DNA of 57,976 nt from Bacteroidota bacterium (GCA_020437385.1 JAGQWL010000143.1:1-57976); one strand, 5' to 3'; counted from the stretch's first letter, positions 1 through 57,976 are shown. Program-made: numbers and translations. The notes: generated by a model not told the origin, from the sequence alone.

Positions 1-2567
1 CTTGCATATCCGCGGGGCACCGAGATCTGCCGATCGAAGCGGTAGCTGATTGCTTCCTGAAACTCGCCCTCCAGCACAATGCGGAAGACGTGTTGCGGCC
101 GCATCCCAGGGATCGACTGCGAAAGTGCGAGGTAGAGCTGATCTCCTCGATATGCGGATCCGTCCAGCGTGCCCGTATACGAGACAAAGGTGGCGCTTTG
201 CCACCGCGACAGGATATCATTCACGGCTCGGGCGGACTGCGAAGAGTAGGCAAACGCAAGCCGAGCCGACGTCAGTCGTCCGTTTCCGTTTTCGAACGGA
301 AATGTCGTGTCCCGATCCCATACGTCTGTCGCGGCGACCCCCGCTTCCACCGCGACCCGGTTGGTGAAGCTGCCGCGGTCGAACGCGAGTGGCACCGCGA
401 CGGAGCCGGAGATCGAGGATTCCATCCAACTCGATCGTCTTTCGGCTCCCGACTGATCGTTGTAATATTCTGTACGACCGCCATATTGGGCACGCATCGC
501 AATCGTTGGAAAGGCGCCGGCGTAGCGTGCCTCGGCGAAACCCGTTGTTGTCGATGCGTGTCGATCGTACAGTACTCCGGCACGCGTCTGCAGTGTATTC
601 AACAAACTGCGTGAACCGATCACGAAGGCAAGTGCGTTCTCATCTGCAGCGGGCGTCCAACCATAAACGGAAAACAGATCTCGCATCCGGTTGTACCGTT
701 CTGCCGGGGCGGACAGCTCCGGAGCGGCTGTTACGTCAACAGGAGCCCCACGGGTCTCCTGCCTTGTCAACAAATCAATGGCCGGATCGTCGCTTTTATC
801 CAGGGACTCCAGCTCGGTCCATTGAGATCGATCCAACTGAGCGACGGCCACACCGAGACCGCCCGGCGAATAATCGCTGAAGGCAATCTTCTTGCCGTCG
901 GACGAGACGTTCGGGTAGTATGCGCCGAGGCGCCGTGTAACAACTTCGTACAATTGACCGCTGTCGATATCCAGCGCGGCAATCTGGTCGATCCCGCCTC
1001 GGGCAGTTGTAAAGAGCACATGCCGACCTGACGTCTCGAGACTCCACGTATCGACAAAGGTTGCCGGCAGCACGTCGCGGAAAGCACCGCTATTAAGGTC
1101 CACAACAGAAATGGCCTTTCCGCGATCCGCATTCTGTCGGTTGATCACCAGGTGGCGTTCGTCGAGCCAGACGACATCGCTCACGAACTGATTGTCGGGA
1201 CTGGTAAACTTCTGCAACAACCTGCCGTTGCGATCCAGTATCACAACCGAACACTGGCGATCCGGGGGGAACTCGACTGCTGCAATGCGTTGTCCGTCTC
1301 GTGACAGGCTTGGGACAAAGTAGAACGATTGATGGGTGAGAGCACGGGACCGACGCGTCTGAATGTCGTAGGTCATCAAGACCGAATACTCAAGATTGCC
1401 CCATCGCGGGTGACTCCGTGTCTGACTCCACACAATCGTACTCCCCGAGGCCGAGAAGCCACCGAAATACGCAGCCGGATCGATGTATCCGATTCGATCG
1501 ACAGAACCATCAGGAAAGATGCGATACAGGACCCCCGTTCGCTGCGAACCTGACTCGATGGTTAGAATCGAACCATCGGGCAACCACGTCGGGTGCGCAA
1601 AGTTTGTCCATCGGCGGCCGTTGGCGGGCAATAGCACATCCGCGTCTGTCTCCTGGAGCGTCGTGCGTGCACGGGCCCAATTGACGGCGAGTTCATCCAT
1701 TGCGTCATTATAGATTCCCCGGGTACTGCGACCGGTGACTCCCCTCACGGCGAGGTCGAAAGACAACGGCAGCAATGCAAGCTGATTGGAGCGACGGATG
1801 ATTCGCTCCCACGCATCCGGGCCATAGGTTCGCTTGACGTACGACGTGAGAAGATACCCGAGGACGTAGCGGTTCGGATAGTAGTCGCGATAGGTACGGA
1901 ACATCGCCTTGTCGTAGGGATAGCGGATGCCGGCACTCAGCAGCGCTCTCACGTGCAGATCGAACGACGGCATACGTCCTCGACCCGATCGCGTGAAGGC
2001 AGTTTCGACGACAACGGCATCGCCCTCCCAGAACCACCCGGGGGCCGCGGCATTCGTTGAGACGGCCAGGCCCTGGTTTCCGAAAGCAAGCTGCATCAAC
2101 TTCGAAACCCCGTAGTTCATCGAGTGGATTTGCACGGCGTGGCGGTACTCATGAACAGCCAGAAGCTGGTACCACTCTCCCGTCCCGAGTCCGGAGTTGG
2201 CTCCCGGGAAGAACGGCCGGCTGCCGAACTCGGAACGTCTCGGCGTCAACGAGACATATCCGTTTGCTGTCGTTCCGGCTCCCAGTACAACGCGAAGCCG
2301 ATGGGTTCCTGAGCGCATCGTGTTGGCAGAGGGACCGTAGATGTAGTCAAGTATCCCCCCCGTCCGTCGCGCATCCTGTTCGATACGCGAGTCGAATACG
2401 ATCCTGAAGTGCGGTGAATCTATCTGTCGCCATCTTACCGAAGGCGGGTACTGCGCGAGATCCTGGGCGTTGCTTTCAGCTGATACGACGAAGCACGCAA
2501 CGCACAGCGCAGCCAACCGGCAGATATCACGGATTCGCCAGCGAGGATGGCGGTGGCGGTGGTCCAC
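1..2567 (-). CDS. Secreted multidomain protein, 3' end truncated by the window edge. It has an N-terminal HExxH metallopeptidase-like region, a TolB/PD40-like beta-propeller region, and a C-terminal beta-barrel-like region.
   Basis: I translated the reverse strand by hand and the frame stays open from a GTG at 2567 to position 1, which is why the ORF track omits it. The N-terminus (ICRLAALCVACFVVSAESNAQ) looks like a signal peptide. An AVHEYRHAV (HExxH) motif lies near 2120-2150. TolB-like strings such as YYPNVSSDGKKIAFSDYSPGG lie near 850-900. The C-terminal part is rich in alternating aromatic/polar residues (ISYRFDRQISVPRGYA). The exact start codon is uncertain. Confidence 0.7.
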   Translation of the reverse strand, partial: MDHRHRHPRWRIRDICRLAALCVACFVVSAESNAQDLAQYPPSVRWRQIDSPHFRIVFDSRIEQDARRTGGILDYIYGPSANTMRSGTHRLRVVLGAGTTANGYVSLTPRRSEFGSRPFFPGANSGLGTGEWYQLLAVHEYRHAVQIHSMNYGVSKLMQLAFGNQGLAVSTNAAAPGWFWEGDAVVVETAFTRSGRGRMPSFDLHVRALLSAGIRYPYDKAMFRTYRDYYPNRYVLGYLLTSYVKRTYGPDAWERIIRRSNQLALLPLSFDLAVRGVTGRSTRGIYNDAMDELAVNWARARTTLQETDADVLLPANGRRWTNFAHPTWLPDGSILTIESGSQRTGVLYRIFPDGSVDRIGYIDPAAYFGGFSASGSTIVWSQTRSHPRWGNLEYSVLMTYDIQTRRSRALTHQSFYFVPSLSRDGQRIAAVEFPPDRQCSVVILDRNGRLLQKFTSPDNQFVSDVVWLDERHLVINRQNADRGKAISVVDLNSGAFRDVLPATFVDTWSLETSGRHVLFTTARGGIDQIAALDIDSGQLYEVVTRRLGAYYPNVSSDGKKIAFSDYSPGGLGVAVAQLDRSQWTELESLDKSDDPAIDLLTRQETRGAPVDVTAAPELSAPAERYNRMRDLFSVYGWTPAADENALAFVIGSRSLLNTLQTRAGVLYDRHASTTTGFAEARYAGAFPTIAMRAQYGGRTEYYNDQSGAERRSSWMESSISGSVAVPLAFDRGSFTNRVAVEAGVAATDVWDRDTTFPFENGNGRLTSARLAFAYSSQSARAVNDILSRWQSATFVSYTGTLDGSAYRGDQLYLALSQSIPGMRPQHVFRIVLEGEFQEAISYRFDRQISVPRGYA

Positions 2568-2647
2568 CCGGCGGTTGAATAATGAGCATCTTGAAACCAC
2601 GGGCTCGGCGTATTAATAATCGACCGGTCCGGCCACCCGATCCGGAG

Positions 2648-3019
2648 CTACAATATGTGGCCGGCAGCCTTGAGAACACGACAGGCTTCGTCAAACTGCT
2701 TTGAGTGGACGAAGATGTAATCCGTGTCGAACGTCGATACGACAAAGATGGAGATGCGTGCAGCGCGCAGCGGTTGCGCAATGGCATCGACGGTCCCGAC
2801 AGCTGAGAATCCGAGATCGCCGTGCACCTTAAAGCAACGCCAGCCCTTCTCCGACTGCTCCGCGTCGGGTACAGCCGAGGCGTCACAAATTACCGAGCAC
2901 TGATCCGGGGTCCACGTGACAGATACCACATGACCCGAGGCCCAGGCAGGCATGGGCGCATCCGGAGCCAGCCTGACGATGGCGTATTCTCCGTCAACGA
3001 TGTCGAGTTTGAGAATCAT
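2648..3019 (-). CDS. ACT domain-containing protein (small-molecule-binding regulatory domain)
   Basis: This is a 123-aa ORF. The layout MILKLDIVDGEYAIVRL...VSVTWTPDQCSVICD...WRCFKVHGDLGFSAVG...ISIFVVSTFDTDYIFV is typical of the stand-alone ACT_7/CASTOR-like family. Confidence 0.7.
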   Translation of the reverse strand: MILKLDIVDGEYAIVRLAPDAPMPAWASGHVVSVTWTPDQCSVICDASAVPDAEQSEKGWRCFKVHGDLGFSAVGTVDAIAQPLRAARISIFVVSTFDTDYIFVHSKQFDEACRVLKAAGHIL

Positions 3020-3713
3020 AGTAAGGGCTGGTTGCAGCAGTGAGTCAAAGTTGTTGGTCCGATGGACCCGATGTCAGAAAATACGGAATCCGATCGGACA
3101 TTCTGATCCAACGTCGGAGGCAATCGACGGGAAGTCGCGTGCTACCCGGACAAGGACAATGCCCGCGCCGCGACGGATCTCGTACCGCCGACGCGTCTCC
3201 GACAGCCATTCGAAGCGAGCAACCGGACGCTCCCGACCACCGGTTTGCAAGAAATTCTAACTCGCGTTCCAGCCGGTAGTGACGCCGGCTCCGACCTTGC
3301 GCATCGCCGACTGAAGCGCGTCGTGATTGCGAATCGCGATTGAGATGTCGAAGCATTCGACGGCATCGGAGCGTCGCCAATGTCGGCCTGGCGAGAGCCG
3401 CTCCTCGACTCGCTCGCACCCGCGAAGAGAAGAAATTTCCGCGTGCAACAGGGGATGAAAATGCGCGCCTTCGAGTCCGCTTCGCGCACTGCTCGATGGC
3501 GAGCAATGTAGGAGCCGGCGACTCGGCGCCGGACACCCGGCACACCGCTGACGACAGTGCATCAATGGTAGAGGAAGCGAGGGGACGACTACTCTGTTTC
3601 GATCACTTCCGCTACGCCACGTGGGCGTATGACCCAGTCTGCAACGCAGAAACGTTGCCTTCGATCACAGTGGCAAAAAGGCCATTACGAACGAAATAAC
3701 ACACTTTTGCAAG

Positions 3714-3962
3714 ATGCGGGAGGTATGCGTGCGGGGAGATACACGCGTTAGTTACGGCGCGGTCATGTCCGTGATGTCAGCGACGGAGAGCGAGTTGAGC
3801 GGGCCGATGTGCACGAACAACTTCGAGATGATCTGTCGCTCCATCGCCAAGACTACGGTGAGAGAAAGCGTGTCGAGTCATACTCGATGCGGCGTGTTGC
3901 ACGACTCGACTGTGTACTTCGAGCAACGGTCGACGCGTCTCGACACGGTGCGACCGATTTAA
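3714..3962 (+). CDS. Hypothetical small protein (start uncertain, internal ATGs possible)
   Basis: This 82-aa ORF has high third-position GC (about 75% by eye), higher than its codon-aligned antisense frame. I recognise no family. Confidence 0.3.
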   Translation: MREVCVRGDTRVSYGAVMSVMSATESELSGPMCTNNFEMICRSIAKTTVRESVSSHTRCGVLHDSTVYFEQRSTRLDTVRPI

Positions 3963-3983
3963 GTTTTTTGCAAAAGGGTACGA

Positions 3984-4340
3984 CTATTGGTTGTTCACTG
4001 AATGCACCGCAAGCAGCGGGGAGCAGAACGAGTGTAAGTGCTCTTTGAGTTGTGTCACCGACGCAGTCAAGTCGACGCCGCGCGTCTTCGTCGAGACCTC
4101 TAATGCATGACCGAGTGTCGCGACGATCGGGTAGCAGCCGATGACAATTGCAAGAAAAAAATTGCAATGTTCGAAATGAACGACGTATTTTTTTTCTGTA
4201 CTCCCGATTGTGCCGTTGACATGGCGGAAGGTTGCTCGACAGTTTTCGACGTGGATCTCGGAGACGATGTAGCCGGAGAGCGGGGTGCATTCAAGGTAAA
4301 CGTTCCTAACAAACGGAGTGGATTCAATGGCCAAAACCAC
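3984..4340 (-). CDS. Hypothetical Cys/His-rich small protein (candidate only)
   Basis: This is the 3' third of track ORF 3984..4811. In-frame GTG (4340) and TTG (4334) start candidates exist. GC3 is clearly higher than in the codon-aligned plus ORF 4107..4358, and the composition is non-repetitive (VYLECTPLSGYIVSEIHVENCRATFRHVNG...HFEHC...). With either start it would overlap the divergent histone-like gene start by about 14 nt. No homology recognised. Confidence 0.25.
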   Translation of the reverse strand: MVLAIESTPFVRNVYLECTPLSGYIVSEIHVENCRATFRHVNGTIGSTEKKYVVHFEHCNFFLAIVIGCYPIVATLGHALEVSTKTRGVDLTASVTQLKEHLHSFCSPLLAVHSVNNQ

Positions 4341-4671
4341 TGCGAAGAAGTCTACTAAGAAGACTGCCGCAAAGAAGACTGCCAAGAAGGCAGCCAAAAA
4401 GAAAGTAGCCAAGAAGCGACCAGCCAAGAAGGCTGCAAAGAAGAAAGTCGCTAAGAAGGCTGCGAAGAAAAAAGTAGCCAAGAAGCGACCAGCCAAGAAG
4501 GCTGCAAAGAAGAAAGTCGCCAAGAAGGCTGCGAAGAAAAAAGTAGCCAAGAAGCGACCAGCCAAGAAGGCTGCAAAGAAGAAAGTCGCTAAGAAGGCCG
4601 CGAAGAAGAAAGTCGCCAAGAAGCGAACGGCCAAGAAGGCTGCGACGAAGAAGGCAACCACCAAGAAGTAG
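4327..4671 (+). CDS. Histone H1-like / Hc1-like lysine-alanine-rich nucleoid protein
   Basis: The sequence MAKTTAKKSTKKTAAKK is followed by iterated KKAAKKKVAKKRPAKK units and is about 45% Lys. I prefer the ATG at 4327 (GGAG lies 9 nt upstream) over the track GTG at 4318. Confidence 0.85.
   Translation: MAKTTAKKSTKKTAAKKTAKKAAKKKVAKKRPAKKAAKKKVAKKAAKKKVAKKRPAKKAAKKKVAKKAAKKKVAKKRPAKKAAKKKVAKKAAKKKVAKKRTAKKAATKKATTKK
4405..4650. repeat. Tandem 69-bp (23-codon) repeat, about 3.5 copies, inside the histone-like CDS
   Basis: Units start at 4405, 4474, 4543 and 4612 (gtagccaagaagcgaccagccaagaaggctgcaaagaagaaagtcgc...). The first three are nearly identical at nucleotide level and the fourth is degenerate. 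Confidence 0.9.
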
Positions 4672-4707
4672 TTCTGCCTGAGTCGTCGTAAAGACACTCT
4701 AAAGTGC

Positions 4708-4746
4708 GAAAAGGCCCACCCCGTAGAGACGGAGTGGGCCTTTTTC
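4708..4746. terminator. Rho-independent terminator, probably bidirectional (histone-like gene on + strand, phosphohexomutase on - strand)
   Basis: GGCCCAC (4713-4719) pairs with GTGGGCC (4734-4740). TTTTT follows it and an A-run precedes it. It sits between two convergent genes. Confidence 0.8.
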
Positions 4747-4832
4747 GTTGTCTCGCATCGTTTTGTGCGGTGGATGCCTTGCGTGCCGCCGACGGCGGAC
4801 TGCAACATCACCGAACGCCGAAGCCGGGCAGG

Positions 4833-6308
4833 CTAAACTCCAAGCTGTTTGATCGCGTCCTCGACAAGACCGACAGCCTTCTCCTGGGTCTGGGCTTCCG
4901 AATAGACACGCAGTACTGGTTCCGTTCCGGACGGTCGAACGAGAAGCCAGCCGTGGTCGGTGATGTGCTTGTAACCGTCGAGCGTCTGGAAGTCGACAAC
5001 TGCCTGCCGGTCGACGGCTGTCAATCCGCCGTCTTCCTTCAGCCGCTTCAAGACCTTCTGCTTCGCAGCCTCTGTCGTGTGTACATCCACTCGATGCCAG
5101 TAGTGCGAACCGAACTCATCGTAAAGCTCATCCACCAGTTCCGACAGTTTCTTTTCACGGCGGACCATCATCTCGAGCATGAGCAACCCGATGTACACAC
5201 CGTCTCGCTCAGGGATGTGCCCCTTGACCGCCATGCCGCCTGACTCTTCCCCACCGACCAGCACATCACCCTCCACAATCTTCGAAGCGATGTACTTGAA
5301 TCCAATCTTCGTGGTATCGACGGGCAGGCCGTAAGCCTTGCCCATCTTGTCGAGCATGTGCGTGGTCGAGAAGGTTTTGACGATCCCACCCGTGAGTCCC
5401 TTCTCCGTGTGCAAGTACTTGACCAGCAGCGCGAGGAGAAGGTGCGAACTGACGAACTCCCCTTTCTCGTCCGTCATCCCAATGCGGTCGGCATCGCCAT
5501 CGTTGGCAATCCCGACGTCGCACTTCCGCTTAACCACCGTGTCAACCAGTTCCGCAAGGTTCTTTTCAATTGGCTCCGGAGCATTGCCGTGGAATCCGGG
5601 ATTCCAGTCCGCGTGGAGTTCAACAACCTGACTTTCGTCAAGCAACGAACTGAAGAAGCCCTGGCCTGCGCCGAACATGGCGTCATGGGCAATCCGGATT
5701 CCCGACGCCTTTATCGACTCAAGATCGATCGACCGCGACAGCATTGCCTTGAACTCGCTGCTCAGGTCCTTCAGCTCGACTCGCCCCGCCGCGACATAGT
5801 CTTCAAACGAGTAATTGATTGGCTTAATGGCCACACCCGACAGTTCATCTTCGACGGCATCGATCATCTCGGGAGTTGCCGGACCACCAAAATCCGCCTT
5901 GATCTTGAAGCCGCTGTATTTGGGAGGATTGTGGCTTGCCGTGATGACAATCCCGGCGTTGCATCCGAACTCCTTCGCCGCCCAGCTCACCGCCGGCGTC
6001 GTCGTGAACGTCGACGACAGAATCGAGGTAATCCCCTCATCCGCAAAGACGCGCGCAACGGACTGGGAAAATTCCTTTCCGAGGAACCGGGTATCATAGC
6101 CGATCACGACTCGTGGTGCGTTCCCGTAGTTCTTCTTCAGCCATCGCGCAGTTGCCCGCGTAACGAGCTCCAGATTCGCGAAAGTGAACCCTTCTCCGAT
6201 GACCGCCCTCCAGCCATCTGTACCAAACTTGATCTTGTAATCAGTCATTTCGTCCGTCTTGAGTTGTCGATTTGTCCCGGCGGGAATTGCGGGGATCTCT
6301 AGTGTCAA
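4833..6308 (-). CDS. Phosphoglucomutase/phosphomannomutase family protein (alpha-D-phosphohexomutase)
   Basis: It carries the active-site loop GIVITASHNPPKYSGFK and an N-terminal KFGTDGWRA. The start is either a TTG at 6308 (TTGA overlap with the recN stop) or an ATG at 6248 (MTDYKIKFGTDGWR), which looks more canonical. Confidence 0.92.
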   Translation of the reverse strand: MTLEIPAIPAGTNRQLKTDEMTDYKIKFGTDGWRAVIGEGFTFANLELVTRATARWLKKNYGNAPRVVIGYDTRFLGKEFSQSVARVFADEGITSILSSTFTTTPAVSWAAKEFGCNAGIVITASHNPPKYSGFKIKADFGGPATPEMIDAVEDELSGVAIKPINYSFEDYVAAGRVELKDLSSEFKAMLSRSIDLESIKASGIRIAHDAMFGAGQGFFSSLLDESQVVELHADWNPGFHGNAPEPIEKNLAELVDTVVKRKCDVGIANDGDADRIGMTDEKGEFVSSHLLLALLVKYLHTEKGLTGGIVKTFSTTHMLDKMGKAYGLPVDTTKIGFKYIASKIVEGDVLVGGEESGGMAVKGHIPERDGVYIGLLMLEMMVRREKKLSELVDELYDEFGSHYWHRVDVHTTEAAKQKVLKRLKEDGGLTAVDRQAVVDFQTLDGYKHITDHGWLLVRPSGTEPVLRVYSEAQTQEKAVGLVEDAIKQLGV

Positions 6309-8017
6309 TTCAGGTTCGAGCGCAGCAGTTCCCGCGCCGACGCAAGGCCTGCTTCCGTCACTTCCAGTCCGCTGATCAGGCTCGCCACCTGTGCGGCCCT
6401 CTCCTCCGGATCCAGAAGTCGAATGCCCGTTCGCGTTCGCTGGCCCTTCTTCTCCTTCTCCACAACGTAGTGGCGATCTCCTGCCGCGGCGATTTGCGGC
6501 AGATGGGTAATCGTGATCAGTTGGTGGCGCCGGGCGAGGAACGCCATTCGCTCGGCCACACGTTGCGCGATTGCGCCCGATATTCCAACATCGATCTCGT
6601 CGAAGACGAGGATCGGCAGGGATTCTCGCTGCGCCAGAATCTGTTTGAGTGCGAGCATGATGCGGCTTACTTCGCCGCCGGAGGCCACCTTTCGGAGCGA
6701 GCGCAACTCCTCACCCTGATTGGCTGATATCAGGAATTCGACGCGGTCTATTCCATCGGCGAAGGCGCGCACCGCCTGACGCTTGCCATCGGCCTCGATC
6801 TGCACCCATCCATCTTCATTGACATCACCATCGAAAGAGACCGAAAAGCGGGATCCCTGGAGTCCCAGGCTCTCCAGCTCATCCACGATCTTTCTCTCAA
6901 CCTCGGACGCCGATTTTCGACGCGCGGCAGACAGCTTGTTCGCCGCCAGGGAGAGCTCGTCGAGTGCGTGCGATCGCTTTTGTTCGAGTGACCGGATGGC
7001 GTCGTCGAGACCAACTGTCTCCTCAAGGCTGCCGGCTATTCGTTTACGGTACTCGAGCACGGCCTCAATCGACCCGCCATACTTTCGCTTCAGCGATTCA
7101 AACTGTCCGAGACGCTCGCGGATCTCGGCAAGGCGCGCATCGTCCGAGGCGACATCGTCGCCGTAGGATGCAAGCTCCTTTGCTACTTCATCGATCGAAA
7201 TTCCGGCGCTTCGCAATTCACCGGCGAGATTCCTGAGGCGGCCATCGAGTCGTGAAGCGTCAGCGACCAGTCTCTCGATCGTCGATAGCCGATCGTGGAT
7301 CGACTCTTCCGCACCGTACAACTCCTCGTACGCAGTGGCCGCCGTGTCACGCAGCTTTTCCGCGTTTTCAAGTACACCGAGCTCCTCGTCGAGAGATTCC
7401 TCCTCTCCGGCACGCGGATCTACGGCGTCGATCTCGTTGAGTTGGAAGCCATGCAGTTCCTCCGTCTGTCTCAACACAGCCTCCCGAGACCGCAGTTCCG
7501 ACACATCCTCGTCCAGTCGACGCACCGCTGCGAGGTGGCGCGAATAGGAATCCAGCAGCGGTTGATGGCGACCGAACGTGTCGAGCAGCTCAAGGTGCGT
7601 TTCGCGCCGCAACAATGACTGTTGATCGTGCTGTCCATGCAGGTCAATCAACTCGGACGAGATCTCCTTGAGTACCGAAACCGGAACCGGATAGTCGTTG
7701 ACGAATGCCCGGCTTCCGCTATCGGACAACTCGCGCCGCAAAATGAGATCGCTGAAGTGTTCGTTCGGGTATTCGGCAAGAAGCCGGAGCACCGACGCGT
7801 TTTCGTCGACAACGAATACACCTTCAACGACTGCCTTGGAGACTCCTGTCCGGATCATGTCCGTCGAGGCTCGGCCGCCAAGGATCAGCTTCAGCGCGCC
7901 GAGAAGAATCGACTTGCCCGCTCCGGTCTCGCCAGTGATAATGTTAAGGCCGGAGCCGAACTCGACATCGATGTTGTCGATCAGGGCGTAACCGGATATG
8001 TGCAGGGACTTGAGCAA
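6305..8017 (-). CDS. recN: DNA repair protein RecN
   Basis: It has a Walker A motif (ITGETGAGKSILLGAL), a long coiled-coil middle region, and a C-terminal SGGEVSRIMLALK...LVFDEIDVGISG. The track ORF extends to 8167, but a TTG at 8017 gives the canonical N-terminus MLKSLHISGYALI. Confidence 0.93.
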   Translation of the reverse strand: MLKSLHISGYALIDNIDVEFGSGLNIITGETGAGKSILLGALKLILGGRASTDMIRTGVSKAVVEGVFVVDENASVLRLLAEYPNEHFSDLILRRELSDSGSRAFVNDYPVPVSVLKEISSELIDLHGQHDQQSLLRRETHLELLDTFGRHQPLLDSYSRHLAAVRRLDEDVSELRSREAVLRQTEELHGFQLNEIDAVDPRAGEEESLDEELGVLENAEKLRDTAATAYEELYGAEESIHDRLSTIERLVADASRLDGRLRNLAGELRSAGISIDEVAKELASYGDDVASDDARLAEIRERLGQFESLKRKYGGSIEAVLEYRKRIAGSLEETVGLDDAIRSLEQKRSHALDELSLAANKLSAARRKSASEVERKIVDELESLGLQGSRFSVSFDGDVNEDGWVQIEADGKRQAVRAFADGIDRVEFLISANQGEELRSLRKVASGGEVSRIMLALKQILAQRESLPILVFDEIDVGISGAIAQRVAERMAFLARRHQLITITHLPQIAAAGDRHYVVEKEKKGQRTRTGIRLLDPEERAAQVASLISGLEVTEAGLASARELLRSNLN

Positions 8018-8118
8018 AGGGCAGACCGCGACTGGATGCGAGAAGTTACTCCCGGCCCCAGGCTGAATCAACGAGAGCCGAATGCGGCCGGGGACAAAAC
8101 CCTGGCCGCCTCCCGGAA

Positions 8119-11100
8119 TCAGGCGCCATGACAGTGCTTGTACTTCTTGCCGCTTCCACACGGGCACGGGTCATTCCGTCCAACCCGATCCTCCACGGTC
8201 ACAGGCTGGCTCTTGGCCGTGGGATCGCGATCGCGTCCCTCGTTCTGATTGCCACCTGTAACGGCGTACGACGGAGACGCTTCTTCATGAATCGAACGCG
8301 CCTTGCGTGAGTCCATCCGAGGCTTGGGAGCGGCCGCCTGGCGGCCGGTGTCACCGCGTCGGCCATCGACCAACGGACCCGCGCGCATGACGAACGAGAC
8401 AAAGTCACCTCCGATTGTCTCCATCATCTCGGCGAACATCTTGAACGCCTCCATCTTGTATTCGATGAGCGGATCACGCTGCCCGAACGCTCGGAGCCCG
8501 ATCCCTTCCTTCAGCTCGTCGAGGTTGCGAAGGTGCTCCGTCCAGTTGGCGTCGATGAAGGACAGCAGCGCGGCCCTCTCGAGAGCATCGTTTACTTCCT
8601 GTCCGCGTGACTCCAACGCATCGTCTACTGCGGCAACGGCCCGCATGACCCTTCTGCCATCTGTAAAGTCGACGAACACGCGATCCGGCCGATTCTCCTG
8701 GTTCGCATTAACCATCTGCTTCATCGACTCCAGGAACGGCCGGGCAAGTGCGTTGCGCTTGCCGTGGTAGAACGCCACAGCGGCGTCAACAGCCTTATCG
8801 ACGACTCCCTCCTCGCCGAGCTGCAGAAACTCTTCTCGTTCGATATCCAGATCCAGTGAGATCGTCCGCAGCAGATCTTCACGCATTTCCTCGAGATTGC
8901 CGTCCGCATAGTGCGTACCGACCATTCCAGACACCACCTGTCGCAACATTTCGAGGAAGTCTCCGCGAAGCCGTTCACCCTTGAGTGCGTGCATTCGGCG
9001 GTCATAAATAACCTCGCGCTGGGCGTTGAGAACGTCGTCGTACTCAAGCTGGCGCTTTCGTATTGAGAAGTTGTTCTCCTCGACCTTCTTCTGCGCACGC
9101 TCGATGCTCTTGTTCACCCACGGGTGCGTGATAACGGCACCTTCTTCGAGGTTGAGCCGGTCCATCACCTTCACGACACGATCCGTGGCAAAGAGACGCA
9201 TTAGGTTGTCCTCCAGGGAGACGTAAAACTGGCTTTCGCCGTGATCTCCCTGCCGACCCGAACGTCCACGCAACTGCAGGTCGATCCGCCGGCTTTCATG
9301 CCGCTCCGTGCCAATGATCGCAAGGCCGCCAAGCGCGTCAATTCCCTTAGCCAGTTTGATGTCCGTTCCACGACCCGCCATATTTGTCGCGATCGTGACC
9401 GCCCCCTTCTGCCCTGCCTCGGCAACGATGAGCGCTTCCTGTTTGGCGCGGTCTCGTTTTGCGTTCAGCACGTTGTGCGGAATTCCGGATCGCTTCAGCA
9501 TCCTGCTGACCGTTTCGGAGACCTCCACGGAAGTTGTACCGACGAGCACGGGCTGCCCCTTCTCGTGGTACTCCCTGATCTTGTCGATGACAGCATTGTA
9601 CTTCTCACGCTTGGTCTTGAAGACCAGGTCATCCAGGTCCTGACGAGCGATCGGAACGTTGGTCGGCACCACGACAACCTCCATCTTGTAGGTCTTGTGG
9701 AACTCCTCCGCCTCGGTTTCAGCCGTACCGGTCATCCCGGCAAGCTTATCGTACATCCTGAAATAGTTCTGCAGGGTAATCGTGGCGTACGTCTGAGTAG
9801 CCGCCTGAACCTTGACGTTCTCCTTGGCCTCAATCGCCTGGTGCAGACCATCGGAGTATCGTCGACCCGGCAGCACGCGACCGGTGTGGGTATCGACGAT
9901 CATGACCTTTCCATCCTGCACGATGTACTCTACGTCCTTCTCGTACAACGTATAAGCGCGCAGCAGTTGCTCAATTGCATGAAGTCGTTCTGCGCGGTCC
10001 GAGTAAGTTGTATATAGATTCCGGCGGTTGTCCTCAAACTCCTTCCTCAGAAGGCTCAGGTCGTTTTCGTATTTGTGCTGCCGCTTCTCTTCAGTCAGTG
10101 AGGTGTCCGCCTCCAACTCGCCCAGCAGATTGGATCGCTTGTCGGCAAGGTCGGTCTCGAACTTCGCAATCTCCTCGCCAATGTCCGGAAGAACGAAGAG
10201 GTCGGCCTCCTGACCGGCGGCCTTTGCCGTGTAGGATCTACCTTTCTCGGTCATCTCGAGAGCATGGCCCTTTTCGTCGAGTGCGAAGTACAGCTCTTCG
10301 TCGACGAATGGCATGTGCTTGGCATTGTCCTGGAGATAATAATACTCGGTCTTCTGAAGCAGCGGTCCGACACCGGGCTCTCCGAGGAGCTTCCGGAGTT
10401 TCGGATTCCGCTGGAAGCCGCGGTTGGCCCGAAGCAGAGACAGCCCCGCTTCCGATTCAAGTTCGCCGGCCAGCTTCTTGTCACCCTTCTCGATGGCCTC
10501 ATCACGCTCCTTGAGCAGCCGCTCGGCATCCGCCACGAACTGCGCCACAAGCTTCTTCTGCGCCGAAACCAACTTGTCAACGGCCGGCCGCAACTCTTCA
10601 AACCGATCCTCGTCCGCCTGCGGAACCGGGCCTGATATGATGAGCGGCGTACGCGCCTCGTCAATCAGCACCGAGTCGACTTCGTCGACAATCGCAAAGT
10701 GGTGGCCACGCTGGACAAGCTGATTCGGATCAACAACGAACGAGTTGTCTCGCAGGTAATCGAATCCGAATTCGTTGTTTGTGCCGTACGTGATGTCCGC
10801 AGCATACGCGGCTCGTCTTTCTTCTGAATGCGGTTCGTACTGATCGATTACTGCAACGCTGAGCCCCAGGTACTCGAAGATCGGTCCCATCCATTCGGCG
10901 TCACGCTGCGCCAGATACGGGTTAACGGTGACCAGATGTACACCGCGACCAACGAGCGCGTTGAGATAAACGGGCGCGACAGCGACGAGGGTCTTTCCTT
11001 CACCCGTCTTCATTTCCGCAATCGACCCGCGGTGAATCGCAACACCGCCCAGAAGCTGCACGTCGTACGGGACCATATCCCACACAACCTCCTGCCCTCC

Positions 11101-11571
11101 TGCCGTCCAGGTCTTGCCCTTCATTCTCCGGCATGCCTCCTTGACGACGGCAAAGGCCTCGGGTAGTATCTCCTCCAGCTTATCCTCGATCGTATCCAGC
11201 CAGAGCTCGTCAAGTTTGTCAAGGTGGTCGTACAACTCCTGACGGTCATCGAGCGAAAGCGTCTCGTCGTCCGCCCCTTCCGCATCCGACTCTTCGTCTT
11301 CGATCGGCATACCATCGGGGCCGACAGCTTCAAGCGTCTTTGCCGGGGCACCGAACCGCAGCCGTCGACTGACATCCGCGTGCTCGGCCTCAATCTCACG
11401 GACGGCCTCACGGAGCGCCGCCTTGAACTCGTCAGTTTTTCCCCTCAGCTGTTCGTCCGAGAGCGCCGAAACCGACGCTTCAACTGCATGAATCTGTTCG
11501 ACGACTGGCCACAGCTTCTTGAGCGAACGCTCGTTGCTGTCACCAAAAACCTTCTTTAGAAATGAAATCAT
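8119..11571 (-). CDS. secA: Preprotein translocase ATPase SecA (long, FCB-type)
   Basis: Evidence includes MISFLKKVFGDSNERSLKK, AEMKTGEGKTLVA, DEVDSVLIDEARTPLIISG, GTERHESRRIDLQLRGRSGRQGD, and the C-terminal zinc motif CPCGSGKKYKHCHG. Confidence 0.98.
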   Translation of the reverse strand: MISFLKKVFGDSNERSLKKLWPVVEQIHAVEASVSALSDEQLRGKTDEFKAALREAVREIEAEHADVSRRLRFGAPAKTLEAVGPDGMPIEDEESDAEGADDETLSLDDRQELYDHLDKLDELWLDTIEDKLEEILPEAFAVVKEACRRMKGKTWTAGGQEVVWDMVPYDVQLLGGVAIHRGSIAEMKTGEGKTLVAVAPVYLNALVGRGVHLVTVNPYLAQRDAEWMGPIFEYLGLSVAVIDQYEPHSEERRAAYAADITYGTNNEFGFDYLRDNSFVVDPNQLVQRGHHFAIVDEVDSVLIDEARTPLIISGPVPQADEDRFEELRPAVDKLVSAQKKLVAQFVADAERLLKERDEAIEKGDKKLAGELESEAGLSLLRANRGFQRNPKLRKLLGEPGVGPLLQKTEYYYLQDNAKHMPFVDEELYFALDEKGHALEMTEKGRSYTAKAAGQEADLFVLPDIGEEIAKFETDLADKRSNLLGELEADTSLTEEKRQHKYENDLSLLRKEFEDNRRNLYTTYSDRAERLHAIEQLLRAYTLYEKDVEYIVQDGKVMIVDTHTGRVLPGRRYSDGLHQAIEAKENVKVQAATQTYATITLQNYFRMYDKLAGMTGTAETEAEEFHKTYKMEVVVVPTNVPIARQDLDDLVFKTKREKYNAVIDKIREYHEKGQPVLVGTTSVEVSETVSRMLKRSGIPHNVLNAKRDRAKQEALIVAEAGQKGAVTIATNMAGRGTDIKLAKGIDALGGLAIIGTERHESRRIDLQLRGRSGRQGDHGESQFYVSLEDNLMRLFATDRVVKVMDRLNLEEGAVITHPWVNKSIERAQKKVEENNFSIRKRQLEYDDVLNAQREVIYDRRMHALKGERLRGDFLEMLRQVVSGMVGTHYADGNLEEMREDLLRTISLDLDIEREEFLQLGEEGVVDKAVDAAVAFYHGKRNALARPFLESMKQMVNANQENRPDRVFVDFTDGRRVMRAVAAVDDALESRGQEVNDALERAALLSFIDANWTEHLRNLDELKEGIGLRAFGQRDPLIEYKMEAFKMFAEMMETIGGDFVSFVMRAGPLVDGRRGDTGRQAAAPKPRMDSRKARSIHEEASPSYAVTGGNQNEGRDRDPTAKSQPVTVEDRVGRNDPCPCGSGKKYKHCHGA

Positions 11572-11950
11572 CTTGGGTGGAACGTAGTGGGACGGCCCGA
11601 TATCAGGACGGATTAGCCGTCCGATGTGACATTATGTCTGCACTTCGTGTCGACACATTGCCTGAAACAAGGGCCGGGGATTGCCTGTTCGTAACAAACA
11701 TCCCGTAATTCGCAAATTAGGTCGGTTTGGGGTTCTCGCTGCCGGAGAGGTCAAAAAGCGAGCCAACGATCCGAAAAATCAGCCATCGGCACGCGCCTCG
11801 AAGTGAGCGTTTCACGTAGCTTCGGTGTATCCGTTCCCGCCGGACGGGCCCGTCAGAACCCGGGCACGGCTAGACCGTACCAGCCTCCAGTCTGCGAACC
11901 GGCACGTGCATCCAGGACGTGCATTCCAAGTAAGCGAATACAGTCAAGCC

Positions 11951-12937
11951 ATGAAACGTGCGGTCCTCGCAATCGTCGCCTCGGCGGGCTTCCTCTTGTA
12001 CTCCGGCGTGGTGCCCGTAACCGCCGCCGCACAGTCCGCCGAGTCAACCGGTTTCCCGTTTCTCCGGCTGGACCCTTCAGCACGATCGGCCGCACTTTCA
12101 GGTGCTGTTGTCTCTCTCTTCGGCGCCGATGTCAACGCCCTCTACTACAATCCGTCATTGCTCGCCGAGGGTACTGATGGGGCCCTCTCGCTTTCGTATC
12201 TCAACCACGTTGCAGACCTGCGCTCCGGCGTACTGGTCTACGGACGCGAGATCCCGTCAATCGGATCGCTGGCCGCCGGCATCCGCTACATGAGCTGGGG
12301 CAAGCTGCAGGGAGCGACGGAGACCGGCGAGCGAACAGGTGAATTCGGTGCGGGAGACTTCGCGCTGACCGTCGGCGGCTCACGGGCCTACACCGAGCGG
12401 GTGCGCATCGGGGCGAGCGTGCACGTTGTGTATTCGGGGATCGAGTCCTACTCCGCGTCCGCCCTTGCAGCGGATCTTGGCGTAACGTATCGCATCGAAC
12501 AATCCGGATTTGCCGCAAGTGCGTCTCTGAACAACTTCGGCGCCACACTGTCCAGCTTTGGCAATACCCGCGACCGCCTTCCGACCGACCTGCGCATTGG
12601 TGTCGCAAAGCGCCTCGCGAACGTTCCGCTGTTGCTCACCGTCATGGGCTACAATCTCAACAGGGAAGACAAGGGGGCGGATGGCAGCGGCACTGCCAAC
12701 GACATTCTTCGACATGTGGCGGTAGGCGGAGAATTCCAGTTCAGCGATGCGTTTCAGATCAGGATCGGATACAATCACCGACAGCACGAAGAGCTCAAAA
12801 GCAAATCACGGCTCGACTTCGCGGGTTTCGGCTTCGGGGCCGGAATCATGATCCGAGGCTTCCGATTCGATTACGCGTACAATTCGTGGTCGGAAATCGG
12901 CGGACTGAACAGACTAACGGTTGGCACCAATCTGTAG
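11951..12937 (+). CDS. Outer-membrane beta-barrel of the T9SS PorQ/PorV-like family (putative)
   Basis: The ATG at 11951 gives a signal peptide (MKRAVLAIVASAGFLLYSGVVPVTAAAQS). It is followed by FPFLRLDPSARSAALSGA, which I recall as typical of the PorQ/PorV family, and by an alternating beta-strand pattern that ends in an aromatic-rich C-terminus. The track start at 11825 (GTG) is probably too far upstream. Confidence 0.6.
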   Translation: MKRAVLAIVASAGFLLYSGVVPVTAAAQSAESTGFPFLRLDPSARSAALSGAVVSLFGADVNALYYNPSLLAEGTDGALSLSYLNHVADLRSGVLVYGREIPSIGSLAAGIRYMSWGKLQGATETGERTGEFGAGDFALTVGGSRAYTERVRIGASVHVVYSGIESYSASALAADLGVTYRIEQSGFAASASLNNFGATLSSFGNTRDRLPTDLRIGVAKRLANVPLLLTVMGYNLNREDKGADGSGTANDILRHVAVGGEFQFSDAFQIRIGYNHRQHEELKSKSRLDFAGFGFGAGIMIRGFRFDYAYNSWSEIGGLNRLTVGTNL

Positions 12938-13025
12938 GCACCCTGGCACGACGTGTGCCACTCGTTGGCTCGTGCGCGCCTGATGACGAATAAATGCCTT
13001 CCAGGCGTGCCGAAGCAAGCGTACC

Positions 13026-15320
13026 TTGCCCCGACACAAACCAGCCTCATTGAGCTTGCGCGGCTTTCTCCTCTCGTTATCCCTGTGCCTGTTTCTGTCA
13101 TTGGTGAGCGCTGAAGAAGCGAACAGCCAGGACACAGGCTCCGTTCGCGGTTTCGTATCGAAGCTCGAGAATGGAGAACCGATTCCGGATGCGAATGTCG
13201 TCGCACAGAACGATTCGGGCGTCGCCGGGACCTCCGTTACGAACAACGACGGAGTGTTCGTTATCCCGCGCCTGAAGCCCGGTCGGTACATCGTTGTCTT
13301 CACCCACGTCAGTCGAGTCTCCCGGCAGGACACCGTCACTGTCACCGCCGGCGGCCTCGTTTCTCTGGATGTCGAGCTTGCGTATCAGGAGCGGTCCCTT
13401 GAGGAACTCGAGATTATCGAGAACAAGATCGGCGGCCAGACGGAGATCAAGGCTGGACTCCAGACAGTCGACCCGGCGGACATGGACCTGATACCGTCAC
13501 CGGATGTTTCTGGTGATGTCGTTGCCGTTCTGAACGCGCTACCCGGCGTGGTTACGGCGGGGGATCAAGGCGGTCAGCTCTACATTCGTGGCGGCGAGCC
13601 GAGCCAGAATCTTGTCATGATTGACGGGATCCTGCTCTATCAGCCGTTCCACCTTGTCGGATTTTACTCGGCCTTTCCGAGCGACATTGTCTCGAGCGCG
13701 GATGTATACGCCGGTGGCTTCGGCGCGCGATACGGCGGTCGCCTCTCCTCCGTTATCGATATCGTCTCGCGGAACGGCAACACGAAACGATTCGGCGGGC
13801 AGTTTTCCATCTCGCCGTTCATCGCCGGCGCGACAATCGAGGGGCCGCTGTCGGATGTAAGCGACTACTCGTTCCTTCTAAGCGGTCGCAGCTCGACGGT
13901 TGAGCGGGCAGCCTCCAGCTACGTCGGGCAGGAGATCCCGTATCACTTCAACGACTTCTTCGGCAAGATTTTCGGTGCGCCACGCTCGAATGCGAGAATT
14001 GGCCTGACCGGTATCCGGACGTACGACCGCGGAATTGTCGGTGACGATATCGGCATTACCCCGCTCTCCGAAATTCGCTATGAAAACCGGGGACTCGGTG
14101 CCCGCTATCTCTATTTGCCCGGCACACTGCCCATTCTCGCCGAGTTCAGCTTCACGGCATCTGATCTGACGACGAGCCTCGGCCCGGAGGAACAACCCGA
14201 ACGCCAGGCGACAGCCGGCCGCATCGAGCTTGCAACCAACGTCACCCACTATACGCCTGTGGGCGCCGTCGAGTGGGGCCTGTTCGCCCGAACACTGAAG
14301 CTGCAAAGCGAACTAGGCGGCTCGTTTCAGAATTTTGTCTCCTATCGCGAATTCCTTACCGAAGCCGGGCTCTATGTTGGTCCGAAGCTGAACGTCGCAG
14401 ACGGAATGACACTCCAGCCCGGCCTGCGCGTGCACTCATTCCCAAGCAAGAACCGCGCGTTCGTCGAACCGCGCCTGAGATTTGAATGGGACCGCGAGAA
14501 GGACGCCCTGTCCTTCGCGGCGGGCCTGTATCATCAGGAGATCGTCGGCATCAACGATCGTCGGGACGCGGCGAGCGTGTTCACCGCGTGGGCGGCAACT
14601 CCCCTCGGCAGCGTGCCGCGGGCCATTCACGTCATCGCCGGCTACTCGCGCCAGGCGAATCGATTCGTCAACATCTCGGGCGAGGTGTACTTCAAAGACC
14701 TGCGCGATTTGTTGATCGGTGAATGGACTCCGTACCCTCGGTTTACGACACGGCTTCAGTATGCCGACGGACAGGTCTTCGGTCTCGATCTGCGTGCGGA
14801 AGTGAAGACCAATTCGTTTTATGGGTATGTGAACTACGGACTGTCGTCGGTTCAGTATACAGCGCGACAACCTTCACTCCTCGTCTGGTTCGGAACGGAT
14901 CGCTACCGCTTTCGTCCCGCGCATGACAGACGCCATCAGATCAACGTTGTTGCGACCACCACCGTTGGCAAGTTTACTGTGAGCGGGCGCTGGCAGTTTG
15001 GATCCGGACTTCCCTACAATCGCGCTGAGGGCTTTGACGGGTTCGTGTTGCTCAATACCGATGTGGACGTGTTCGAGAACCCCGGAAGCCGACGCGTCAT
15101 CTACGAAAAGCCGTTCAACGGAATACTGCCGACCTATCACCGGCTGGACCTTTCGATCGACCGCGACTTCAAGATCGGTCGGTCATCGATCACGGCGCAG
15201 TTCAGCGCGATCAATGCCTACAACCGGCCTAACATCTTCTACCTCGACGTGTTCACCCTGCGACGGGCGGACCAATTCCCGTTCCTTCCTTCACTCGGCA
15301 TCAAGGCAACAATCCGATAA
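13026..15320 (+). CDS. TonB-dependent receptor-like outer-membrane protein with N-terminal carboxypeptidase-regulatory-like domain
   Basis: It has a signal peptide and a CarboxypepD_reg-like segment (GSVRGFVSKLENGEPIPDANVVA...TNNDGVFVIPRLKPGRYIVVF). A plug-like segment follows (LNALPGVVTAGDQGGQLYIRGGEPSQNLVMIDGILLYQPFH...YGGRLSSVIDIVSRNG), then a long barrel. An alternative TTG start lies at 13050. Confidence 0.85.
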   Translation: MPRHKPASLSLRGFLLSLSLCLFLSLVSAEEANSQDTGSVRGFVSKLENGEPIPDANVVAQNDSGVAGTSVTNNDGVFVIPRLKPGRYIVVFTHVSRVSRQDTVTVTAGGLVSLDVELAYQERSLEELEIIENKIGGQTEIKAGLQTVDPADMDLIPSPDVSGDVVAVLNALPGVVTAGDQGGQLYIRGGEPSQNLVMIDGILLYQPFHLVGFYSAFPSDIVSSADVYAGGFGARYGGRLSSVIDIVSRNGNTKRFGGQFSISPFIAGATIEGPLSDVSDYSFLLSGRSSTVERAASSYVGQEIPYHFNDFFGKIFGAPRSNARIGLTGIRTYDRGIVGDDIGITPLSEIRYENRGLGARYLYLPGTLPILAEFSFTASDLTTSLGPEEQPERQATAGRIELATNVTHYTPVGAVEWGLFARTLKLQSELGGSFQNFVSYREFLTEAGLYVGPKLNVADGMTLQPGLRVHSFPSKNRAFVEPRLRFEWDREKDALSFAAGLYHQEIVGINDRRDAASVFTAWAATPLGSVPRAIHVIAGYSRQANRFVNISGEVYFKDLRDLLIGEWTPYPRFTTRLQYADGQVFGLDLRAEVKTNSFYGYVNYGLSSVQYTARQPSLLVWFGTDRYRFRPAHDRRHQINVVATTTVGKFTVSGRWQFGSGLPYNRAEGFDGFVLLNTDVDVFENPGSRRVIYEKPFNGILPTYHRLDLSIDRDFKIGRSSITAQFSAINAYNRPNIFYLDVFTLRRADQFPFLPSLGIKATIR

Positions 15321-15322
15321 TC

Positions 15323-16192
15323 GTGTTGACGAAACGACGACATATCGCTCACTCTGTCGGATTCGCATCGGCGTTGCTCGCGACTCTTTTGTTTTCCGCG
15401 TGTGAAACGTATGTCGATCCTGTGATCGACACGGATATCCCGTACACGATGTACGGTTTTTTCAATCCGACATCCGATACGCAGGCGGTTCGGATCTACC
15501 CCGTCGACGGCATTCTGGAACGTGGTGATGCATCTCCCCTGGATGCCGTTGTTACCGCGATCAACCTTTCGAACGGGTTGCAGGTCGCGTGGCGAGATTC
15601 GGTTGTGACGTATCGGGACGGCGAAATCGGTCACGTCTATTGGGGTCGCATGTCGGTCGCCTATGAAGGACGTTATCGCCTGGAGGTGAGGCGGTCAGAC
15701 GGTGTGGTCACCGCCGTCGAGGCCGATGTCCCTCCACTGACCGAGGGACAGCCCGACGACGGGAACCTGTCGCGACCGACGCTGCCAATCAACGTGTTGT
15801 GGCCGGACGCCCCGAACCTGATCGACATCAGTGTGGTTTACGAAACGAGCAACGGCAACTATGAAGTTCTCTACGGTCAGGAGCAGATCGAGACGTCCGA
15901 GGGCCGGGTGGTCGTGGTCAACTTCAGACAGGACGCGGCCAACATTATTCAGGACGGAGCATTCCTCGGTTTCCAGCGAGCAATCCTCTACCGAATGCGA
16001 ATGTCTCTCGTGGTGACGAACTCTGAGTGGACTCCGCCCGGAGGCGTGTTTGATCCGGAAGTGCTGGTCGAACGCGGTGTCTTTTCGAATGTCGACAACG
16101 GGTACGGCTTCGTCGGCGGGGGCTACCGCGCGGAAGTCGAGTGGGTACCGAGCGACACGCTCATGACGCGCGCCGGATTTCGCGTAGAGTGA
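15323..16192 (+). CDS. Lipoprotein, DUF4249-like (usual partner of CarboxypepD_reg TonB-dependent receptors)
   Basis: It has a lipobox (LLATLLFSAC). The GTG start lies 2 nt after the receptor stop. The size and the pairing with the upstream receptor fit the DUF4249 pattern I recall from Bacteroidota. The family call was not verified. Confidence 0.6.
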   Translation: MLTKRRHIAHSVGFASALLATLLFSACETYVDPVIDTDIPYTMYGFFNPTSDTQAVRIYPVDGILERGDASPLDAVVTAINLSNGLQVAWRDSVVTYRDGEIGHVYWGRMSVAYEGRYRLEVRRSDGVVTAVEADVPPLTEGQPDDGNLSRPTLPINVLWPDAPNLIDISVVYETSNGNYEVLYGQEQIETSEGRVVVVNFRQDAANIIQDGAFLGFQRAILYRMRMSLVVTNSEWTPPGGVFDPEVLVERGVFSNVDNGYGFVGGGYRAEVEWVPSDTLMTRAGFRVE

Positions 16193-16198
16193 CCGCGC

Positions 16199-17143
16199 CT
16201 AATCGGCACCGGGCACGGCGCGACCAGGACTCGAGGAAAGCTCTCCCTGCTGGCGCAGGTAGATAAGTGTGGTGTCGAGCGTCCCGTGTCGCATCCGCCT
16301 GCGTACCTCTTCGACATTGACCCCATCGTTCAGCCAGATCAGCGCGGCCGTGTGGGTCAGGCTATGCGGTGAAATACCCGGACGCTTGATTCCGGCTGCC
16401 TCCAGATACAGGTTGATCCGGCTGCGAACCGAACGCGTGTTCAATCGCTTGCCTTCGGATCTGTGTCCGTGCGATACGATCAACGGATCGTTCGGACGGA
16501 TGCGCGACCGCGTGTCGAAGTACAGACGGAGTTTGTTCATGACCGGCGGATCGATCGGGACTTGCTGGTCCTTATCCGTTCGACCCTTACCCTGCACACG
16601 CAAGAACCAACCGAGCAACGTCTGTTCGAGATCGCCGACATCGGCCCTGATCAATTCAATCTCGCTGAGTCCCGCGTAAAGCATCAGGAAGATCATCGCG
16701 TGATCGCGCTTGTCGAGCATCGACTCCGGGCGCATTACCGAGAGCAATTGATCGATTTCCGTCTGGGTAAGCACCTCGCGCGAATGCGACGTGGGGCGAC
16801 GATTCCCCTTCACCAACCGCGCCGGATTCGTTGCCAAAAGTCCGATGTCGACGAGGTATTGGCACAGGCGTCTTACGGCCGTCAGGTACGTGGAAACCGA
16901 GACCTCGTGAAGTTGACGCTCCGATGCGAGGTACTCCTTGTATGCCGCGACGCTCTCGGTAGAAAACTCGAAGCGACCCTCACCTTTCTCGATGTACCGC
17001 TCAAACTCAGATAGCGAACGTCTGTACGTCCCTACCGTCGCGGGAGAGTTGGAAGAAAGGTATTCCCGTACGAAGTCGTCTATGCGGCGACGAACTTCAC
17101 TGCGGGTCAGTGAAATTGATGCGTCCGACATCGGATTGCCCAT
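16199..17143 (-). CDS. Xer-like tyrosine recombinase family protein with apparently degenerate catalytic arginines
   Basis: The N-terminal SAM-like core-binding domain carries TVGTYRRSLSEFERYI and VSVSTYLTAVRRLCQYL. The C-terminal catalytic domain aligns to XerD by eye: LYAGLSEIEL (Ser where Arg-I is expected), VQGKGRTDK (Lys present), SPHSLTHTAA (Thr where Arg-II is expected), and RHGTLDTTLIY (His and the Tyr nucleophile present). Confidence 0.8.
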   Translation of the reverse strand: MGNPMSDASISLTRSEVRRRIDDFVREYLSSNSPATVGTYRRSLSEFERYIEKGEGRFEFSTESVAAYKEYLASERQLHEVSVSTYLTAVRRLCQYLVDIGLLATNPARLVKGNRRPTSHSREVLTQTEIDQLLSVMRPESMLDKRDHAMIFLMLYAGLSEIELIRADVGDLEQTLLGWFLRVQGKGRTDKDQQVPIDPPVMNKLRLYFDTRSRIRPNDPLIVSHGHRSEGKRLNTRSVRSRINLYLEAAGIKRPGISPHSLTHTAALIWLNDGVNVEEVRRRMRHGTLDTTLIYLRQQGELSSSPGRAVPGAD

Positions 17144-17220
17144 TGATTTCCATGCGAACTGGCCTAATCAATGAAAGCAAACTGACATTGTCAATAACGG
17201 ATATCAAATCCGTCCACGAA

Positions 17221-19056
17221 TCACAGTTCGGTATCCGGCCCAAACGACTCAACAACCTGCACAAAATGATGCAGGAAGGACGATGCCATGGCGCCATCGA
17301 TGATCCGATGATCGTACGAAAGCGACACATACATCATGTTGCGAATCGTAATAACATCGCCGAGGTTCGGGTCTTCGACGACCACGGGACGCTTCTTGAT
17401 GGCACCGGTAGCCAGAATTGCGACCTGCGGCTGGGCAATGATGGGCGTCCCCATGATCGACCCGAGCGACCCGATGTTGGTAACCGTGAACGTACCTCCC
17501 TGCAGGTCATCCGGCTGAAGCTGACGGCTGCGGGCACGATCGGCCAGGTTTGCGGCCTCGCGGGCGAGTCCCGCAATGTTCTTGTGTCCCGCATATCGGA
17601 TCACCGGCACAACGAGACCAGCCTTTCCGATCGCCACGGCAATCCCCACATGGAAATCCTTCTTCATGAGAATCCGGGTACCCTCAACCGACGAGTTCAT
17701 TATCGGGTGGGCACGTAGCGCGTCGACGGCAGCGTGAACAAAGAACGGGGTGTACGTGAGCTTGATTCCTTCCCGCTCGAGGAACGCCTTCTTCTGCGAT
17801 TCGCGCAGCTTGACCAGATTGGTCAGGTCAGCCTCTGCAAACGACGTTACGTGAGCCGATGTCTGCTTCGACTGGATCATGTGCTGTGCGATGATCTGCC
17901 GCATCCGATCCATCTCGACGACCTCAACGCGATCACCTGCCTCGACGGGCGGAGCCGAAACCGGCGGCGGGGCCGGTGCAGCAGGACGCTGCGACGGTGC
18001 GGGCTGCGACGACGCAGGCTGCGGCCGGGCCGGCGCGGCCTGTTCGACGGCCGTCGCCTGCCCCTGACTGCCTTGTTCAGGCGCCGCCTCGCCTCGACTC
18101 GCGAGATAGTCCATCACATCCGACTTTGTCACTCGACCGTCGTGTCCACTTCCGCTAATTGACTGAAGCTCCGAGGGACTGAGTCCTTCCTTCATTGCGA
18201 TCGAGCGAACCAGCGGCGAGAGGAACCGGCCGTCTTCCGTCGTCCGCCCGACAACACCGTTGCCTCCAGCGGAAACGTCCGACGTCGCGACCGGAGCCGA
18301 TGACTGGGCGGGGGCGCTCGACGCACTGGCCGGCGGAGAAGCTGATTGTGTTGGCGCGGGAGCCGACTGCACGGTGCCCGGCTGACTGGCACCACCACTG
18401 CCTACCGCAATTTTTGCAATGACGCTGCCGACATCAACCGTGTCGCCCTCCTGAAAGAGTATTTCACTCAGAACACCAGCGACCGGCGACGGAACGTCCG
18501 AGTCTACCTTGTCCGTTGCGATTTCCAGCAGCGTCTCGTCGACATCGATCGATTCGCCGGGTGCCTTGTGCCACTTGGTGATTGTGCCTTCCATGATGCT
18601 TTCGCCCATCTTCGGCATAACAACATCGGCAAGTTCTCCGGATGGCGCGGTCTGCTGCGGAGCGGCGGCAGATTCGGAAGCGGTACGCTCCGGTTCGGGC
18701 GCAGCCGCCGGAGGCGTCGGCTCGGACGCAGGAGTGGCAGCTGCTGGGGCCTGACTGACGGCAGGTGCCTCGCTTGGAGCACCACCATCCCCACCCTGGC
18801 TGACGTCGGCATTCACGTCTGTCTCGATGACGGCAATTGGGGCACCAACCTCGACCGTCTCGCCCTCGCCGACAAGGATTGCCGACACGCGACCCGCCGA
18901 CGGCGACGGCACTTCCGTGTCGACCTTGTCCGTGCCGATTTCGAGAAGTGTTTCGTCAACCTCGATCGTATCGCCGACCTGCTTGCTCCAGGCGATTACG
19001 GTTCCTTCGGTAATACTTTCGCCCATCTTGGGCATCACAACTTGAACTTGGGCCAT
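17221..19056 (-). CDS. 2-oxo acid dehydrogenase E2 component (dihydrolipoamide acyltransferase) with two lipoyl domains
   Basis: It has two lipoyl domains (VVMPKMGESITEGT...LEIGTDKVDTEVPSP and VVMPKMGESIMEGT...LEIATDKVDSDVPSP) joined by Ala/Pro-rich linkers. It also has a subunit-binding domain (FLSPLVRSIAMKEGL...GSGHDGRVTKSDV) and the catalytic SLSYDHRIIDG motif. I prefer the start at ATG 19056 (MAQVQVVMPKMGE) over the track start at 19170. No E1 or E3 gene is adjacent. Confidence 0.93.
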   Translation of the reverse strand: MAQVQVVMPKMGESITEGTVIAWSKQVGDTIEVDETLLEIGTDKVDTEVPSPSAGRVSAILVGEGETVEVGAPIAVIETDVNADVSQGGDGGAPSEAPAVSQAPAAATPASEPTPPAAAPEPERTASESAAAPQQTAPSGELADVVMPKMGESIMEGTITKWHKAPGESIDVDETLLEIATDKVDSDVPSPVAGVLSEILFQEGDTVDVGSVIAKIAVGSGGASQPGTVQSAPAPTQSASPPASASSAPAQSSAPVATSDVSAGGNGVVGRTTEDGRFLSPLVRSIAMKEGLSPSELQSISGSGHDGRVTKSDVMDYLASRGEAAPEQGSQGQATAVEQAAPARPQPASSQPAPSQRPAAPAPPPVSAPPVEAGDRVEVVEMDRMRQIIAQHMIQSKQTSAHVTSFAEADLTNLVKLRESQKKAFLEREGIKLTYTPFFVHAAVDALRAHPIMNSSVEGTRILMKKDFHVGIAVAIGKAGLVVPVIRYAGHKNIAGLAREAANLADRARSRQLQPDDLQGGTFTVTNIGSLGSIMGTPIIAQPQVAILATGAIKKRPVVVEDPNLGDVITIRNMMYVSLSYDHRIIDGAMASSFLHHFVQVVESFGPDTEL

Positions 19057-19167
19057 CTTGGTCGCAGTCGGCTTGAATGGTGGAGGGCGAAATCCAGCGG
19101 CGTAGCGGTCAATATACGCACCGGTGGGCTGTTTGATCGGCACGTATTCGGTTGGCCGGCGAACAAA

Positions 19168-19204
19168 CAAAAAAAGGGGCCCGGCGTATCGCCGAACCCC
19201 TTTC
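19168..19204 (-). terminator. Rho-independent terminator downstream of hppA
   Basis: The minus-strand RNA reads AAAGGGGUUCGGCGAUACGCCGGGCCCCUUUUUUU, a GC-rich hairpin followed by a 7-U run, about 25 nt after the hppA stop. Confidence 0.85.
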
Positions 19205-19227
19205 GTGGAAACAACCTTCCGGCTTGA

Positions 19228-21306
19228 TCAGCGAATCAACGGTGCGATGACGAGTGCCACAACCGCGATCAGCTTGATCAGGATGTTGAGGCTCGGTCCG
19301 CTGGTATCCTTGAGCGGGTCACCGACCGTGTCGCCAACAACTGCGGCCTTGTGCGTGTCGCCGCCCTTGGCGTGCTCAACGCCATTAACCGTAATCGTGC
19401 CCTCAATTCGCTTCTTTGCATTGTCCCATGCGCCACCGGCGTTGGACTGGAAGATCGCGAACAGCACGCCGGAAACAGTCACGCCTGCCAGCAGTCCACC
19501 CAGCATATCCTTGGAGATGAAACCGATCACGACCGGTACAAACACGGCCATGAGACCGGGCAGAATCATTTCCTTGATCGCGGCTTTCGTCGAGATGTCG
19601 ACACAAGTAGCGAAGTCGGCCTTGGCGGTGCCCTCCCTCAGTCCGACAATTTCGCGGAACTGCCTGCCGACTTCCGTGATCATTTCGGAGGCAGCGCGCC
19701 CCACTGCCTTCATTGCCATCGCGCTGAATACGTACGGCAGCATTGCGCCGATGAGAAGGCCGGCCATGATGGTCGGATTTGCGACGTTGATCGAGCCGAC
19801 TTCCGCCTGCTGCATGAAAGCTGCAAACAGCGCTAATGCGGTGAGGGCAGCGGAGCCAATCGCGAAACCTTTGCCAATCGCCGCGGTGGTGTTTCCGACC
19901 GCGTCGAGCGTGTCCGTGCGGCCGCGAACTTCGGCAGGCAGGTGCGCCATTTCCGCGATGCCGCCGGCATTATCCGAAATTGGACCGTACGCATCGACAG
20001 CAAGCTGAATTCCCGTCACCGAAAGCATTCCCAGTGCAGCGATTGCGATACCGTAAAGGTCAGCAAAATGGTGTGCGCCGATGATCGCTCCGGCCAGGAT
20101 GAGCGCCGGAAATCCGGTGGATGCCATTCCTACGCCGAGGCCGGCAATGATGTTGGTCGCCGCGCCCGTTACGCTCTGCTCGGAAATACCAACAACCGGC
20201 TTGCCGTGCAGGGACGTGTAGAACTCCGTGATCAACCCGATGGCGGTACCCGCCGCAAGGCCGATCAGCACTGCCCAGAAAACGCCAAGCGACGTGTACG
20301 ACGTGCCGTCAACACTCCACTCGGCCGGAAGCAGCATCGTGATGATGAAGTACGCAAGTACGGCCATGAGTCCGGCGGCACCGAACTCACCGATGTTCAG
20401 TCCCTTCTGAGGATTGCCTCCCTCCTTCACCGAAACGAAGAACGAGCCAAGGATCGAAACGACGATCCCGACTCCGGCGAGAATCATCGGCAGCAGAATC
20501 GCGGCGAGCGGTTCTCCCGACGCGGCGGTGAGTCCCGGAATAAAGGCGGCACCGAGAACCATCGTGCCGATGATGGAGCCGACGTACGATTCAAAGAGGT
20601 CGGCACCCATGCCTGCAACATCGCCGACATTGTCGCCGACGTTGTCGGCAATCGTAGCAGGATTTCGCGGGTCATCCTCCGGAATCCCCTCGTATACCTT
20701 GCCGGCGAGGTCGGCACCCACGTCGGCCGCCTTCGTGTAGATGCCGCCACCCACTCGGGCGAACAAGGCGATCGACGACGCACCAAGCGAGAAGCCGGAG
20801 ATCACATTGATCACCTTCGCGATATCCCATCCGATCCCATTGTAGGCGATGAAGAGCGAGCCAAGGCCCAGGAGACCCAGACCGACGACACTGAGTCCCA
20901 TGACGAGCCCGCCAGAGAACGCGACGTTGAGAGCCGCACCGAGGCTGTCACGCGCGGCGCTGGTCGTTCGCACATTGGCCTTGGTGGCAACCGTCATTCC
21001 GATAAAACCCGCGAGGCCGGAGCAGAACGCACCAACCACAAACGAAACAGCGATCATCCACGACGACTCGACCTCCTGCGAGTTGGCGAACGCAAGCAGC
21101 GCCGCAACCGCGAGGACGAAGATGATGAGGACGCGGTATTCACGTCGAAGGAAAGCGCGTGCGCCGTCCGCGATGTTCGCGGCGATCTCCTGCATCACGT
21201 CTGTTCCGGCGTCCTGGGCACTGACCCATCGTGCCTTCACAAAGGCGTACAACAGTGCCAGAATACCGGCGGCTGGAATCAGGTATGTTAGCGTCTTAAT
21301 GTCCAT
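19228..21306 (-). CDS. hppA: Membrane-integral pyrophosphate-energised cation pump (K+-dependent-type H+/Na+-PPase)
   Basis: It is a 692-aa polytopic protein with [26 protein letters not shown] and GGAWDNAKK motifs. The [10 protein letters not shown] motif has Ala rather than Lys, which is the published signature of the K+-dependent subfamily. Confidence 0.97.
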
Positions 21307-21679
21307 GAAATCCGTTAGGTACTTTTGGTTTACCTGAATGGTTTTGGTTGATCAGTCGGTCGGCCATTGATGTTGTGCGGTCGACCTGACAAAAACGATA
21401 CCGCGGCCCTGGTCGGCAGAATGCGACGACAGTCGTTTGGCCGCTCACAGAGGTGGGCGCTTCCACTTTGCGTAGTACGCGAAGCCGGGCTCTTCCTGTC
21501 CGAGTACGCAAAAATGTGGGGTACTCGCATCAGCAGCGAAAAAATACGCCTTAACAGGCCACGTTTTCACGCCATTTGCGCATTATTCTTTGGACGATTT
21601 CAAATGATCGTCGTCCGTTTGCAGATTTCGCAGACGGCGGCTCGTCGCAAGTGCCGCGATACCATGTCGTTAGGCCACG

Positions 21680-22267
21680 CTACCCCCTGTTGGCCTCATT
21701 CATCGCCCGGTCGATCCCTTCTCGAACGAACATCAAGACGGCATCGACGGATTTTTCGAAGGCTTCCTCCATAATCGGTTCCTCATCCGACTCGAACCGG
21801 GAGAGGACGTAGTCAGCCTGGCGCCCGCGGCTGAAGTTGTTGCCCACGCCGATTCTCAATCGTGCGAAGTCCGACGATTGCAGCGAATCGATCAGATCCT
21901 CGAGACCGTTGTGCCCACCGGCACCACCACCGGGTCGAAGCCTCACCCTGCCGACCGGAAGATTGATGTCGTCGACGACGACAAGAAGCTGGTCCGGCGT
22001 CAGGCCATGCTTGCTCAGCAGAGCACGTACTGCGGCGCCTGACCGGTTGACGTAAGTCGTCGGCTTTGCAAGGAGAACCTTTCTCCCACGATAGGACCCC
22101 ATGCCCGACAACGCATTAGACCCGAATAGCTCAACCGGAATCGAGGTCTTCGAAGCCAGCCTGTCGATCACATCGAATCCGACGTTATGCCGGGTACCGT
22201 CATACTCGGGCCCCGGGTTTCCGAGGCCCACAACCATCCGGCCATTCGAAGGCATTCCGGGCGACAC
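21680..22267 (-). CDS. pth: Peptidyl-tRNA hydrolase
   Basis: It carries VVGLGNPGPEYDGTRHNVGF and LRPGGGAGGHNGL. The GTG at 22267 directly abuts the rplY stop. ATG codons at 22255 or 22237 are equally plausible starts. Confidence 0.93.
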   Translation of the reverse strand: MSPGMPSNGRMVVGLGNPGPEYDGTRHNVGFDVIDRLASKTSIPVELFGSNALSGMGSYRGRKVLLAKPTTYVNRSGAAVRALLSKHGLTPDQLLVVVDDINLPVGRVRLRPGGGAGGHNGLEDLIDSLQSSDFARLRIGVGNNFSRGRQADYVLSRFESDEEPIMEEAFEKSVDAVLMFVREGIDRAMNEANRG

Positions 22268-22909
22268 CTACTCCTCGGCTTCGCCTTCGGTCGCTTCCTC
22301 GAGACCTTCTTCGCCTTCTTCTCCTTCCAGTCCTTCCTCTCCCTCACCTTCTTCCGGTAGATCGGCAACCTTCTTCGTTGTCACGGAAACGACCGATTGC
22401 TGAGGCGGTGAGACAATCTCGACATCCGGGAACGAGAGATCCTCCATGTGGAGCGTATCACCAATCTGCAGTGGCGTGACGTCGACTTCCAGGTGATCCG
22501 GGATGTCTTTCGGCAGAACCAGGATTTCGATTTCGTGCGTGAGGAAGTGGATCTCACCACCTTCAATCTGTCCGACAGCTTTTCCGACGAACTGTATCGG
22601 AACCGAAAGCTGAAACTTCTCGCCGGCACGCAGCAGTTGGAAGTCCGCATGCAGCGGCATATCCATTACCGGATGGAAGGAGACGTCCTTGAGGATGCAA
22701 TCGTATGACTTACCGTCGAGGTCGAGTGAAAGTCGGTGTACCTCGGAGGTATAGACGAGCCGTCGCAGGGCCAGCTCCTCCACCTGAAAGTGAAGGGTTT
22801 CACTGTCGTGTCCATAGAGTACACACGGGACCTGCTTGTTATTTCTGACTTCTTTTGCGGCCGTCTTGCCTGTCGCTCGGGGGCTCGCCTTTAGGGTAAT
22901 GATATCCAT
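22268..22909 (-). CDS. rplY: 50S ribosomal protein L25 / general stress protein Ctc
   Basis: It carries LKASPRATGKTAAKEVRNNKQVPCVLYG and an acidic C-terminal tail. It sits in the conserved prs-rplY-pth arrangement. Confidence 0.92.
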   Translation of the reverse strand: MDIITLKASPRATGKTAAKEVRNNKQVPCVLYGHDSETLHFQVEELALRRLVYTSEVHRLSLDLDGKSYDCILKDVSFHPVMDMPLHADFQLLRAGEKFQLSVPIQFVGKAVGQIEGGEIHFLTHEIEILVLPKDIPDHLEVDVTPLQIGDTLHMEDLSFPDVEIVSPPQQSVVSVTTKKVADLPEEGEGEEGLEGEEGEEGLEEATEGEAEE

Positions 22910-22942
22910 TGGAGGAACTAGTGAGTGGGTCCGAACTGTCCG

Positions 22943-23881
22943 TCACGGGACAAACAGCGTCGAAACCGAGTGGTCATGTGAAATCCTTCGAATCGCGTCT
23001 GCGAAAATGTCCGCCACGCTGACAACTTCGATTTTGCTCGAATAGCCGCGAAGCGGGATCGTATCGGTTACAATCAGTCGGCTGATGACAGAGTCGTCGA
23101 TCCGCTGATAGGCCGGTCCGGAAAGGACCGGATGGGTGCACGCCGCCATCACGTCGCGGGCGCCGCTCTTTCGGAGCGCATTCGCCGCAGTTGTCAGCGT
23201 ACCGGCCGTATCGATAATATCGTCGATGAGGAGGACGCTCTTGTCTTCGACCTCACCGATGATGTTCATTACTTCGGCTTCGTTCTGTGTGGGCCGCCGC
23301 TTGTCAATCACGGCAAGGTCTGCTCCCAGACGTTTGGCGTACGCGCGAGCCACCTTCAGCGAGCCGACATCGGGGGCGACAACCACAAGCGGACCCGGAA
23401 AGTCGATCGACTGCAGGTAGTCAGCGAAGACGGCGGAACCGTAGAGATGATCGACGGGCACGTCGAAGAAGCCCTGAATCTGCGGCGCATGCAGGTCCAT
23501 TGTCAGCACGCGATCGATGCCGGCATTGGTCAGCATGTTCGCCATCAGCTTTGCCGCAATCGACACACGCGGCTGATCCTTTCGTTCCTGGCGTGCGTAG
23601 CCGAAATAAGGAATGACGGCCGTGACGCGATCAGCGGATGCTCGCTTCGCAGCGTCGATCATCAGGAACAACTCCATCCAGTTGTCGCCGCGCGGATGGG
23701 TACTCTGAATCACGTACAGGTCCGTACCGCGGATCGACTCCTCGAAGCGGACATAGATCTCCCCATCCGAAAAATTCTTGAGGGTGACCGCACCGAGCGG
23801 CTGACCAAACGAATCCGCGATGCGCTCACCGAGGACGCGATTGGATCGGCCAGAAAAAATGGTTAAAGGTCGTTCCGACAT
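22943..23881 (-). CDS. prs: Ribose-phosphate pyrophosphokinase (PRPP synthetase)
   Basis: It carries IFSGRSNRVLGERIA, YFGYARQERKD, LTMDLHAPQIQGFF and VLLIDDIIDTAGTL. Confidence 0.97.
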   Translation of the reverse strand: MSERPLTIFSGRSNRVLGERIADSFGQPLGAVTLKNFSDGEIYVRFEESIRGTDLYVIQSTHPRGDNWMELFLMIDAAKRASADRVTAVIPYFGYARQERKDQPRVSIAAKLMANMLTNAGIDRVLTMDLHAPQIQGFFDVPVDHLYGSAVFADYLQSIDFPGPLVVVAPDVGSLKVARAYAKRLGADLAVIDKRRPTQNEAEVMNIIGEVEDKSVLLIDDIIDTAGTLTTAANALRKSGARDVMAACTHPVLSGPAYQRIDDSVISRLIVTDTIPLRGYSSKIEVVSVADIFADAIRRISHDHSVSTLFVP

Positions 23882-23944
23882 GAGTACACTGGTCGGCCGT
23901 TCGCGACGGACGAGAGGAGAAACTGCTGATGCTGGTTCTATTTT

Positions 23945-24005
23945 GAATCGATTCCTTCCGGATCGATTCCTTCCGGATCGATTTCTTTGCGGATCGATTT
24001 CAGAG
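23945..24005. repeat. Tandem 15-16-bp repeat (about 4 units), each unit containing an ATCGAT palindrome
   Basis: The units are gaatcgattccttccg / gatcgattccttccg / gatcgatttctttgcg / gatcgatttcagag. The array directly abuts the 3' end of tRNA-Gln and lies 64-124 nt upstream of the prs start. Confidence 0.9.
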
Positions 24006-24076
24006 CTGCCCGGGGAGGACTCGAACCTCCACCGACGGCTCCAAAGGCCGCTGTCCTGCCATTAGACGACCGGGCA
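24006..24076 (-). tRNA. tRNA-Gln (anticodon UUG)
   Basis: The reverse complement TGCCCGGTCGTCTAATGGCAGGACAGCGGCCTTTGGAGCCGTCGGTGGAGGTTCGAGTCCTCCCCGGGCAG folds as a cloverleaf. The acceptor stem is TGCCCGG/CCGGGCA, the anticodon stem GCGGC/GCCGT with loop CTTTGGA, and the T arm GGAGG-TTCGAGT-CCTCC. No CCA end is encoded. Confidence 0.92.
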
Positions 24077-24432
24077 CGATGCGTCGAGGCAACCCTACCG
24101 ACATCAACCAAACGTCGACGCCTGAGTCTGTCGCCTCGATCTGAAACCGACAAGCCGAGCCCGAATCCTACGCGACGCGCTGGCGATCTACGTATACCGA
24201 AAGCCGCGCGGGACCATCAGGCCGGACCGATCACTTTCGAAACCATCCGGAAACACTTTTGAAAGCCCAGAGAACCTGGAAAACCCGGCCGAGCTAGCTA
24301 GGAAAAATACGCATTCCGGCCCTTCAATGCCACAAACGCTTTGCGACCAAATCTGACGGGGCCAACTTCGGCCATGGTTCCGGGGACCAATCCCTCCGGG
24401 CGGCGTTATCAAAGGGTCACGAATCGAGCATT

Positions 24433-25104
24433 ATGGAACCGAAACGCGTCCTCAGCCAGGCCGTCGAAGATTATCTGAAGACGATCTACAAGCTGCAATC
24501 CCCGACATTTGCCTCGACCTCCGAAATCGCTCGCTCCCTGGGCGTGTCGCCGGCGTCGGCGACCAACATGGCCAAACGTCTCGACTCCATGGGCCTCGCG
24601 CGTTATCGGTCATACCAGGGTGTCGAACTCACAGAGGCCGGGACACGAATCGCCCTGGAGGTCGTCCGGCACCATCGGCTGCTGGAAACGTATCTGAAGG
24701 AGGTCATGGGGTACTCCTGGGAAGAGATGCACCGGGAAGCAGAGCACCTCGAGCATCATATTTCGGAGGAGTTCGAGGACCGAATCGAACAGCTGCTCGG
24801 CTATCCGACGCATGACCCGCATGGGCATCCCATTCCGGGGCGCGACGGCTCGATCCCCCCGACCCTTGCTGAACCGCTTGGTGCTGACCACGAGGCCTCC
24901 GAGGTCATTATTCGCCGCGTTTCCGACTCGGACCCCGCCATCCTCCACGAACTCGAGGCACTTGGACTGATGCCCGGCACAACTGTCGCCGTCGGGAGCG
25001 TGAGCGACGCAAGTGTTCAAATAACGTCGGGCTCCGTCTCCCGCAGTATTCCGCTCGACCTGGCCGCGTGTATCTTTGTTGAGCCGCACGACGCAGCTTC
25101 GTAG
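24433..25104 (+). CDS. DtxR/MntR-family metal-dependent transcriptional repressor with C-terminal FeoA/SH3-like domain
   Basis: It has a winged-HTH N-terminus (AVEDYLKTIYKL...TSEIARSLGVSPASATNMAKRLDSMGL), a dimerisation and metal-binding region (HHRLLETYL...HISEEFEDRIEQLLGYPTHDPHGHPIP), and a C-terminal FeoA-like segment. Confidence 0.9.
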   Translation: MEPKRVLSQAVEDYLKTIYKLQSPTFASTSEIARSLGVSPASATNMAKRLDSMGLARYRSYQGVELTEAGTRIALEVVRHHRLLETYLKEVMGYSWEEMHREAEHLEHHISEEFEDRIEQLLGYPTHDPHGHPIPGRDGSIPPTLAEPLGADHEASEVIIRRVSDSDPAILHELEALGLMPGTTVAVGSVSDASVQITSGSVSRSIPLDLAACIFVEPHDAAS

Positions 25105-25155
25105 CGCCCCCGCGCAGCTCCAACATCCCTCAACCTCACCGCCAATCTGATAATC

Positions 25156-26349
25156 ATGGCGCCTCCTCTCGCCCGCCGAACCGATAGTCTTGTCCAAAGT
25201 GAGATCCGTGCGATCAGCAAGCAGGTAAACGATGTTGGCGGCATCAACCTTGGTCAGGGTATCTGCGACATGCCGACACCCGAGCCGATCCGCCTTGCAG
25301 CCCGTCAGGCAATCGAAGCCAACAAGTCGATCTATTCCAACTATGCCGGGATCGCCGCGCTTCGAGAGAGCATCGCGCGGAAGAGCCAGTCGTACAACCG
25401 CATTCCACTCGACTCGGTGGAGCAGATTGTAGTGTCAGCGGGTTCTACGGGCGCCTTCACAGCCGCCGCGCTGACGCTTCTAAACCCGGGGGACGAGGTC
25501 GTTCTGTTCGAACCCTACTACGGCTATCACCGCCTGATCCTGCAGACGCTTGGCTTTGGGCTGCGCTTCGCACCGCTGGTTCGTCCGGGATGGGCCATTC
25601 AGTGGAAGGTCCTCGAAGATGCGATCACTCCGGCCACTCGTGCGATCGTCGTGACAACGCCATCCAATCCCAGTGGCAAAGTCTGGTCCCGTGCGGATCT
25701 CGAACGCCTGCTTTCGATTGCGGACGAGCACGATCTGTTCGTCATCACCGATGAGATCTACGAGTACATGCTTTACGACGGTCGCGAACACGTCTCTCTG
25801 GCGTCACTGCCGGGGGCGATGGACCGAACGATCACGATCTCGGGTTTTTCGAAGACCTTCAATATGACCGGTTGGCGACTCGGCTACGCCATTGCTCCCG
25901 CTCCGATTGCCGACAAGATCGGTTTGATGAACGACCTGCTGTATATCTGTGCACCGACTCCGCTGCAGCACGGAGTCGCCGGCGCCTTCGACCTGCCGGA
26001 ATCGTATTTCTCGGAAATGATCGAGCAGTATTCGGCCAAGCGGAAGCTGATCTGTCAGTCTCTGGAGAGGTCCGGATTCGAGTTCGACTGGCCCGAAGGT
26101 GCCTACTACGTGCTGGCCGGTTTTGAGCCCTTGAGCCGGAGACGGTCGGGGTTTGATGACGACGCCCAGGCCTGCCAGACCCTTATCGCGGATGCGGGCA
26201 TTGGAACGGTGCGCGGCGCCTCCTTCTTCAACGACCCGGACGACGGTCGCTTCTTGTTGCGCTTCTGCTTCGCGAAGGAACTACCGATACTCGAAGAGGC
26301 CTGCCAGAATCTTGAGCGAGCATTCGCGCCGACGCGCGTTGGCACCTAG
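25156..26349 (+). CDS. Pyridoxal-phosphate-dependent aminotransferase, class I/II
   Basis: It carries INLGQGICDMPTP, ITDEIYEYMLYDG and the Schiff-base lysine context SGFSKTFNMTGWRLGY. Substrate specificity cannot be determined from the sequence. Confidence 0.9.
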   Translation: MAPPLARRTDSLVQSEIRAISKQVNDVGGINLGQGICDMPTPEPIRLAARQAIEANKSIYSNYAGIAALRESIARKSQSYNRIPLDSVEQIVVSAGSTGAFTAAALTLLNPGDEVVLFEPYYGYHRLILQTLGFGLRFAPLVRPGWAIQWKVLEDAITPATRAIVVTTPSNPSGKVWSRADLERLLSIADEHDLFVITDEIYEYMLYDGREHVSLASLPGAMDRTITISGFSKTFNMTGWRLGYAIAPAPIADKIGLMNDLLYICAPTPLQHGVAGAFDLPESYFSEMIEQYSAKRKLICQSLERSGFEFDWPEGAYYVLAGFEPLSRRRSGFDDDAQACQTLIADAGIGTVRGASFFNDPDDGRFLLRFCFAKELPILEEACQNLERAFAPTRVGT

Positions 26350-27350
26350 CCGTTGGCCGGCGCCGCCACTCCGATTCGCCGCAGTTCTCTCAGCACCGAG
26401 TCGTGGAGGACACCGTTTGTCGCAATGACACCCCGGTTGTTCTCAAGACCGCGTCCGCGCGTGAAGTCAAGCGGTTTGCCGTCAATGTCGGTCACTTTTC
26501 CACCAGCTTCGACGATCACCAGCATCCCTGCGGCGTGATCCCAGATGCGTTCGACGTACCCGGGACGGGTCGGAAGCCGCATGTAGATGTCGGCATCGCC
26601 ACGGGCAACTACCGCGTACTTCGCCTGACTGTCGAGTCGGACCGACGGCTGCGTGATTCCAAGACCGCTTGCAACTTCCGCCGCGTCATCATGAGAGCTG
26701 TGACCACTTTCGACAGATTCGCAGAAGCGCGCTTCGGACGAGTCTGCCAGCGCACTTACCGAAACAGCGACGGTCTGCTTGTTGTCGAGTTCGTGGGCTT
26801 CAACGCCGGCACCCCTGACGGCAGCGAAGACGAGGCCCGCGCGGTCATCGCCTTCTTCTACCGGCAGATTCGGACAGCACAACGCGGCGACCTGCACTTC
26901 TCCATCCTCGATCAGTGCAAGTGCGATTGCATACTGCTCATTCCGAAGGAATCCCTTCGTACCGTCAATCGGATCGAGCGTCCAGAATCGACTGCCGTGC
27001 GCCTTGTCTCCACCACGATCGATCCAAGACAGCACCTCGGCCTCCGAAGCACCTGACACGTGGCTCGACACATACTCGACTACCCGGGACTTGATGGCCT
27101 CGTTGCCCGTTTCACGAAGCACGTCACCATCCTCCTCCCCAACGACCGGGTCGTCAGGAAAATGGGCTGCCAGCGTACGGCACACGATCGCCTGACTTCC
27201 AAAATCTGCAACGGTTACAGGACTTCGATCCGCCTTTTCAAGTACACCGCGGCCGATCGCCTGCTGTACTTCGCGGCAGAGTGCGGCCGAGGCCGTGACC
27301 GCCTCGATCGCGGCTCGAAGTTCAGCCTGGTAGCTAGTTTCCTCGATCAA
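26346..27350 (-). CDS. 3'(2'),5'-bisphosphate nucleotidase (PAP phosphatase), HAL2/SAL1-like long form
   Basis: It carries inositol-monophosphatase-fold motifs (SPVTVADFGSQ, FWTLDPIDGTKGFLR, WDHAAG). At 334 aa, and with the WxLDPIDGTKGF string, it resembles the HAL2 type more than the short CysQ type. Confidence 0.88.
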   Translation of the reverse strand: MIEETSYQAELRAAIEAVTASAALCREVQQAIGRGVLEKADRSPVTVADFGSQAIVCRTLAAHFPDDPVVGEEDGDVLRETGNEAIKSRVVEYVSSHVSGASEAEVLSWIDRGGDKAHGSRFWTLDPIDGTKGFLRNEQYAIALALIEDGEVQVAALCCPNLPVEEGDDRAGLVFAAVRGAGVEAHELDNKQTVAVSVSALADSSEARFCESVESGHSSHDDAAEVASGLGITQPSVRLDSQAKYAVVARGDADIYMRLPTRPGYVERIWDHAAGMLVIVEAGGKVTDIDGKPLDFTRGRGLENNRGVIATNGVLHDSVLRELRRIGVAAPANG

Positions 27351-27442
27351 TTATCTCCTCCAGATCATGGTGTCGGATGCAACAGTGCTCAATGATAGAG
27401 AATTCGGGCGATTGCTGCCCGGAGATGGCGTGACCAGATTGG

Positions 27443-27964
27443 TCAGCCCCTGCTCGATAGGTCGGAGAACGGCGGCACATCCGACACAAACGTGAACCGC
27501 CCATCCGCTCCCTCATCATCGACCTCGTAGCAGTAGTGTCTTAAGCCGTTCGACACGACGAGCATTTTTGCACCCACCGCCGCGTTATACGCGGCTATTT
27601 GATCAAAAACCGCCTGTGACAACTCGACCGACGTGGCCTTGCATTCTGCCATGACCAACGGCTGTGCCCGCCGTCCGAACGCGACGATGTCGGCACGGCG
27701 GCCTCGACCCTCGAAAACAAATGCGTGCTCAAGAACAACAAGACCACGCGGGTATCCCCGCTCCTCAATCAGAAATCGGACCAGATGCTGCCGGACCCAC
27801 TCCTCGGGAGTAAGGACAACAAATCGCTCTCGAACGTTGTCGAAGATCTCTCGACCGCGGCCAGTATCCCGAATTGCAAAATTGTATTTCGGGAAGTTCA
27901 GGTCCGGCAAGGCGACGTGTTCCTCGCCACCGCCCGCCCCGGGGTCAACGGGAGAAGCAGCCAT
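27443..27964 (-). CDS. HsdR_N-like (type I restriction enzyme R N-terminal, PD-(D/E)xK fold) stand-alone protein
   Basis: The segment VVLTPEEWVRQHLVRFLIEERGYPRGLVVLEH...RRADIVAFGR...PLVMAECKATSVEL matches my recollection of the HSDR_N_2 family. The ATG at 27964 lies 1 nt after the pyrB stop. The track ORF extends to 28036. Confidence 0.7.
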   Translation of the reverse strand: MAASPVDPGAGGGEEHVALPDLNFPKYNFAIRDTGRGREIFDNVRERFVVLTPEEWVRQHLVRFLIEERGYPRGLVVLEHAFVFEGRGRRADIVAFGRRAQPLVMAECKATSVELSQAVFDQIAAYNAAVGAKMLVVSNGLRHYCYEVDDEGADGRFTFVSDVPPFSDLSSRG

Positions 27965-27965
27965 C

Positions 27966-28991
27966 TCAGTCGGCGGACTGACTTTCGTCTTCCCGCGGAC
28001 CGGCGAGCAGATACAGCGCGGCCATCCGGACGGCAACGCCGTTCGTCACCTGATCGAGGATGACCGCCCGTTCGTGATCGACAACTTCGCTGTCCAACTC
28101 CACTCCCCGATTGACCGGTCCGGGATGCATGATGCGCAGATCCGGGTACCTGCGCATGTGCTCCATCTTGATGCCGAAGAGCTGATTGTATTCGCGAAGG
28201 CTCGGGAAGAACGGCACACCCTGCCGCTCGAGTTGGATTCGGAGCGCCATGGCAACGTCGCACCCTTCGAGTGCTTCATCGAGCCTGCTCGTAACCCGCA
28301 CCCCCATCTCCTCGATACCGCGAGGCATGAGTGTCGGCGGTCCGCAGAGGGTTACGTTGGCGCCAAGCTTTCTCAGCGCGTGAATATTGGAGCGCGCGAC
28401 GCGGCTGTGGGTCACGTCACCGAGAATGGATACGTTCAGTCCGTCAGTCCGATCGAAAACATCCGAGATGGTCAAGGCGTCGAGAAGGGCCTGTGTCGGA
28501 TGTTCGTGGGCGCCGTCTCCGGCGTTCAGCACAACAGCGTCGACACATTCGGTGAGGAAGTGTGCGGCTCCGGCAGAGCTGTGCCGGATGACGGCGACAT
28601 CGACCTTCATCGCCTCGATGTTCTGAGCCGTGTCCTTCAGCGACTCGCCTTTGGAAACGGACGACCCCGCAGACGAAAAGTTTATCGTGTCCGCGCTCAG
28701 CCGCTTCTCCGCTAGCTCAAACGAGATCCGTGTTCGGGTAGATGATTCGAAAAACAGGTTGACGACCGTCACACCTCGCAGCGTCGGCACGCGTCTGATC
28801 TTGCGGTAAAGGACTTCCCTGAACTGTCTCGCAGTTGTGAGGATGAGTTCAATCTCCTCTCGATCGTAGGTAGCGAGACCGAGCAGATGTCGGTGTTTCA
28901 GGGCCGGCGGCGTCGGGGAATCTTCCAGAACCTTCTCCTCCGGGTGTCCATCGTTCATAACCGCAGCGCTTTCCGTTTTAACTTCGTTCAT
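27966..28991 (-). CDS. pyrB: Aspartate carbamoyltransferase catalytic subunit
   Basis: It carries [23 protein letters not shown] and [12 protein letters not shown]. The ATG at 28991 (MNEVKTE) lies 2 nt after the pyrR stop, so the track N-terminal extension to 29165 is rejected. Confidence 0.95.
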
Positions 28992-28993
28992 GG

Positions 28994-29575
28994 TCAGCGA
29001 TTTGATGCTTGACCAACCCGTTCCACTAGCCAGACTCCTTCGACGTCGTCGGTCTCCGACAATCGTACCCGAACCTCCTCTCCCGGAATTGTTGGTACAA
29101 CACGCCCAACGATGTCGGCCTTGATGGGAAGCTCCTGGAGTCCGCGATCCACGACGACAAGACAATTGACCGACGCGGGTCGACCGATATCCATCAATGC
29201 ATCGAGAGCGGCCCGAATCGTTCGCCCGGTGTACAGTACATCGTCGACAAGTACGAGGTGCCGTTCCGTGACGTCGAAGGGGATGTCGGTAGCCTGGATT
29301 TCCGGTTGCCGAAGGCGAATCCTGAAGTCGTCACGGTACATGGTGGCGTCGAGAACGCCGACTGGGATGTCGATGTCGACAAACCGCTTGATGCGTTCAC
29401 GCAGCCTTCGGGCGACGAAGACGCCGCGCGTCTGCATGCCGATCAGCCCGTAGGCTGTCGACGCGCCGGCTTCCGATTCGACGAGTTCGATGATCTGTCG
29501 CGCCATCCGGTCGAGCGTACGCGACAGATCGCCCTCGTCCATAAGCTGGGCCTTTATGCTGAAGGATGAGTCCAT
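28994..29575 (-). CDS. pyrR: Bifunctional pyrimidine operon regulator / uracil phosphoribosyltransferase PyrR
   Basis: It carries [12 protein letters not shown] and the PRPP loop [19 protein letters not shown] use the start at ATG 29575 ([13 protein letters not shown]) and reject the track extension to 29737. Confidence 0.93.
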
Positions 29576-29706
29576 GCGGGCAAAGTTACGCCACAGCGGG
29601 ATTCCAGATGAATGGAGTCTGGCTGAATTTCGTAACGCTTTTCGGAACCGTTCGCGTCGAACGCGTTCATAGGGGCTGACAGTCAATCTCCACTTCTCGC
29701 CTCGCC

Positions 29707-30669
29707 ATGGCGGATTCGAAGACGCTTCCGAACACACCGCTGGCCGGCGCCGCGACGCTCCGCTACCTCGATCCCGTTGTTGTATCGAAGCTTGCCAACA
29801 TGGAGTTGCGAGCCCGTCTCATCGTCGAGGGCTTCATCACCGGGCTGCACAAGAGCCCGTATCACGGTTTCTCGGTCGAATTTGCCGAGCATCGTCCCTA
29901 CAACCCCGGGGACGAGTTGCGCCACGTGGATTGGAAAGTCTACGCAAAGACCGATCGACACTATGTGAAACAGTACGAAGAGGAGACGAACCTTCGGAAC
30001 TACGTCATCCTCGACACCTCGCGCTCGATGCAGTTCAAGGGCAACGCGCCGTTATCGAAGATGGAATACGGCGCCTACCTCGCCGGGGCCCTGCACTATC
30101 TGATGGTGAAGCAGCGGGACGCCACGGGACTTATCGCTTTCGACTCGGAACTGCACACAATTCTGCCGCCGAAAAGCACGAACAACTTCCTGCGGCAGCT
30201 GCTTATCACCCTCGAACAGCTCACGACAGACACCAGTCGAACCGTACGCACCGGTGCGGCTCGAGCCCTCGAGGAGATTGCCGAACGCATTTCGCGACGC
30301 TCGCTTGTCGTCCTGATCACAGACCTGTTCGAAAACATCGCCGAACACGATGACCTCCTTCGTGCCCTGCGGCATCTGCGGTACCGGGGGCATGAAGTGC
30401 TCGTGTTCCACACGCTCGAGACGCAGACCGAACGGCGGTTCAACTTTCCGGATGTCCCGATGATCTTTCGGGATTCGGAAACCGGAGAAGAGATCTCCGT
30501 ACAGCCAGGTCAGCTCAGGGAAAACTATCAGGCCGCGGTGCAGCTTTTCTCGGAAACGTTCCTCACGAAGTGCCGCGAATACAATATCGATTTTGTTGAG
30601 ATCGACACAAACGAGTCTTTCGACATCGCAATGCTGGCCTATCTCAACAAACGGAGAATGCTCGCCTGA
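29707..30669 (+). CDS. DUF58 domain-containing protein (MoxR/Bat-system-associated family)
   Basis: The segment GLHKSPYHGFSVEFAEHRPYNPGDELRHVDWKVYAKTDRHYVKQYEEET is the hallmark DUF58 N-terminal block. A vWA-like remainder follows. No MoxR ATPase or BatA/B gene is adjacent. Confidence 0.88.
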   Translation: MADSKTLPNTPLAGAATLRYLDPVVVSKLANMELRARLIVEGFITGLHKSPYHGFSVEFAEHRPYNPGDELRHVDWKVYAKTDRHYVKQYEEETNLRNYVILDTSRSMQFKGNAPLSKMEYGAYLAGALHYLMVKQRDATGLIAFDSELHTILPPKSTNNFLRQLLITLEQLTTDTSRTVRTGAARALEEIAERISRRSLVVLITDLFENIAEHDDLLRALRHLRYRGHEVLVFHTLETQTERRFNFPDVPMIFRDSETGEEISVQPGQLRENYQAAVQLFSETFLTKCREYNIDFVEIDTNESFDIAMLAYLNKRRMLA

Positions 30670-30739
30670 CCGAATGACGCATACGTGCTGTGCATCCGGA
30701 GCGGGCGAACCGAACAAGAGAACGCAAACACGGAATCAG

Positions 30740-32524
30740 ATGAAATCAGGAATCTCTTACGGCGTTTTGGCTATCGTCTTCGTATCACTGATCGGTTGTT
30801 CGTCCAGCCGCGATGCGTCAGATGCAGCCATGACGATGGGAAGCCCGTCCGGCATGACGCAGGGCATGACTCCCACGCTGTTCGACGCACCGCAGATCGA
30901 ACGAAAATACCAGGACACGATTACACCGCACGACCTTGAAGCGCTGTTGTACTACTTCGCCTCAGATTACTTCGAAGGTCGCGAAACAGCCACTCGCGGT
31001 CAGGAAATGGCATCGCTGTTTCTGGCATCGCAATACATGAAGATGGGCCTACAGCCCAAAGGCACGGGTAACGACGAACACAACGTGCTGAGCAAGTACC
31101 TTCAGCCGTTCCCGGTATACGCTCCAACACTGACAAACTCGACGCTCTCCGTCAGAAGGAACGGTTCCGCCCTTGCGACCAGCCACTTCAGTCCGGACTT
31201 CCAGGATGACAAGGCGTACCCGCTTTCCACAAGGGGGCCTGCCGAATCCACGGGGCCGTTGCTGTTCATCGGCTACGGAATTGAAGATGCTGATCTTGGT
31301 TACGATGACGTCGCTGCGGTCAAGGAGCTCGGAGTCAACATCGAAGACTACTGGGTCATGATTCTCAGGGACGAACCGCTGGCAAACGCCGACAAGAGTC
31401 TGCTGCCAACCGCAGACGGCAAGCCCTCGAACTGGACAACGAACATGAACACCAAGTTCAGGGCGCTTTTCTCGGCTGGAATGCCGAAGGGCATCATGGT
31501 GGTTTCGGACGTTGGCCCGCGAGCGGACAAGACCGTTCGCGACGCCGCAATTGAACAGGCTGAAGGCCTGACCGAAGTATCGTCGCTTTCGCTTACCAAG
31601 CCTGACGGGTCGACGCCTTCACGTTTTCGCCGGCCGCCGATGTACGCAATTTCGGCTGACTTTGCGAACCAATTGCTTATCGGAACGGGAGAATCTATCG
31701 AAGGACTGCAGGCCGATCTCAACAAGTCGCTCAAGCCAAAGCCATTTGTCGTCGACGGCATCGAGATACAGAGCAAGTTCGAGACTGGATCACGCGAATT
31801 GATGTCGGCGAACGTCGCCGCATTCGTGGAAGGGTCAGATCTGAAAGACGAAGTTGTTGTGCTTTCATCGCATTACGACCACATCGGACTGAACTCCGGC
31901 GAGGGAGATATCATCAACAACGGTGCGGATGATGATGGATCCGGCACCGTGACGGTTCTGGAGATTGCTGAAGCTTTTCAGAAGGCCAAGGACGACGGAC
32001 ACGGACCGAGACGCTCCATCCTGTTCCTCAATGTGGCCGGCGAGGAGAAAGGGTTGCTCGGAAGCGAATATTATGCGGATGTCGAGCCGTTGCTTCCGCT
32101 TGACAAAACGGTAACGGACCTGAACATCGACATGATCGGTCGCCACGACCCGACCCACCCCGATGACAATCCCGACTACGTTTACATCATCGGTTCCAAA
32201 CTCATTTCACAGGAGCTGCACGACATCAACGCCCGGGCCAATCAGGTAGCGGGAACGAATCTGGTTCTGCATGAGCGTTTCAACTCGAAGGACGATCCAA
32301 ATCGTTTTTATGCACGCTCAGATCACTGGAATTTCGGGAAGCACAGTATCCCGTTCATCTTCTTCTTCACCGGGACACACGAAGACTACCACCGTGTGGG
32401 TGATGAAGCCTACAAGATCGACTACGATCGAATGGCGAGAATCGGTCAGATGATTTTTGCGACGGCCTGGCAGGTGGCGAATCAGGACGTGCCGCCCGCG
32501 GTTTCAGGAACCGGTTTCAATTGA
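30740..32524 (+). CDS. M28-family metallopeptidase lipoprotein
   Basis: The ATG at 30740 gives a lipobox (VFVSLIGCSSS). M28 signatures are present (SSHYDHIG, GADDDGSGTVTVLEIA, NVAGEEKGLLGSEYY, SDHWNFGKHSIPFIFFFTGTHEDYHRVGD). Confidence 0.9.
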   Translation: MKSGISYGVLAIVFVSLIGCSSSRDASDAAMTMGSPSGMTQGMTPTLFDAPQIERKYQDTITPHDLEALLYYFASDYFEGRETATRGQEMASLFLASQYMKMGLQPKGTGNDEHNVLSKYLQPFPVYAPTLTNSTLSVRRNGSALATSHFSPDFQDDKAYPLSTRGPAESTGPLLFIGYGIEDADLGYDDVAAVKELGVNIEDYWVMILRDEPLANADKSLLPTADGKPSNWTTNMNTKFRALFSAGMPKGIMVVSDVGPRADKTVRDAAIEQAEGLTEVSSLSLTKPDGSTPSRFRRPPMYAISADFANQLLIGTGESIEGLQADLNKSLKPKPFVVDGIEIQSKFETGSRELMSANVAAFVEGSDLKDEVVVLSSHYDHIGLNSGEGDIINNGADDDGSGTVTVLEIAEAFQKAKDDGHGPRRSILFLNVAGEEKGLLGSEYYADVEPLLPLDKTVTDLNIDMIGRHDPTHPDDNPDYVYIIGSKLISQELHDINARANQVAGTNLVLHERFNSKDDPNRFYARSDHWNFGKHSIPFIFFFTGTHEDYHRVGDEAYKIDYDRMARIGQMIFATAWQVANQDVPPAVSGTGFN

Positions 32525-32574
32525 CCCATACGGTCGAAACGCCGCGACAACTCCAGCGGCGCGAAAAAGGATGA

Positions 32575-32612
32575 GAAGGTCCGAGTCGTATTCGGCTCGG
32601 ACCTTCTTTTTT
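32575..32612 (+). terminator. Rho-independent terminator after the M28 peptidase gene (may also serve the convergent xth)
   Basis: GAAGGTCCGAGTCG-TATT-CGGCTCGGACCTTC forms a 14-bp stem with one G-U pair. It is followed by TTTTTT. Confidence 0.88.
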
Positions 32613-32653
32613 GCCATCGGGCAGAACGCGCCTCGCGGTACACGGGCGGCTCG

Positions 32654-33424
32654 CTATCTGAGTACCGCTACGACGGGAGCGTGATCGGATGGCTTCTGCC
32701 CCTTTCGTTCGTCTCGATCAACATAAGCGTCATCGCACCGTTCAGCGATCGCCGCAGTGCCAAACACGTGGTCGATCCGCAACCCATCACCTTTGGGGAA
32801 CGCGAGGCGGCGATAGTCCCACCATGAAAACGGTCCGGGGCCGTCATGCAGCTCACGGACGAGGTCCACGAAACCCCAGTCGACGATGTGCTCCAGTTTC
32901 CGACGTCCTTTTGGATCGCACAGAACCGAGTCTCTCCAGCGATCCGGAAATGCGGCATCCCTGTCATCCGGCGCGATGTTAAAGTCACCGCAGAGAATCA
33001 GGTCGTCGTCGGGTGAGAATTGGCTTTCGATGAACGATCCGAGTCTATCGAACCAGGACATCTTATACTCCCAGCTTTCGGATCCGACAGACTTTCCGTT
33101 CGGGACATAGACCCCGACGACGCCGATCCCGGCCGTCGTGCAGGAGATTACACGCGCCTGCTCATCGTCAGCGTCATCATTCATGCCGCGTACAACCTCA
33201 CTGATCTCGTGCCGGCTGAGAACGGCAACGCCGTTCCATGTCGGTTGTCCGTGAACGGCCGAATGGTACCCAAGCTCACGGAGTTCGTCAGCCGGAAACA
33301 GCTCGTTCGTAACCTTGAGTTCCTGCAGGCAGACCACATCCGGCTCGAGCTTCTTGAGCCATTCGATCAGTCGCTCGTGCCGAGCCTTTACCGAGTTTAC
33401 ATTCCAGGTCGCAACAGTCAGCAT
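32654..33424 (-). CDS. xth: Exodeoxyribonuclease III
   Basis: It carries ATWNVNSVKARHERL, VVCLQELK, GDFNIAPDDRD and SDHAPV. I prefer the ATG at 33424 (MLTVATWNVN), whereas the track start is 33469. Confidence 0.93.
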   Translation of the reverse strand: MLTVATWNVNSVKARHERLIEWLKKLEPDVVCLQELKVTNELFPADELRELGYHSAVHGQPTWNGVAVLSRHEISEVVRGMNDDADDEQARVISCTTAGIGVVGVYVPNGKSVGSESWEYKMSWFDRLGSFIESQFSPDDDLILCGDFNIAPDDRDAAFPDRWRDSVLCDPKGRRKLEHIVDWGFVDLVRELHDGPGPFSWWDYRRLAFPKGDGLRIDHVFGTAAIAERCDDAYVDRDERKGQKPSDHAPVVAVLR

Positions 33425-33616
33425 GGACACTATCCCAAAATCAGTCGACAACGTGAGCGCTTCCGACACCTCTCATGTATTCTCGGCGTCGTCAGTTTTA
33501 CAAACTACGCCAATCGGCCCACAAACCTGCAAAGGGATCGGGGCTCTGCTGCGCACGACGCATTCGATTGTATCGTAACTTCAGTGCTCTCGTACACTCT
33601 GATCCCGCCGACCGTC

Positions 33617-35347
33617 ATGCCACTGATCCTGCTTCACGAAAAGGAGCGACAAGAGTGGCTGGCGTTTCGGGAACCGGCGGAGGTGCTGCAGACCTGGGAC
33701 CCCCTGCAGATCCCGTATCTATTGAGACAACTCGAAGAACGCTCACGCTACCACAATCGATGGGCGGTCGGATTTCTCGCGTATGAGGCATCGTCAGCCT
33801 TCGACGCTGCTCTGCGTACCCGGGACGCGTCCTCAGGCTCCTTTCCACTCGCATGGTTCGGTCTGTTCGACACGCCGGTCGTTTTGCCGGATCTTCCCTC
33901 GCGCGGCACGGACACATTCGCGTCGGGCGACTGGGTACACGAAATCGATCGTCCTGAGTTCGAGTCGGCCATCCGGCAGATACGTGAACATATCCGCAAC
34001 GGGGACACCTACCAGGTCAACTTCACGTTCAGGATGCGAAGTGCGTTCGCTGGAGATCCCCTTGGCTTCTTTCTTGATCTCCAGCGGCGTCAGCCCGGCG
34101 GCTACGGCGCGTACATCGAATGTGACACTTTTGCGATCGCGTCTGTTTCTCCGGAGCTTTTCTTTCGACGAGACGGTGAGCACATCACGACGCGCCCCAT
34201 GAAAGGGACACGACGCCGCGGACTCACCACGGCTAGCGACCGAGAATTGCGGGAGGCGCTTCGCACCTCGCACAAGGACCGCGCGGAAAATCTCATGATT
34301 GTCGACATGATGCGGAACGACCTGAACCGGATCGCGATCTCCGGCTCGGTTACCGTACCATCGCTTTTCGAAATTGAGAAGTACCCAACCGTCTGGCAGA
34401 TGACCTCGACCATCACGGCTCGAACAACGCGGTCCTGGGCAGAGATCCTCGGTGCCCTGTTTCCCTGTTCGTCGATCACGGGCGCTCCGAAGATTCGCAC
34501 GATGGAGATCATTGAATCCCTCGAACCGTCGCCGCGCGGGATCTACACGGGATCGATCGGATTTCTGGCTCCCGATGGTCGGTCTCAGATGAACGTTGCG
34601 ATCCGCACGGTCGCAATTGACAAGACAACCGGCACGGCGACGTACGGAGTGGGCGGCGGCATTGTCTGGGACTCACAGCCGGAAGCGGAATATGACGAGT
34701 GCCGTTCGAAGGCAGCCGTGCTTTCCGGCGGCACGGCCGCGGCGCCCGATCGTCTGCTGGAGACGATGAGCGTGCTGCCGGAGGAGGGTGTTGTCCTACT
34801 TGAGGCACACCTTGAGCGCCTATCGGATTCCGCAGAATATTTTGGTTTTGCCCTGGACATCGGGTCGATCCGATCGGCACTGCTTAAGCTGCGTTCGCGC
34901 GAAGCCCGCGTCCTTCGCCTCACTGTCGATCGCGATGGCAGGGTCGAGATGGCGGAATCGGATTTGCCGGAGTCCGGCAGGATTCGAGCAGCGGTTGCAC
35001 CAACTCCTGTTTGGTCGCGCGACCCTCTACTCTATCACAAAACAACGTCGCGGGATGTCTACGACCAGGCGCTCGCCTCACGCGATGACGTCGACGACGT
35101 GATTCTGAAGAACGAGCGAGGAGAGCTGACGGAATTCACTATCGGAAACCTCGTACTCGAGATCGACCGACGCCTCGTCACGCCTCCGGTATCCAGCGGA
35201 CTGCTTCCGGGTACGCTGCGGCAACAATTGCTTGACCGGGGTGAAGTGACGGAGCAACTCATCGGCGAGGATGACCTCGACAGCGCGACAACGATCTTTC
35301 GAATCAATTCGGTTCGAGGATGGCAGCGGGTCGACCTCGTGCCATAG
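33617..35347 (+). CDS. pabB: Fused aminodeoxychorismate synthase component I (PabB) and aminodeoxychorismate lyase-like class IV aminotransferase (PabC)
   Basis: The chorismate-binding domain carries RPMKGTRRRG, DRAENLMIVDMMRNDL, FPCSSITGAPK and GIYTGSIGF. A C-terminal fold-type IV segment follows, starting around LLETMSVLPEEGVVLLEAHLERL and running through ...YHKTTSR...ERGELTEFTIGNLV...GLLPGTLR. The start is set at ATG 33617, because the upstream part of track ORF 33020.. is antisense to xth. Confidence 0.88.
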   Translation: MPLILLHEKERQEWLAFREPAEVLQTWDPLQIPYLLRQLEERSRYHNRWAVGFLAYEASSAFDAALRTRDASSGSFPLAWFGLFDTPVVLPDLPSRGTDTFASGDWVHEIDRPEFESAIRQIREHIRNGDTYQVNFTFRMRSAFAGDPLGFFLDLQRRQPGGYGAYIECDTFAIASVSPELFFRRDGEHITTRPMKGTRRRGLTTASDRELREALRTSHKDRAENLMIVDMMRNDLNRIAISGSVTVPSLFEIEKYPTVWQMTSTITARTTRSWAEILGALFPCSSITGAPKIRTMEIIESLEPSPRGIYTGSIGFLAPDGRSQMNVAIRTVAIDKTTGTATYGVGGGIVWDSQPEAEYDECRSKAAVLSGGTAAAPDRLLETMSVLPEEGVVLLEAHLERLSDSAEYFGFALDIGSIRSALLKLRSREARVLRLTVDRDGRVEMAESDLPESGRIRAAVAPTPVWSRDPLLYHKTTSRDVYDQALASRDDVDDVILKNERGELTEFTIGNLVLEIDRRLVTPPVSSGLLPGTLRQQLLDRGEVTEQLIGEDDLDSATTIFRINSVRGWQRVDLVP

Positions 35348-35358
35348 ACGCAGCCAGG

Positions 35359-35673
35359 TCAGGCCATCATCGCGCCATTAATCGCCTCGACACGCGAAAC
35401 TTCCGGTACGGCACGCTTGATCGCCTGTTCGATTCCTGCGCGAAGCGTCATGGTCGACATCGGACAGTTGCCACACGCTCCGAGGAGCTCAAGTTCGACG
35501 ACGTAGTCTGGCGTAACGTTCACCAGGCGCACACTCCCCCCATCCGCCATCAGGTAGGGCCGGAGCGAATCCAGCGCTTCCTCGATCGACGCATGAAGCT
35601 TCGAGTCCGATCCCGGATCCGGTCGATTCTTGGATAAGTTCTGTCGAGACACGTTGCTAACGCTTGTGGACAC
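35359..35673 (-). CDS. NifU-like (Nfu C-terminal domain) Fe-S cluster assembly protein
   Basis: It carries LDSLRPYLMADGGSVRLV...LELLGACGNCPMSTMTLRAGIEQAI, which contains the CxxC motif. Confidence 0.9.
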   Translation of the reverse strand: MSTSVSNVSRQNLSKNRPDPGSDSKLHASIEEALDSLRPYLMADGGSVRLVNVTPDYVVELELLGACGNCPMSTMTLRAGIEQAIKRAVPEVSRVEAINGAMMA

Positions 35674-35775
35674 TTGTGCCGGTCGAGCATGCGTAGCGGC
35701 CGCCCATCCGACGTCTTGCCAGTTGTACGCTCACGATGCCATCAGGATCTCCGCCGTGCTGCTACGCGCTACATT

Positions 35776-36915
35776 CTACTGATAAACGATTTCGAGGCCG
35801 CCGGATGCAGACGAACCGGCATTTATGAGGTCAATCTTTCGGGCAACCTGGCGCGCCGCAACGGAGAAGATTTTTGATGTCTCTGAGTCCGGCAGCTCCG
35901 AAACATACGGGCTGCCCGAATCGGATGCTTCCATGAGTTTCGGTTCGATTGGCAGTTCGGCGAGCAGCGGTACGTCCAACTCGGTGGCGAGCGCGCTCGC
36001 CCCGCCCTTCCCGAACAGGTAGTACCGCTTGTCCGGCAACTCATCCGGAGTGAACCACGCCATGTTTTCTACGATGCCGAGTACGGGAACGTTGACCTGT
36101 TCAAACATGGCCACTGCCTTTCGGGCATCGGCGAGCGCCACTTTTTGTGGCGTCGAGACAACAACGGCACCGGTAATCGGTATCGACTGAACCAGCGTGA
36201 GTTGAATATCACCGGTGCCCGGTGGGAAATCGATCACCAGGTAATCGAGCCCATGCCAGTCGGTATCGCCAAGAAACTGCTTGATCGCGCTCGACACCAT
36301 CGGGCCGCGCCACACGACAGCTTTCTCCGGTTCAACGAGAAAACCCATTGACACGAGCTTCACGCCGTGTCGCTCGATGGGCACCAGCTTGCGATTGTCA
36401 TTAACTCGTGGGCGTTCACCTTCGACTCCGAACATCGTCGGGATCGACGGTCCATAGATGTCGGCATCGAGCAAGCCGACGTCGTAGCCTGCGGCGGCCA
36501 ACGAAACGGCGAGATTTACAGCAACCGTCGATTTTCCGACGCCGCCTTTTCCCGAGGCGACACCAATGACATTGGTGGCGCCGATCGGCTGCATTCCGGC
36601 CCGCTGGTCCTTGACAACATCAACATCTCCGAGCCCAATCATCTCATTGTCCATCTCAATGCGGATTCCGGCCTCGGGTCCGACGGCATTTCGAACTGCC
36701 TGCTTGCACATCCGTTCGGCGATTTGCGCAAAAGCGCCACCCGGATCCTCCAGAACGAGGCGAAAAGAAATTGCGTTGCCGGCGACGGAAAGGTCGCGTA
36801 CGCAACCGAGCCGAACGACGTCTTTGCCCTCGGCGGGGTCGATTACAGTGCGAAGTGCGTCAAGAACCGCTTCTGGAGTAATGCTGGACATGCTTTGATT
36901 ACGTTCTCTGGACAC
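35776..36915 (-). CDS. apbC: Mrp/NBP35/ApbC-family Fe-S cluster carrier ATPase
   Basis: It has an N-terminal DUF59-like segment (VLDALRTVIDPAEGKDVV) and a deviant Walker A motif (ASGKGGVGKSTVAVNLA), followed by PPGTGD. An alternative ATG start lies at 36891. Confidence 0.93.
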   Translation of the reverse strand: MSRERNQSMSSITPEAVLDALRTVIDPAEGKDVVRLGCVRDLSVAGNAISFRLVLEDPGGAFAQIAERMCKQAVRNAVGPEAGIRIEMDNEMIGLGDVDVVKDQRAGMQPIGATNVIGVASGKGGVGKSTVAVNLAVSLAAAGYDVGLLDADIYGPSIPTMFGVEGERPRVNDNRKLVPIERHGVKLVSMGFLVEPEKAVVWRGPMVSSAIKQFLGDTDWHGLDYLVIDFPPGTGDIQLTLVQSIPITGAVVVSTPQKVALADARKAVAMFEQVNVPVLGIVENMAWFTPDELPDKRYYLFGKGGASALATELDVPLLAELPIEPKLMEASDSGSPYVSELPDSETSKIFSVAARQVARKIDLINAGSSASGGLEIVYQ

Positions 36916-37011
36916 GAATTCCAGCCAGATCGGTCGGTACTGCGCTCCGCCTGGATGGTACGACGCGTAGGACCGTCTTTGCTGTCTGCTTGTTCCGACG
37001 CCACCTTCTCT

Positions 37012-37956
37012 TCAACCGCTTCCGATCGCTTGCAGTAGAAAGCGCGAGAGAAAGCGATCGGCCCAATGCCAGGTGTGCTCGGCATCCTCGTGAAAAATCG
37101 GTTGGTCGAAACCAAGCAGGCAACGCTTCTGACGCAGAAGCGCGGTCAGGAATCGAGCACGATCCCGGTTCCCTGCCGATCCATCAGAGGGCGCGGCAGC
37201 AATCCAGTACCGCGTTTTTCGTAAAGCAGCAAGTTGGTCTCCAACAGCGTCCCTGAAGAAATCGGTGGGATTCCATGCTGCGAGTGCCTTCGTGCTCCGC
37301 GGACGCCCGAATGCAGCGTCAAAGATTCCATTTTCAAGCCAGACCCGGTCGCCAAATGGTTTCGGCTGCGGCTGACGGCGGTCCACGTGATCCGGCCACA
37401 TGAACAGTCCGTCGTAGACCGCCGCGTGGTCCAGAAAACCAGGGCGCCGCGCGGCGAGCAGACTGACCGTGTAGCCGCCCAGAGAAAAGCCCGCCGCCAT
37501 TCGCAAACCGCCCCGAAGCATCGGATAATCGTCTACGACTCGCGGCAGTAGCTCGGAGTCGAGGAAATCCCAGAACCTTCCAGTTCCGATTCCGGGATAC
37601 TGCGCTGGATTGTCACCAACCATATTGACACCAAGCGAAGGAACGTGATTATTCGTGCTGTTTAGCCCGGGCAAAACAACGACGAGCGGTGGAAGTGACC
37701 CACGCGAGATCAGCAGGTCAATGTCCTCGATAGAGGTTCGCGTCCTCGATCCGTCTTCGTTCACGTTTACCCATTCACGTTCGTGCCCGCGGAACAGGAT
37801 CAGTAGCGAGGCTGTATCGATCGAACCGAGGTTCGGTGGTTCGTAGACGTAGTACGGTTTCCGAATGCCGAGCGCGGTGGACTTGAGCAGTCTGTATCTG
37901 AGGGATCCCCGAAGACTTTCCCGATGGCGTGAAATGATCTCTCTGTGCGAAGACAT
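37012..37956 (-). CDS. Alpha/beta hydrolase, esterase-D/'putative esterase' type (operon gene 5)
   Basis: It carries the nucleophile elbow AAGFSLGGYT, in a setting similar to the PF00756 family. The start is either the ATG at 37956 or the GTG at 37992, which is 2 nt after the upstream stop. Confidence 0.75.
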   Translation of the reverse strand: MSSHREIISRHRESLRGSLRYRLLKSTALGIRKPYYVYEPPNLGSIDTASLLILFRGHEREWVNVNEDGSRTRTSIEDIDLLISRGSLPPLVVVLPGLNSTNNHVPSLGVNMVGDNPAQYPGIGTGRFWDFLDSELLPRVVDDYPMLRGGLRMAAGFSLGGYTVSLLAARRPGFLDHAAVYDGLFMWPDHVDRRQPQPKPFGDRVWLENGIFDAAFGRPRSTKALAAWNPTDFFRDAVGDQLAALRKTRYWIAAAPSDGSAGNRDRARFLTALLRQKRCLLGFDQPIFHEDAEHTWHWADRFLSRFLLQAIGSG

Positions 37957-37994
37957 GTAAAAACTGGCTGCCGAAAGACCGCAGCACCACACGC

Positions 37995-38903
37995 TCAGGT
38001 AAGTTGTTCTTGCGGAATATCGCGAAGGGCGGACACCGCTTCGTGGAGGAAATTGGGCACTACCGCGGCGTAGGTTCTCGCAAGATACTGCGGATCAGCC
38101 AGACGACCGATGATGCGTCGGTATTTCGCAAGTCCGTGCGCTTCCACGATCTTTCGCAAACGGTCCGGTTGCTCGAAGTGTTTGAGCATACCTGCCGGGT
38201 CGGCTTCGGGGTGAAACTGGACGCCAACCAGTTCATCTGAGATCCTGATTCCCATGATCGCCCGTTCGAGCGGAACGTTGGGACGGTACTTCTCACGAGC
38301 AATTATTCGAGCACCAAGATCCTTCAAGTGGTGAGCGCTCTTCTTAACCACTTGCCACTCGCGGAAGTCCGCTGCGTAGAACGGATCGGACAATCCGGCA
38401 AACAACGGATCATGAAACCCGTGACTGGTCGGATGCACCGGGAAGACACCGAAAGAAGGCGACCGACGCTTTTCGACGTGAGCAACCTCGAAGTGGCGGA
38501 CCATCATCTGAAATGAGTGGCAGATGAACAGCACGTGTTTTGGCGAGTCGCCGTTCACCGATCGTGCCGTGTTGTGCCGCCAGATATCGTCAAGCCAACC
38601 GAAGTAGTTCTTCTCCCACTGACTTCCGTACCCTTCGAACGGGCTCCCGGGACCGCCGGAGGAGATATAGATGTCGAAGTTGTTATCGGGCACCTCCGCC
38701 CGACCGCGTACATCGAACCGACGCTTCTCAAACGGGATACCGCCGAATTTTCCACTGAAGCGATCGACGATCTGGTCGATTGCTGCAAGCCCAAGGTTCG
38801 CCTCCCCGTTGTACAGATCGAGAACCGCTACGCGAAGCGGCAGCACCCGCTGGGGATCGGCCAACGCAGCTTCGTCATGAGCCAGCATCTTACTATTCGA
38901 CAT
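37995..38903 (-). CDS. Stand-alone class-I glutamine amidotransferase-like protein (possible C26-type gamma-glutamyl amidase) (operon gene 4)
   Basis: It has the Cys nucleophile context VLFICHSFQMM and the His-Glu context VGVQFHPEADP, but no fused synthetase domain. I prefer the ATG at 38903 (MSNSKML), whereas the track start is 38948. Confidence 0.8.
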   Translation of the reverse strand: MSNSKMLAHDEAALADPQRVLPLRVAVLDLYNGEANLGLAAIDQIVDRFSGKFGGIPFEKRRFDVRGRAEVPDNNFDIYISSGGPGSPFEGYGSQWEKNYFGWLDDIWRHNTARSVNGDSPKHVLFICHSFQMMVRHFEVAHVEKRRSPSFGVFPVHPTSHGFHDPLFAGLSDPFYAADFREWQVVKKSAHHLKDLGARIIAREKYRPNVPLERAIMGIRISDELVGVQFHPEADPAGMLKHFEQPDRLRKIVEAHGLAKYRRIIGRLADPQYLARTYAAVVPNFLHEAVSALRDIPQEQLT

Positions 38904-39019
38904 GATCTTGAGACGACTTCCACAATAACCGGCACCGCTCGATCTCACGGGGCGGGTTGAGCGTCAACCATCTGGCGTGCAGCGGTGTTCCGGTGGTATC
39001 GACCGGAGTTCGATGAGCC

Positions 39020-40396
39020 TTATCGGCGCCCGCGCTTCCATGTGTGACGCAAAATAAACATGGGGAGCGTTCCTCCTCCGGCCGTTACGTTTGCAAGATT
39101 AGAGGCCGACGTCCGGGTCAGACACCCTCCCATCAGTGGACCATTTAGGTACGGATCGAGGTCGATGATGGTCGGCACGAGCTGCCAACCCGAGTCGGTC
39201 TTCATCATGAACGGTTCGCGATGAATATCAACGGTTTCCTGGACAACGCAGCGGTATGCCATCGACTGTTGAATCGCGTCATCCCACTCAGACTGGCTGG
39301 ATGCAAAACCGAGCGTGACCCCCTTTCCGCCGTACTCGTCGTTGGGCTTGATCACGAAATACTGCCGATTGGCGCGGACAAACTCAAGGAGGTTGATCCG
39401 AAGGCCGCGAAACATCGTCTGGCAATCACGCAACATTCGCGTCCACGGGATGTGACGGGCGATCGCCTCTCGCTGTTCGACGGGAAGCATGCTCGTGTAA
39501 CGCTCATCCGTCAGGAATTCGAAAACCGCTTTCTTATGCACGAGCTTCGTCCTGAACGTGTTAACATAACACGTCTTTCCAGAAATGTATCCCTCGAAGA
39601 ACGCGCCGCACTCGTCCTTCATCGCGTAATATTCGTTCAGCAACAGACGACGATAAAGAATATCAATTCGACGACCGTTCGCATGGATCCAGCCATCGAT
39701 ACATTCGAGCGAGCGTGGATCTACGACCTCGCACGGGTACCCCATGCGTTCGAAGTAGTCTTTGAGCAAATTAAACTCATGAATTGTCGGGACGTCGAGA
39801 TGATCAACGATTGCGATCGACGGCTTCTCGGCACGACCATCGAATTGTTCGTGATAGATCGATACGAGCGCCGTGAGGGTGTGCTCCATCGGTGACACGA
39901 AACGCACCGGGTGCTTCCGTTCGAACCTCGAGAACATCGGAAGCTCACGATAGATGCGGCCCAGCTCATGGATGTAGGCGATCCCCGCCGGGTTCTCGCC
40001 GTTGATCTCCACGAACTTGAACGAATCCGCCGTCAGGAACGAATCCATTCGCGACAAGGCAGACAGCCTGATAATGGGCGTCGGAATCGACGCGAGTTCG
40101 ATCTCCCAGTCTTCCAGACCGAGTCCGTCGCGCAGCACCTCGAGATCGTCAAAAAACTCTGCCGCAATCTTGAGAACCGCCTGCCGGATCAGGTAGACGG
40201 TATCCTGAACGGCGTTGTAACCTGCCTCCGTAATAAATGTCGGACGAAGGCTGGCCGCCATTGGGCGATCGCCAAAGAGAATCTTGCGTTCCCGCTGCAG
40301 GTGGACCAGGAGGTCCAGCTCCTGTTCCGCCGCTGAAAGGTCCGCCTCGATCAGCCGATGGTAGTCGCGTATTGCCGCGTCGAGTTGGGATCGCAT
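39020..40396 (-). CDS. ATP-grasp-type amidoligase-like protein (glutathionylspermidine-synthase-like or circularly permuted ATP-grasp, unverified) (operon gene 3)
   Basis: This 458-aa ORF has good coding statistics. The segments FKFVEINGENPAGIAYIHELG and YFVIKPNDEYGGKGVTLG and the C-terminal NVTAGGG resemble what I recall of the GSP-synthetase pre-ATP-grasp and CP_ATPgrasp families. The fold assignment needs an HMM or structure check. Confidence 0.55.
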   Translation of the reverse strand: MRSQLDAAIRDYHRLIEADLSAAEQELDLLVHLQRERKILFGDRPMAASLRPTFITEAGYNAVQDTVYLIRQAVLKIAAEFFDDLEVLRDGLGLEDWEIELASIPTPIIRLSALSRMDSFLTADSFKFVEINGENPAGIAYIHELGRIYRELPMFSRFERKHPVRFVSPMEHTLTALVSIYHEQFDGRAEKPSIAIVDHLDVPTIHEFNLLKDYFERMGYPCEVVDPRSLECIDGWIHANGRRIDILYRRLLLNEYYAMKDECGAFFEGYISGKTCYVNTFRTKLVHKKAVFEFLTDERYTSMLPVEQREAIARHIPWTRMLRDCQTMFRGLRINLLEFVRANRQYFVIKPNDEYGGKGVTLGFASSQSEWDDAIQQSMAYRCVVQETVDIHREPFMMKTDSGWQLVPTIIDLDPYLNGPLMGGCLTRTSASNLANVTAGGGTLPMFILRHTWKRGRR

Positions 40397-40408
40397 GATC
40401 GGGGTCCG

Positions 40409-41383
40409 CTAACTTCCCGAAGTAGCCGTTGCCGGCTCCAGAAGCCCGTTGGCGGTAAACTGACCGGCCGGCCGATGTTTCTTTGCCATCTTGACAAGAA
40501 ACTTGGCGACGGTCTTGATCACCCACTCATAGTTATCCAGTCCCACGCTGTGGTAATCCGCGTCTGGCGCCGGATTCATGAAGTCGATAGCGTACGGAAC
40601 GCCGTCCCGGACGGCGAACTCAACGGTATTGAGATCATATCCCAGTGCCTTACAGAGAGCCAGGACGTCGCGCTTCACCCGCTTCTTCATGGCGGGAGCG
40701 ATCGGGCTCGGATCCACCTCCTCGTATCGCGCGCGCGAGTCGGCACCACCCGGGTTGTAGCGCATGATGCGGACGTCGCTGCGTCCTACTCCGTAACACC
40801 GGAAGTAGTCCTCAAACTCAATGCCTTCCTGTAGCATCATGCAATCGGTCCCCGACGCATCGTACGCGGCAAAAAGCTCTTCGGGATTTCGGACTTTCGT
40901 CACGCCGCGCCATCCGCCACCGTCGTGCGGTTTCAAGAACGCCGGGAAGCCGACGTAGTCAAAGATGGAGTCCCAGTCGATTGGATACCGGAGGTTTCGG
41001 TAGGAGTCCGTGGACGTGTTCGGCATGTGGTCCTTGTTCGGCAGGATAACGGTTCGCGGTACGGCGACCCCGGCCGCTTCGGCAATCACATTGTCAATAA
41101 ACTTGTCATCCGCACTCCACCAGAACGGGTTGTTCACCACGTAGGTGCCCTTGAGCGAGGCCCACTTCAGGTACGATCGATAGAACGGAATCTCGTGCGA
41201 GATTCTATCCAGGATCACTGCGTATTGTGGCTGGCCGGTGTCCTGTACGGAATCGATAGTGACAAACTCCGCCTCGACGCCACGGGACGAGTAGTTCTCG
41301 TTGATGTGATGAATAAGGCCGTCCGGAAACGTTGTCTCCATTCCACGGAGGATACCGATTCGACTCACTGCTTTTGCTGCCAT
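40409..41383 (-). CDS. ATP-grasp domain ligase (RimK/glutathione-synthetase-like) (operon gene 2)
   Basis: Its layout is typical of ATP-grasp carboxylate-amine ligases (VPRTVILP..., FPAFLKPHDGGGWRGVTKV, MMLQEGIEFEDYFRCYGVG, TVEFAVRDGVPYAIDFMN). The ATG at 41383 (MAAKAVSRIGIL) lies 20 nt after the upstream stop. Confidence 0.75.
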   Translation of the reverse strand: MAAKAVSRIGILRGMETTFPDGLIHHINENYSSRGVEAEFVTIDSVQDTGQPQYAVILDRISHEIPFYRSYLKWASLKGTYVVNNPFWWSADDKFIDNVIAEAAGVAVPRTVILPNKDHMPNTSTDSYRNLRYPIDWDSIFDYVGFPAFLKPHDGGGWRGVTKVRNPEELFAAYDASGTDCMMLQEGIEFEDYFRCYGVGRSDVRIMRYNPGGADSRARYEEVDPSPIAPAMKKRVKRDVLALCKALGYDLNTVEFAVRDGVPYAIDFMNPAPDADYHSVGLDNYEWVIKTVAKFLVKMAKKHRPAGQFTANGLLEPATATSGS

Positions 41384-41403
41384 GGACGTACCGCTGCTTG
41401 AGT

Positions 41404-42117
41404 TCAGGAAATATGTTTCTGGATCAGTCCTCGCCACCAGGGCCAATCGTGCCCAAAAACGCCGGGCTCGATATCGAGCGAGTGGCTGATCCCCTTCGCC
41501 CGCAGCACCCAACTCATGTCCTCATTGGCCTGACGGCACGGATCGAACTCTCCTGCGGTCAAGATGATGTGATTGCGGCGGATGGCCTCAAGGGTTTCGT
41601 GATCCGAAAGATTGGGTAGAAAATCGACGGGGTTTGAGAAATAGACATCGTCGTTGTAAAAGCCGTCGAGTTGCGACTTGATGTCAAACTTCCCGCTCAA
41701 GGCCACCAGCTTTCCGAAGGCCCATGGATTCTTGAAGACGAGGTTGGCGGCGTGATAGGCACCGAAGCTCGCGCCGGTCGCGATGATGAAGTCATTTCCC
41801 GTTCGGTTCCGGATAAACGGTACAACTTCCGCAGTGACGTACTGCTCATACTGCTGATGTCGCTTTATCCGCACGTACGGATCGACGTCGGTATTGTACA
41901 GGCTTTCCGCGTCGACCGAATCGACGCATATCAACTGGTTGTGTCCCTCTGAAAGTTGATGCGAAAGCGCGCCGACCATTCCGAAGTCCTCCCACTCGAA
42001 GAACCGACCGAGGCTGGAGGGAAAGGCGAGCACGGGCGTTCCGGCATGGCCGAATACCAGTATGTCCATCTCGCGACCCAGGCTGGGACTGAACCACCTT
42101 ACGTGTTCACGATGCAT
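41404..42117 (-). CDS. Alpha/beta hydrolase, esterase-D/'putative esterase' type (operon gene 1)
   Basis: It carries MDILVFGHAGTPVLAFP and the nucleophile elbow IATGASFGAYHAANL. Confidence 0.75.
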   Translation of the reverse strand: MHREHVRWFSPSLGREMDILVFGHAGTPVLAFPSSLGRFFEWEDFGMVGALSHQLSEGHNQLICVDSVDAESLYNTDVDPYVRIKRHQQYEQYVTAEVVPFIRNRTGNDFIIATGASFGAYHAANLVFKNPWAFGKLVALSGKFDIKSQLDGFYNDDVYFSNPVDFLPNLSDHETLEAIRRNHIILTAGEFDPCRQANEDMSWVLRAKGISHSLDIEPGVFGHDWPWWRGLIQKHIS

Positions 42118-42244
42118 TGTATACCCGATATGGAACTGTGTCGCGAGTATTTACGAAAATCGCGGCACGCTTGGAAGGCAGGAAGGCAACGAATCGGCCG
42201 GAACGTTCAGGAAGACGATCGCGTTCGGAAAACACGTAGCGACC

Positions 42245-43171
42245 TCAGCTCGTCAGCAGCTCCCACGCAATTCCGTGCCGGAGGGCATAGGGGCTGACCA
42301 TCAGCTCACCAACCTCGAACAGCCTGGCAACTTCCTCGAGGATAACCGCACCCGCCGGAATCACGTCGGATCGTCCGATCATCAAATCGGGATTAAGCGA
42401 TTCTATTTCCGACCGCGTCATCGCCGCAAGTCGTTCACTCCAGACATTGAGTTCAGTCAGCGGAAGCGAGATCGGCTCGACAAATCCCTTCTCGGAAATC
42501 CGATCACCGGCATGCAGGATGGCGAGCGTAACGGCGGTACCGGCTGCCCCCACGAGCCGGACACCCGGCTTCCTTGGCAGATCTGCCGCGTCAAGCGCCG
42601 CCCGCACGGCCGAGCGCACGAGGCCACGCTCGACGGCAGCAACGGGCTGTCTCGTAAGGTAGCGCTCGGTAAGGCGAACCGAGCCGATGCGCATGCTCGT
42701 TCGGAAGTCCGGTGGCTCGGAACCGTGAGCGGATACCGTCACTTCTGTGGATCCTCCGCCGATATCAACAACGGCCACCGGGATGTCTGCGATTTCATCC
42801 GGGTTCAGTGCCGCAAGCGCCCCGAGATGGCTGTAGCGACCTTCTTCCTCCCCGGAGAGTATCTCGAACTGCCAACCTGTTACACGTCGAACAACAGCCT
42901 CGATGTCATTCGGATTGCCGGCGTCTCGGGACGCGCTCGTGCCGACAATCCGGATCCGCTCGATTCCGTCAACGATCCCGCGGTAATCCGTGAGGGCCCC
43001 TTCCAGGCGCTGGAGCGCGGCTTCCGAAACCACGCCGGACTCCTCCAGTCCTTCGCCCAGACGTACGAATCTTCGCTCCGAAACAATCTGGGCGAAACCC
43101 TCGGCCGCGTTACCCTCGACCACCGTCAGAAGAACCGTATTCGTACCTACATCAACGACTGCCGCCTTCAT
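42245..43171 (-). CDS. Ppx/GppA-family phosphatase (short exopolyphosphatase form)
   Basis: It has an ASKHA-fold N-terminus (MKAAVVDVGTNTVLLTV, GTSASRDAGN, VVDIGGGSTE). The ATG at 43171 overlaps the prmA stop in an ATGA arrangement. Confidence 0.9.
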   Translation of the reverse strand: MKAAVVDVGTNTVLLTVVEGNAAEGFAQIVSERRFVRLGEGLEESGVVSEAALQRLEGALTDYRGIVDGIERIRIVGTSASRDAGNPNDIEAVVRRVTGWQFEILSGEEEGRYSHLGALAALNPDEIADIPVAVVDIGGGSTEVTVSAHGSEPPDFRTSMRIGSVRLTERYLTRQPVAAVERGLVRSAVRAALDAADLPRKPGVRLVGAAGTAVTLAILHAGDRISEKGFVEPISLPLTELNVWSERLAAMTRSEIESLNPDLMIGRSDVIPAGAVILEEVARLFEVGELMVSPYALRHGIAWELLTS

Positions 43172-44094
43172 TCGACCGCTGCCCTCCTTAGCTGAACCGA
43201 CCACCACTCGCCCTCGTGTGACTCCTTTACGACGAGGAGGCCAAGCTCGTTGATTCGAGTCCGAACAACGTCGCGATCTGACAATAGAAGTCCGGCAAGC
43301 ACAACGGCCCCGGATGCGGCAATTCGGCCTTTGACATCGGGAAGTATGTCGAGCAGGACGCTACGGTTGATGTTGGCCAGAACGACATCGAACGATCCAG
43401 CGGCAACATCAGACAGTTCGCCTGTAACCCACTCCACCTGCGGCCCGACACCATTGCGTTCAAAATTTTCGGCCGAGTTTATGGCACACCATGGATCGTT
43501 GTCGAAGGCAACCACGTGCGGAGCTCCAAGCTTCGCGGCCGCGATCGCCAGAATTCCTGTTCCGCTTCCGGCGTCCAGAACCGTCGTGTTCTCGTGCACG
43601 AGATCTGCCATCGTTCGAAGCACCAGCCGAGTCGATTCGTGATAGCCCGTACCGAAGCTCATCTTCGGGTCAATCACGATATCGATGAGATCGTCATCCG
43701 GCTGCTGTGCCCACGATGGTCGGATGCGAAAGGGCGGCACCTCGATTGGCTGAATTGTCGCCTCCCATGCCTCATTCCAATTGCGCGATTCGACGGTTCT
43801 GATCTGCCAATCGTGAACGTCTGCCGCAGAATCGAGGTAGCTGCTCACACCCGGACCGTACCGATTCCAATCGGGCTCACTCGTGTAGGCGTTCAGATGA
43901 ACAATCTGGTCGGACTCTGTCGTCGCGTGTTCGACGGGGGCTACGGGGTTCGCGCCGAACCCTGACTCGACCTCGCCCTCGACATCGAATATCTCAAAAC
44001 CGACGTCACCGAGATCTGCGACGAGTATATCCGCAAATGCACGAGGCGTGGTGATTTCAAGCTTGACCGTGGGAGGAATACGAGACTCCGACAT
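43168..44094 (-). CDS. prmA: Ribosomal protein L11 methyltransferase
   Basis: It carries IVIDPKMSFGTGYHESTRL and the SAM motif VLDAGSGTGILAIAAAKLGA, followed by ANI. Confidence 0.92.
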   Translation of the reverse strand: MSESRIPPTVKLEITTPRAFADILVADLGDVGFEIFDVEGEVESGFGANPVAPVEHATTESDQIVHLNAYTSEPDWNRYGPGVSSYLDSAADVHDWQIRTVESRNWNEAWEATIQPIEVPPFRIRPSWAQQPDDDLIDIVIDPKMSFGTGYHESTRLVLRTMADLVHENTTVLDAGSGTGILAIAAAKLGAPHVVAFDNDPWCAINSAENFERNGVGPQVEWVTGELSDVAAGSFDVVLANINRSVLLDILPDVKGRIAASGAVVLAGLLLSDRDVVRTRINELGLLVVKESHEGEWWSVQLRRAAVE

Positions 44095-44150
44095 ACAATT
44101 CGCACGAGACTGGAGGATCTGCGCGAAAGATACTAAACAACCGTCCCGTC

Positions 44151-44210
44151 CTTTTGCCGAGTGGTCGATTCTTTTGCCGAGTGGCCGATTCTTTTGCCGA
44201 GTGGCAATTA
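44151..44210. repeat. Tandem 20-bp repeat, 3 units
   Basis: The units are cttttgccgagtggtcgatt / cttttgccgagtggccgatt / cttttgccgagtggcaatta. The array lies 57-116 nt upstream of the prmA start, and its last unit overlaps the stop codon of the 44208..45983 gene. Confidence 0.92.
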
Positions 44211-45983
44211 ATTCGTCAAACGAACCACGCGCATCCCGTAGTCTTGCTGAAAATCAGGCGCCGCTTCCCGGAAGTCGCCGTAGGCATGCGACTCGTCGGT
44301 TTCGAAGTGAATGGTGTAGCGCCCGGGCTCCAATTTGATAATGTCGTCGAACAGGCGATACCGTTCGTCGCCGCCAGCGGGCAACGTATTTGAACGAGTC
44401 ATCCGCCAGATCTCTTCTCCATCTGCGTCATTTCGGATCCAGCCATAGTCGTAGGCGCCAAACTGTGAGACCTCTCCGATCGCCCGAATGTGGAGCCTGA
44501 CCGCCTCATCAAACTCAACGGACGCCGAGTACGATTGTTCGTTTCCAGCCGGCACCATCGAGAAGATCTCCGGACCACTCACGTCGTGGGTCTCCTCTCT
44601 CGAGGCCATTGGTACAGTTTCGGCCAGGACCGTGACCGAATGGCCGACATCCTTCAGTACCGGAAACATCGTGATGCCCCACCGCTCAGGATGCTCGGGA
44701 GCCCGTCGAAGCCAACTATCCCACGCGTGACTGTCGTCTGACTGATAGTGGAGAACGTACTTGCCAGGTTCGAGGCGAACGACTCCTTCACCAATACTGT
44801 TGTCCGAGCTGCCACCGGCGTGCTGCACCTTGCCTGCACTCATCTTCCACACGAGCTCGCCCGTGTCAAGATTTTCCAGCCAGCCATAGTCGTACTCCTG
44901 ATCTCCGTGCACCTCACCCATGGCATAAAGCAAGACGTCAACTGTCTCGTTCACTTCGAAGGCCTGTTCCATTCGCGCGTCGTTGCCGGCAGGAGCGAGC
45001 TCAATAATGGGGGTGCGTTCCTCCCAGACATCAAACGGATGCACCCTGTCCGCCGTTCGGCGATCCGCGGCATACAGCGTCAGGCCCCACGCGGCGGGAT
45101 CATAGGGTGGGTTGCCAAACCAACGACCATAAGCATGACCGCCGTCCGTCGAATAGGACACACGGTAGAGACCCGGCTTGAGTTCGATGCTTCCGTCAAA
45201 AACGAAGTTCGACTTTGAGCCACCGGCGGGGCGCGAGTTGTCGCGGGTCATGGTCCAGATGACGCGGTCCTGTGACAGGCTCTCGACCGTACCGCGATCG
45301 CCACAATCCGAGTCGTCACAGATTTCGCCGACCGAATAGATCGAAACGCGTGCCTCCTCATCGACCGACAGTACCTGTTCAGCCGTCCGATCGTCGCGCA
45401 TGGTACCGGATGTCCAGATGACATTCGGCATCGCTTCGGGTCCGTACGAATCGAGGGTTCCCTTCAGGGATTCCAGCTCGCCATTCTCGGCTTTCAGGGC
45501 AACCTGCCAGTGTTTGCGATCCGCGGTCCAGTGGTCCGTCAACCGGACACCGAAAAATCGGTGCGAGCTGGACGAACCCCGAGACGAACCGAACGAAGCA
45601 AAATAGAGATCGTAGTCACCGGGCTGCAGTTGGACGGATTCCTCCGTGCGCAGAAGGGTTCCGTCCTCAATCTCGGAATGCGACGGATCCATTCGCCACA
45701 CGAGGGAGCGGTCGCTGCGCCGAACGATCCACGGATACGCGGCCATGACCGCGTCGGCAGACCGGTTCGCATCCTTGGATTCGAGCGAACCAAGCGCAGT
45801 AATATTGACACGCGTTGGTTCTTCGATGCGGAAGGCCTGGTGCTCCAGGTCGCCGCGACCGATCTCGCTCAGTGTGACCTCACCGTCAAGTGCCGGGAGA
45901 CCCCGGAAAACCCGAAATATCACAAGGGTCGCGAGGCACGCGAGCAAAATCAGCTCAATGCGAACGATTGTTCTTTTGTCCAT
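44208..45983 (-). CDS. Membrane-anchored hypothetical protein composed of four ~135-aa internal repeats (family not recognised)
   Basis: It has an N-terminal TM helix (IVRIELILLACLATLVIF). Four modules share the pattern F.V.E...V.I.A.GE...DYGW.....GE.VW.M......AGG.......I.L.PG.Y.(V/L)HY.SD.SHA......P.....WG(I/L)T. Examples are YDYGWLENLDTGELVWKM...VRLEPGKYVLHYQSDDSHAWDSW and YDYGWIRNDADGEEIWRM...IKLEPGRYTIHFETDESHAYGDF. Confidence 0.85.
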   Translation of the reverse strand: MDKRTIVRIELILLACLATLVIFRVFRGLPALDGEVTLSEIGRGDLEHQAFRIEEPTRVNITALGSLESKDANRSADAVMAAYPWIVRRSDRSLVWRMDPSHSEIEDGTLLRTEESVQLQPGDYDLYFASFGSSRGSSSSHRFFGVRLTDHWTADRKHWQVALKAENGELESLKGTLDSYGPEAMPNVIWTSGTMRDDRTAEQVLSVDEEARVSIYSVGEICDDSDCGDRGTVESLSQDRVIWTMTRDNSRPAGGSKSNFVFDGSIELKPGLYRVSYSTDGGHAYGRWFGNPPYDPAAWGLTLYAADRRTADRVHPFDVWEERTPIIELAPAGNDARMEQAFEVNETVDVLLYAMGEVHGDQEYDYGWLENLDTGELVWKMSAGKVQHAGGSSDNSIGEGVVRLEPGKYVLHYQSDDSHAWDSWLRRAPEHPERWGITMFPVLKDVGHSVTVLAETVPMASREETHDVSGPEIFSMVPAGNEQSYSASVEFDEAVRLHIRAIGEVSQFGAYDYGWIRNDADGEEIWRMTRSNTLPAGGDERYRLFDDIIKLEPGRYTIHFETDESHAYGDFREAAPDFQQDYGMRVVRLTN

Positions 45984-46332
45984 TCTTGGCTGTGATTGTC
46001 CGGTCCACCTGAGCGGGCCGGTGTTCGGCCGGGTCTGCTTGGCGGTTTCGTACGGATGGCGCTGCCATTTGTTACCCGGCGATTACGCGGATTGTGACGA
46101 ATCGCTGGTGTGAAAGGCGAGCAACCGGTGCGTACCTTGAGGTGCCGGAGCCGCAGAACCCTTCCGCTGCGTGCCACAATCGGGAGTGGAGCCCGTTTCG
46201 TAACAAGAGAGCCCCTCGCGAGTACACTGGGGTTTGAACGCTTTGCGCGTCGAAATCCTGATTCCTGCGCTCGCGCCGGCGCAATACGAACCTGCACACC
46301 CCCCGACCCTGTCGCTCGTCGGGACCTGACTG

Positions 46333-48579
46333 ATGCCTCGACTCGGACTCTACGAAGCAACACAAAGTGTGAAGCGGCTGCGCGGTCGTTTCAACGTCCG
46401 CAACGCGCTGCTTGTCGCGGCAGTTGTTGCAGGCTCGGTGTCTGCAGTGGGGTATCACTTTCTCCGGTACACGGGACAGATCAACGGAGACGGAATGGCT
46501 CCGTGGCTGTATGCTTTCGGCGTACTGCTGACGTTCGGCGCGGCGTTTATCTATATGTCGTTTCGCTATCGGAAGCGGCCGACCTCCTTCATTCCCGTTT
46601 TCTGGGCGCCGATCGCTGCCGGACTCGTTTATCTAGCAGCAGGGTATCTCGTCAGCCAGATCGGACAGCCCTCGCTTCCAGACGACCTGAACCTGAACGT
46701 TCAGCTTCAGGGATTTGACCTCGACACTGGCCGGCCGTTAACGGTGGCCACCATTCTGAAGATGAACGTGATCACGCTCTTTCAGGCCGCGTTCTGCTTC
46801 ATACTTCTGTTGCGCATCAGAAGCCTCGTCAACGTCAGGCGAACGCGCACGAGCGAGCGCAACTGGAATATTCTCCTGGGCCTGATGGTTTTTGCGTCAC
46901 TGCTCGTGTTCATGCGGTCGCCGCGACAGGGTCTGAACGTGATTCAGAGTCTTGCACTTGTGCCGGCTGTCGGGATGATGGTCGTCAATTCATTTCGGAT
47001 GTCCTGGATCGTATATCTGCCGTTTCGGGATAAGCTAGCGGTGATTGGGCTCTCTTTCCTGCTCCTGATTCTGCTGGTGTCGGTCGGGGTGATGGACGAA
47101 CAACTGCTGGGTGCGTTCAACTTCGTGCCGTTCAGTTACACCTTCGTGCGATTCTACAGCTACCCGCTGTCTGTATTCTTTACGCTGTCGATCATCTTCG
47201 GGATCATCTATTGCACAACGACGATCCTGTCGCTTCTTTTCCACCTTCCGACCGCCAGCGCATTTCAGCAGAAGGCCGGCGAGGTCGCCGCGATCCATTC
47301 ATTAACGGAGCTTGTCGGTCAGGTCTTTGAACCTGATGCGCTCTACAGCACGATCACTGCTGCGCCGGTGGAGGCTGGGCTTGCAGACGCGTCGTGGTTG
47401 CTGATGACGCGTGCCACCGAGGCGGGCGTCGTGCCGACGGTCGAATCGACGTTTCGAATTTCTCCTGGACGACTTCGGGAAAAGATCGATGTGTCCGCCC
47501 TGTATTCGGACATTCAGTCGAAACGCAAGCCAGTCATTCTGGGAAGTGCGCCGGCCGACCACCGGATATCGGCTCGACCAGGAGAAGGAATCGGAAGTCT
47601 CGTGGCGATTCCCCTGATGGCTCGATCCGAACTGCTCGGCGCGCTCATGGTGACAAAGGAGGTGACGCAGGGATTCGAGCCAGACGACGTGCTCGCGCTA
47701 TCGGTTTACTGCGATCAGGCCGCTCTCGCGCTCGACAGGGCCCATCTCTTCGAAGAACGACTTGAAAAGGAACGGCTCGAAAGGGAGCTGGCCATCGCTC
47801 GCGAGGTGCAGTCAAAGCTGCTTCCCCAGCAGATTCCCTGCATTCGCGGACTCACGATCCACGCGTCCAGTACGCCGGCTCAAGAAGTAGGTGGCGACTA
47901 TTACGACTTCGCCGTTCTTGACGAGAATCGTCTTGCTTTCGTGATTGCGGACGTCTCCGGAAAAGGCACCTCGGCAGCCTTTTACATGGCGGTGATGCAG
48001 GGCATTTTCTCGGCCGTTTCGGCCATCGCGGATTCGCCGCGTGCCTTCCTGATCGCTGCCAACGAAGCGCTCGTGCGCGTTCTGGAGAAGAACATCTTCA
48101 TCTCGGTATTGTACGGCGTCATCGACTCCGAGAAGGAGACGATATCGATCGCACGAGCGGGCCACTGCCCAGCGGCAACGATCGACCTCGACGGTCGCGC
48201 CTCGCTCTGGCGGCTGGACGGTATGGGGCTTGGACTCGATCCCAGCGGCGCGATTTTCGCAAAGTCGCTTGTGGAGGAAACGCGCCGCCTGAGCCCGGGC
48301 GATGTCTTTGTTCTCTACACGGACGGCGTTATCGAAAGTCGCAGCGCGACTGGTGACGAGTACGGGTTCGACAGAATACTTTCCGTTTTGGAGCAGAACC
48401 GCCATGAGGATGTCGACGACCTCCACGGCGCCTTGATCGGCGACCTCGATTCCTTTGTGGAGAACGGCGCTTACGGCGACGACACGACGGTCGTCGTGAT
48501 CAAATGGCACGGAAGTGCCTTCATGCCATCAGAAACGATGTCTCGGATGCTGGGTACGAGAACCACAACTGGCGAATGA
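46333..48579 (+). CDS. Polytopic membrane sensor with GAF domain and PP2C/SpoIIE-type serine phosphatase domain (RsbU-like)
   Basis: The N-terminal ~330 aa are hydrophobic and contain many predicted TM helices. A GAF-like middle region follows (IGSLVAIPLMARSELLGALMV). The C-terminal PP2C_SIG motifs include EVGGDYYDF, FVIADVSGKGTSAAFYM, GHCPA, LYTDGVIE and DDTTVVVIK. Confidence 0.9.
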   Translation: MPRLGLYEATQSVKRLRGRFNVRNALLVAAVVAGSVSAVGYHFLRYTGQINGDGMAPWLYAFGVLLTFGAAFIYMSFRYRKRPTSFIPVFWAPIAAGLVYLAAGYLVSQIGQPSLPDDLNLNVQLQGFDLDTGRPLTVATILKMNVITLFQAAFCFILLLRIRSLVNVRRTRTSERNWNILLGLMVFASLLVFMRSPRQGLNVIQSLALVPAVGMMVVNSFRMSWIVYLPFRDKLAVIGLSFLLLILLVSVGVMDEQLLGAFNFVPFSYTFVRFYSYPLSVFFTLSIIFGIIYCTTTILSLLFHLPTASAFQQKAGEVAAIHSLTELVGQVFEPDALYSTITAAPVEAGLADASWLLMTRATEAGVVPTVESTFRISPGRLREKIDVSALYSDIQSKRKPVILGSAPADHRISARPGEGIGSLVAIPLMARSELLGALMVTKEVTQGFEPDDVLALSVYCDQAALALDRAHLFEERLEKERLERELAIAREVQSKLLPQQIPCIRGLTIHASSTPAQEVGGDYYDFAVLDENRLAFVIADVSGKGTSAAFYMAVMQGIFSAVSAIADSPRAFLIAANEALVRVLEKNIFISVLYGVIDSEKETISIARAGHCPAATIDLDGRASLWRLDGMGLGLDPSGAIFAKSLVEETRRLSPGDVFVLYTDGVIESRSATGDEYGFDRILSVLEQNRHEDVDDLHGALIGDLDSFVENGAYGDDTTVVVIKWHGSAFMPSETMSRMLGTRTTTGE

Positions 48580-48638
48580 CCCGCTCCGGCGGTATTATCG
48601 CACGCAGAGCACCTGATACTGACTCGAACAACAGATAA

Positions 48639-49001
48639 ATGAGCAATTTCTCGGTTGGATTCCGGTCGACCGGCACGTTTACGATCCTTGACCTGAATGG
48701 AGAGCTCGATGCCCACACGGCATCCGAGCTGGAGGCTGCGATTCAGAAATGCAAGGACGACAAGAGTTTCCAGATCATCGTCAACGGCAACCAGCTGCAG
48801 TACATCTCGTCGGCCGGACTCGGTGTCTTCATGGCCTACATCGAAGACGTGCGAGAGAACGGAGGCGACATCAAGATCGCCGCCCTGCAGCCGAAGGTTT
48901 TTAACGTCTTCGACCTTCTCGGCTTCCCGATGTTATTTGACATCGTGGACAACGAGCAGGAAGCAATGTCGCGTTTCGAAAACGGGTCAACCAAGAACTG
49001 A
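48639..49001 (+). CDS. STAS-domain anti-sigma-factor antagonist (RsbV/SpoIIAA-like)
   Basis: It is 120 aa. It carries ILDLNGELDAHTASELE and the phosphorylatable serine context LQYISSAGLGVF. Confidence 0.9.
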   Translation: MSNFSVGFRSTGTFTILDLNGELDAHTASELEAAIQKCKDDKSFQIIVNGNQLQYISSAGLGVFMAYIEDVRENGGDIKIAALQPKVFNVFDLLGFPMLFDIVDNEQEAMSRFENGSTKN

Positions 49002-49020
49002 TCGAATGATCAACGACTGA

Positions 49021-49722
49021 GTGCCGAACGCCGTTCACAGCATATCGATTCCCAGTTCGACGCGTCACCTTGGCAAGGTGAGACGCTTTGTCGAACGCTA
49101 CGCGATCGAGGCGGATTTCCCCGATGAAACCATCAACTCGCTTCAACTCGCAGTGGACGAGGCATGTGCCAACATCATCGAACACGCTTATACGGAGGAC
49201 CAGACCCCCGCAGGCTCTCGCTTCATCGACATTGACGTCATCATCAAGCCGGATCGTTTCATCGTCCGCATTCGCGACAAGGGACGCGCGTTTGAAACAA
49301 ACAAGTATCGAGAGCCGGATATCTTCCGGTATGCGAAGACCAAGAAGGCCGGCGGCTTTGGCGTGCACCTGATGCGCCAACTCATGGACCAGGTCGAATA
49401 TCGCACGCGAGGCGATTCGAATGAGTGCTGCCTGATTAAGTATCGGAGCAACAGCGACTCCTCATCGAGCAAGACTGCCGCAAAAAGAACGAAATCGGAA
49501 AAGACTGCAACGGGAAAGTCTGCATCGGGGGCTTCATCCGGAAGGAAGTCGACCAGCGGAACACAGACGAATTCGGTCAAGTCGTCGACCAAGGCTGCGC
49601 GGCCCGGCAGCAAGTCCACCAAGGACAGCGGGGCCGGCAAGTCTCGAACCTCCGGAAAGCGGGCTGGAAAGGCGGCTTCAAAGAAGAATACAGCTGCGAA
49701 GCCGGGTAAGCGCAAGAAGTGA
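49021..49722 (+). CDS. RsbW/SpoIIAB-like anti-sigma serine kinase (HATPase_c) with a ~90-aa Ser/Lys/Ala-rich basic C-terminal tail
   Basis: It has an N-box (VDEACANIIEHAY) and a G-box (GGFGVHLMRQLMD). From about residue 143 it becomes low-complexity (SDSSSSKTAAKRTKSEKTATGKSASG...KRAGKAASKKNTAAKPGKRKK). The start codon is GTG. Confidence 0.88.
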   Translation: MPNAVHSISIPSSTRHLGKVRRFVERYAIEADFPDETINSLQLAVDEACANIIEHAYTEDQTPAGSRFIDIDVIIKPDRFIVRIRDKGRAFETNKYREPDIFRYAKTKKAGGFGVHLMRQLMDQVEYRTRGDSNECCLIKYRSNSDSSSSKTAAKRTKSEKTATGKSASGASSGRKSTSGTQTNSVKSSTKAARPGSKSTKDSGAGKSRTSGKRAGKAASKKNTAAKPGKRKK

Positions 49723-49730
49723 TCGACGGA

Positions 49731-50453
49731 TCAGGCAATCGCTCGATAAAGTGACGCGATGCCAAAGGTCAATCGGTGCCATTCGGGCTCGACGAAGCCG
49801 CACTCCCTGAGCACGGTCATGAACCGCTCGCCATCCGGAAATGCTGCGACCGATTCGGGAAGATAGCGATATGCGCCGTCGTCCCGCGAGATCATCCCCC
49901 CGACGCGCGGGAGGATGTGTTTACTGTAGAAGGCGTACCCCTGCTTAACCGGAAACGCCGTGGGATGGCTGAACTCCAGTACCACCAGGGGTGTCCCCGG
50001 CTGCAGCACGCGACGGATTTCCTTCAGTCCGGCACGCAGGTCCCCGAAGTTGCGAACCCCGAACGCGACCAGTGCGGCGTCAAACGTTTTGTCAGCAAAG
50101 CCAAGGTCCTCTGCATCTCCCTTCTGCAACGCAATTCGATCCGAAAGATCTGCTTCGGCGATTTTCCGCCTGCCGACCTCGAGCATTTCTTCGGAGAGGT
50201 CAACGCCGACGATGGACTCGGGCTGGAGCCGCATTGCCGCCAATGCGAGATCCGCCGTCCCGGTAGCAACATCCAATATGTTCGTCGGCCTGAACGGCGC
50301 AATCAGATCCACCGCCTTCTTGCGCCAACCCTGGTCAATACCGAACGACAGAACCCTGTTGAGAAGGTCGTACCTGTGTGCGATCGCATCGAACATCGAT
50401 TCGACACGCGCCTTCTTTTCGGTGGACTCGCCGACTGGGGGAAAGTTGTTCAT
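49731..50453 (-). CDS. ubiE: Demethylmenaquinone / ubiquinone C-methyltransferase
   Basis: It carries VESMFDAIAHRYDLLNRVLSFGIDQGWRK and ILDVATGTADLA, and has a conserved UbiE/MenG C-terminus. Confidence 0.93.
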   Translation of the reverse strand: MNNFPPVGESTEKKARVESMFDAIAHRYDLLNRVLSFGIDQGWRKKAVDLIAPFRPTNILDVATGTADLALAAMRLQPESIVGVDLSEEMLEVGRRKIAEADLSDRIALQKGDAEDLGFADKTFDAALVAFGVRNFGDLRAGLKEIRRVLQPGTPLVVLEFSHPTAFPVKQGYAFYSKHILPRVGGMISRDDGAYRYLPESVAAFPDGERFMTVLRECGFVEPEWHRLTFGIASLYRAIA

Positions 50454-50480
50454 GGATTGGTGGCAGAAGCCGCCAGGTGC

Positions 50481-51464
50481 TTATGAAAGCATCTGGGCAA
50501 GCTTCAACAATTCGTAGTTGATATCCTTCTTGCGGCTCGTGACTTCGGACAGCGGAGTGTATTTGACGTCGCCATCTACCACACCCACCATTACGTCGTC
50601 AAAACCATCGAGTAGTGCCTTGACGGCACCCGTTCCGAGCCGACTTGCCAGCACGCGGTCGCGAGCCGAGGGCGGCCCGCCGCGCTGAGTGTGCCCGAGA
50701 ATACAGACGCGGATATCGATGTGATCGAACGCGCGATCCGAACCGAGCGCGTCTGCGATCGCCGGCGCGCCACCCAGGCCCTCGCCTTCAGCTACGACAA
50801 CAATCGAAGACCGGGACTGCGCCGACATCAGGGAGTGGATCCGGTTCTTGATGTGCAAGACATCCGATTCGAATTCGGGGATCAAGACCATCTCCGCACC
50901 ACCACCGATCGCGCAGTTCAGCGCGATGAAGCCCGAGTCGGCGCCCATCACCTCAACGAGAAAAAGCCGGTCATGTGCGTCAGCCGTATCGCGTATGCGA
51001 TCGATATTCTCGATCGCCGTGTTAAGAGCGGTGTCAAACCCGATCGTCTCGTCTGTTCCGAACAGGTTATTGTCGATCGTCCCCGGACAGCCAACGATGC
51101 GGGTGCCGTGCTCCTGCCGCATCAAATGCGCACCGCGGAGCGTCCCGTCTCCGCCGATGCCGACGAGGGCGTCGATGTCCGCCTTGCGCAGCTGTTCCGC
51201 CGCGACGGCCCTTCCCTCAGGCGTCTGGAACCGTTTGGAGCGGGCACTCTTGAGAATCGTGCCGCCCTTCTGAAGGATGTTGGAGACACTCTGACCGTCT
51301 ACCTCAACGAAATCCCCCTCGATCATGCCGGCGTAGCCCCGGCGGATGCCCACTATTTCGAGTTCCTCGACCTGAAGCGTTCGCGTCACCGCACGCACGC
51401 AGGCGTTCATTCCAGGTGCATCGCCCCCCGATGTATAGATGCCGACCCTTCTCAGTTCATTCAT
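50481..51464 (-). CDS. pfkA: ATP-dependent 6-phosphofructokinase
   Basis: It carries RVGIYTSGGDAPGMNA, GIGGDGTL, PGTIDND and LGHTQRGG. The ATG at 51464 overlaps the upstream stop by 1 nt. The track starts one codon earlier, at a TTG. Confidence 0.96.
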   Translation of the reverse strand: MNELRRVGIYTSGGDAPGMNACVRAVTRTLQVEELEIVGIRRGYAGMIEGDFVEVDGQSVSNILQKGGTILKSARSKRFQTPEGRAVAAEQLRKADIDALVGIGGDGTLRGAHLMRQEHGTRIVGCPGTIDNNLFGTDETIGFDTALNTAIENIDRIRDTADAHDRLFLVEVMGADSGFIALNCAIGGGAEMVLIPEFESDVLHIKNRIHSLMSAQSRSSIVVVAEGEGLGGAPAIADALGSDRAFDHIDIRVCILGHTQRGGPPSARDRVLASRLGTGAVKALLDGFDDVMVGVVDGDVKYTPLSEVTSRKKDINYELLKLAQMLS

Positions 51465-52405
51465 CAATGCTCGCGGCTGTCCGTTGGCCGCACGACTACA
51501 ATTCCAGTTTGTTTGCTGTTGCCCAGCACGTAGCCTGAAAGATCGGGAGAAATCTTGACTCCACCCGTGGTGGATGCGTGCAGGAATCCAAAAGTGCCGT
51601 CCCCATTGTCAAACGCGAGACCCGTGTGAGACACATCGAGACCGCCGACCGACGTCGAGATCGCAAGAATATCGCCCGGCATCAGATGCGAATAGACGGC
51701 AGCGATGCTGTCCTGCGGGATGTAATAAATCGGCGTCGCCGAGAGGGATGCCTCCATCTTCCGTATCCCGTCAAAAAGGCTGTCATTCTTCGCAAATCGC
51801 GGATACAGGTTCCTGTTTCGGCTCATGAAATTCGGCGAATCGTCCATCAGCCGTCCGCCGAGTTCAGCCGTCAGATTTCGAACGTTTCCGCGGGATTCGT
51901 TGTCGCGGATCCAGTCGCTGAAATAGTGGAGTCGGCTGCAGTAGCCGTCGATTGTCCCGCCTCGATAGCGAAGGTTCCTGATCCGCACGGCAAAGTCGGC
52001 AAACGACGTGTCTCCTTCGGCGATACCCTGCGAGGCGGCCAGTACCGTCTCGACAAAGAGGACGCAGTCAAAACGGCTGAGAGAGATCACCAGCTGCTCC
52101 TTCTCGGGAATGTCGAGCATCCCGCCCACGTACTCGGCGCCAAGAAATTCCTGTCCAACCGCCTGCATGATCTCACCCAGCGGTCGGGCCGCAAGGTTGC
52201 GAGACGCCGCCCGAGACATGAGTCGCTCGAAAACCTCCCGGTCGGTACTGTCCGAAGCGATGGCTTCTGATACGCGTGTTTGCGACTCAGCCAGCTTCAT
52301 CGGCGAAGCCGTGGCCCCGTCCTGCGCAAAGCACGAAAATCCTGAAGCCGATACAGCAAGCAGCAGCAATACCGACGATAGGCGGATTTGGTAAACCATA
52401 TGCAA
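51464..52405 (-). CDS. Secreted DUF1460-like (N-acetylmuramoyl-L-alanine amidase-like / NlpC-type fold) protein
   Basis: It has a signal peptide (LSSVLLLLAVSASGFSCFAQ). The segment RFDCVLFVETVLA and its overall length match my recollection of DUF1460. The family call was not verified. Confidence 0.55.
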   Translation of the reverse strand: MHMVYQIRLSSVLLLLAVSASGFSCFAQDGATASPMKLAESQTRVSEAIASDSTDREVFERLMSRAASRNLAARPLGEIMQAVGQEFLGAEYVGGMLDIPEKEQLVISLSRFDCVLFVETVLAASQGIAEGDTSFADFAVRIRNLRYRGGTIDGYCSRLHYFSDWIRDNESRGNVRNLTAELGGRLMDDSPNFMSRNRNLYPRFAKNDSLFDGIRKMEASLSATPIYYIPQDSIAAVYSHLMPGDILAISTSVGGLDVSHTGLAFDNGDGTFGFLHASTTGGVKISPDLSGYVLGNSKQTGIVVVRPTDSREH

Positions 52406-52697
52406 AACAGCTGAATAAAGCCGGGACGCCGCGGGCGCAATTGTTCGATGATTCGGAAAAAACTACCGAAGGGTAACGACTCCGCTTTCGCGTTTCTCTT
52501 AATTTCAAACGAATACGGTCCCGGGCGGATCAATCGATGGGAAAACGGCCGCGGATCCCTTGCGCGCTGCGGACCGGCGAATGCCCGGACTGTTTGTACG
52601 TGAATCCGGCGTGTTGGTCCGCATCTTGTAGTCCGCAATCGGAAGATTGCTCCCACCGTCTTATTACGCGCACATTGCGCGGTGCCCGAAGCAAAAG

Positions 52698-53444
52698 ATG
52701 CCCTCCCAGAAAACAGCCATCGTCCTCGGAATGCTGCGTAGCGGCACGTCCATGACAGCCGGATTGCTTGAGCGTCTGGGCGTCCAGATGGGCAACGAGA
52801 TGCTGCCGGCATCGCAAGGTAATCCGTTGGGGTACTTCGAGGATATGGATTTCTTTGACCTCAATCGTCGAATTCTTCGGCAGGCAGGTGGCGATATGCA
52901 CCATCCCCCCGCTCGCGAGGCGATTGCGGCACAGTCTGCGTCCTTTGAGAAAGAGATCGTGTCGGTACTGGGAGGCAGAGTCGAGGACTGCTGGGGCTGG
53001 AAAGATCCTGTCACGAGTCTGACACTTGACCTCTACCTGCCACATGTCGTCAACCCTCACCTGATCGTTTGCAGGCGAGATGTTGAAGCCGTAGTGACAT
53101 CGTACGACAAGAAAAAGACCGAGAACATCGACGCGCGTACAATGTGGCGGGAGTACAATAGCCGGATCGATGCGGTCCTTTCCGACAACCCGACGGTCCC
53201 GACCCTCGAGCTCTCCTATGAGCAGATGGTGATCAACGCCGAAGAAACGGTCGACGAACTGATCCGCTTCCTTGGCCTCTCTCCGAGCTCGGAGGAGCGA
53301 AACGCGGCAATCGAATCCGTTGCTTCCAAAGACGAGATCCGACGACTTCGCCGGCGCCAATTGATCAACGCCGGCCTTCGGCGGCCCTGGGCCGTTCCGG
53401 CCTACCTGCTTCGACGCCTGCGCCTGATGATGCAGAAGTCCTAG
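52698..53444 (+). CDS. Sulfotransferase family protein
   Basis: The ATG at 52698 gives MPSQKTAIVLGMLRSGTSMTAGLL, a 5'-PAPS-binding P-loop-like motif (RSGTS). Later segments (WGWKDPVTSL, LIVCRRDVEAVVTS) resemble the 3'-phosphate-binding region. The antisense ORF 52530..53489 is rejected. Confidence 0.75.
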   Translation: MPSQKTAIVLGMLRSGTSMTAGLLERLGVQMGNEMLPASQGNPLGYFEDMDFFDLNRRILRQAGGDMHHPPAREAIAAQSASFEKEIVSVLGGRVEDCWGWKDPVTSLTLDLYLPHVVNPHLIVCRRDVEAVVTSYDKKKTENIDARTMWREYNSRIDAVLSDNPTVPTLELSYEQMVINAEETVDELIRFLGLSPSSEERNAAIESVASKDEIRRLRRRQLINAGLRRPWAVPAYLLRRLRLMMQKS

Positions 53445-53466
53445 CAATCTGGATGCCGAGCGCGCG

Positions 53467-54528
53467 ATGAACGAGACGCCTTCAAACACCTACGAACTTT
53501 GCTATAGCTGGGGCGATGTTCAGCCATGGAATCCGTTCGCGGATGACCAGGAAATAAACGTGAACACTCCGTATTTCAGCGGCGTGTTCCGGTCGATGGA
53601 ACAGCATCTGAATGCGGCCCCGCTGAAATTCTACGTCACCTGGAACGTCCGGTCACTTCCCTCCTACGGAGACGATGTTGTCGCCGTCGTGCTCGGCGAC
53701 GAGTGGTGCAGGATTCCGGACTATGCCAATCGGGTCCGGGCCGTCTTCAAGTGTTACGGCTTCAAGCCCGCGACGGGAGCGCGGCTTTTTCGAACGCCCT
53801 CCCATCTGAACTTCCTTGCATGGATGCAATATTTGCGGATGCAGGCATACCGAACGCCCGGTGTCGCAAAGTCGATGGCGTCACGTCTGTCTGGATCGGG
53901 GCGAACCCCACTGTATCCTATTCCACTCGGATACGCAAATCAGATGGCACTCCCGATCCGGCCGCTGCAGGAACGGGGCGTGGACATCTACTTTGCGGGG
54001 AGCGTGGACCACACGGCCTACCCCATGTGGTCTGCAAAGAAGTGGCTCCAAACACCTAAGAGTCTCGCCAGGCAGGAGATGCTGGCGGCGCTGAAGGTCA
54101 TCGAGCAGCAGCGACCGGACCTGAATGTCAAGGTTGAGACCCAGGCAGGCTTCACACCGCATCGCATTCGCTCGACCGAATCCTCGCTGGAGCAGGAGAA
54201 GCGACGCTACTCGGAGGCGATGATGGACACGATCGTCTGCCCCGTACCTCGCGGAACCTCGCTTGAGACCTTTCGATATTTTGAGGGGATGCGTTACGGC
54301 TGCATCGTCATTACGGAAGCCTTGCCGCCCCACTGGTTCTACAACGGTTCGCCGACTCTGCGGGTCGAAAGATGGAGTGAACTGGGCGCGATGATCGATG
54401 GCCTGCTGGCGGATCCCGAAAGAATGAACACCATGCACACGGCTGCGCTCGAGTGGTGGGACAGGTATTGCTCCGAAGCGGCCGTCGGCAAGTTCATCGC
54501 GGACAAGCTCCGCGATACCGGACTATAG
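53467..54528 (+). CDS. Hypothetical protein, possibly an exostosin-like (GT47-like) glycosyltransferase
   Basis: This 353-aa ORF has good coding statistics. The C-terminal block DIYFAGS...YSEAMMDTIVCPVPRGTSLETFRYFEGMRYGCIVIT resembles the exostosin-family motif (S.F.L.P.G....R..EA...GCIPV). The assignment is tentative. Confidence 0.45.
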   Translation: MNETPSNTYELCYSWGDVQPWNPFADDQEINVNTPYFSGVFRSMEQHLNAAPLKFYVTWNVRSLPSYGDDVVAVVLGDEWCRIPDYANRVRAVFKCYGFKPATGARLFRTPSHLNFLAWMQYLRMQAYRTPGVAKSMASRLSGSGRTPLYPIPLGYANQMALPIRPLQERGVDIYFAGSVDHTAYPMWSAKKWLQTPKSLARQEMLAALKVIEQQRPDLNVKVETQAGFTPHRIRSTESSLEQEKRRYSEAMMDTIVCPVPRGTSLETFRYFEGMRYGCIVITEALPPHWFYNGSPTLRVERWSELGAMIDGLLADPERMNTMHTAALEWWDRYCSEAAVGKFIADKLRDTGL

Positions 54529-54536
54529 CCTGGCCG

Positions 54537-55109
54537 CTACCACAGATCATCCATCGAGATTGCTTCTCCCAGAAGCTGCTCGTATTCGATACGTGGGATC
54601 TCCGTCACGCCAAAGTGTTCGAGGTGTGGTGTAGAGAACTGAGTGTCGAGAAGGACGAATCCTGACGCTCGCAGATGTCGGACAAGGTGTACAAGTGCCA
54701 CCTTCGATGCGTCTGTAACCCGGTGAAACATGGACTCGCCAAAGAATGCACCTCCGATGGCGACTCCGTAGAGACCGCCAACCAACTCTCCACCCTGCCA
54801 GCATTCTACCGAGTGACCATATCCAGAATCAAAGACCTCGGTGTAGACTGCAATGATCTCTTCCGAAATCCACGTGTTGTCTCGAGCGGAGCATGCGCGC
54901 ATCACCGCCTCAAAGTCGGTATCGAATCTCACCTCGAAGAGCTCTCGCTCCACGACCTTTCTCAGACTCCGTGAAAGCCTGAACGAGTCGAGGGGAAGCA
55001 CGGCGCGAGGATCCGGCGCAAACCAGTAGATCGGACCGTCCCGCCCGTCTGCCATCGGGAAGACGCCGCTGCAGTACGCATTCAAAAGAACATTGGCGTT
55101 GAGGTCCAA
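54537..55109 (-). CDS. aat: Leucyl/phenylalanyl-tRNA--protein transferase
   Basis: It carries LLNAYCSGVFPM, YWFAPDPRAVL, GGLYGVAIGGAFFGESMF and the Aat signature blocks that follow. Confidence 0.93.
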   Translation of the reverse strand: MDLNANVLLNAYCSGVFPMADGRDGPIYWFAPDPRAVLPLDSFRLSRSLRKVVERELFEVRFDTDFEAVMRACSARDNTWISEEIIAVYTEVFDSGYGHSVECWQGGELVGGLYGVAIGGAFFGESMFHRVTDASKVALVHLVRHLRASGFVLLDTQFSTPHLEHFGVTEIPRIEYEQLLGEAISMDDLW

Positions 55110-55223
55110 CTTTGAGAGCGGTTTGATGAGCGCCGAACCGGAAATTGCACCGAGAAGCGTATATTTTCACGCTGGCTGTTTGAATGCCACGAAGAACCAC
55201 TGGTTCAATCACATTCCCGCGCA

Positions 55224-55727
55224 ATGTACGAAGTCGCCGCAGCAGGTAAGGTCTTTCAGATTTCAGTCGAAGACGGCACTGTCCAGGTTGCCGGCAGCGA
55301 GAAGACGGTCGACTACCTGTTGGGCGCTGACGACTCCGGACACCTTCTCATCGACGGTCGAAGCGTCGAGTTTGCAGTAGTCGCCGTCGAAGGTGGTACG
55401 TGGAGCGTTTCACTCGACGGCCGAACCTATGACGTCGGCGTCAAGTCTCGGAAAGAGCAGCTCCTGGAAAAATTCGGTGGGGCAGCAGGTGGAACGTCGC
55501 GGCATCGTGACATCAAGGCGCCCATGCCCGGGCTCGTGCTTCGGCTTGAGGTCGAGGAGGGCCAATCGGTCAAAGCAGGAGAACCGCTCCTCGTTCTGGA
55601 GGCGATGAAGATGGAGAACGAGCTCACGGCTCCGTCTGACGGCGTTGTCGAGGCCATCCACGTCAGCGCCGGAGACGCTGTCAGCAAGAATGCCCTTCTG
55701 ATCGAGATCGGATCGGACCATTCATGA
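55224..55727 (+). CDS. Biotin-requiring (biotinyl/lipoyl attachment) domain protein, BCCP-like
   Basis: The C-terminal ~70 aa read IKAPMPGLVLRLEVEEGQSVKAGEPLLVLEAMKMENELTAPSDGVV, which contains the EAMKM biotinylation motif. No carboxylase or decarboxylase partner is adjacent. Confidence 0.88.
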   Translation: MYEVAAAGKVFQISVEDGTVQVAGSEKTVDYLLGADDSGHLLIDGRSVEFAVVAVEGGTWSVSLDGRTYDVGVKSRKEQLLEKFGGAAGGTSRHRDIKAPMPGLVLRLEVEEGQSVKAGEPLLVLEAMKMENELTAPSDGVVEAIHVSAGDAVSKNALLIEIGSDHS

Positions 55728-56710
55728 CGACACTTGTCACCGGCGCCACCGGCCTCGTAGGATCACGAGTAGTGGCGCATCTCGTCGCGGCCGGTCAACG
55801 CGTCCGAATTCTTCGTCGGGCAGCGTCCAGCCTCGATCTACTCGGGTCGAACAGCGAAAAAGTGGAGCACGCAGTTGGCGACATTACGGAGGCGGATTCT
55901 ATCGAGGCGGCGTTCGCCGGAGTCGATCGGGTATTCCACATCGCGGCATCGCTCGCGGACCAGAGCGGCGCCGATCGACGTTTCCTGCACAGGGTCAACG
56001 TCGCCGGCACAGCGAACGTAGTCAACGCGTGTCTCCACGCCGGAGTCGGCCGATTGGTACAAACGTCGAGCATGGCCGCCTTTGGGCGCGGCTTCGATCA
56101 CAACAGAGCCATAGACGAAACAGCCGATTGGGAGGCATCGTCATCCAATTCGGACTACGCCTGGTCAAAACACCTCGCGGAGCTCGAGGTCTTTCGCGGT
56201 ATCGGAGAGGGCCTGTCGGCGGTAATCGTAAATCCGTCGCTCATCTTCGGCGTCGGCCGAACAACGGAGAACACGCGACGAATCATCGAATCCGTCCGCC
56301 GGCGGCGCGTTCCGGCAATCCCATCGGGCGGAACGAATGTGGTCGACGTTGAGGACGTTGCGATCGGGCATCTCCGGGCCATGGAAACGGGCGTCATTGG
56401 CGAGCGGTATTTCCTGGGCTCTCAGAACCTCTCGTGGAAGGAGATCATCGAGACAATCGCGTCTGCGTTCAATGTGAAGCCGCCAAAGCGAATCGTGCGC
56501 CCCGCCGTCGCGTACGCAATCGCCGTTGCGTCCGAGGCGATCGGCCTCGTGCCGGGTATAAGACCACTCATCACACGGGAGCGCGCCCGATACACCGCTG
56601 CGACCTTCACCTATGACAACTCCAAGGCGCGCGCTGAACTTGGAATGCAGTTCCGGTCGTTTCGCGAGACAATGACTCGAATCGCTGCCGAGCTGTCGGT
56701 CGCCGGATGA
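55724..56710 (+). CDS. NAD(P)-dependent epimerase/dehydratase-family SDR (extended SDR)
   Basis: It has a Rossmann motif (LVTGATGLVGSRVV) and a catalytic YxxxK (YAWSK). Its start overlaps the upstream stop in an ATGA arrangement. Confidence 0.9.
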   Translation: MTTLVTGATGLVGSRVVAHLVAAGQRVRILRRAASSLDLLGSNSEKVEHAVGDITEADSIEAAFAGVDRVFHIAASLADQSGADRRFLHRVNVAGTANVVNACLHAGVGRLVQTSSMAAFGRGFDHNRAIDETADWEASSSNSDYAWSKHLAELEVFRGIGEGLSAVIVNPSLIFGVGRTTENTRRIIESVRRRRVPAIPSGGTNVVDVEDVAIGHLRAMETGVIGERYFLGSQNLSWKEIIETIASAFNVKPPKRIVRPAVAYAIAVASEAIGLVPGIRPLITRERARYTAATFTYDNSKARAELGMQFRSFRETMTRIAAELSVAG

Positions 56711-56719
56711 CCCCGCCGA

Positions 56720-57976
56720 TTAGAAGTGCCGGGTGGCCCGGACGAAATAAGAACGACCGGGTTCATTCATGCTGCTGGCATCGGGATTGAACAGAGACGT
56801 GTGATACCGAAAAGTCGCATCGTTCAGATTGGTCGAGCCAATTGCCCAGGAAATGCCGCGGATCCGAAAACCGATCGCCAGATCTATCCAGAGTGCCGAT
56901 GACGTTGGCGTTTCGAATCCTGGGCCCGCAGCCGGAAGACCTGCGATGACGTTGAACTCAGGTCGTACGTACACTGCACCTCCCGGAGTGTGCAGTGTCG
57001 GCACGAGTGCAATCTGAGGAGAAACCAGTCCGACGAGCCTTCTTCCCGATCCGTCTTCGCCGTAAGACCAGTGTGCGCTTCCCTGCAGATCAAGGAATGG
57101 CGACTGCTGCAGAAAAGCCTCGACGGCGACAAAGGCTCCGAGGCCGCCGGAATCAAAAACCGCGACGGGTGTTTCTTCGGCATCCGAAATCGAAAGATAG
57201 CCACTTAGTTCTGCAATGGATGCCGTAGCCGACACCGTCGATCGGGCCGTCGACCGCGAGAGACTCCCCTCGACCGCATTCACGCGAGAAGGTCGGTAAC
57301 CGAGGACAAGGGGCGTCAGCAGCTGCCCTACCGTAAAGAAACGCCGTGGCGAAGAGACGGCTTCTATTCCGGAGGTCGACGACAGCATCAACGATGCACT
57401 GATTGGCGCCGACAGTGCGGCGCTGAATCCAAGCTGCGCCGAAACGAATCCCGTACTGACAACCGGGGACGATCGGATAAACTCGTACGAGGCTAGCGCC
57501 GAAATCGTGACGGGGCGCAGCGAAGCCGTGAGTCGATACGAAGTCGCCGACCGATCAATCGTCAGGTTGTCTTCAGAGCCGGCGTCCACCCGGTCGGTCC
57601 TCGGCAGCGACAGTCTCGAAAGTGTTGTCGACAAAGTCCCCGTCGAGCTTCCACTCAAGACATGTGAAACTTCCGCAGAAAGATCGACACGTTTGAGTCT
57701 GGAGCGGAGGGAACCAGGTAGTGACAGATCGACACTTGCGCGATCGAGGAGCTGTTCGCCCGACGCACCAACCATCACGCGCGAGATGAAGGCATCTGGG
57801 CGACGAAGTCGATACCCGACAAAGCCTCGCCCGGCGTTCGAACCATCAACCAGGAACGCTCCCTGAGCGACTGCAGAGCGAAGGTGAGTACCGCCGACAA
57901 CGGCCACAACATCAGAGTAGGGAGTCAGACGCAGTGACAACTCACCTGATCCACCGAATTGCTCGATCGCATTTTC
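56720..57976 (-). CDS. TonB-dependent receptor / outer-membrane beta-barrel, 5' end truncated by the window edge
   Basis: The frame stays open to position 57976 (ENAIEQFGGSGELSLRL...), so the track 'M' at 57940 is an internal TTG. The C-terminus GSTNLNDATFRYH...EPGRSYFVRATRHF is a typical TonB-dependent-receptor ending with a terminal Phe. Confidence 0.65.
   Translation of the reverse strand, partial: ENAIEQFGGSGELSLRLTPYSDVVAVVGGTHLRSAVAQGAFLVDGSNAGRGFVGYRLRRPDAFISRVMVGASGEQLLDRASVDLSLPGSLRSRLKRVDLSAEVSHVLSGSSTGTLSTTLSRLSLPRTDRVDAGSEDNLTIDRSATSYRLTASLRPVTISALASYEFIRSSPVVSTGFVSAQLGFSAALSAPISASLMLSSTSGIEAVSSPRRFFTVGQLLTPLVLGYRPSRVNAVEGSLSRSTARSTVSATASIAELSGYLSISDAEETPVAVFDSGGLGAFVAVEAFLQQSPFLDLQGSAHWSYGEDGSGRRLVGLVSPQIALVPTLHTPGGAVYVRPEFNVIAGLPAAGPGFETPTSSALWIDLAIGFRIRGISWAIGSTNLNDATFRYHTSLFNPDASSMNEPGRSYFVRATRHF

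Follow-up and report, generated by a model that had tools for sequence, protein, structure and literature searches.

A five-gene block with two predicted ATP-grasp ligases in a Rhodothermales bacterium as a candidate amide-forming module of the PF14403 type

Five neighbouring genes of a Rhodothermales bacterium raise the question of whether they act together and, if so, what kind of chemistry they would carry out. All five lie on the minus strand, at positions 37012-42117 of the 57,976-nucleotide stretch of DNA that was analysed, which we call the window. The first gene of the block encodes esterase A (41404-42117, 237 aa), and its ATG start was confirmed by the alignment of 20 orthologous starts. 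It is followed by the gene of a classical ATP-grasp ligase (40409-41383, 324 aa from the ATG; the database gene call begins five codons later and gives 319 aa) and by that of a permuted ATP-grasp ligase (39020-40396, 458 aa). The fourth gene encodes a class-I GATase (37995-38948). Its maximal ORF is 317 aa, and the alignment of orthologues fitted an ATG at 38903 or 38888 better, so that the likely product is about 300 aa. The last gene encodes esterase B (37012-37992), which is 326 aa as the maximal ORF and 314 aa from the ATG at 37956.

The spacing is 20 nt between the genes of esterase A and the classical ligase and 12 nt between those of the two ligases. It is 71-116 (131) nt between the permuted ligase and the GATase, depending on the start of the latter, and 2-38 nt between the GATase and esterase B, again depending on the start chosen. 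At its edges the block is separated from ppx/gppA by 127 nt and from mrp/apbC by 96 nt. The preliminary description had reported these five co-directional reading frames with their spacings and flanking gaps, and we found the same. Judged from the spacing and the synteny, the five genes probably form one operon.

The 127-nt upstream intergenic region (42118-42244, minus strand) is the presumed promoter region. It contains a sigma-70-like consensus match at 42144-42116, which is weak evidence because Bacteroidota-type promoters were not modelled. The region had no Rfam match, and no leader motif common to the window and 20 orthologous leaders was found. The sole small ORF (42 aa, 42107-42235) sits in this leader, which is not conserved. 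Inside the block there was no gene for a transporter, a carrier protein or a precursor peptide, and inspection by eye revealed no apparent signal peptide at the five N-termini. The GC content of the block is that of the surrounding region, a co-directional housekeeping run including prmA, ppx, mrp and nifU, and no terminator-like site was seen between the block and mrp. A co-directional run without a separating terminator would be compatible with five genes that are chance neighbours, or are only co-transcribed, and have no common function.

The comparison with other genomes contradicts that reading. At least 10 species-level genomes, from Rhodothermales, Balneolia and MAGs assigned to Chitinophagales, showed the same five-gene order, and a three-gene core was repeated in other phyla. 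The flanking genes prmA, ppx and mrp differed between genomes and did not travel with the block. Because the order recurs across species-level genomes and the core across phyla, the arrangement is not a product of chance, and we regard a mere chance neighbourhood as extremely improbable.

The extent of conservation differed from gene to gene. The close set consisted of 33 FCB-type species loci with enough flank, and the denominators differ per gene. The two ligase genes were adjacent and co-directional in all 28 close loci and in 25 of 39 distant ones. Esterase A was encoded upstream of them in 24 of 27 close loci and nearby in 17 of 37 distant loci, and it also occurred alongside the ligases in Proteobacteria and Obscuribacterales MAGs. 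The GATase gene was found in 23 of 31 close loci and in 1 of 46 distant loci. Esterase B was present in 12 of 30 close loci, never in one that lacked the GATase. That is, the conserved unit consists of the two ligases, usually with esterase A, while the GATase and esterase B are add-ons, esterase B being specific to FCB genomes. Thus the five-gene block of the preliminary description is indeed conserved, but all five genes occurred together in only 10 of 25 close relatives.

We then consider the permuted ligase. The preliminary description had likened the 458-aa protein to glutathionylspermidine synthetase or permuted ATP-grasp ligases, and the structural analysis bore this out. The AF2 model was of high confidence (pLDDT 90, pTM 0.88), and its best Foldseek matches were glutathione synthetases from human, yeast and plants (E 5e-17 to 1e-15, TM 0.63-0.68). 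Further matches were 3n6x, which was also a PDB sequence match (1.7e-5), Cp1B (9cjn), YgiC/YjfC and GspS/TryS. The invariant VEINGE motif (129-134), with its E-x-N at 130-132, lies N-terminal to the invariant KPNDEYGGKGV loop (350-360), and the nucleotide- and Mg-binding motifs of both ligases were invariant in 52-60 orthologues. Against PF14403 (CP_ATPgrasp_2) the protein scored 24.2 bits, below the gathering cut-off of 32. Among its orthologues 56 of 60 matched this profile at E<=0.01 (best 9e-13), and two relatives exceeded the cut-off (L054 with 53.6 bits and L059 with 35.2 bits). PF03738 was matched weakly by 1 of 60. From the model, we think that the 458-aa protein is a circularly permuted ATP-grasp amide ligase of the PF14403/PF04174 superfamily with a topology like that of the eukaryotic glutathione synthetases.

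The comparison with characterised enzymes of this fold shows both likenesses and differences. The eukaryotic glutathione and homoglutathione synthetases (2hgs, 1m0w, 3kal) have the same permuted topology and align with the entire 458-aa protein, but the identity is only 11-16% and no sequence-family match exists. Glutathione synthetases extend a peptide at its carboxylate by an amino acid, through acyl-phosphate chemistry. GspS/TryS and E. coli YgiC/YjfC, which form an amide between a peptide carboxylate and a polyamine, belong to the same fold class and gave strong Foldseek matches (2io8, 2vob, 7uk8, 7uk6). Some database sources label orthologues of the permuted ligase as glutathionylspermidine synthase. 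Unlike GspS, however, the protein lacks the N-terminal CHAP amidase domain, no extra domain being seen in the AF2 model, and the TM-score normalised to GspS was about 0.41. Cp1B is also a structural neighbour (E 1.1e-15, TM 0.61, identity 14%). It is a stand-alone ATP-grasp ligase of fungal E-64 biosynthesis, where it and another amide-forming enzyme act one after the other to assemble an acid, an amino acid and an amine into a pseudo-tripeptide (PMC12568646). In contrast to the ligases of the block, Cp1B belongs to fungal secondary metabolism, works with an amide bond synthetase of the ANL family, and is encoded in a cluster that includes an oxygenase and a decarboxylase. In the characterised structural relatives, the acid partner of the ligation is a small carboxylate or a peptide and the amine partner an amino acid or a polyamine (PMC12568646; its ref. 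48 on YgiC/YjfC).

The classical ligase gave a similar picture. The AF2 model of the 324-aa protein (pLDDT 87.3) matched Ddl, RimK and LysX at E values of about 1e-13 in Foldseek (Ddl 3r5x, E 3.5e-14; RimK 5zk6, TM 0.66/0.72; ArgX/LysX), in agreement with the RimK-like assignment proposed earlier. Its best NCBIfam match was rimK_fam (TIGR00768), at 27.3 bits far under the cut-off of 143.4. In Pfam only weak ATP-grasp matches were obtained, and no Pfam family covers its orthologue group. Judged by these profile scores, neither ligase lies inside a characterised sequence family. In 52 orthologues K151, G155-G157, E186, E255, D267 and N270 were invariant, and the Lys, the Gly-rich loop and the Mg ligands follow one another in the canonical ATP-grasp order. 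The fold and motif order are common to RimK, LysX, ArgX and Ddl. The 324-aa protein is therefore best regarded, on its model, as a probable non-permuted amide ligase of the RimK/Ddl/LysX-like ATP-grasp type.

As modelled, a RimK/LysX-like fold would suit a protein C-terminus as the substrate equally well. The module could then be a reversible peptide tag, in which the classical ligase attaches residues to a target protein, at its C-terminus or on a side chain, the permuted ligase extends or caps them, and the hydrolases remove them. The highest TM-scores of the 324-aa protein, obtained with S6-bound RimK and with LysX/ArgX, would agree with this, as would a conserved QFTANGxLEP motif in its low-confidence C-terminal tail and the extra long Lys/Ala/Pro-rich tails of some orthologues. 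LysX and ArgX act on the carrier protein LysW. Peptide tagging was reportedly proposed by Iyer et al. in 2009 for some permuted ATP-grasp systems. However, the block has no S6 or LysW-type partner gene, and no conserved small carrier or target gene was found in or beside it, the 42-aa ORF lying in a leader without conservation. The flanking genes vary between genomes, and the characterised structural relatives of the permuted ligase act on small molecules. We therefore consider a protein tag improbable.

The composition of the block recalls a system that is known from prediction. Iyer, Abhiman, Burroughs and Aravind (Mol Biosyst 2009) are said to have predicted a gene-neighbourhood system around PF14403, with Roseiflexus RoseRS_2616 as the prototype. 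The neighbourhood reportedly comprised the permuted ATP-grasp ligase, a GCS2-like COOH-NH2 ligase, an alpha/beta hydrolase, a GAT-II-like amidohydrolase and an M20 peptidase. As in that system, the block places a permuted ATP-grasp ligase beside a further amide ligase and an alpha/beta hydrolase. The window block differs in that it lacks the GCS2 ligase, the GAT-II-like amidohydrolase and the M20 peptidase, and encodes in their stead a class-I GATase and one more hydrolase of PF00756.

Relatives in other phyla resemble the predicted system more closely. In Acidobacteriota, Obscuribacterales and one proteobacterial MAG, the ligase pair had esterases and an M29 peptidase as neighbours, besides a carboxylate-amine ligase of the YbdK (GCS2) type (NF010039, 530 bits; PF04107, E 1e-63), so that the GCS2 ligase and the metallopeptidase of the PF14403 system are both matched there. 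In distant versions the number of PF00756 esterases rises to two and that of ATP-grasp proteins to three, and up to four ligases are encoded. The GCS2 ligase was found in 28 of 46 distant loci and 1 of 31 close loci, and the whole 58-kb window contains no GCS2 homologue. In Rhodothermales and Balneolia, the GATase and esterase B fill the positions held elsewhere by the YbdK-type ligase and the M29 peptidase. The preliminary description had called the system undescribed. Our search of literature and databases found no characterised pathway matching the block, and to that extent the claim stands, but the type of neighbourhood had been predicted already. The block would thus be a lineage-specific variant of a computationally predicted amidoligase system and not wholly undescribed.

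What, then, would the block make? We think it somewhat probable that it is a cytoplasmic, ribosome-independent module of the PF14403 type, which forms amide bonds to make a small peptide-like compound and whose hydrolases trim that compound or turn it over. The best structural matches of both ligases, namely glutathione synthetase, GspS, YgiC/YjfC, Cp1B, RimK, Ddl and LysX, are all amide ligases. Each of the two ligases would convert a carboxylate to an acyl-phosphate and couple this to an amine. Working one after the other, they would yield a small compound that is peptide-like or capped by an amine and that most plausibly contains many acidic or gamma-glutamyl groups. The two Ser-His alpha/beta hydrolases and the Cys-His-Glu enzyme of the GATase fold may trim, edit or recycle the compound or its precursors. 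The distant loci, which combine several ligases with peptidases, count in favour of an assembly module. The lack of apparent signal peptides, the lack of transporter, carrier-protein and precursor-peptide genes in the block, and its GC content also agree with this reading. The core chemistry does not require the GATase or esterase B, since the former is missing from 8 of 31 close relatives and the latter from 18 of 30.

The GATase allows a different view of the product. It matched PF00117 at 25.2 bits (cut-off 22.8), and its best NCBIfam matches were models named glutamine amidotransferase. The residues Cys129 (ICHS), His232 and Glu234 (QFHPE) and the GGPGSP motif were invariant, and a conserved extension of about 70 aa follows QFHPE. 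The nearest solved sequence relative was the uncharacterised protein 3l7n (E 0.003). The preliminary description had suggested a gamma-glutamyl amidase of peptidase family C26. This assignment lacked specific support, since all 17 orthologues matched PF00117 and none matched PF07722 at E<=0.01. PuuD/peptidase C26 and CarA share with the GATase the Cys-His-Glu triad on a class-I fold and a position beside a ligase gene, and they differ from it by its extra C-terminal segment and by its lack of a PF07722 match.

The GATase gene was directly downstream of the permuted ligase gene in all 23 occurrences. This constant position, the family assignment, and the invariant triad and glutamine-binding GGPGSP would all agree with a glutaminase subunit of the adjacent ligase, in which ammonia converts the phosphorylated carboxylate to a carboxamide and the end product is amidated, as in CarA/CarB or MurT/GatD; the C-terminal extension could serve for docking. 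The partnership of an ATP-grasp enzyme with a class-I GATase is established in carbamoyl-phosphate synthetase. On the other hand, the ligases are kept without the GATase not only in some close relatives but in nearly all distant ones, and the equivalent positions in other phyla are occupied by a ligase or peptidases. Moreover, stand-alone hydrolases of the GATase fold, such as PuuD and gamma-glutamyl hydrolase, keep the same triad. We therefore judge a subunit role to be unlikely, though it is the alternative that we take most seriously.

The block holds more hydrolases than ligases, and this would fit a catabolic or salvage module, in which an imported amine or peptide is ligated (for example, gamma-glutamylated in a Puu-like manner) and processed, and the products are released by the GATase-fold enzyme and the hydrolases. 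A ligase with a GATase-fold hydrolase of gamma-glutamyl amides is the logic of putrescine, aniline and isopropylamine utilisation, and amine utilisation is said to be among the predictions of Iyer et al. However, no oxidase, dehydrogenase, aminotransferase or transporter was conserved with the block, and the known amine-utilisation pathways use ligases like glutamine synthetase, not ATP-grasp enzymes. The distant versions with up to four ligases point to assembly rather than catabolism, and a catabolic role seems doubtful to us.

The two esterases are, on their sequences, probably cytoplasmic alpha/beta serine hydrolases of PF00756, which both exceeded the cut-off of 22 (esterase A, 29.1 bits; esterase B, 31.6 bits); the profiles thus support the assignments of the esterases and the GATase made earlier, the motifs ICHSF, QFHPE, GASFG and GFSLGG are present, and the triad and both serine nucleophiles are conserved. 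Across 13 orthologues of esterase B, Ser158 (GFSxGG; GFSLGG in the window) did not vary and His294 hardly did, and the PDB sequence matches were a feruloyl esterase (6rzn, 1.5e-6) and an IroE-like hydrolase (3gff, 3.9e-5). In esterase A, Ser117 (GASFG) and His223 (GHDWP) were invariant in 15 orthologues from several phyla. Some of its orthologues also match Peptidase_S9, and since such matches occur in several orthologues, these esterases may in fact be peptidases.

Five ORFs lie on the minus strand between 37012 and 42117, as the preliminary description of this DNA had read them, and the motifs it had quoted (GASFG, GFSLGG, ICHSF and QFHPE) were all found. In the direction of transcription, the block begins with esterase A (41404-42117, 237 aa) and an ATP-grasp ligase (40409-41383), which is 324 aa long from its ATG and five codons shorter at the start in a database gene call. 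The ORF of a 458-aa permuted ligase (39020-40396) follows. The fourth gene encodes a stand-alone class-I glutamine amidotransferase-fold protein (GATase), for which 37995-38948 is the maximal ORF and an ATG at 38903 or 38888 is favoured by the alignment of orthologues; the last gene is esterase B (37012-37992), for which 37956 is a possible ATG. The gaps within the block are 20, 12, 71-131 and 2-38 nt, and those flanking it are 127 nt (to the Ppx/GppA gene) and 96 nt (to mrp/apbC).

Elsewhere in the window there are ordinary chromosomal housekeeping genes, that is, those for SecA, a RecN-like protein, PrmA, Ppx, Mrp, NifU, a PabB-PabC fusion and tRNA-Gln. The closest homologues are in Rhodothermales MAGs. 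At 0.56-0.58, the block does not differ from the window in GC content, and we therefore rejected a recent horizontal transfer of the block. No transporter, carrier or precursor gene was found within the block. A RiPP precursor or carrier protein was rejected, because the gaps are too short and the sole 42-aa leader ORF lies in non-conserved sequence. Inspection by eye of the five N-termini showed no apparent signal peptide.

Upstream of the block, no riboswitch or leader RNA matched Rfam at the gathering threshold or at E<=1, and no motif was common to 21 orthologous leaders. The sole sigma-70-like match upstream is at 42116-42144 on the minus strand, and its -10 hexamer, TACAAT, overlaps the ATG of esterase A. 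If this match were used, the transcript start would fall inside the esterase A gene. Since the organism belongs to a Bacteroidota-type group, it is more likely a chance match.

We then consider the two ligases. No Pfam family covering the 324-aa ligase was found, and its sole family-level sequence match was rimK_fam, with 27 bits against a cut-off of 143. Its AF2 model (pLDDT 87) is a three-domain ATP-grasp, of which the best matches are Ddl, RimK, VanA and ArgX/LysX. Among 52 orthologues, no change was seen in the ATP-binding Lys, the Gly-rich loop or the Mg ligands. Thus, the model fold and the invariant ATP and Mg residues support the ATP-grasp ligase first proposed for this gene.

The AF2 model of the 458-aa protein (pLDDT 90, pTM 0.88) matches eukaryotic glutathione and homoglutathione synthetases over its full length (E 5e-17 to 1e-15, TM 0.63-0.68). 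Other structural matches are 3n6x (a permuted ATP-grasp), Cp1B (the E-64 ligase), E. coli YgiC and YjfC, and the synthetase domains of GspS and TryS. In this protein the invariant VEINGE (129-134) lies N-terminal to the invariant loop KPNDEYGGKGV (350-360), which is the reverse of the classical motif order seen in the 324-aa protein; hits to PF14403 (CP_ATPgrasp_2) and PF04174 were also obtained. The preliminary description had allowed that this protein might prove to have no ligase fold. The reversed motif order, the fold matches and these hits together confirm that it is a circularly permuted ATP-grasp ligase. When the profiles of the two ligases were compared with hhalign (probability 4%), the result was uninformative on the permutation. 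The permuted ligase has many invariant Arg and Lys residues, which gives a hint that its substrate may be acidic.

All orthologues of the 324-aa ligase kept the motif QFTANGxLEP within the C-terminal tail (40409-40480), which has a low-confidence model (pLDDT below 50). In several orthologues (among the proteins P0145, P0152, P0160, P0164, P0178, P0180 and P0188) the tail is extended by 100-200 residues of low-complexity, Lys/Ala/Pro-rich, histone-H1-like sequence. This tail could be an interaction or polyanion-binding element. No Rosetta-stone fusion was found: the extra length of the larger ATP-grasp homologues (401-514 aa) comes from low-complexity Lys/Ala/Pro tails and from no domain of another cluster protein.

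In order to clarify the conservation of the block, an alignment of the permuted ligase was run against one genome per GTDB species. More than 580 relatives were obtained, of which the 80 best loci were analyzed. Synteny was scored in 20-kb loci by tblastn with the window proteins and by clustering of neighbouring ORFs. In 33 close loci the permuted ligase was at least 55% identical; the counts below cover only loci with enough flank. These loci belong to Rhodothermales, Salinibacteraceae, Balneolia, Chitinophagales-assigned MAGs and one Thermoanaerobaculaceae MAG. The ligase pair was adjacent in 28 of 28, and esterase A lay upstream in 24 of 27. The GATase was directly downstream of the permuted ligase in 23 of 31, and esterase B came next in 12 of 30, only where the GATase was present. 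All five genes occurred in the window order in 10 of 25. That is, the conservation is nested: the two ligases form the core, to which esterase A, the GATase and esterase B are joined in this order. The expectation of five-gene synteny held in that the gene order recurs in other genomes, but what is conserved as a unit is only two to three of the genes. The genes flanking the block were not conserved between loci. Individual genes of the block were found in cultured organisms, namely the ATP-grasp ligase in Rhodocaloribacter litoris and esterase A in Longimonas halophila.

Both esterases passed the PF00756 threshold (esterase A, 29.1 bits; esterase B, 31.6 bits). Ser117 and His223 of esterase A were invariant among 15 orthologues from several phyla; in esterase B, Ser158 was present in 13 of 13 orthologues and His294 in nearly all. 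The two esterase-type hydrolases recognized at the start thus stand, each with a conserved nucleophile Ser. Several esterase A orthologues and one paralogue also matched the S9 peptidase family; judged from these matches, the two "esterases" may equally well be peptidases.

One Rhodothermales locus (L019; chromosome OZ244956.1, 12403-20488) is without esterase A upstream of the ligases. A 41%-identical paralogue lies in a glycogen-type cluster (4-alpha-glucanotransferase, alpha-amylase-family protein, esterase and GlgA-like synthase) directly downstream of its ligase-GATase genes. With 43-49% identity, this paralogue is closer to the group of esterase A from Acidobacteriota.

The GATase passed PF00117, and its Cys129, His232, Glu234 and GGPGSP were invariant among 17 orthologues. 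It had been read as the form that acts as a gamma-glutamyl amidase in peptidase family C26, and this reading gained no particular support: none of the 17 orthologues matched Peptidase_C26 (PF07722), and the nearer models were those of amidotransferases. A search for solved relatives gave none by single sequence and, by profile, only the uncharacterised protein 3l7n (E 0.003). This affinity, and the constant position of the gene beside that of the permuted ligase, allow the GATase to be an ammonia donor to this ligase, which would yield a carboxamide product. The GATase was missing from about one quarter of the close relatives and from nearly all distant ones. Thus, whether donor or hydrolase, it is accessory.

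In 48 distant loci the permuted ligase was about 40% identical, and the ligase pair was retained in 25 of 39. One proteobacterial MAG and two Obscuribacterales MAGs have the order esterase A, ATP-grasp, permuted ligase, GCS2. In many Acidobacteriota, GCS2, ATP-grasp, permuted ligase and an M29 peptidase are followed by esterase A on the opposite strand, a second PF00756 esterase and a third ATP-grasp. The GCS2 protein belongs to the YbdK family of carboxylate-amine ligases (PF04107, E 1e-63; NF010039, 530 bits). No homologue of the GCS2, M29 or third ATP-grasp protein was found within the window.

The Pfam entry for PF14403, which reportedly follows Iyer et al. 2009, names as neighbours of this family an M20 peptidase, a peptidase of the alpha/beta-hydrolase fold, a GCS2-like ligase and a GAT-II-like amidohydrolase; such systems are said to have been predicted as makers of small peptides. 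The distant loci reproduce this neighbourhood, whereas the window version is without the GCS2 ligase and the metallopeptidase and has a class-I GATase and a second esterase. The block is a lineage-specific variant of this computationally predicted amidoligase system, and the word "undescribed" in the preliminary description was too strong. It had also considered that the cluster might map onto a characterised pathway; our full-text literature searches turned up no experimental work on any member of the system.

The permuted ligase was without an ATP-grasp partner at nine loci of Chloracidobacterium, Pyrinomonadaceae and other Acidobacteriota MAGs (L040, L041, L043, L046, L059, L060, L063, L064 and L070). 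At L059, a 196-aa protein with no Pfam match and a protein with an EVE domain (PF01878, E 1e-47) are encoded ahead of it. From the clustering of neighbouring ORFs, the other partnerless loci seem to have these two neighbours as well.

A plasmid association of the system was rejected, because the plasmid-borne relatives are only 22-30% identical and belong to a different system. One of them (L087; Bacillus mycoides plasmid NZ_CP036068.1, 156867-162333) is a distant relative of the permuted ligase (22% identity). It is clustered with an AMP-binding enzyme, a second protein of similar size, the two making up a GSS-like ligase pair, and a MATE efflux pump. By analogy, this cluster looks like E-64-like ligase/amide-synthetase natural-product logic.

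Cp1B couples trans-epoxysuccinate with an amino acid (PMC12568646), and YgiC and YjfC are peptide-spermidine ligases (reference 48 of that paper). The characterised structural relatives all form amide bonds from small carboxylates or peptides to amino acids or polyamines. The best-supported reading is that the ligase pair would perform successive acyl-phosphate-mediated ligations to give a small peptide-like compound in the cytoplasm, and that the serine hydrolases and the GATase-fold enzyme may trim or recycle it. Beside this, a role of the block in protein tagging or in catabolic gamma-glutamylation seems less likely.

The block is real and conserved, and its folds and catalytic residues are confirmed. 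Identity of the ligase pair is 65-80% within Rhodothermales and 40-50% to Acidobacteriota, the family comprises 359 clusters at 50% identity (E<=1e-30), and the pair lies amid housekeeping genes, not in a typical secondary-metabolite island. This strong conservation, breadth and setting suggest a physiologically important compound in lineages that abound in saline, thermal and soil environments.

We speculate, with considerable doubt, that the block and its GCS2-containing cognates in Acidobacteriota and Melainabacteria make and recycle a widespread cytoplasmic metabolite. Just as tentatively, this might be a gamma-glutamyl/peptide-amine conjugate comparable in function to glutathione or glutathionylspermidine; an equally conjectural candidate for the GATase-bearing Rhodothermales and Balneolia lineages is a carboxamide-capped solute. 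If so, a compound of primary metabolism has been overlooked because its carriers are seldom studied biochemically. Judged from our literature searches, the system is biochemically unexplored seventeen years after its computational prediction. Its nested architecture offers a clear, testable minimal gene set for reconstitution, and the Cp1B work illustrates the biocatalytic interest of new stand-alone amide ligases.

Two other ORFs of the window deserve mention. The ORF at 44208-45983 on the minus strand encodes 591 aa with a hydrophobic N-terminus and no Pfam match; three or more internal repeats were seen by eye, each about 130 aa long and ending in a motif like L-x-P-G-x-Y...D-x-SHA-Y/W...W-G. 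On the plus strand, one ORF at 33020-35347 fuses a chorismate-binding (PabB-like) domain with a class-IV aminotransferase (PabC-like) domain. Its mechanical start runs into an exonuclease III-like gene of the other strand (32654-33469), which makes a true start further downstream probable.
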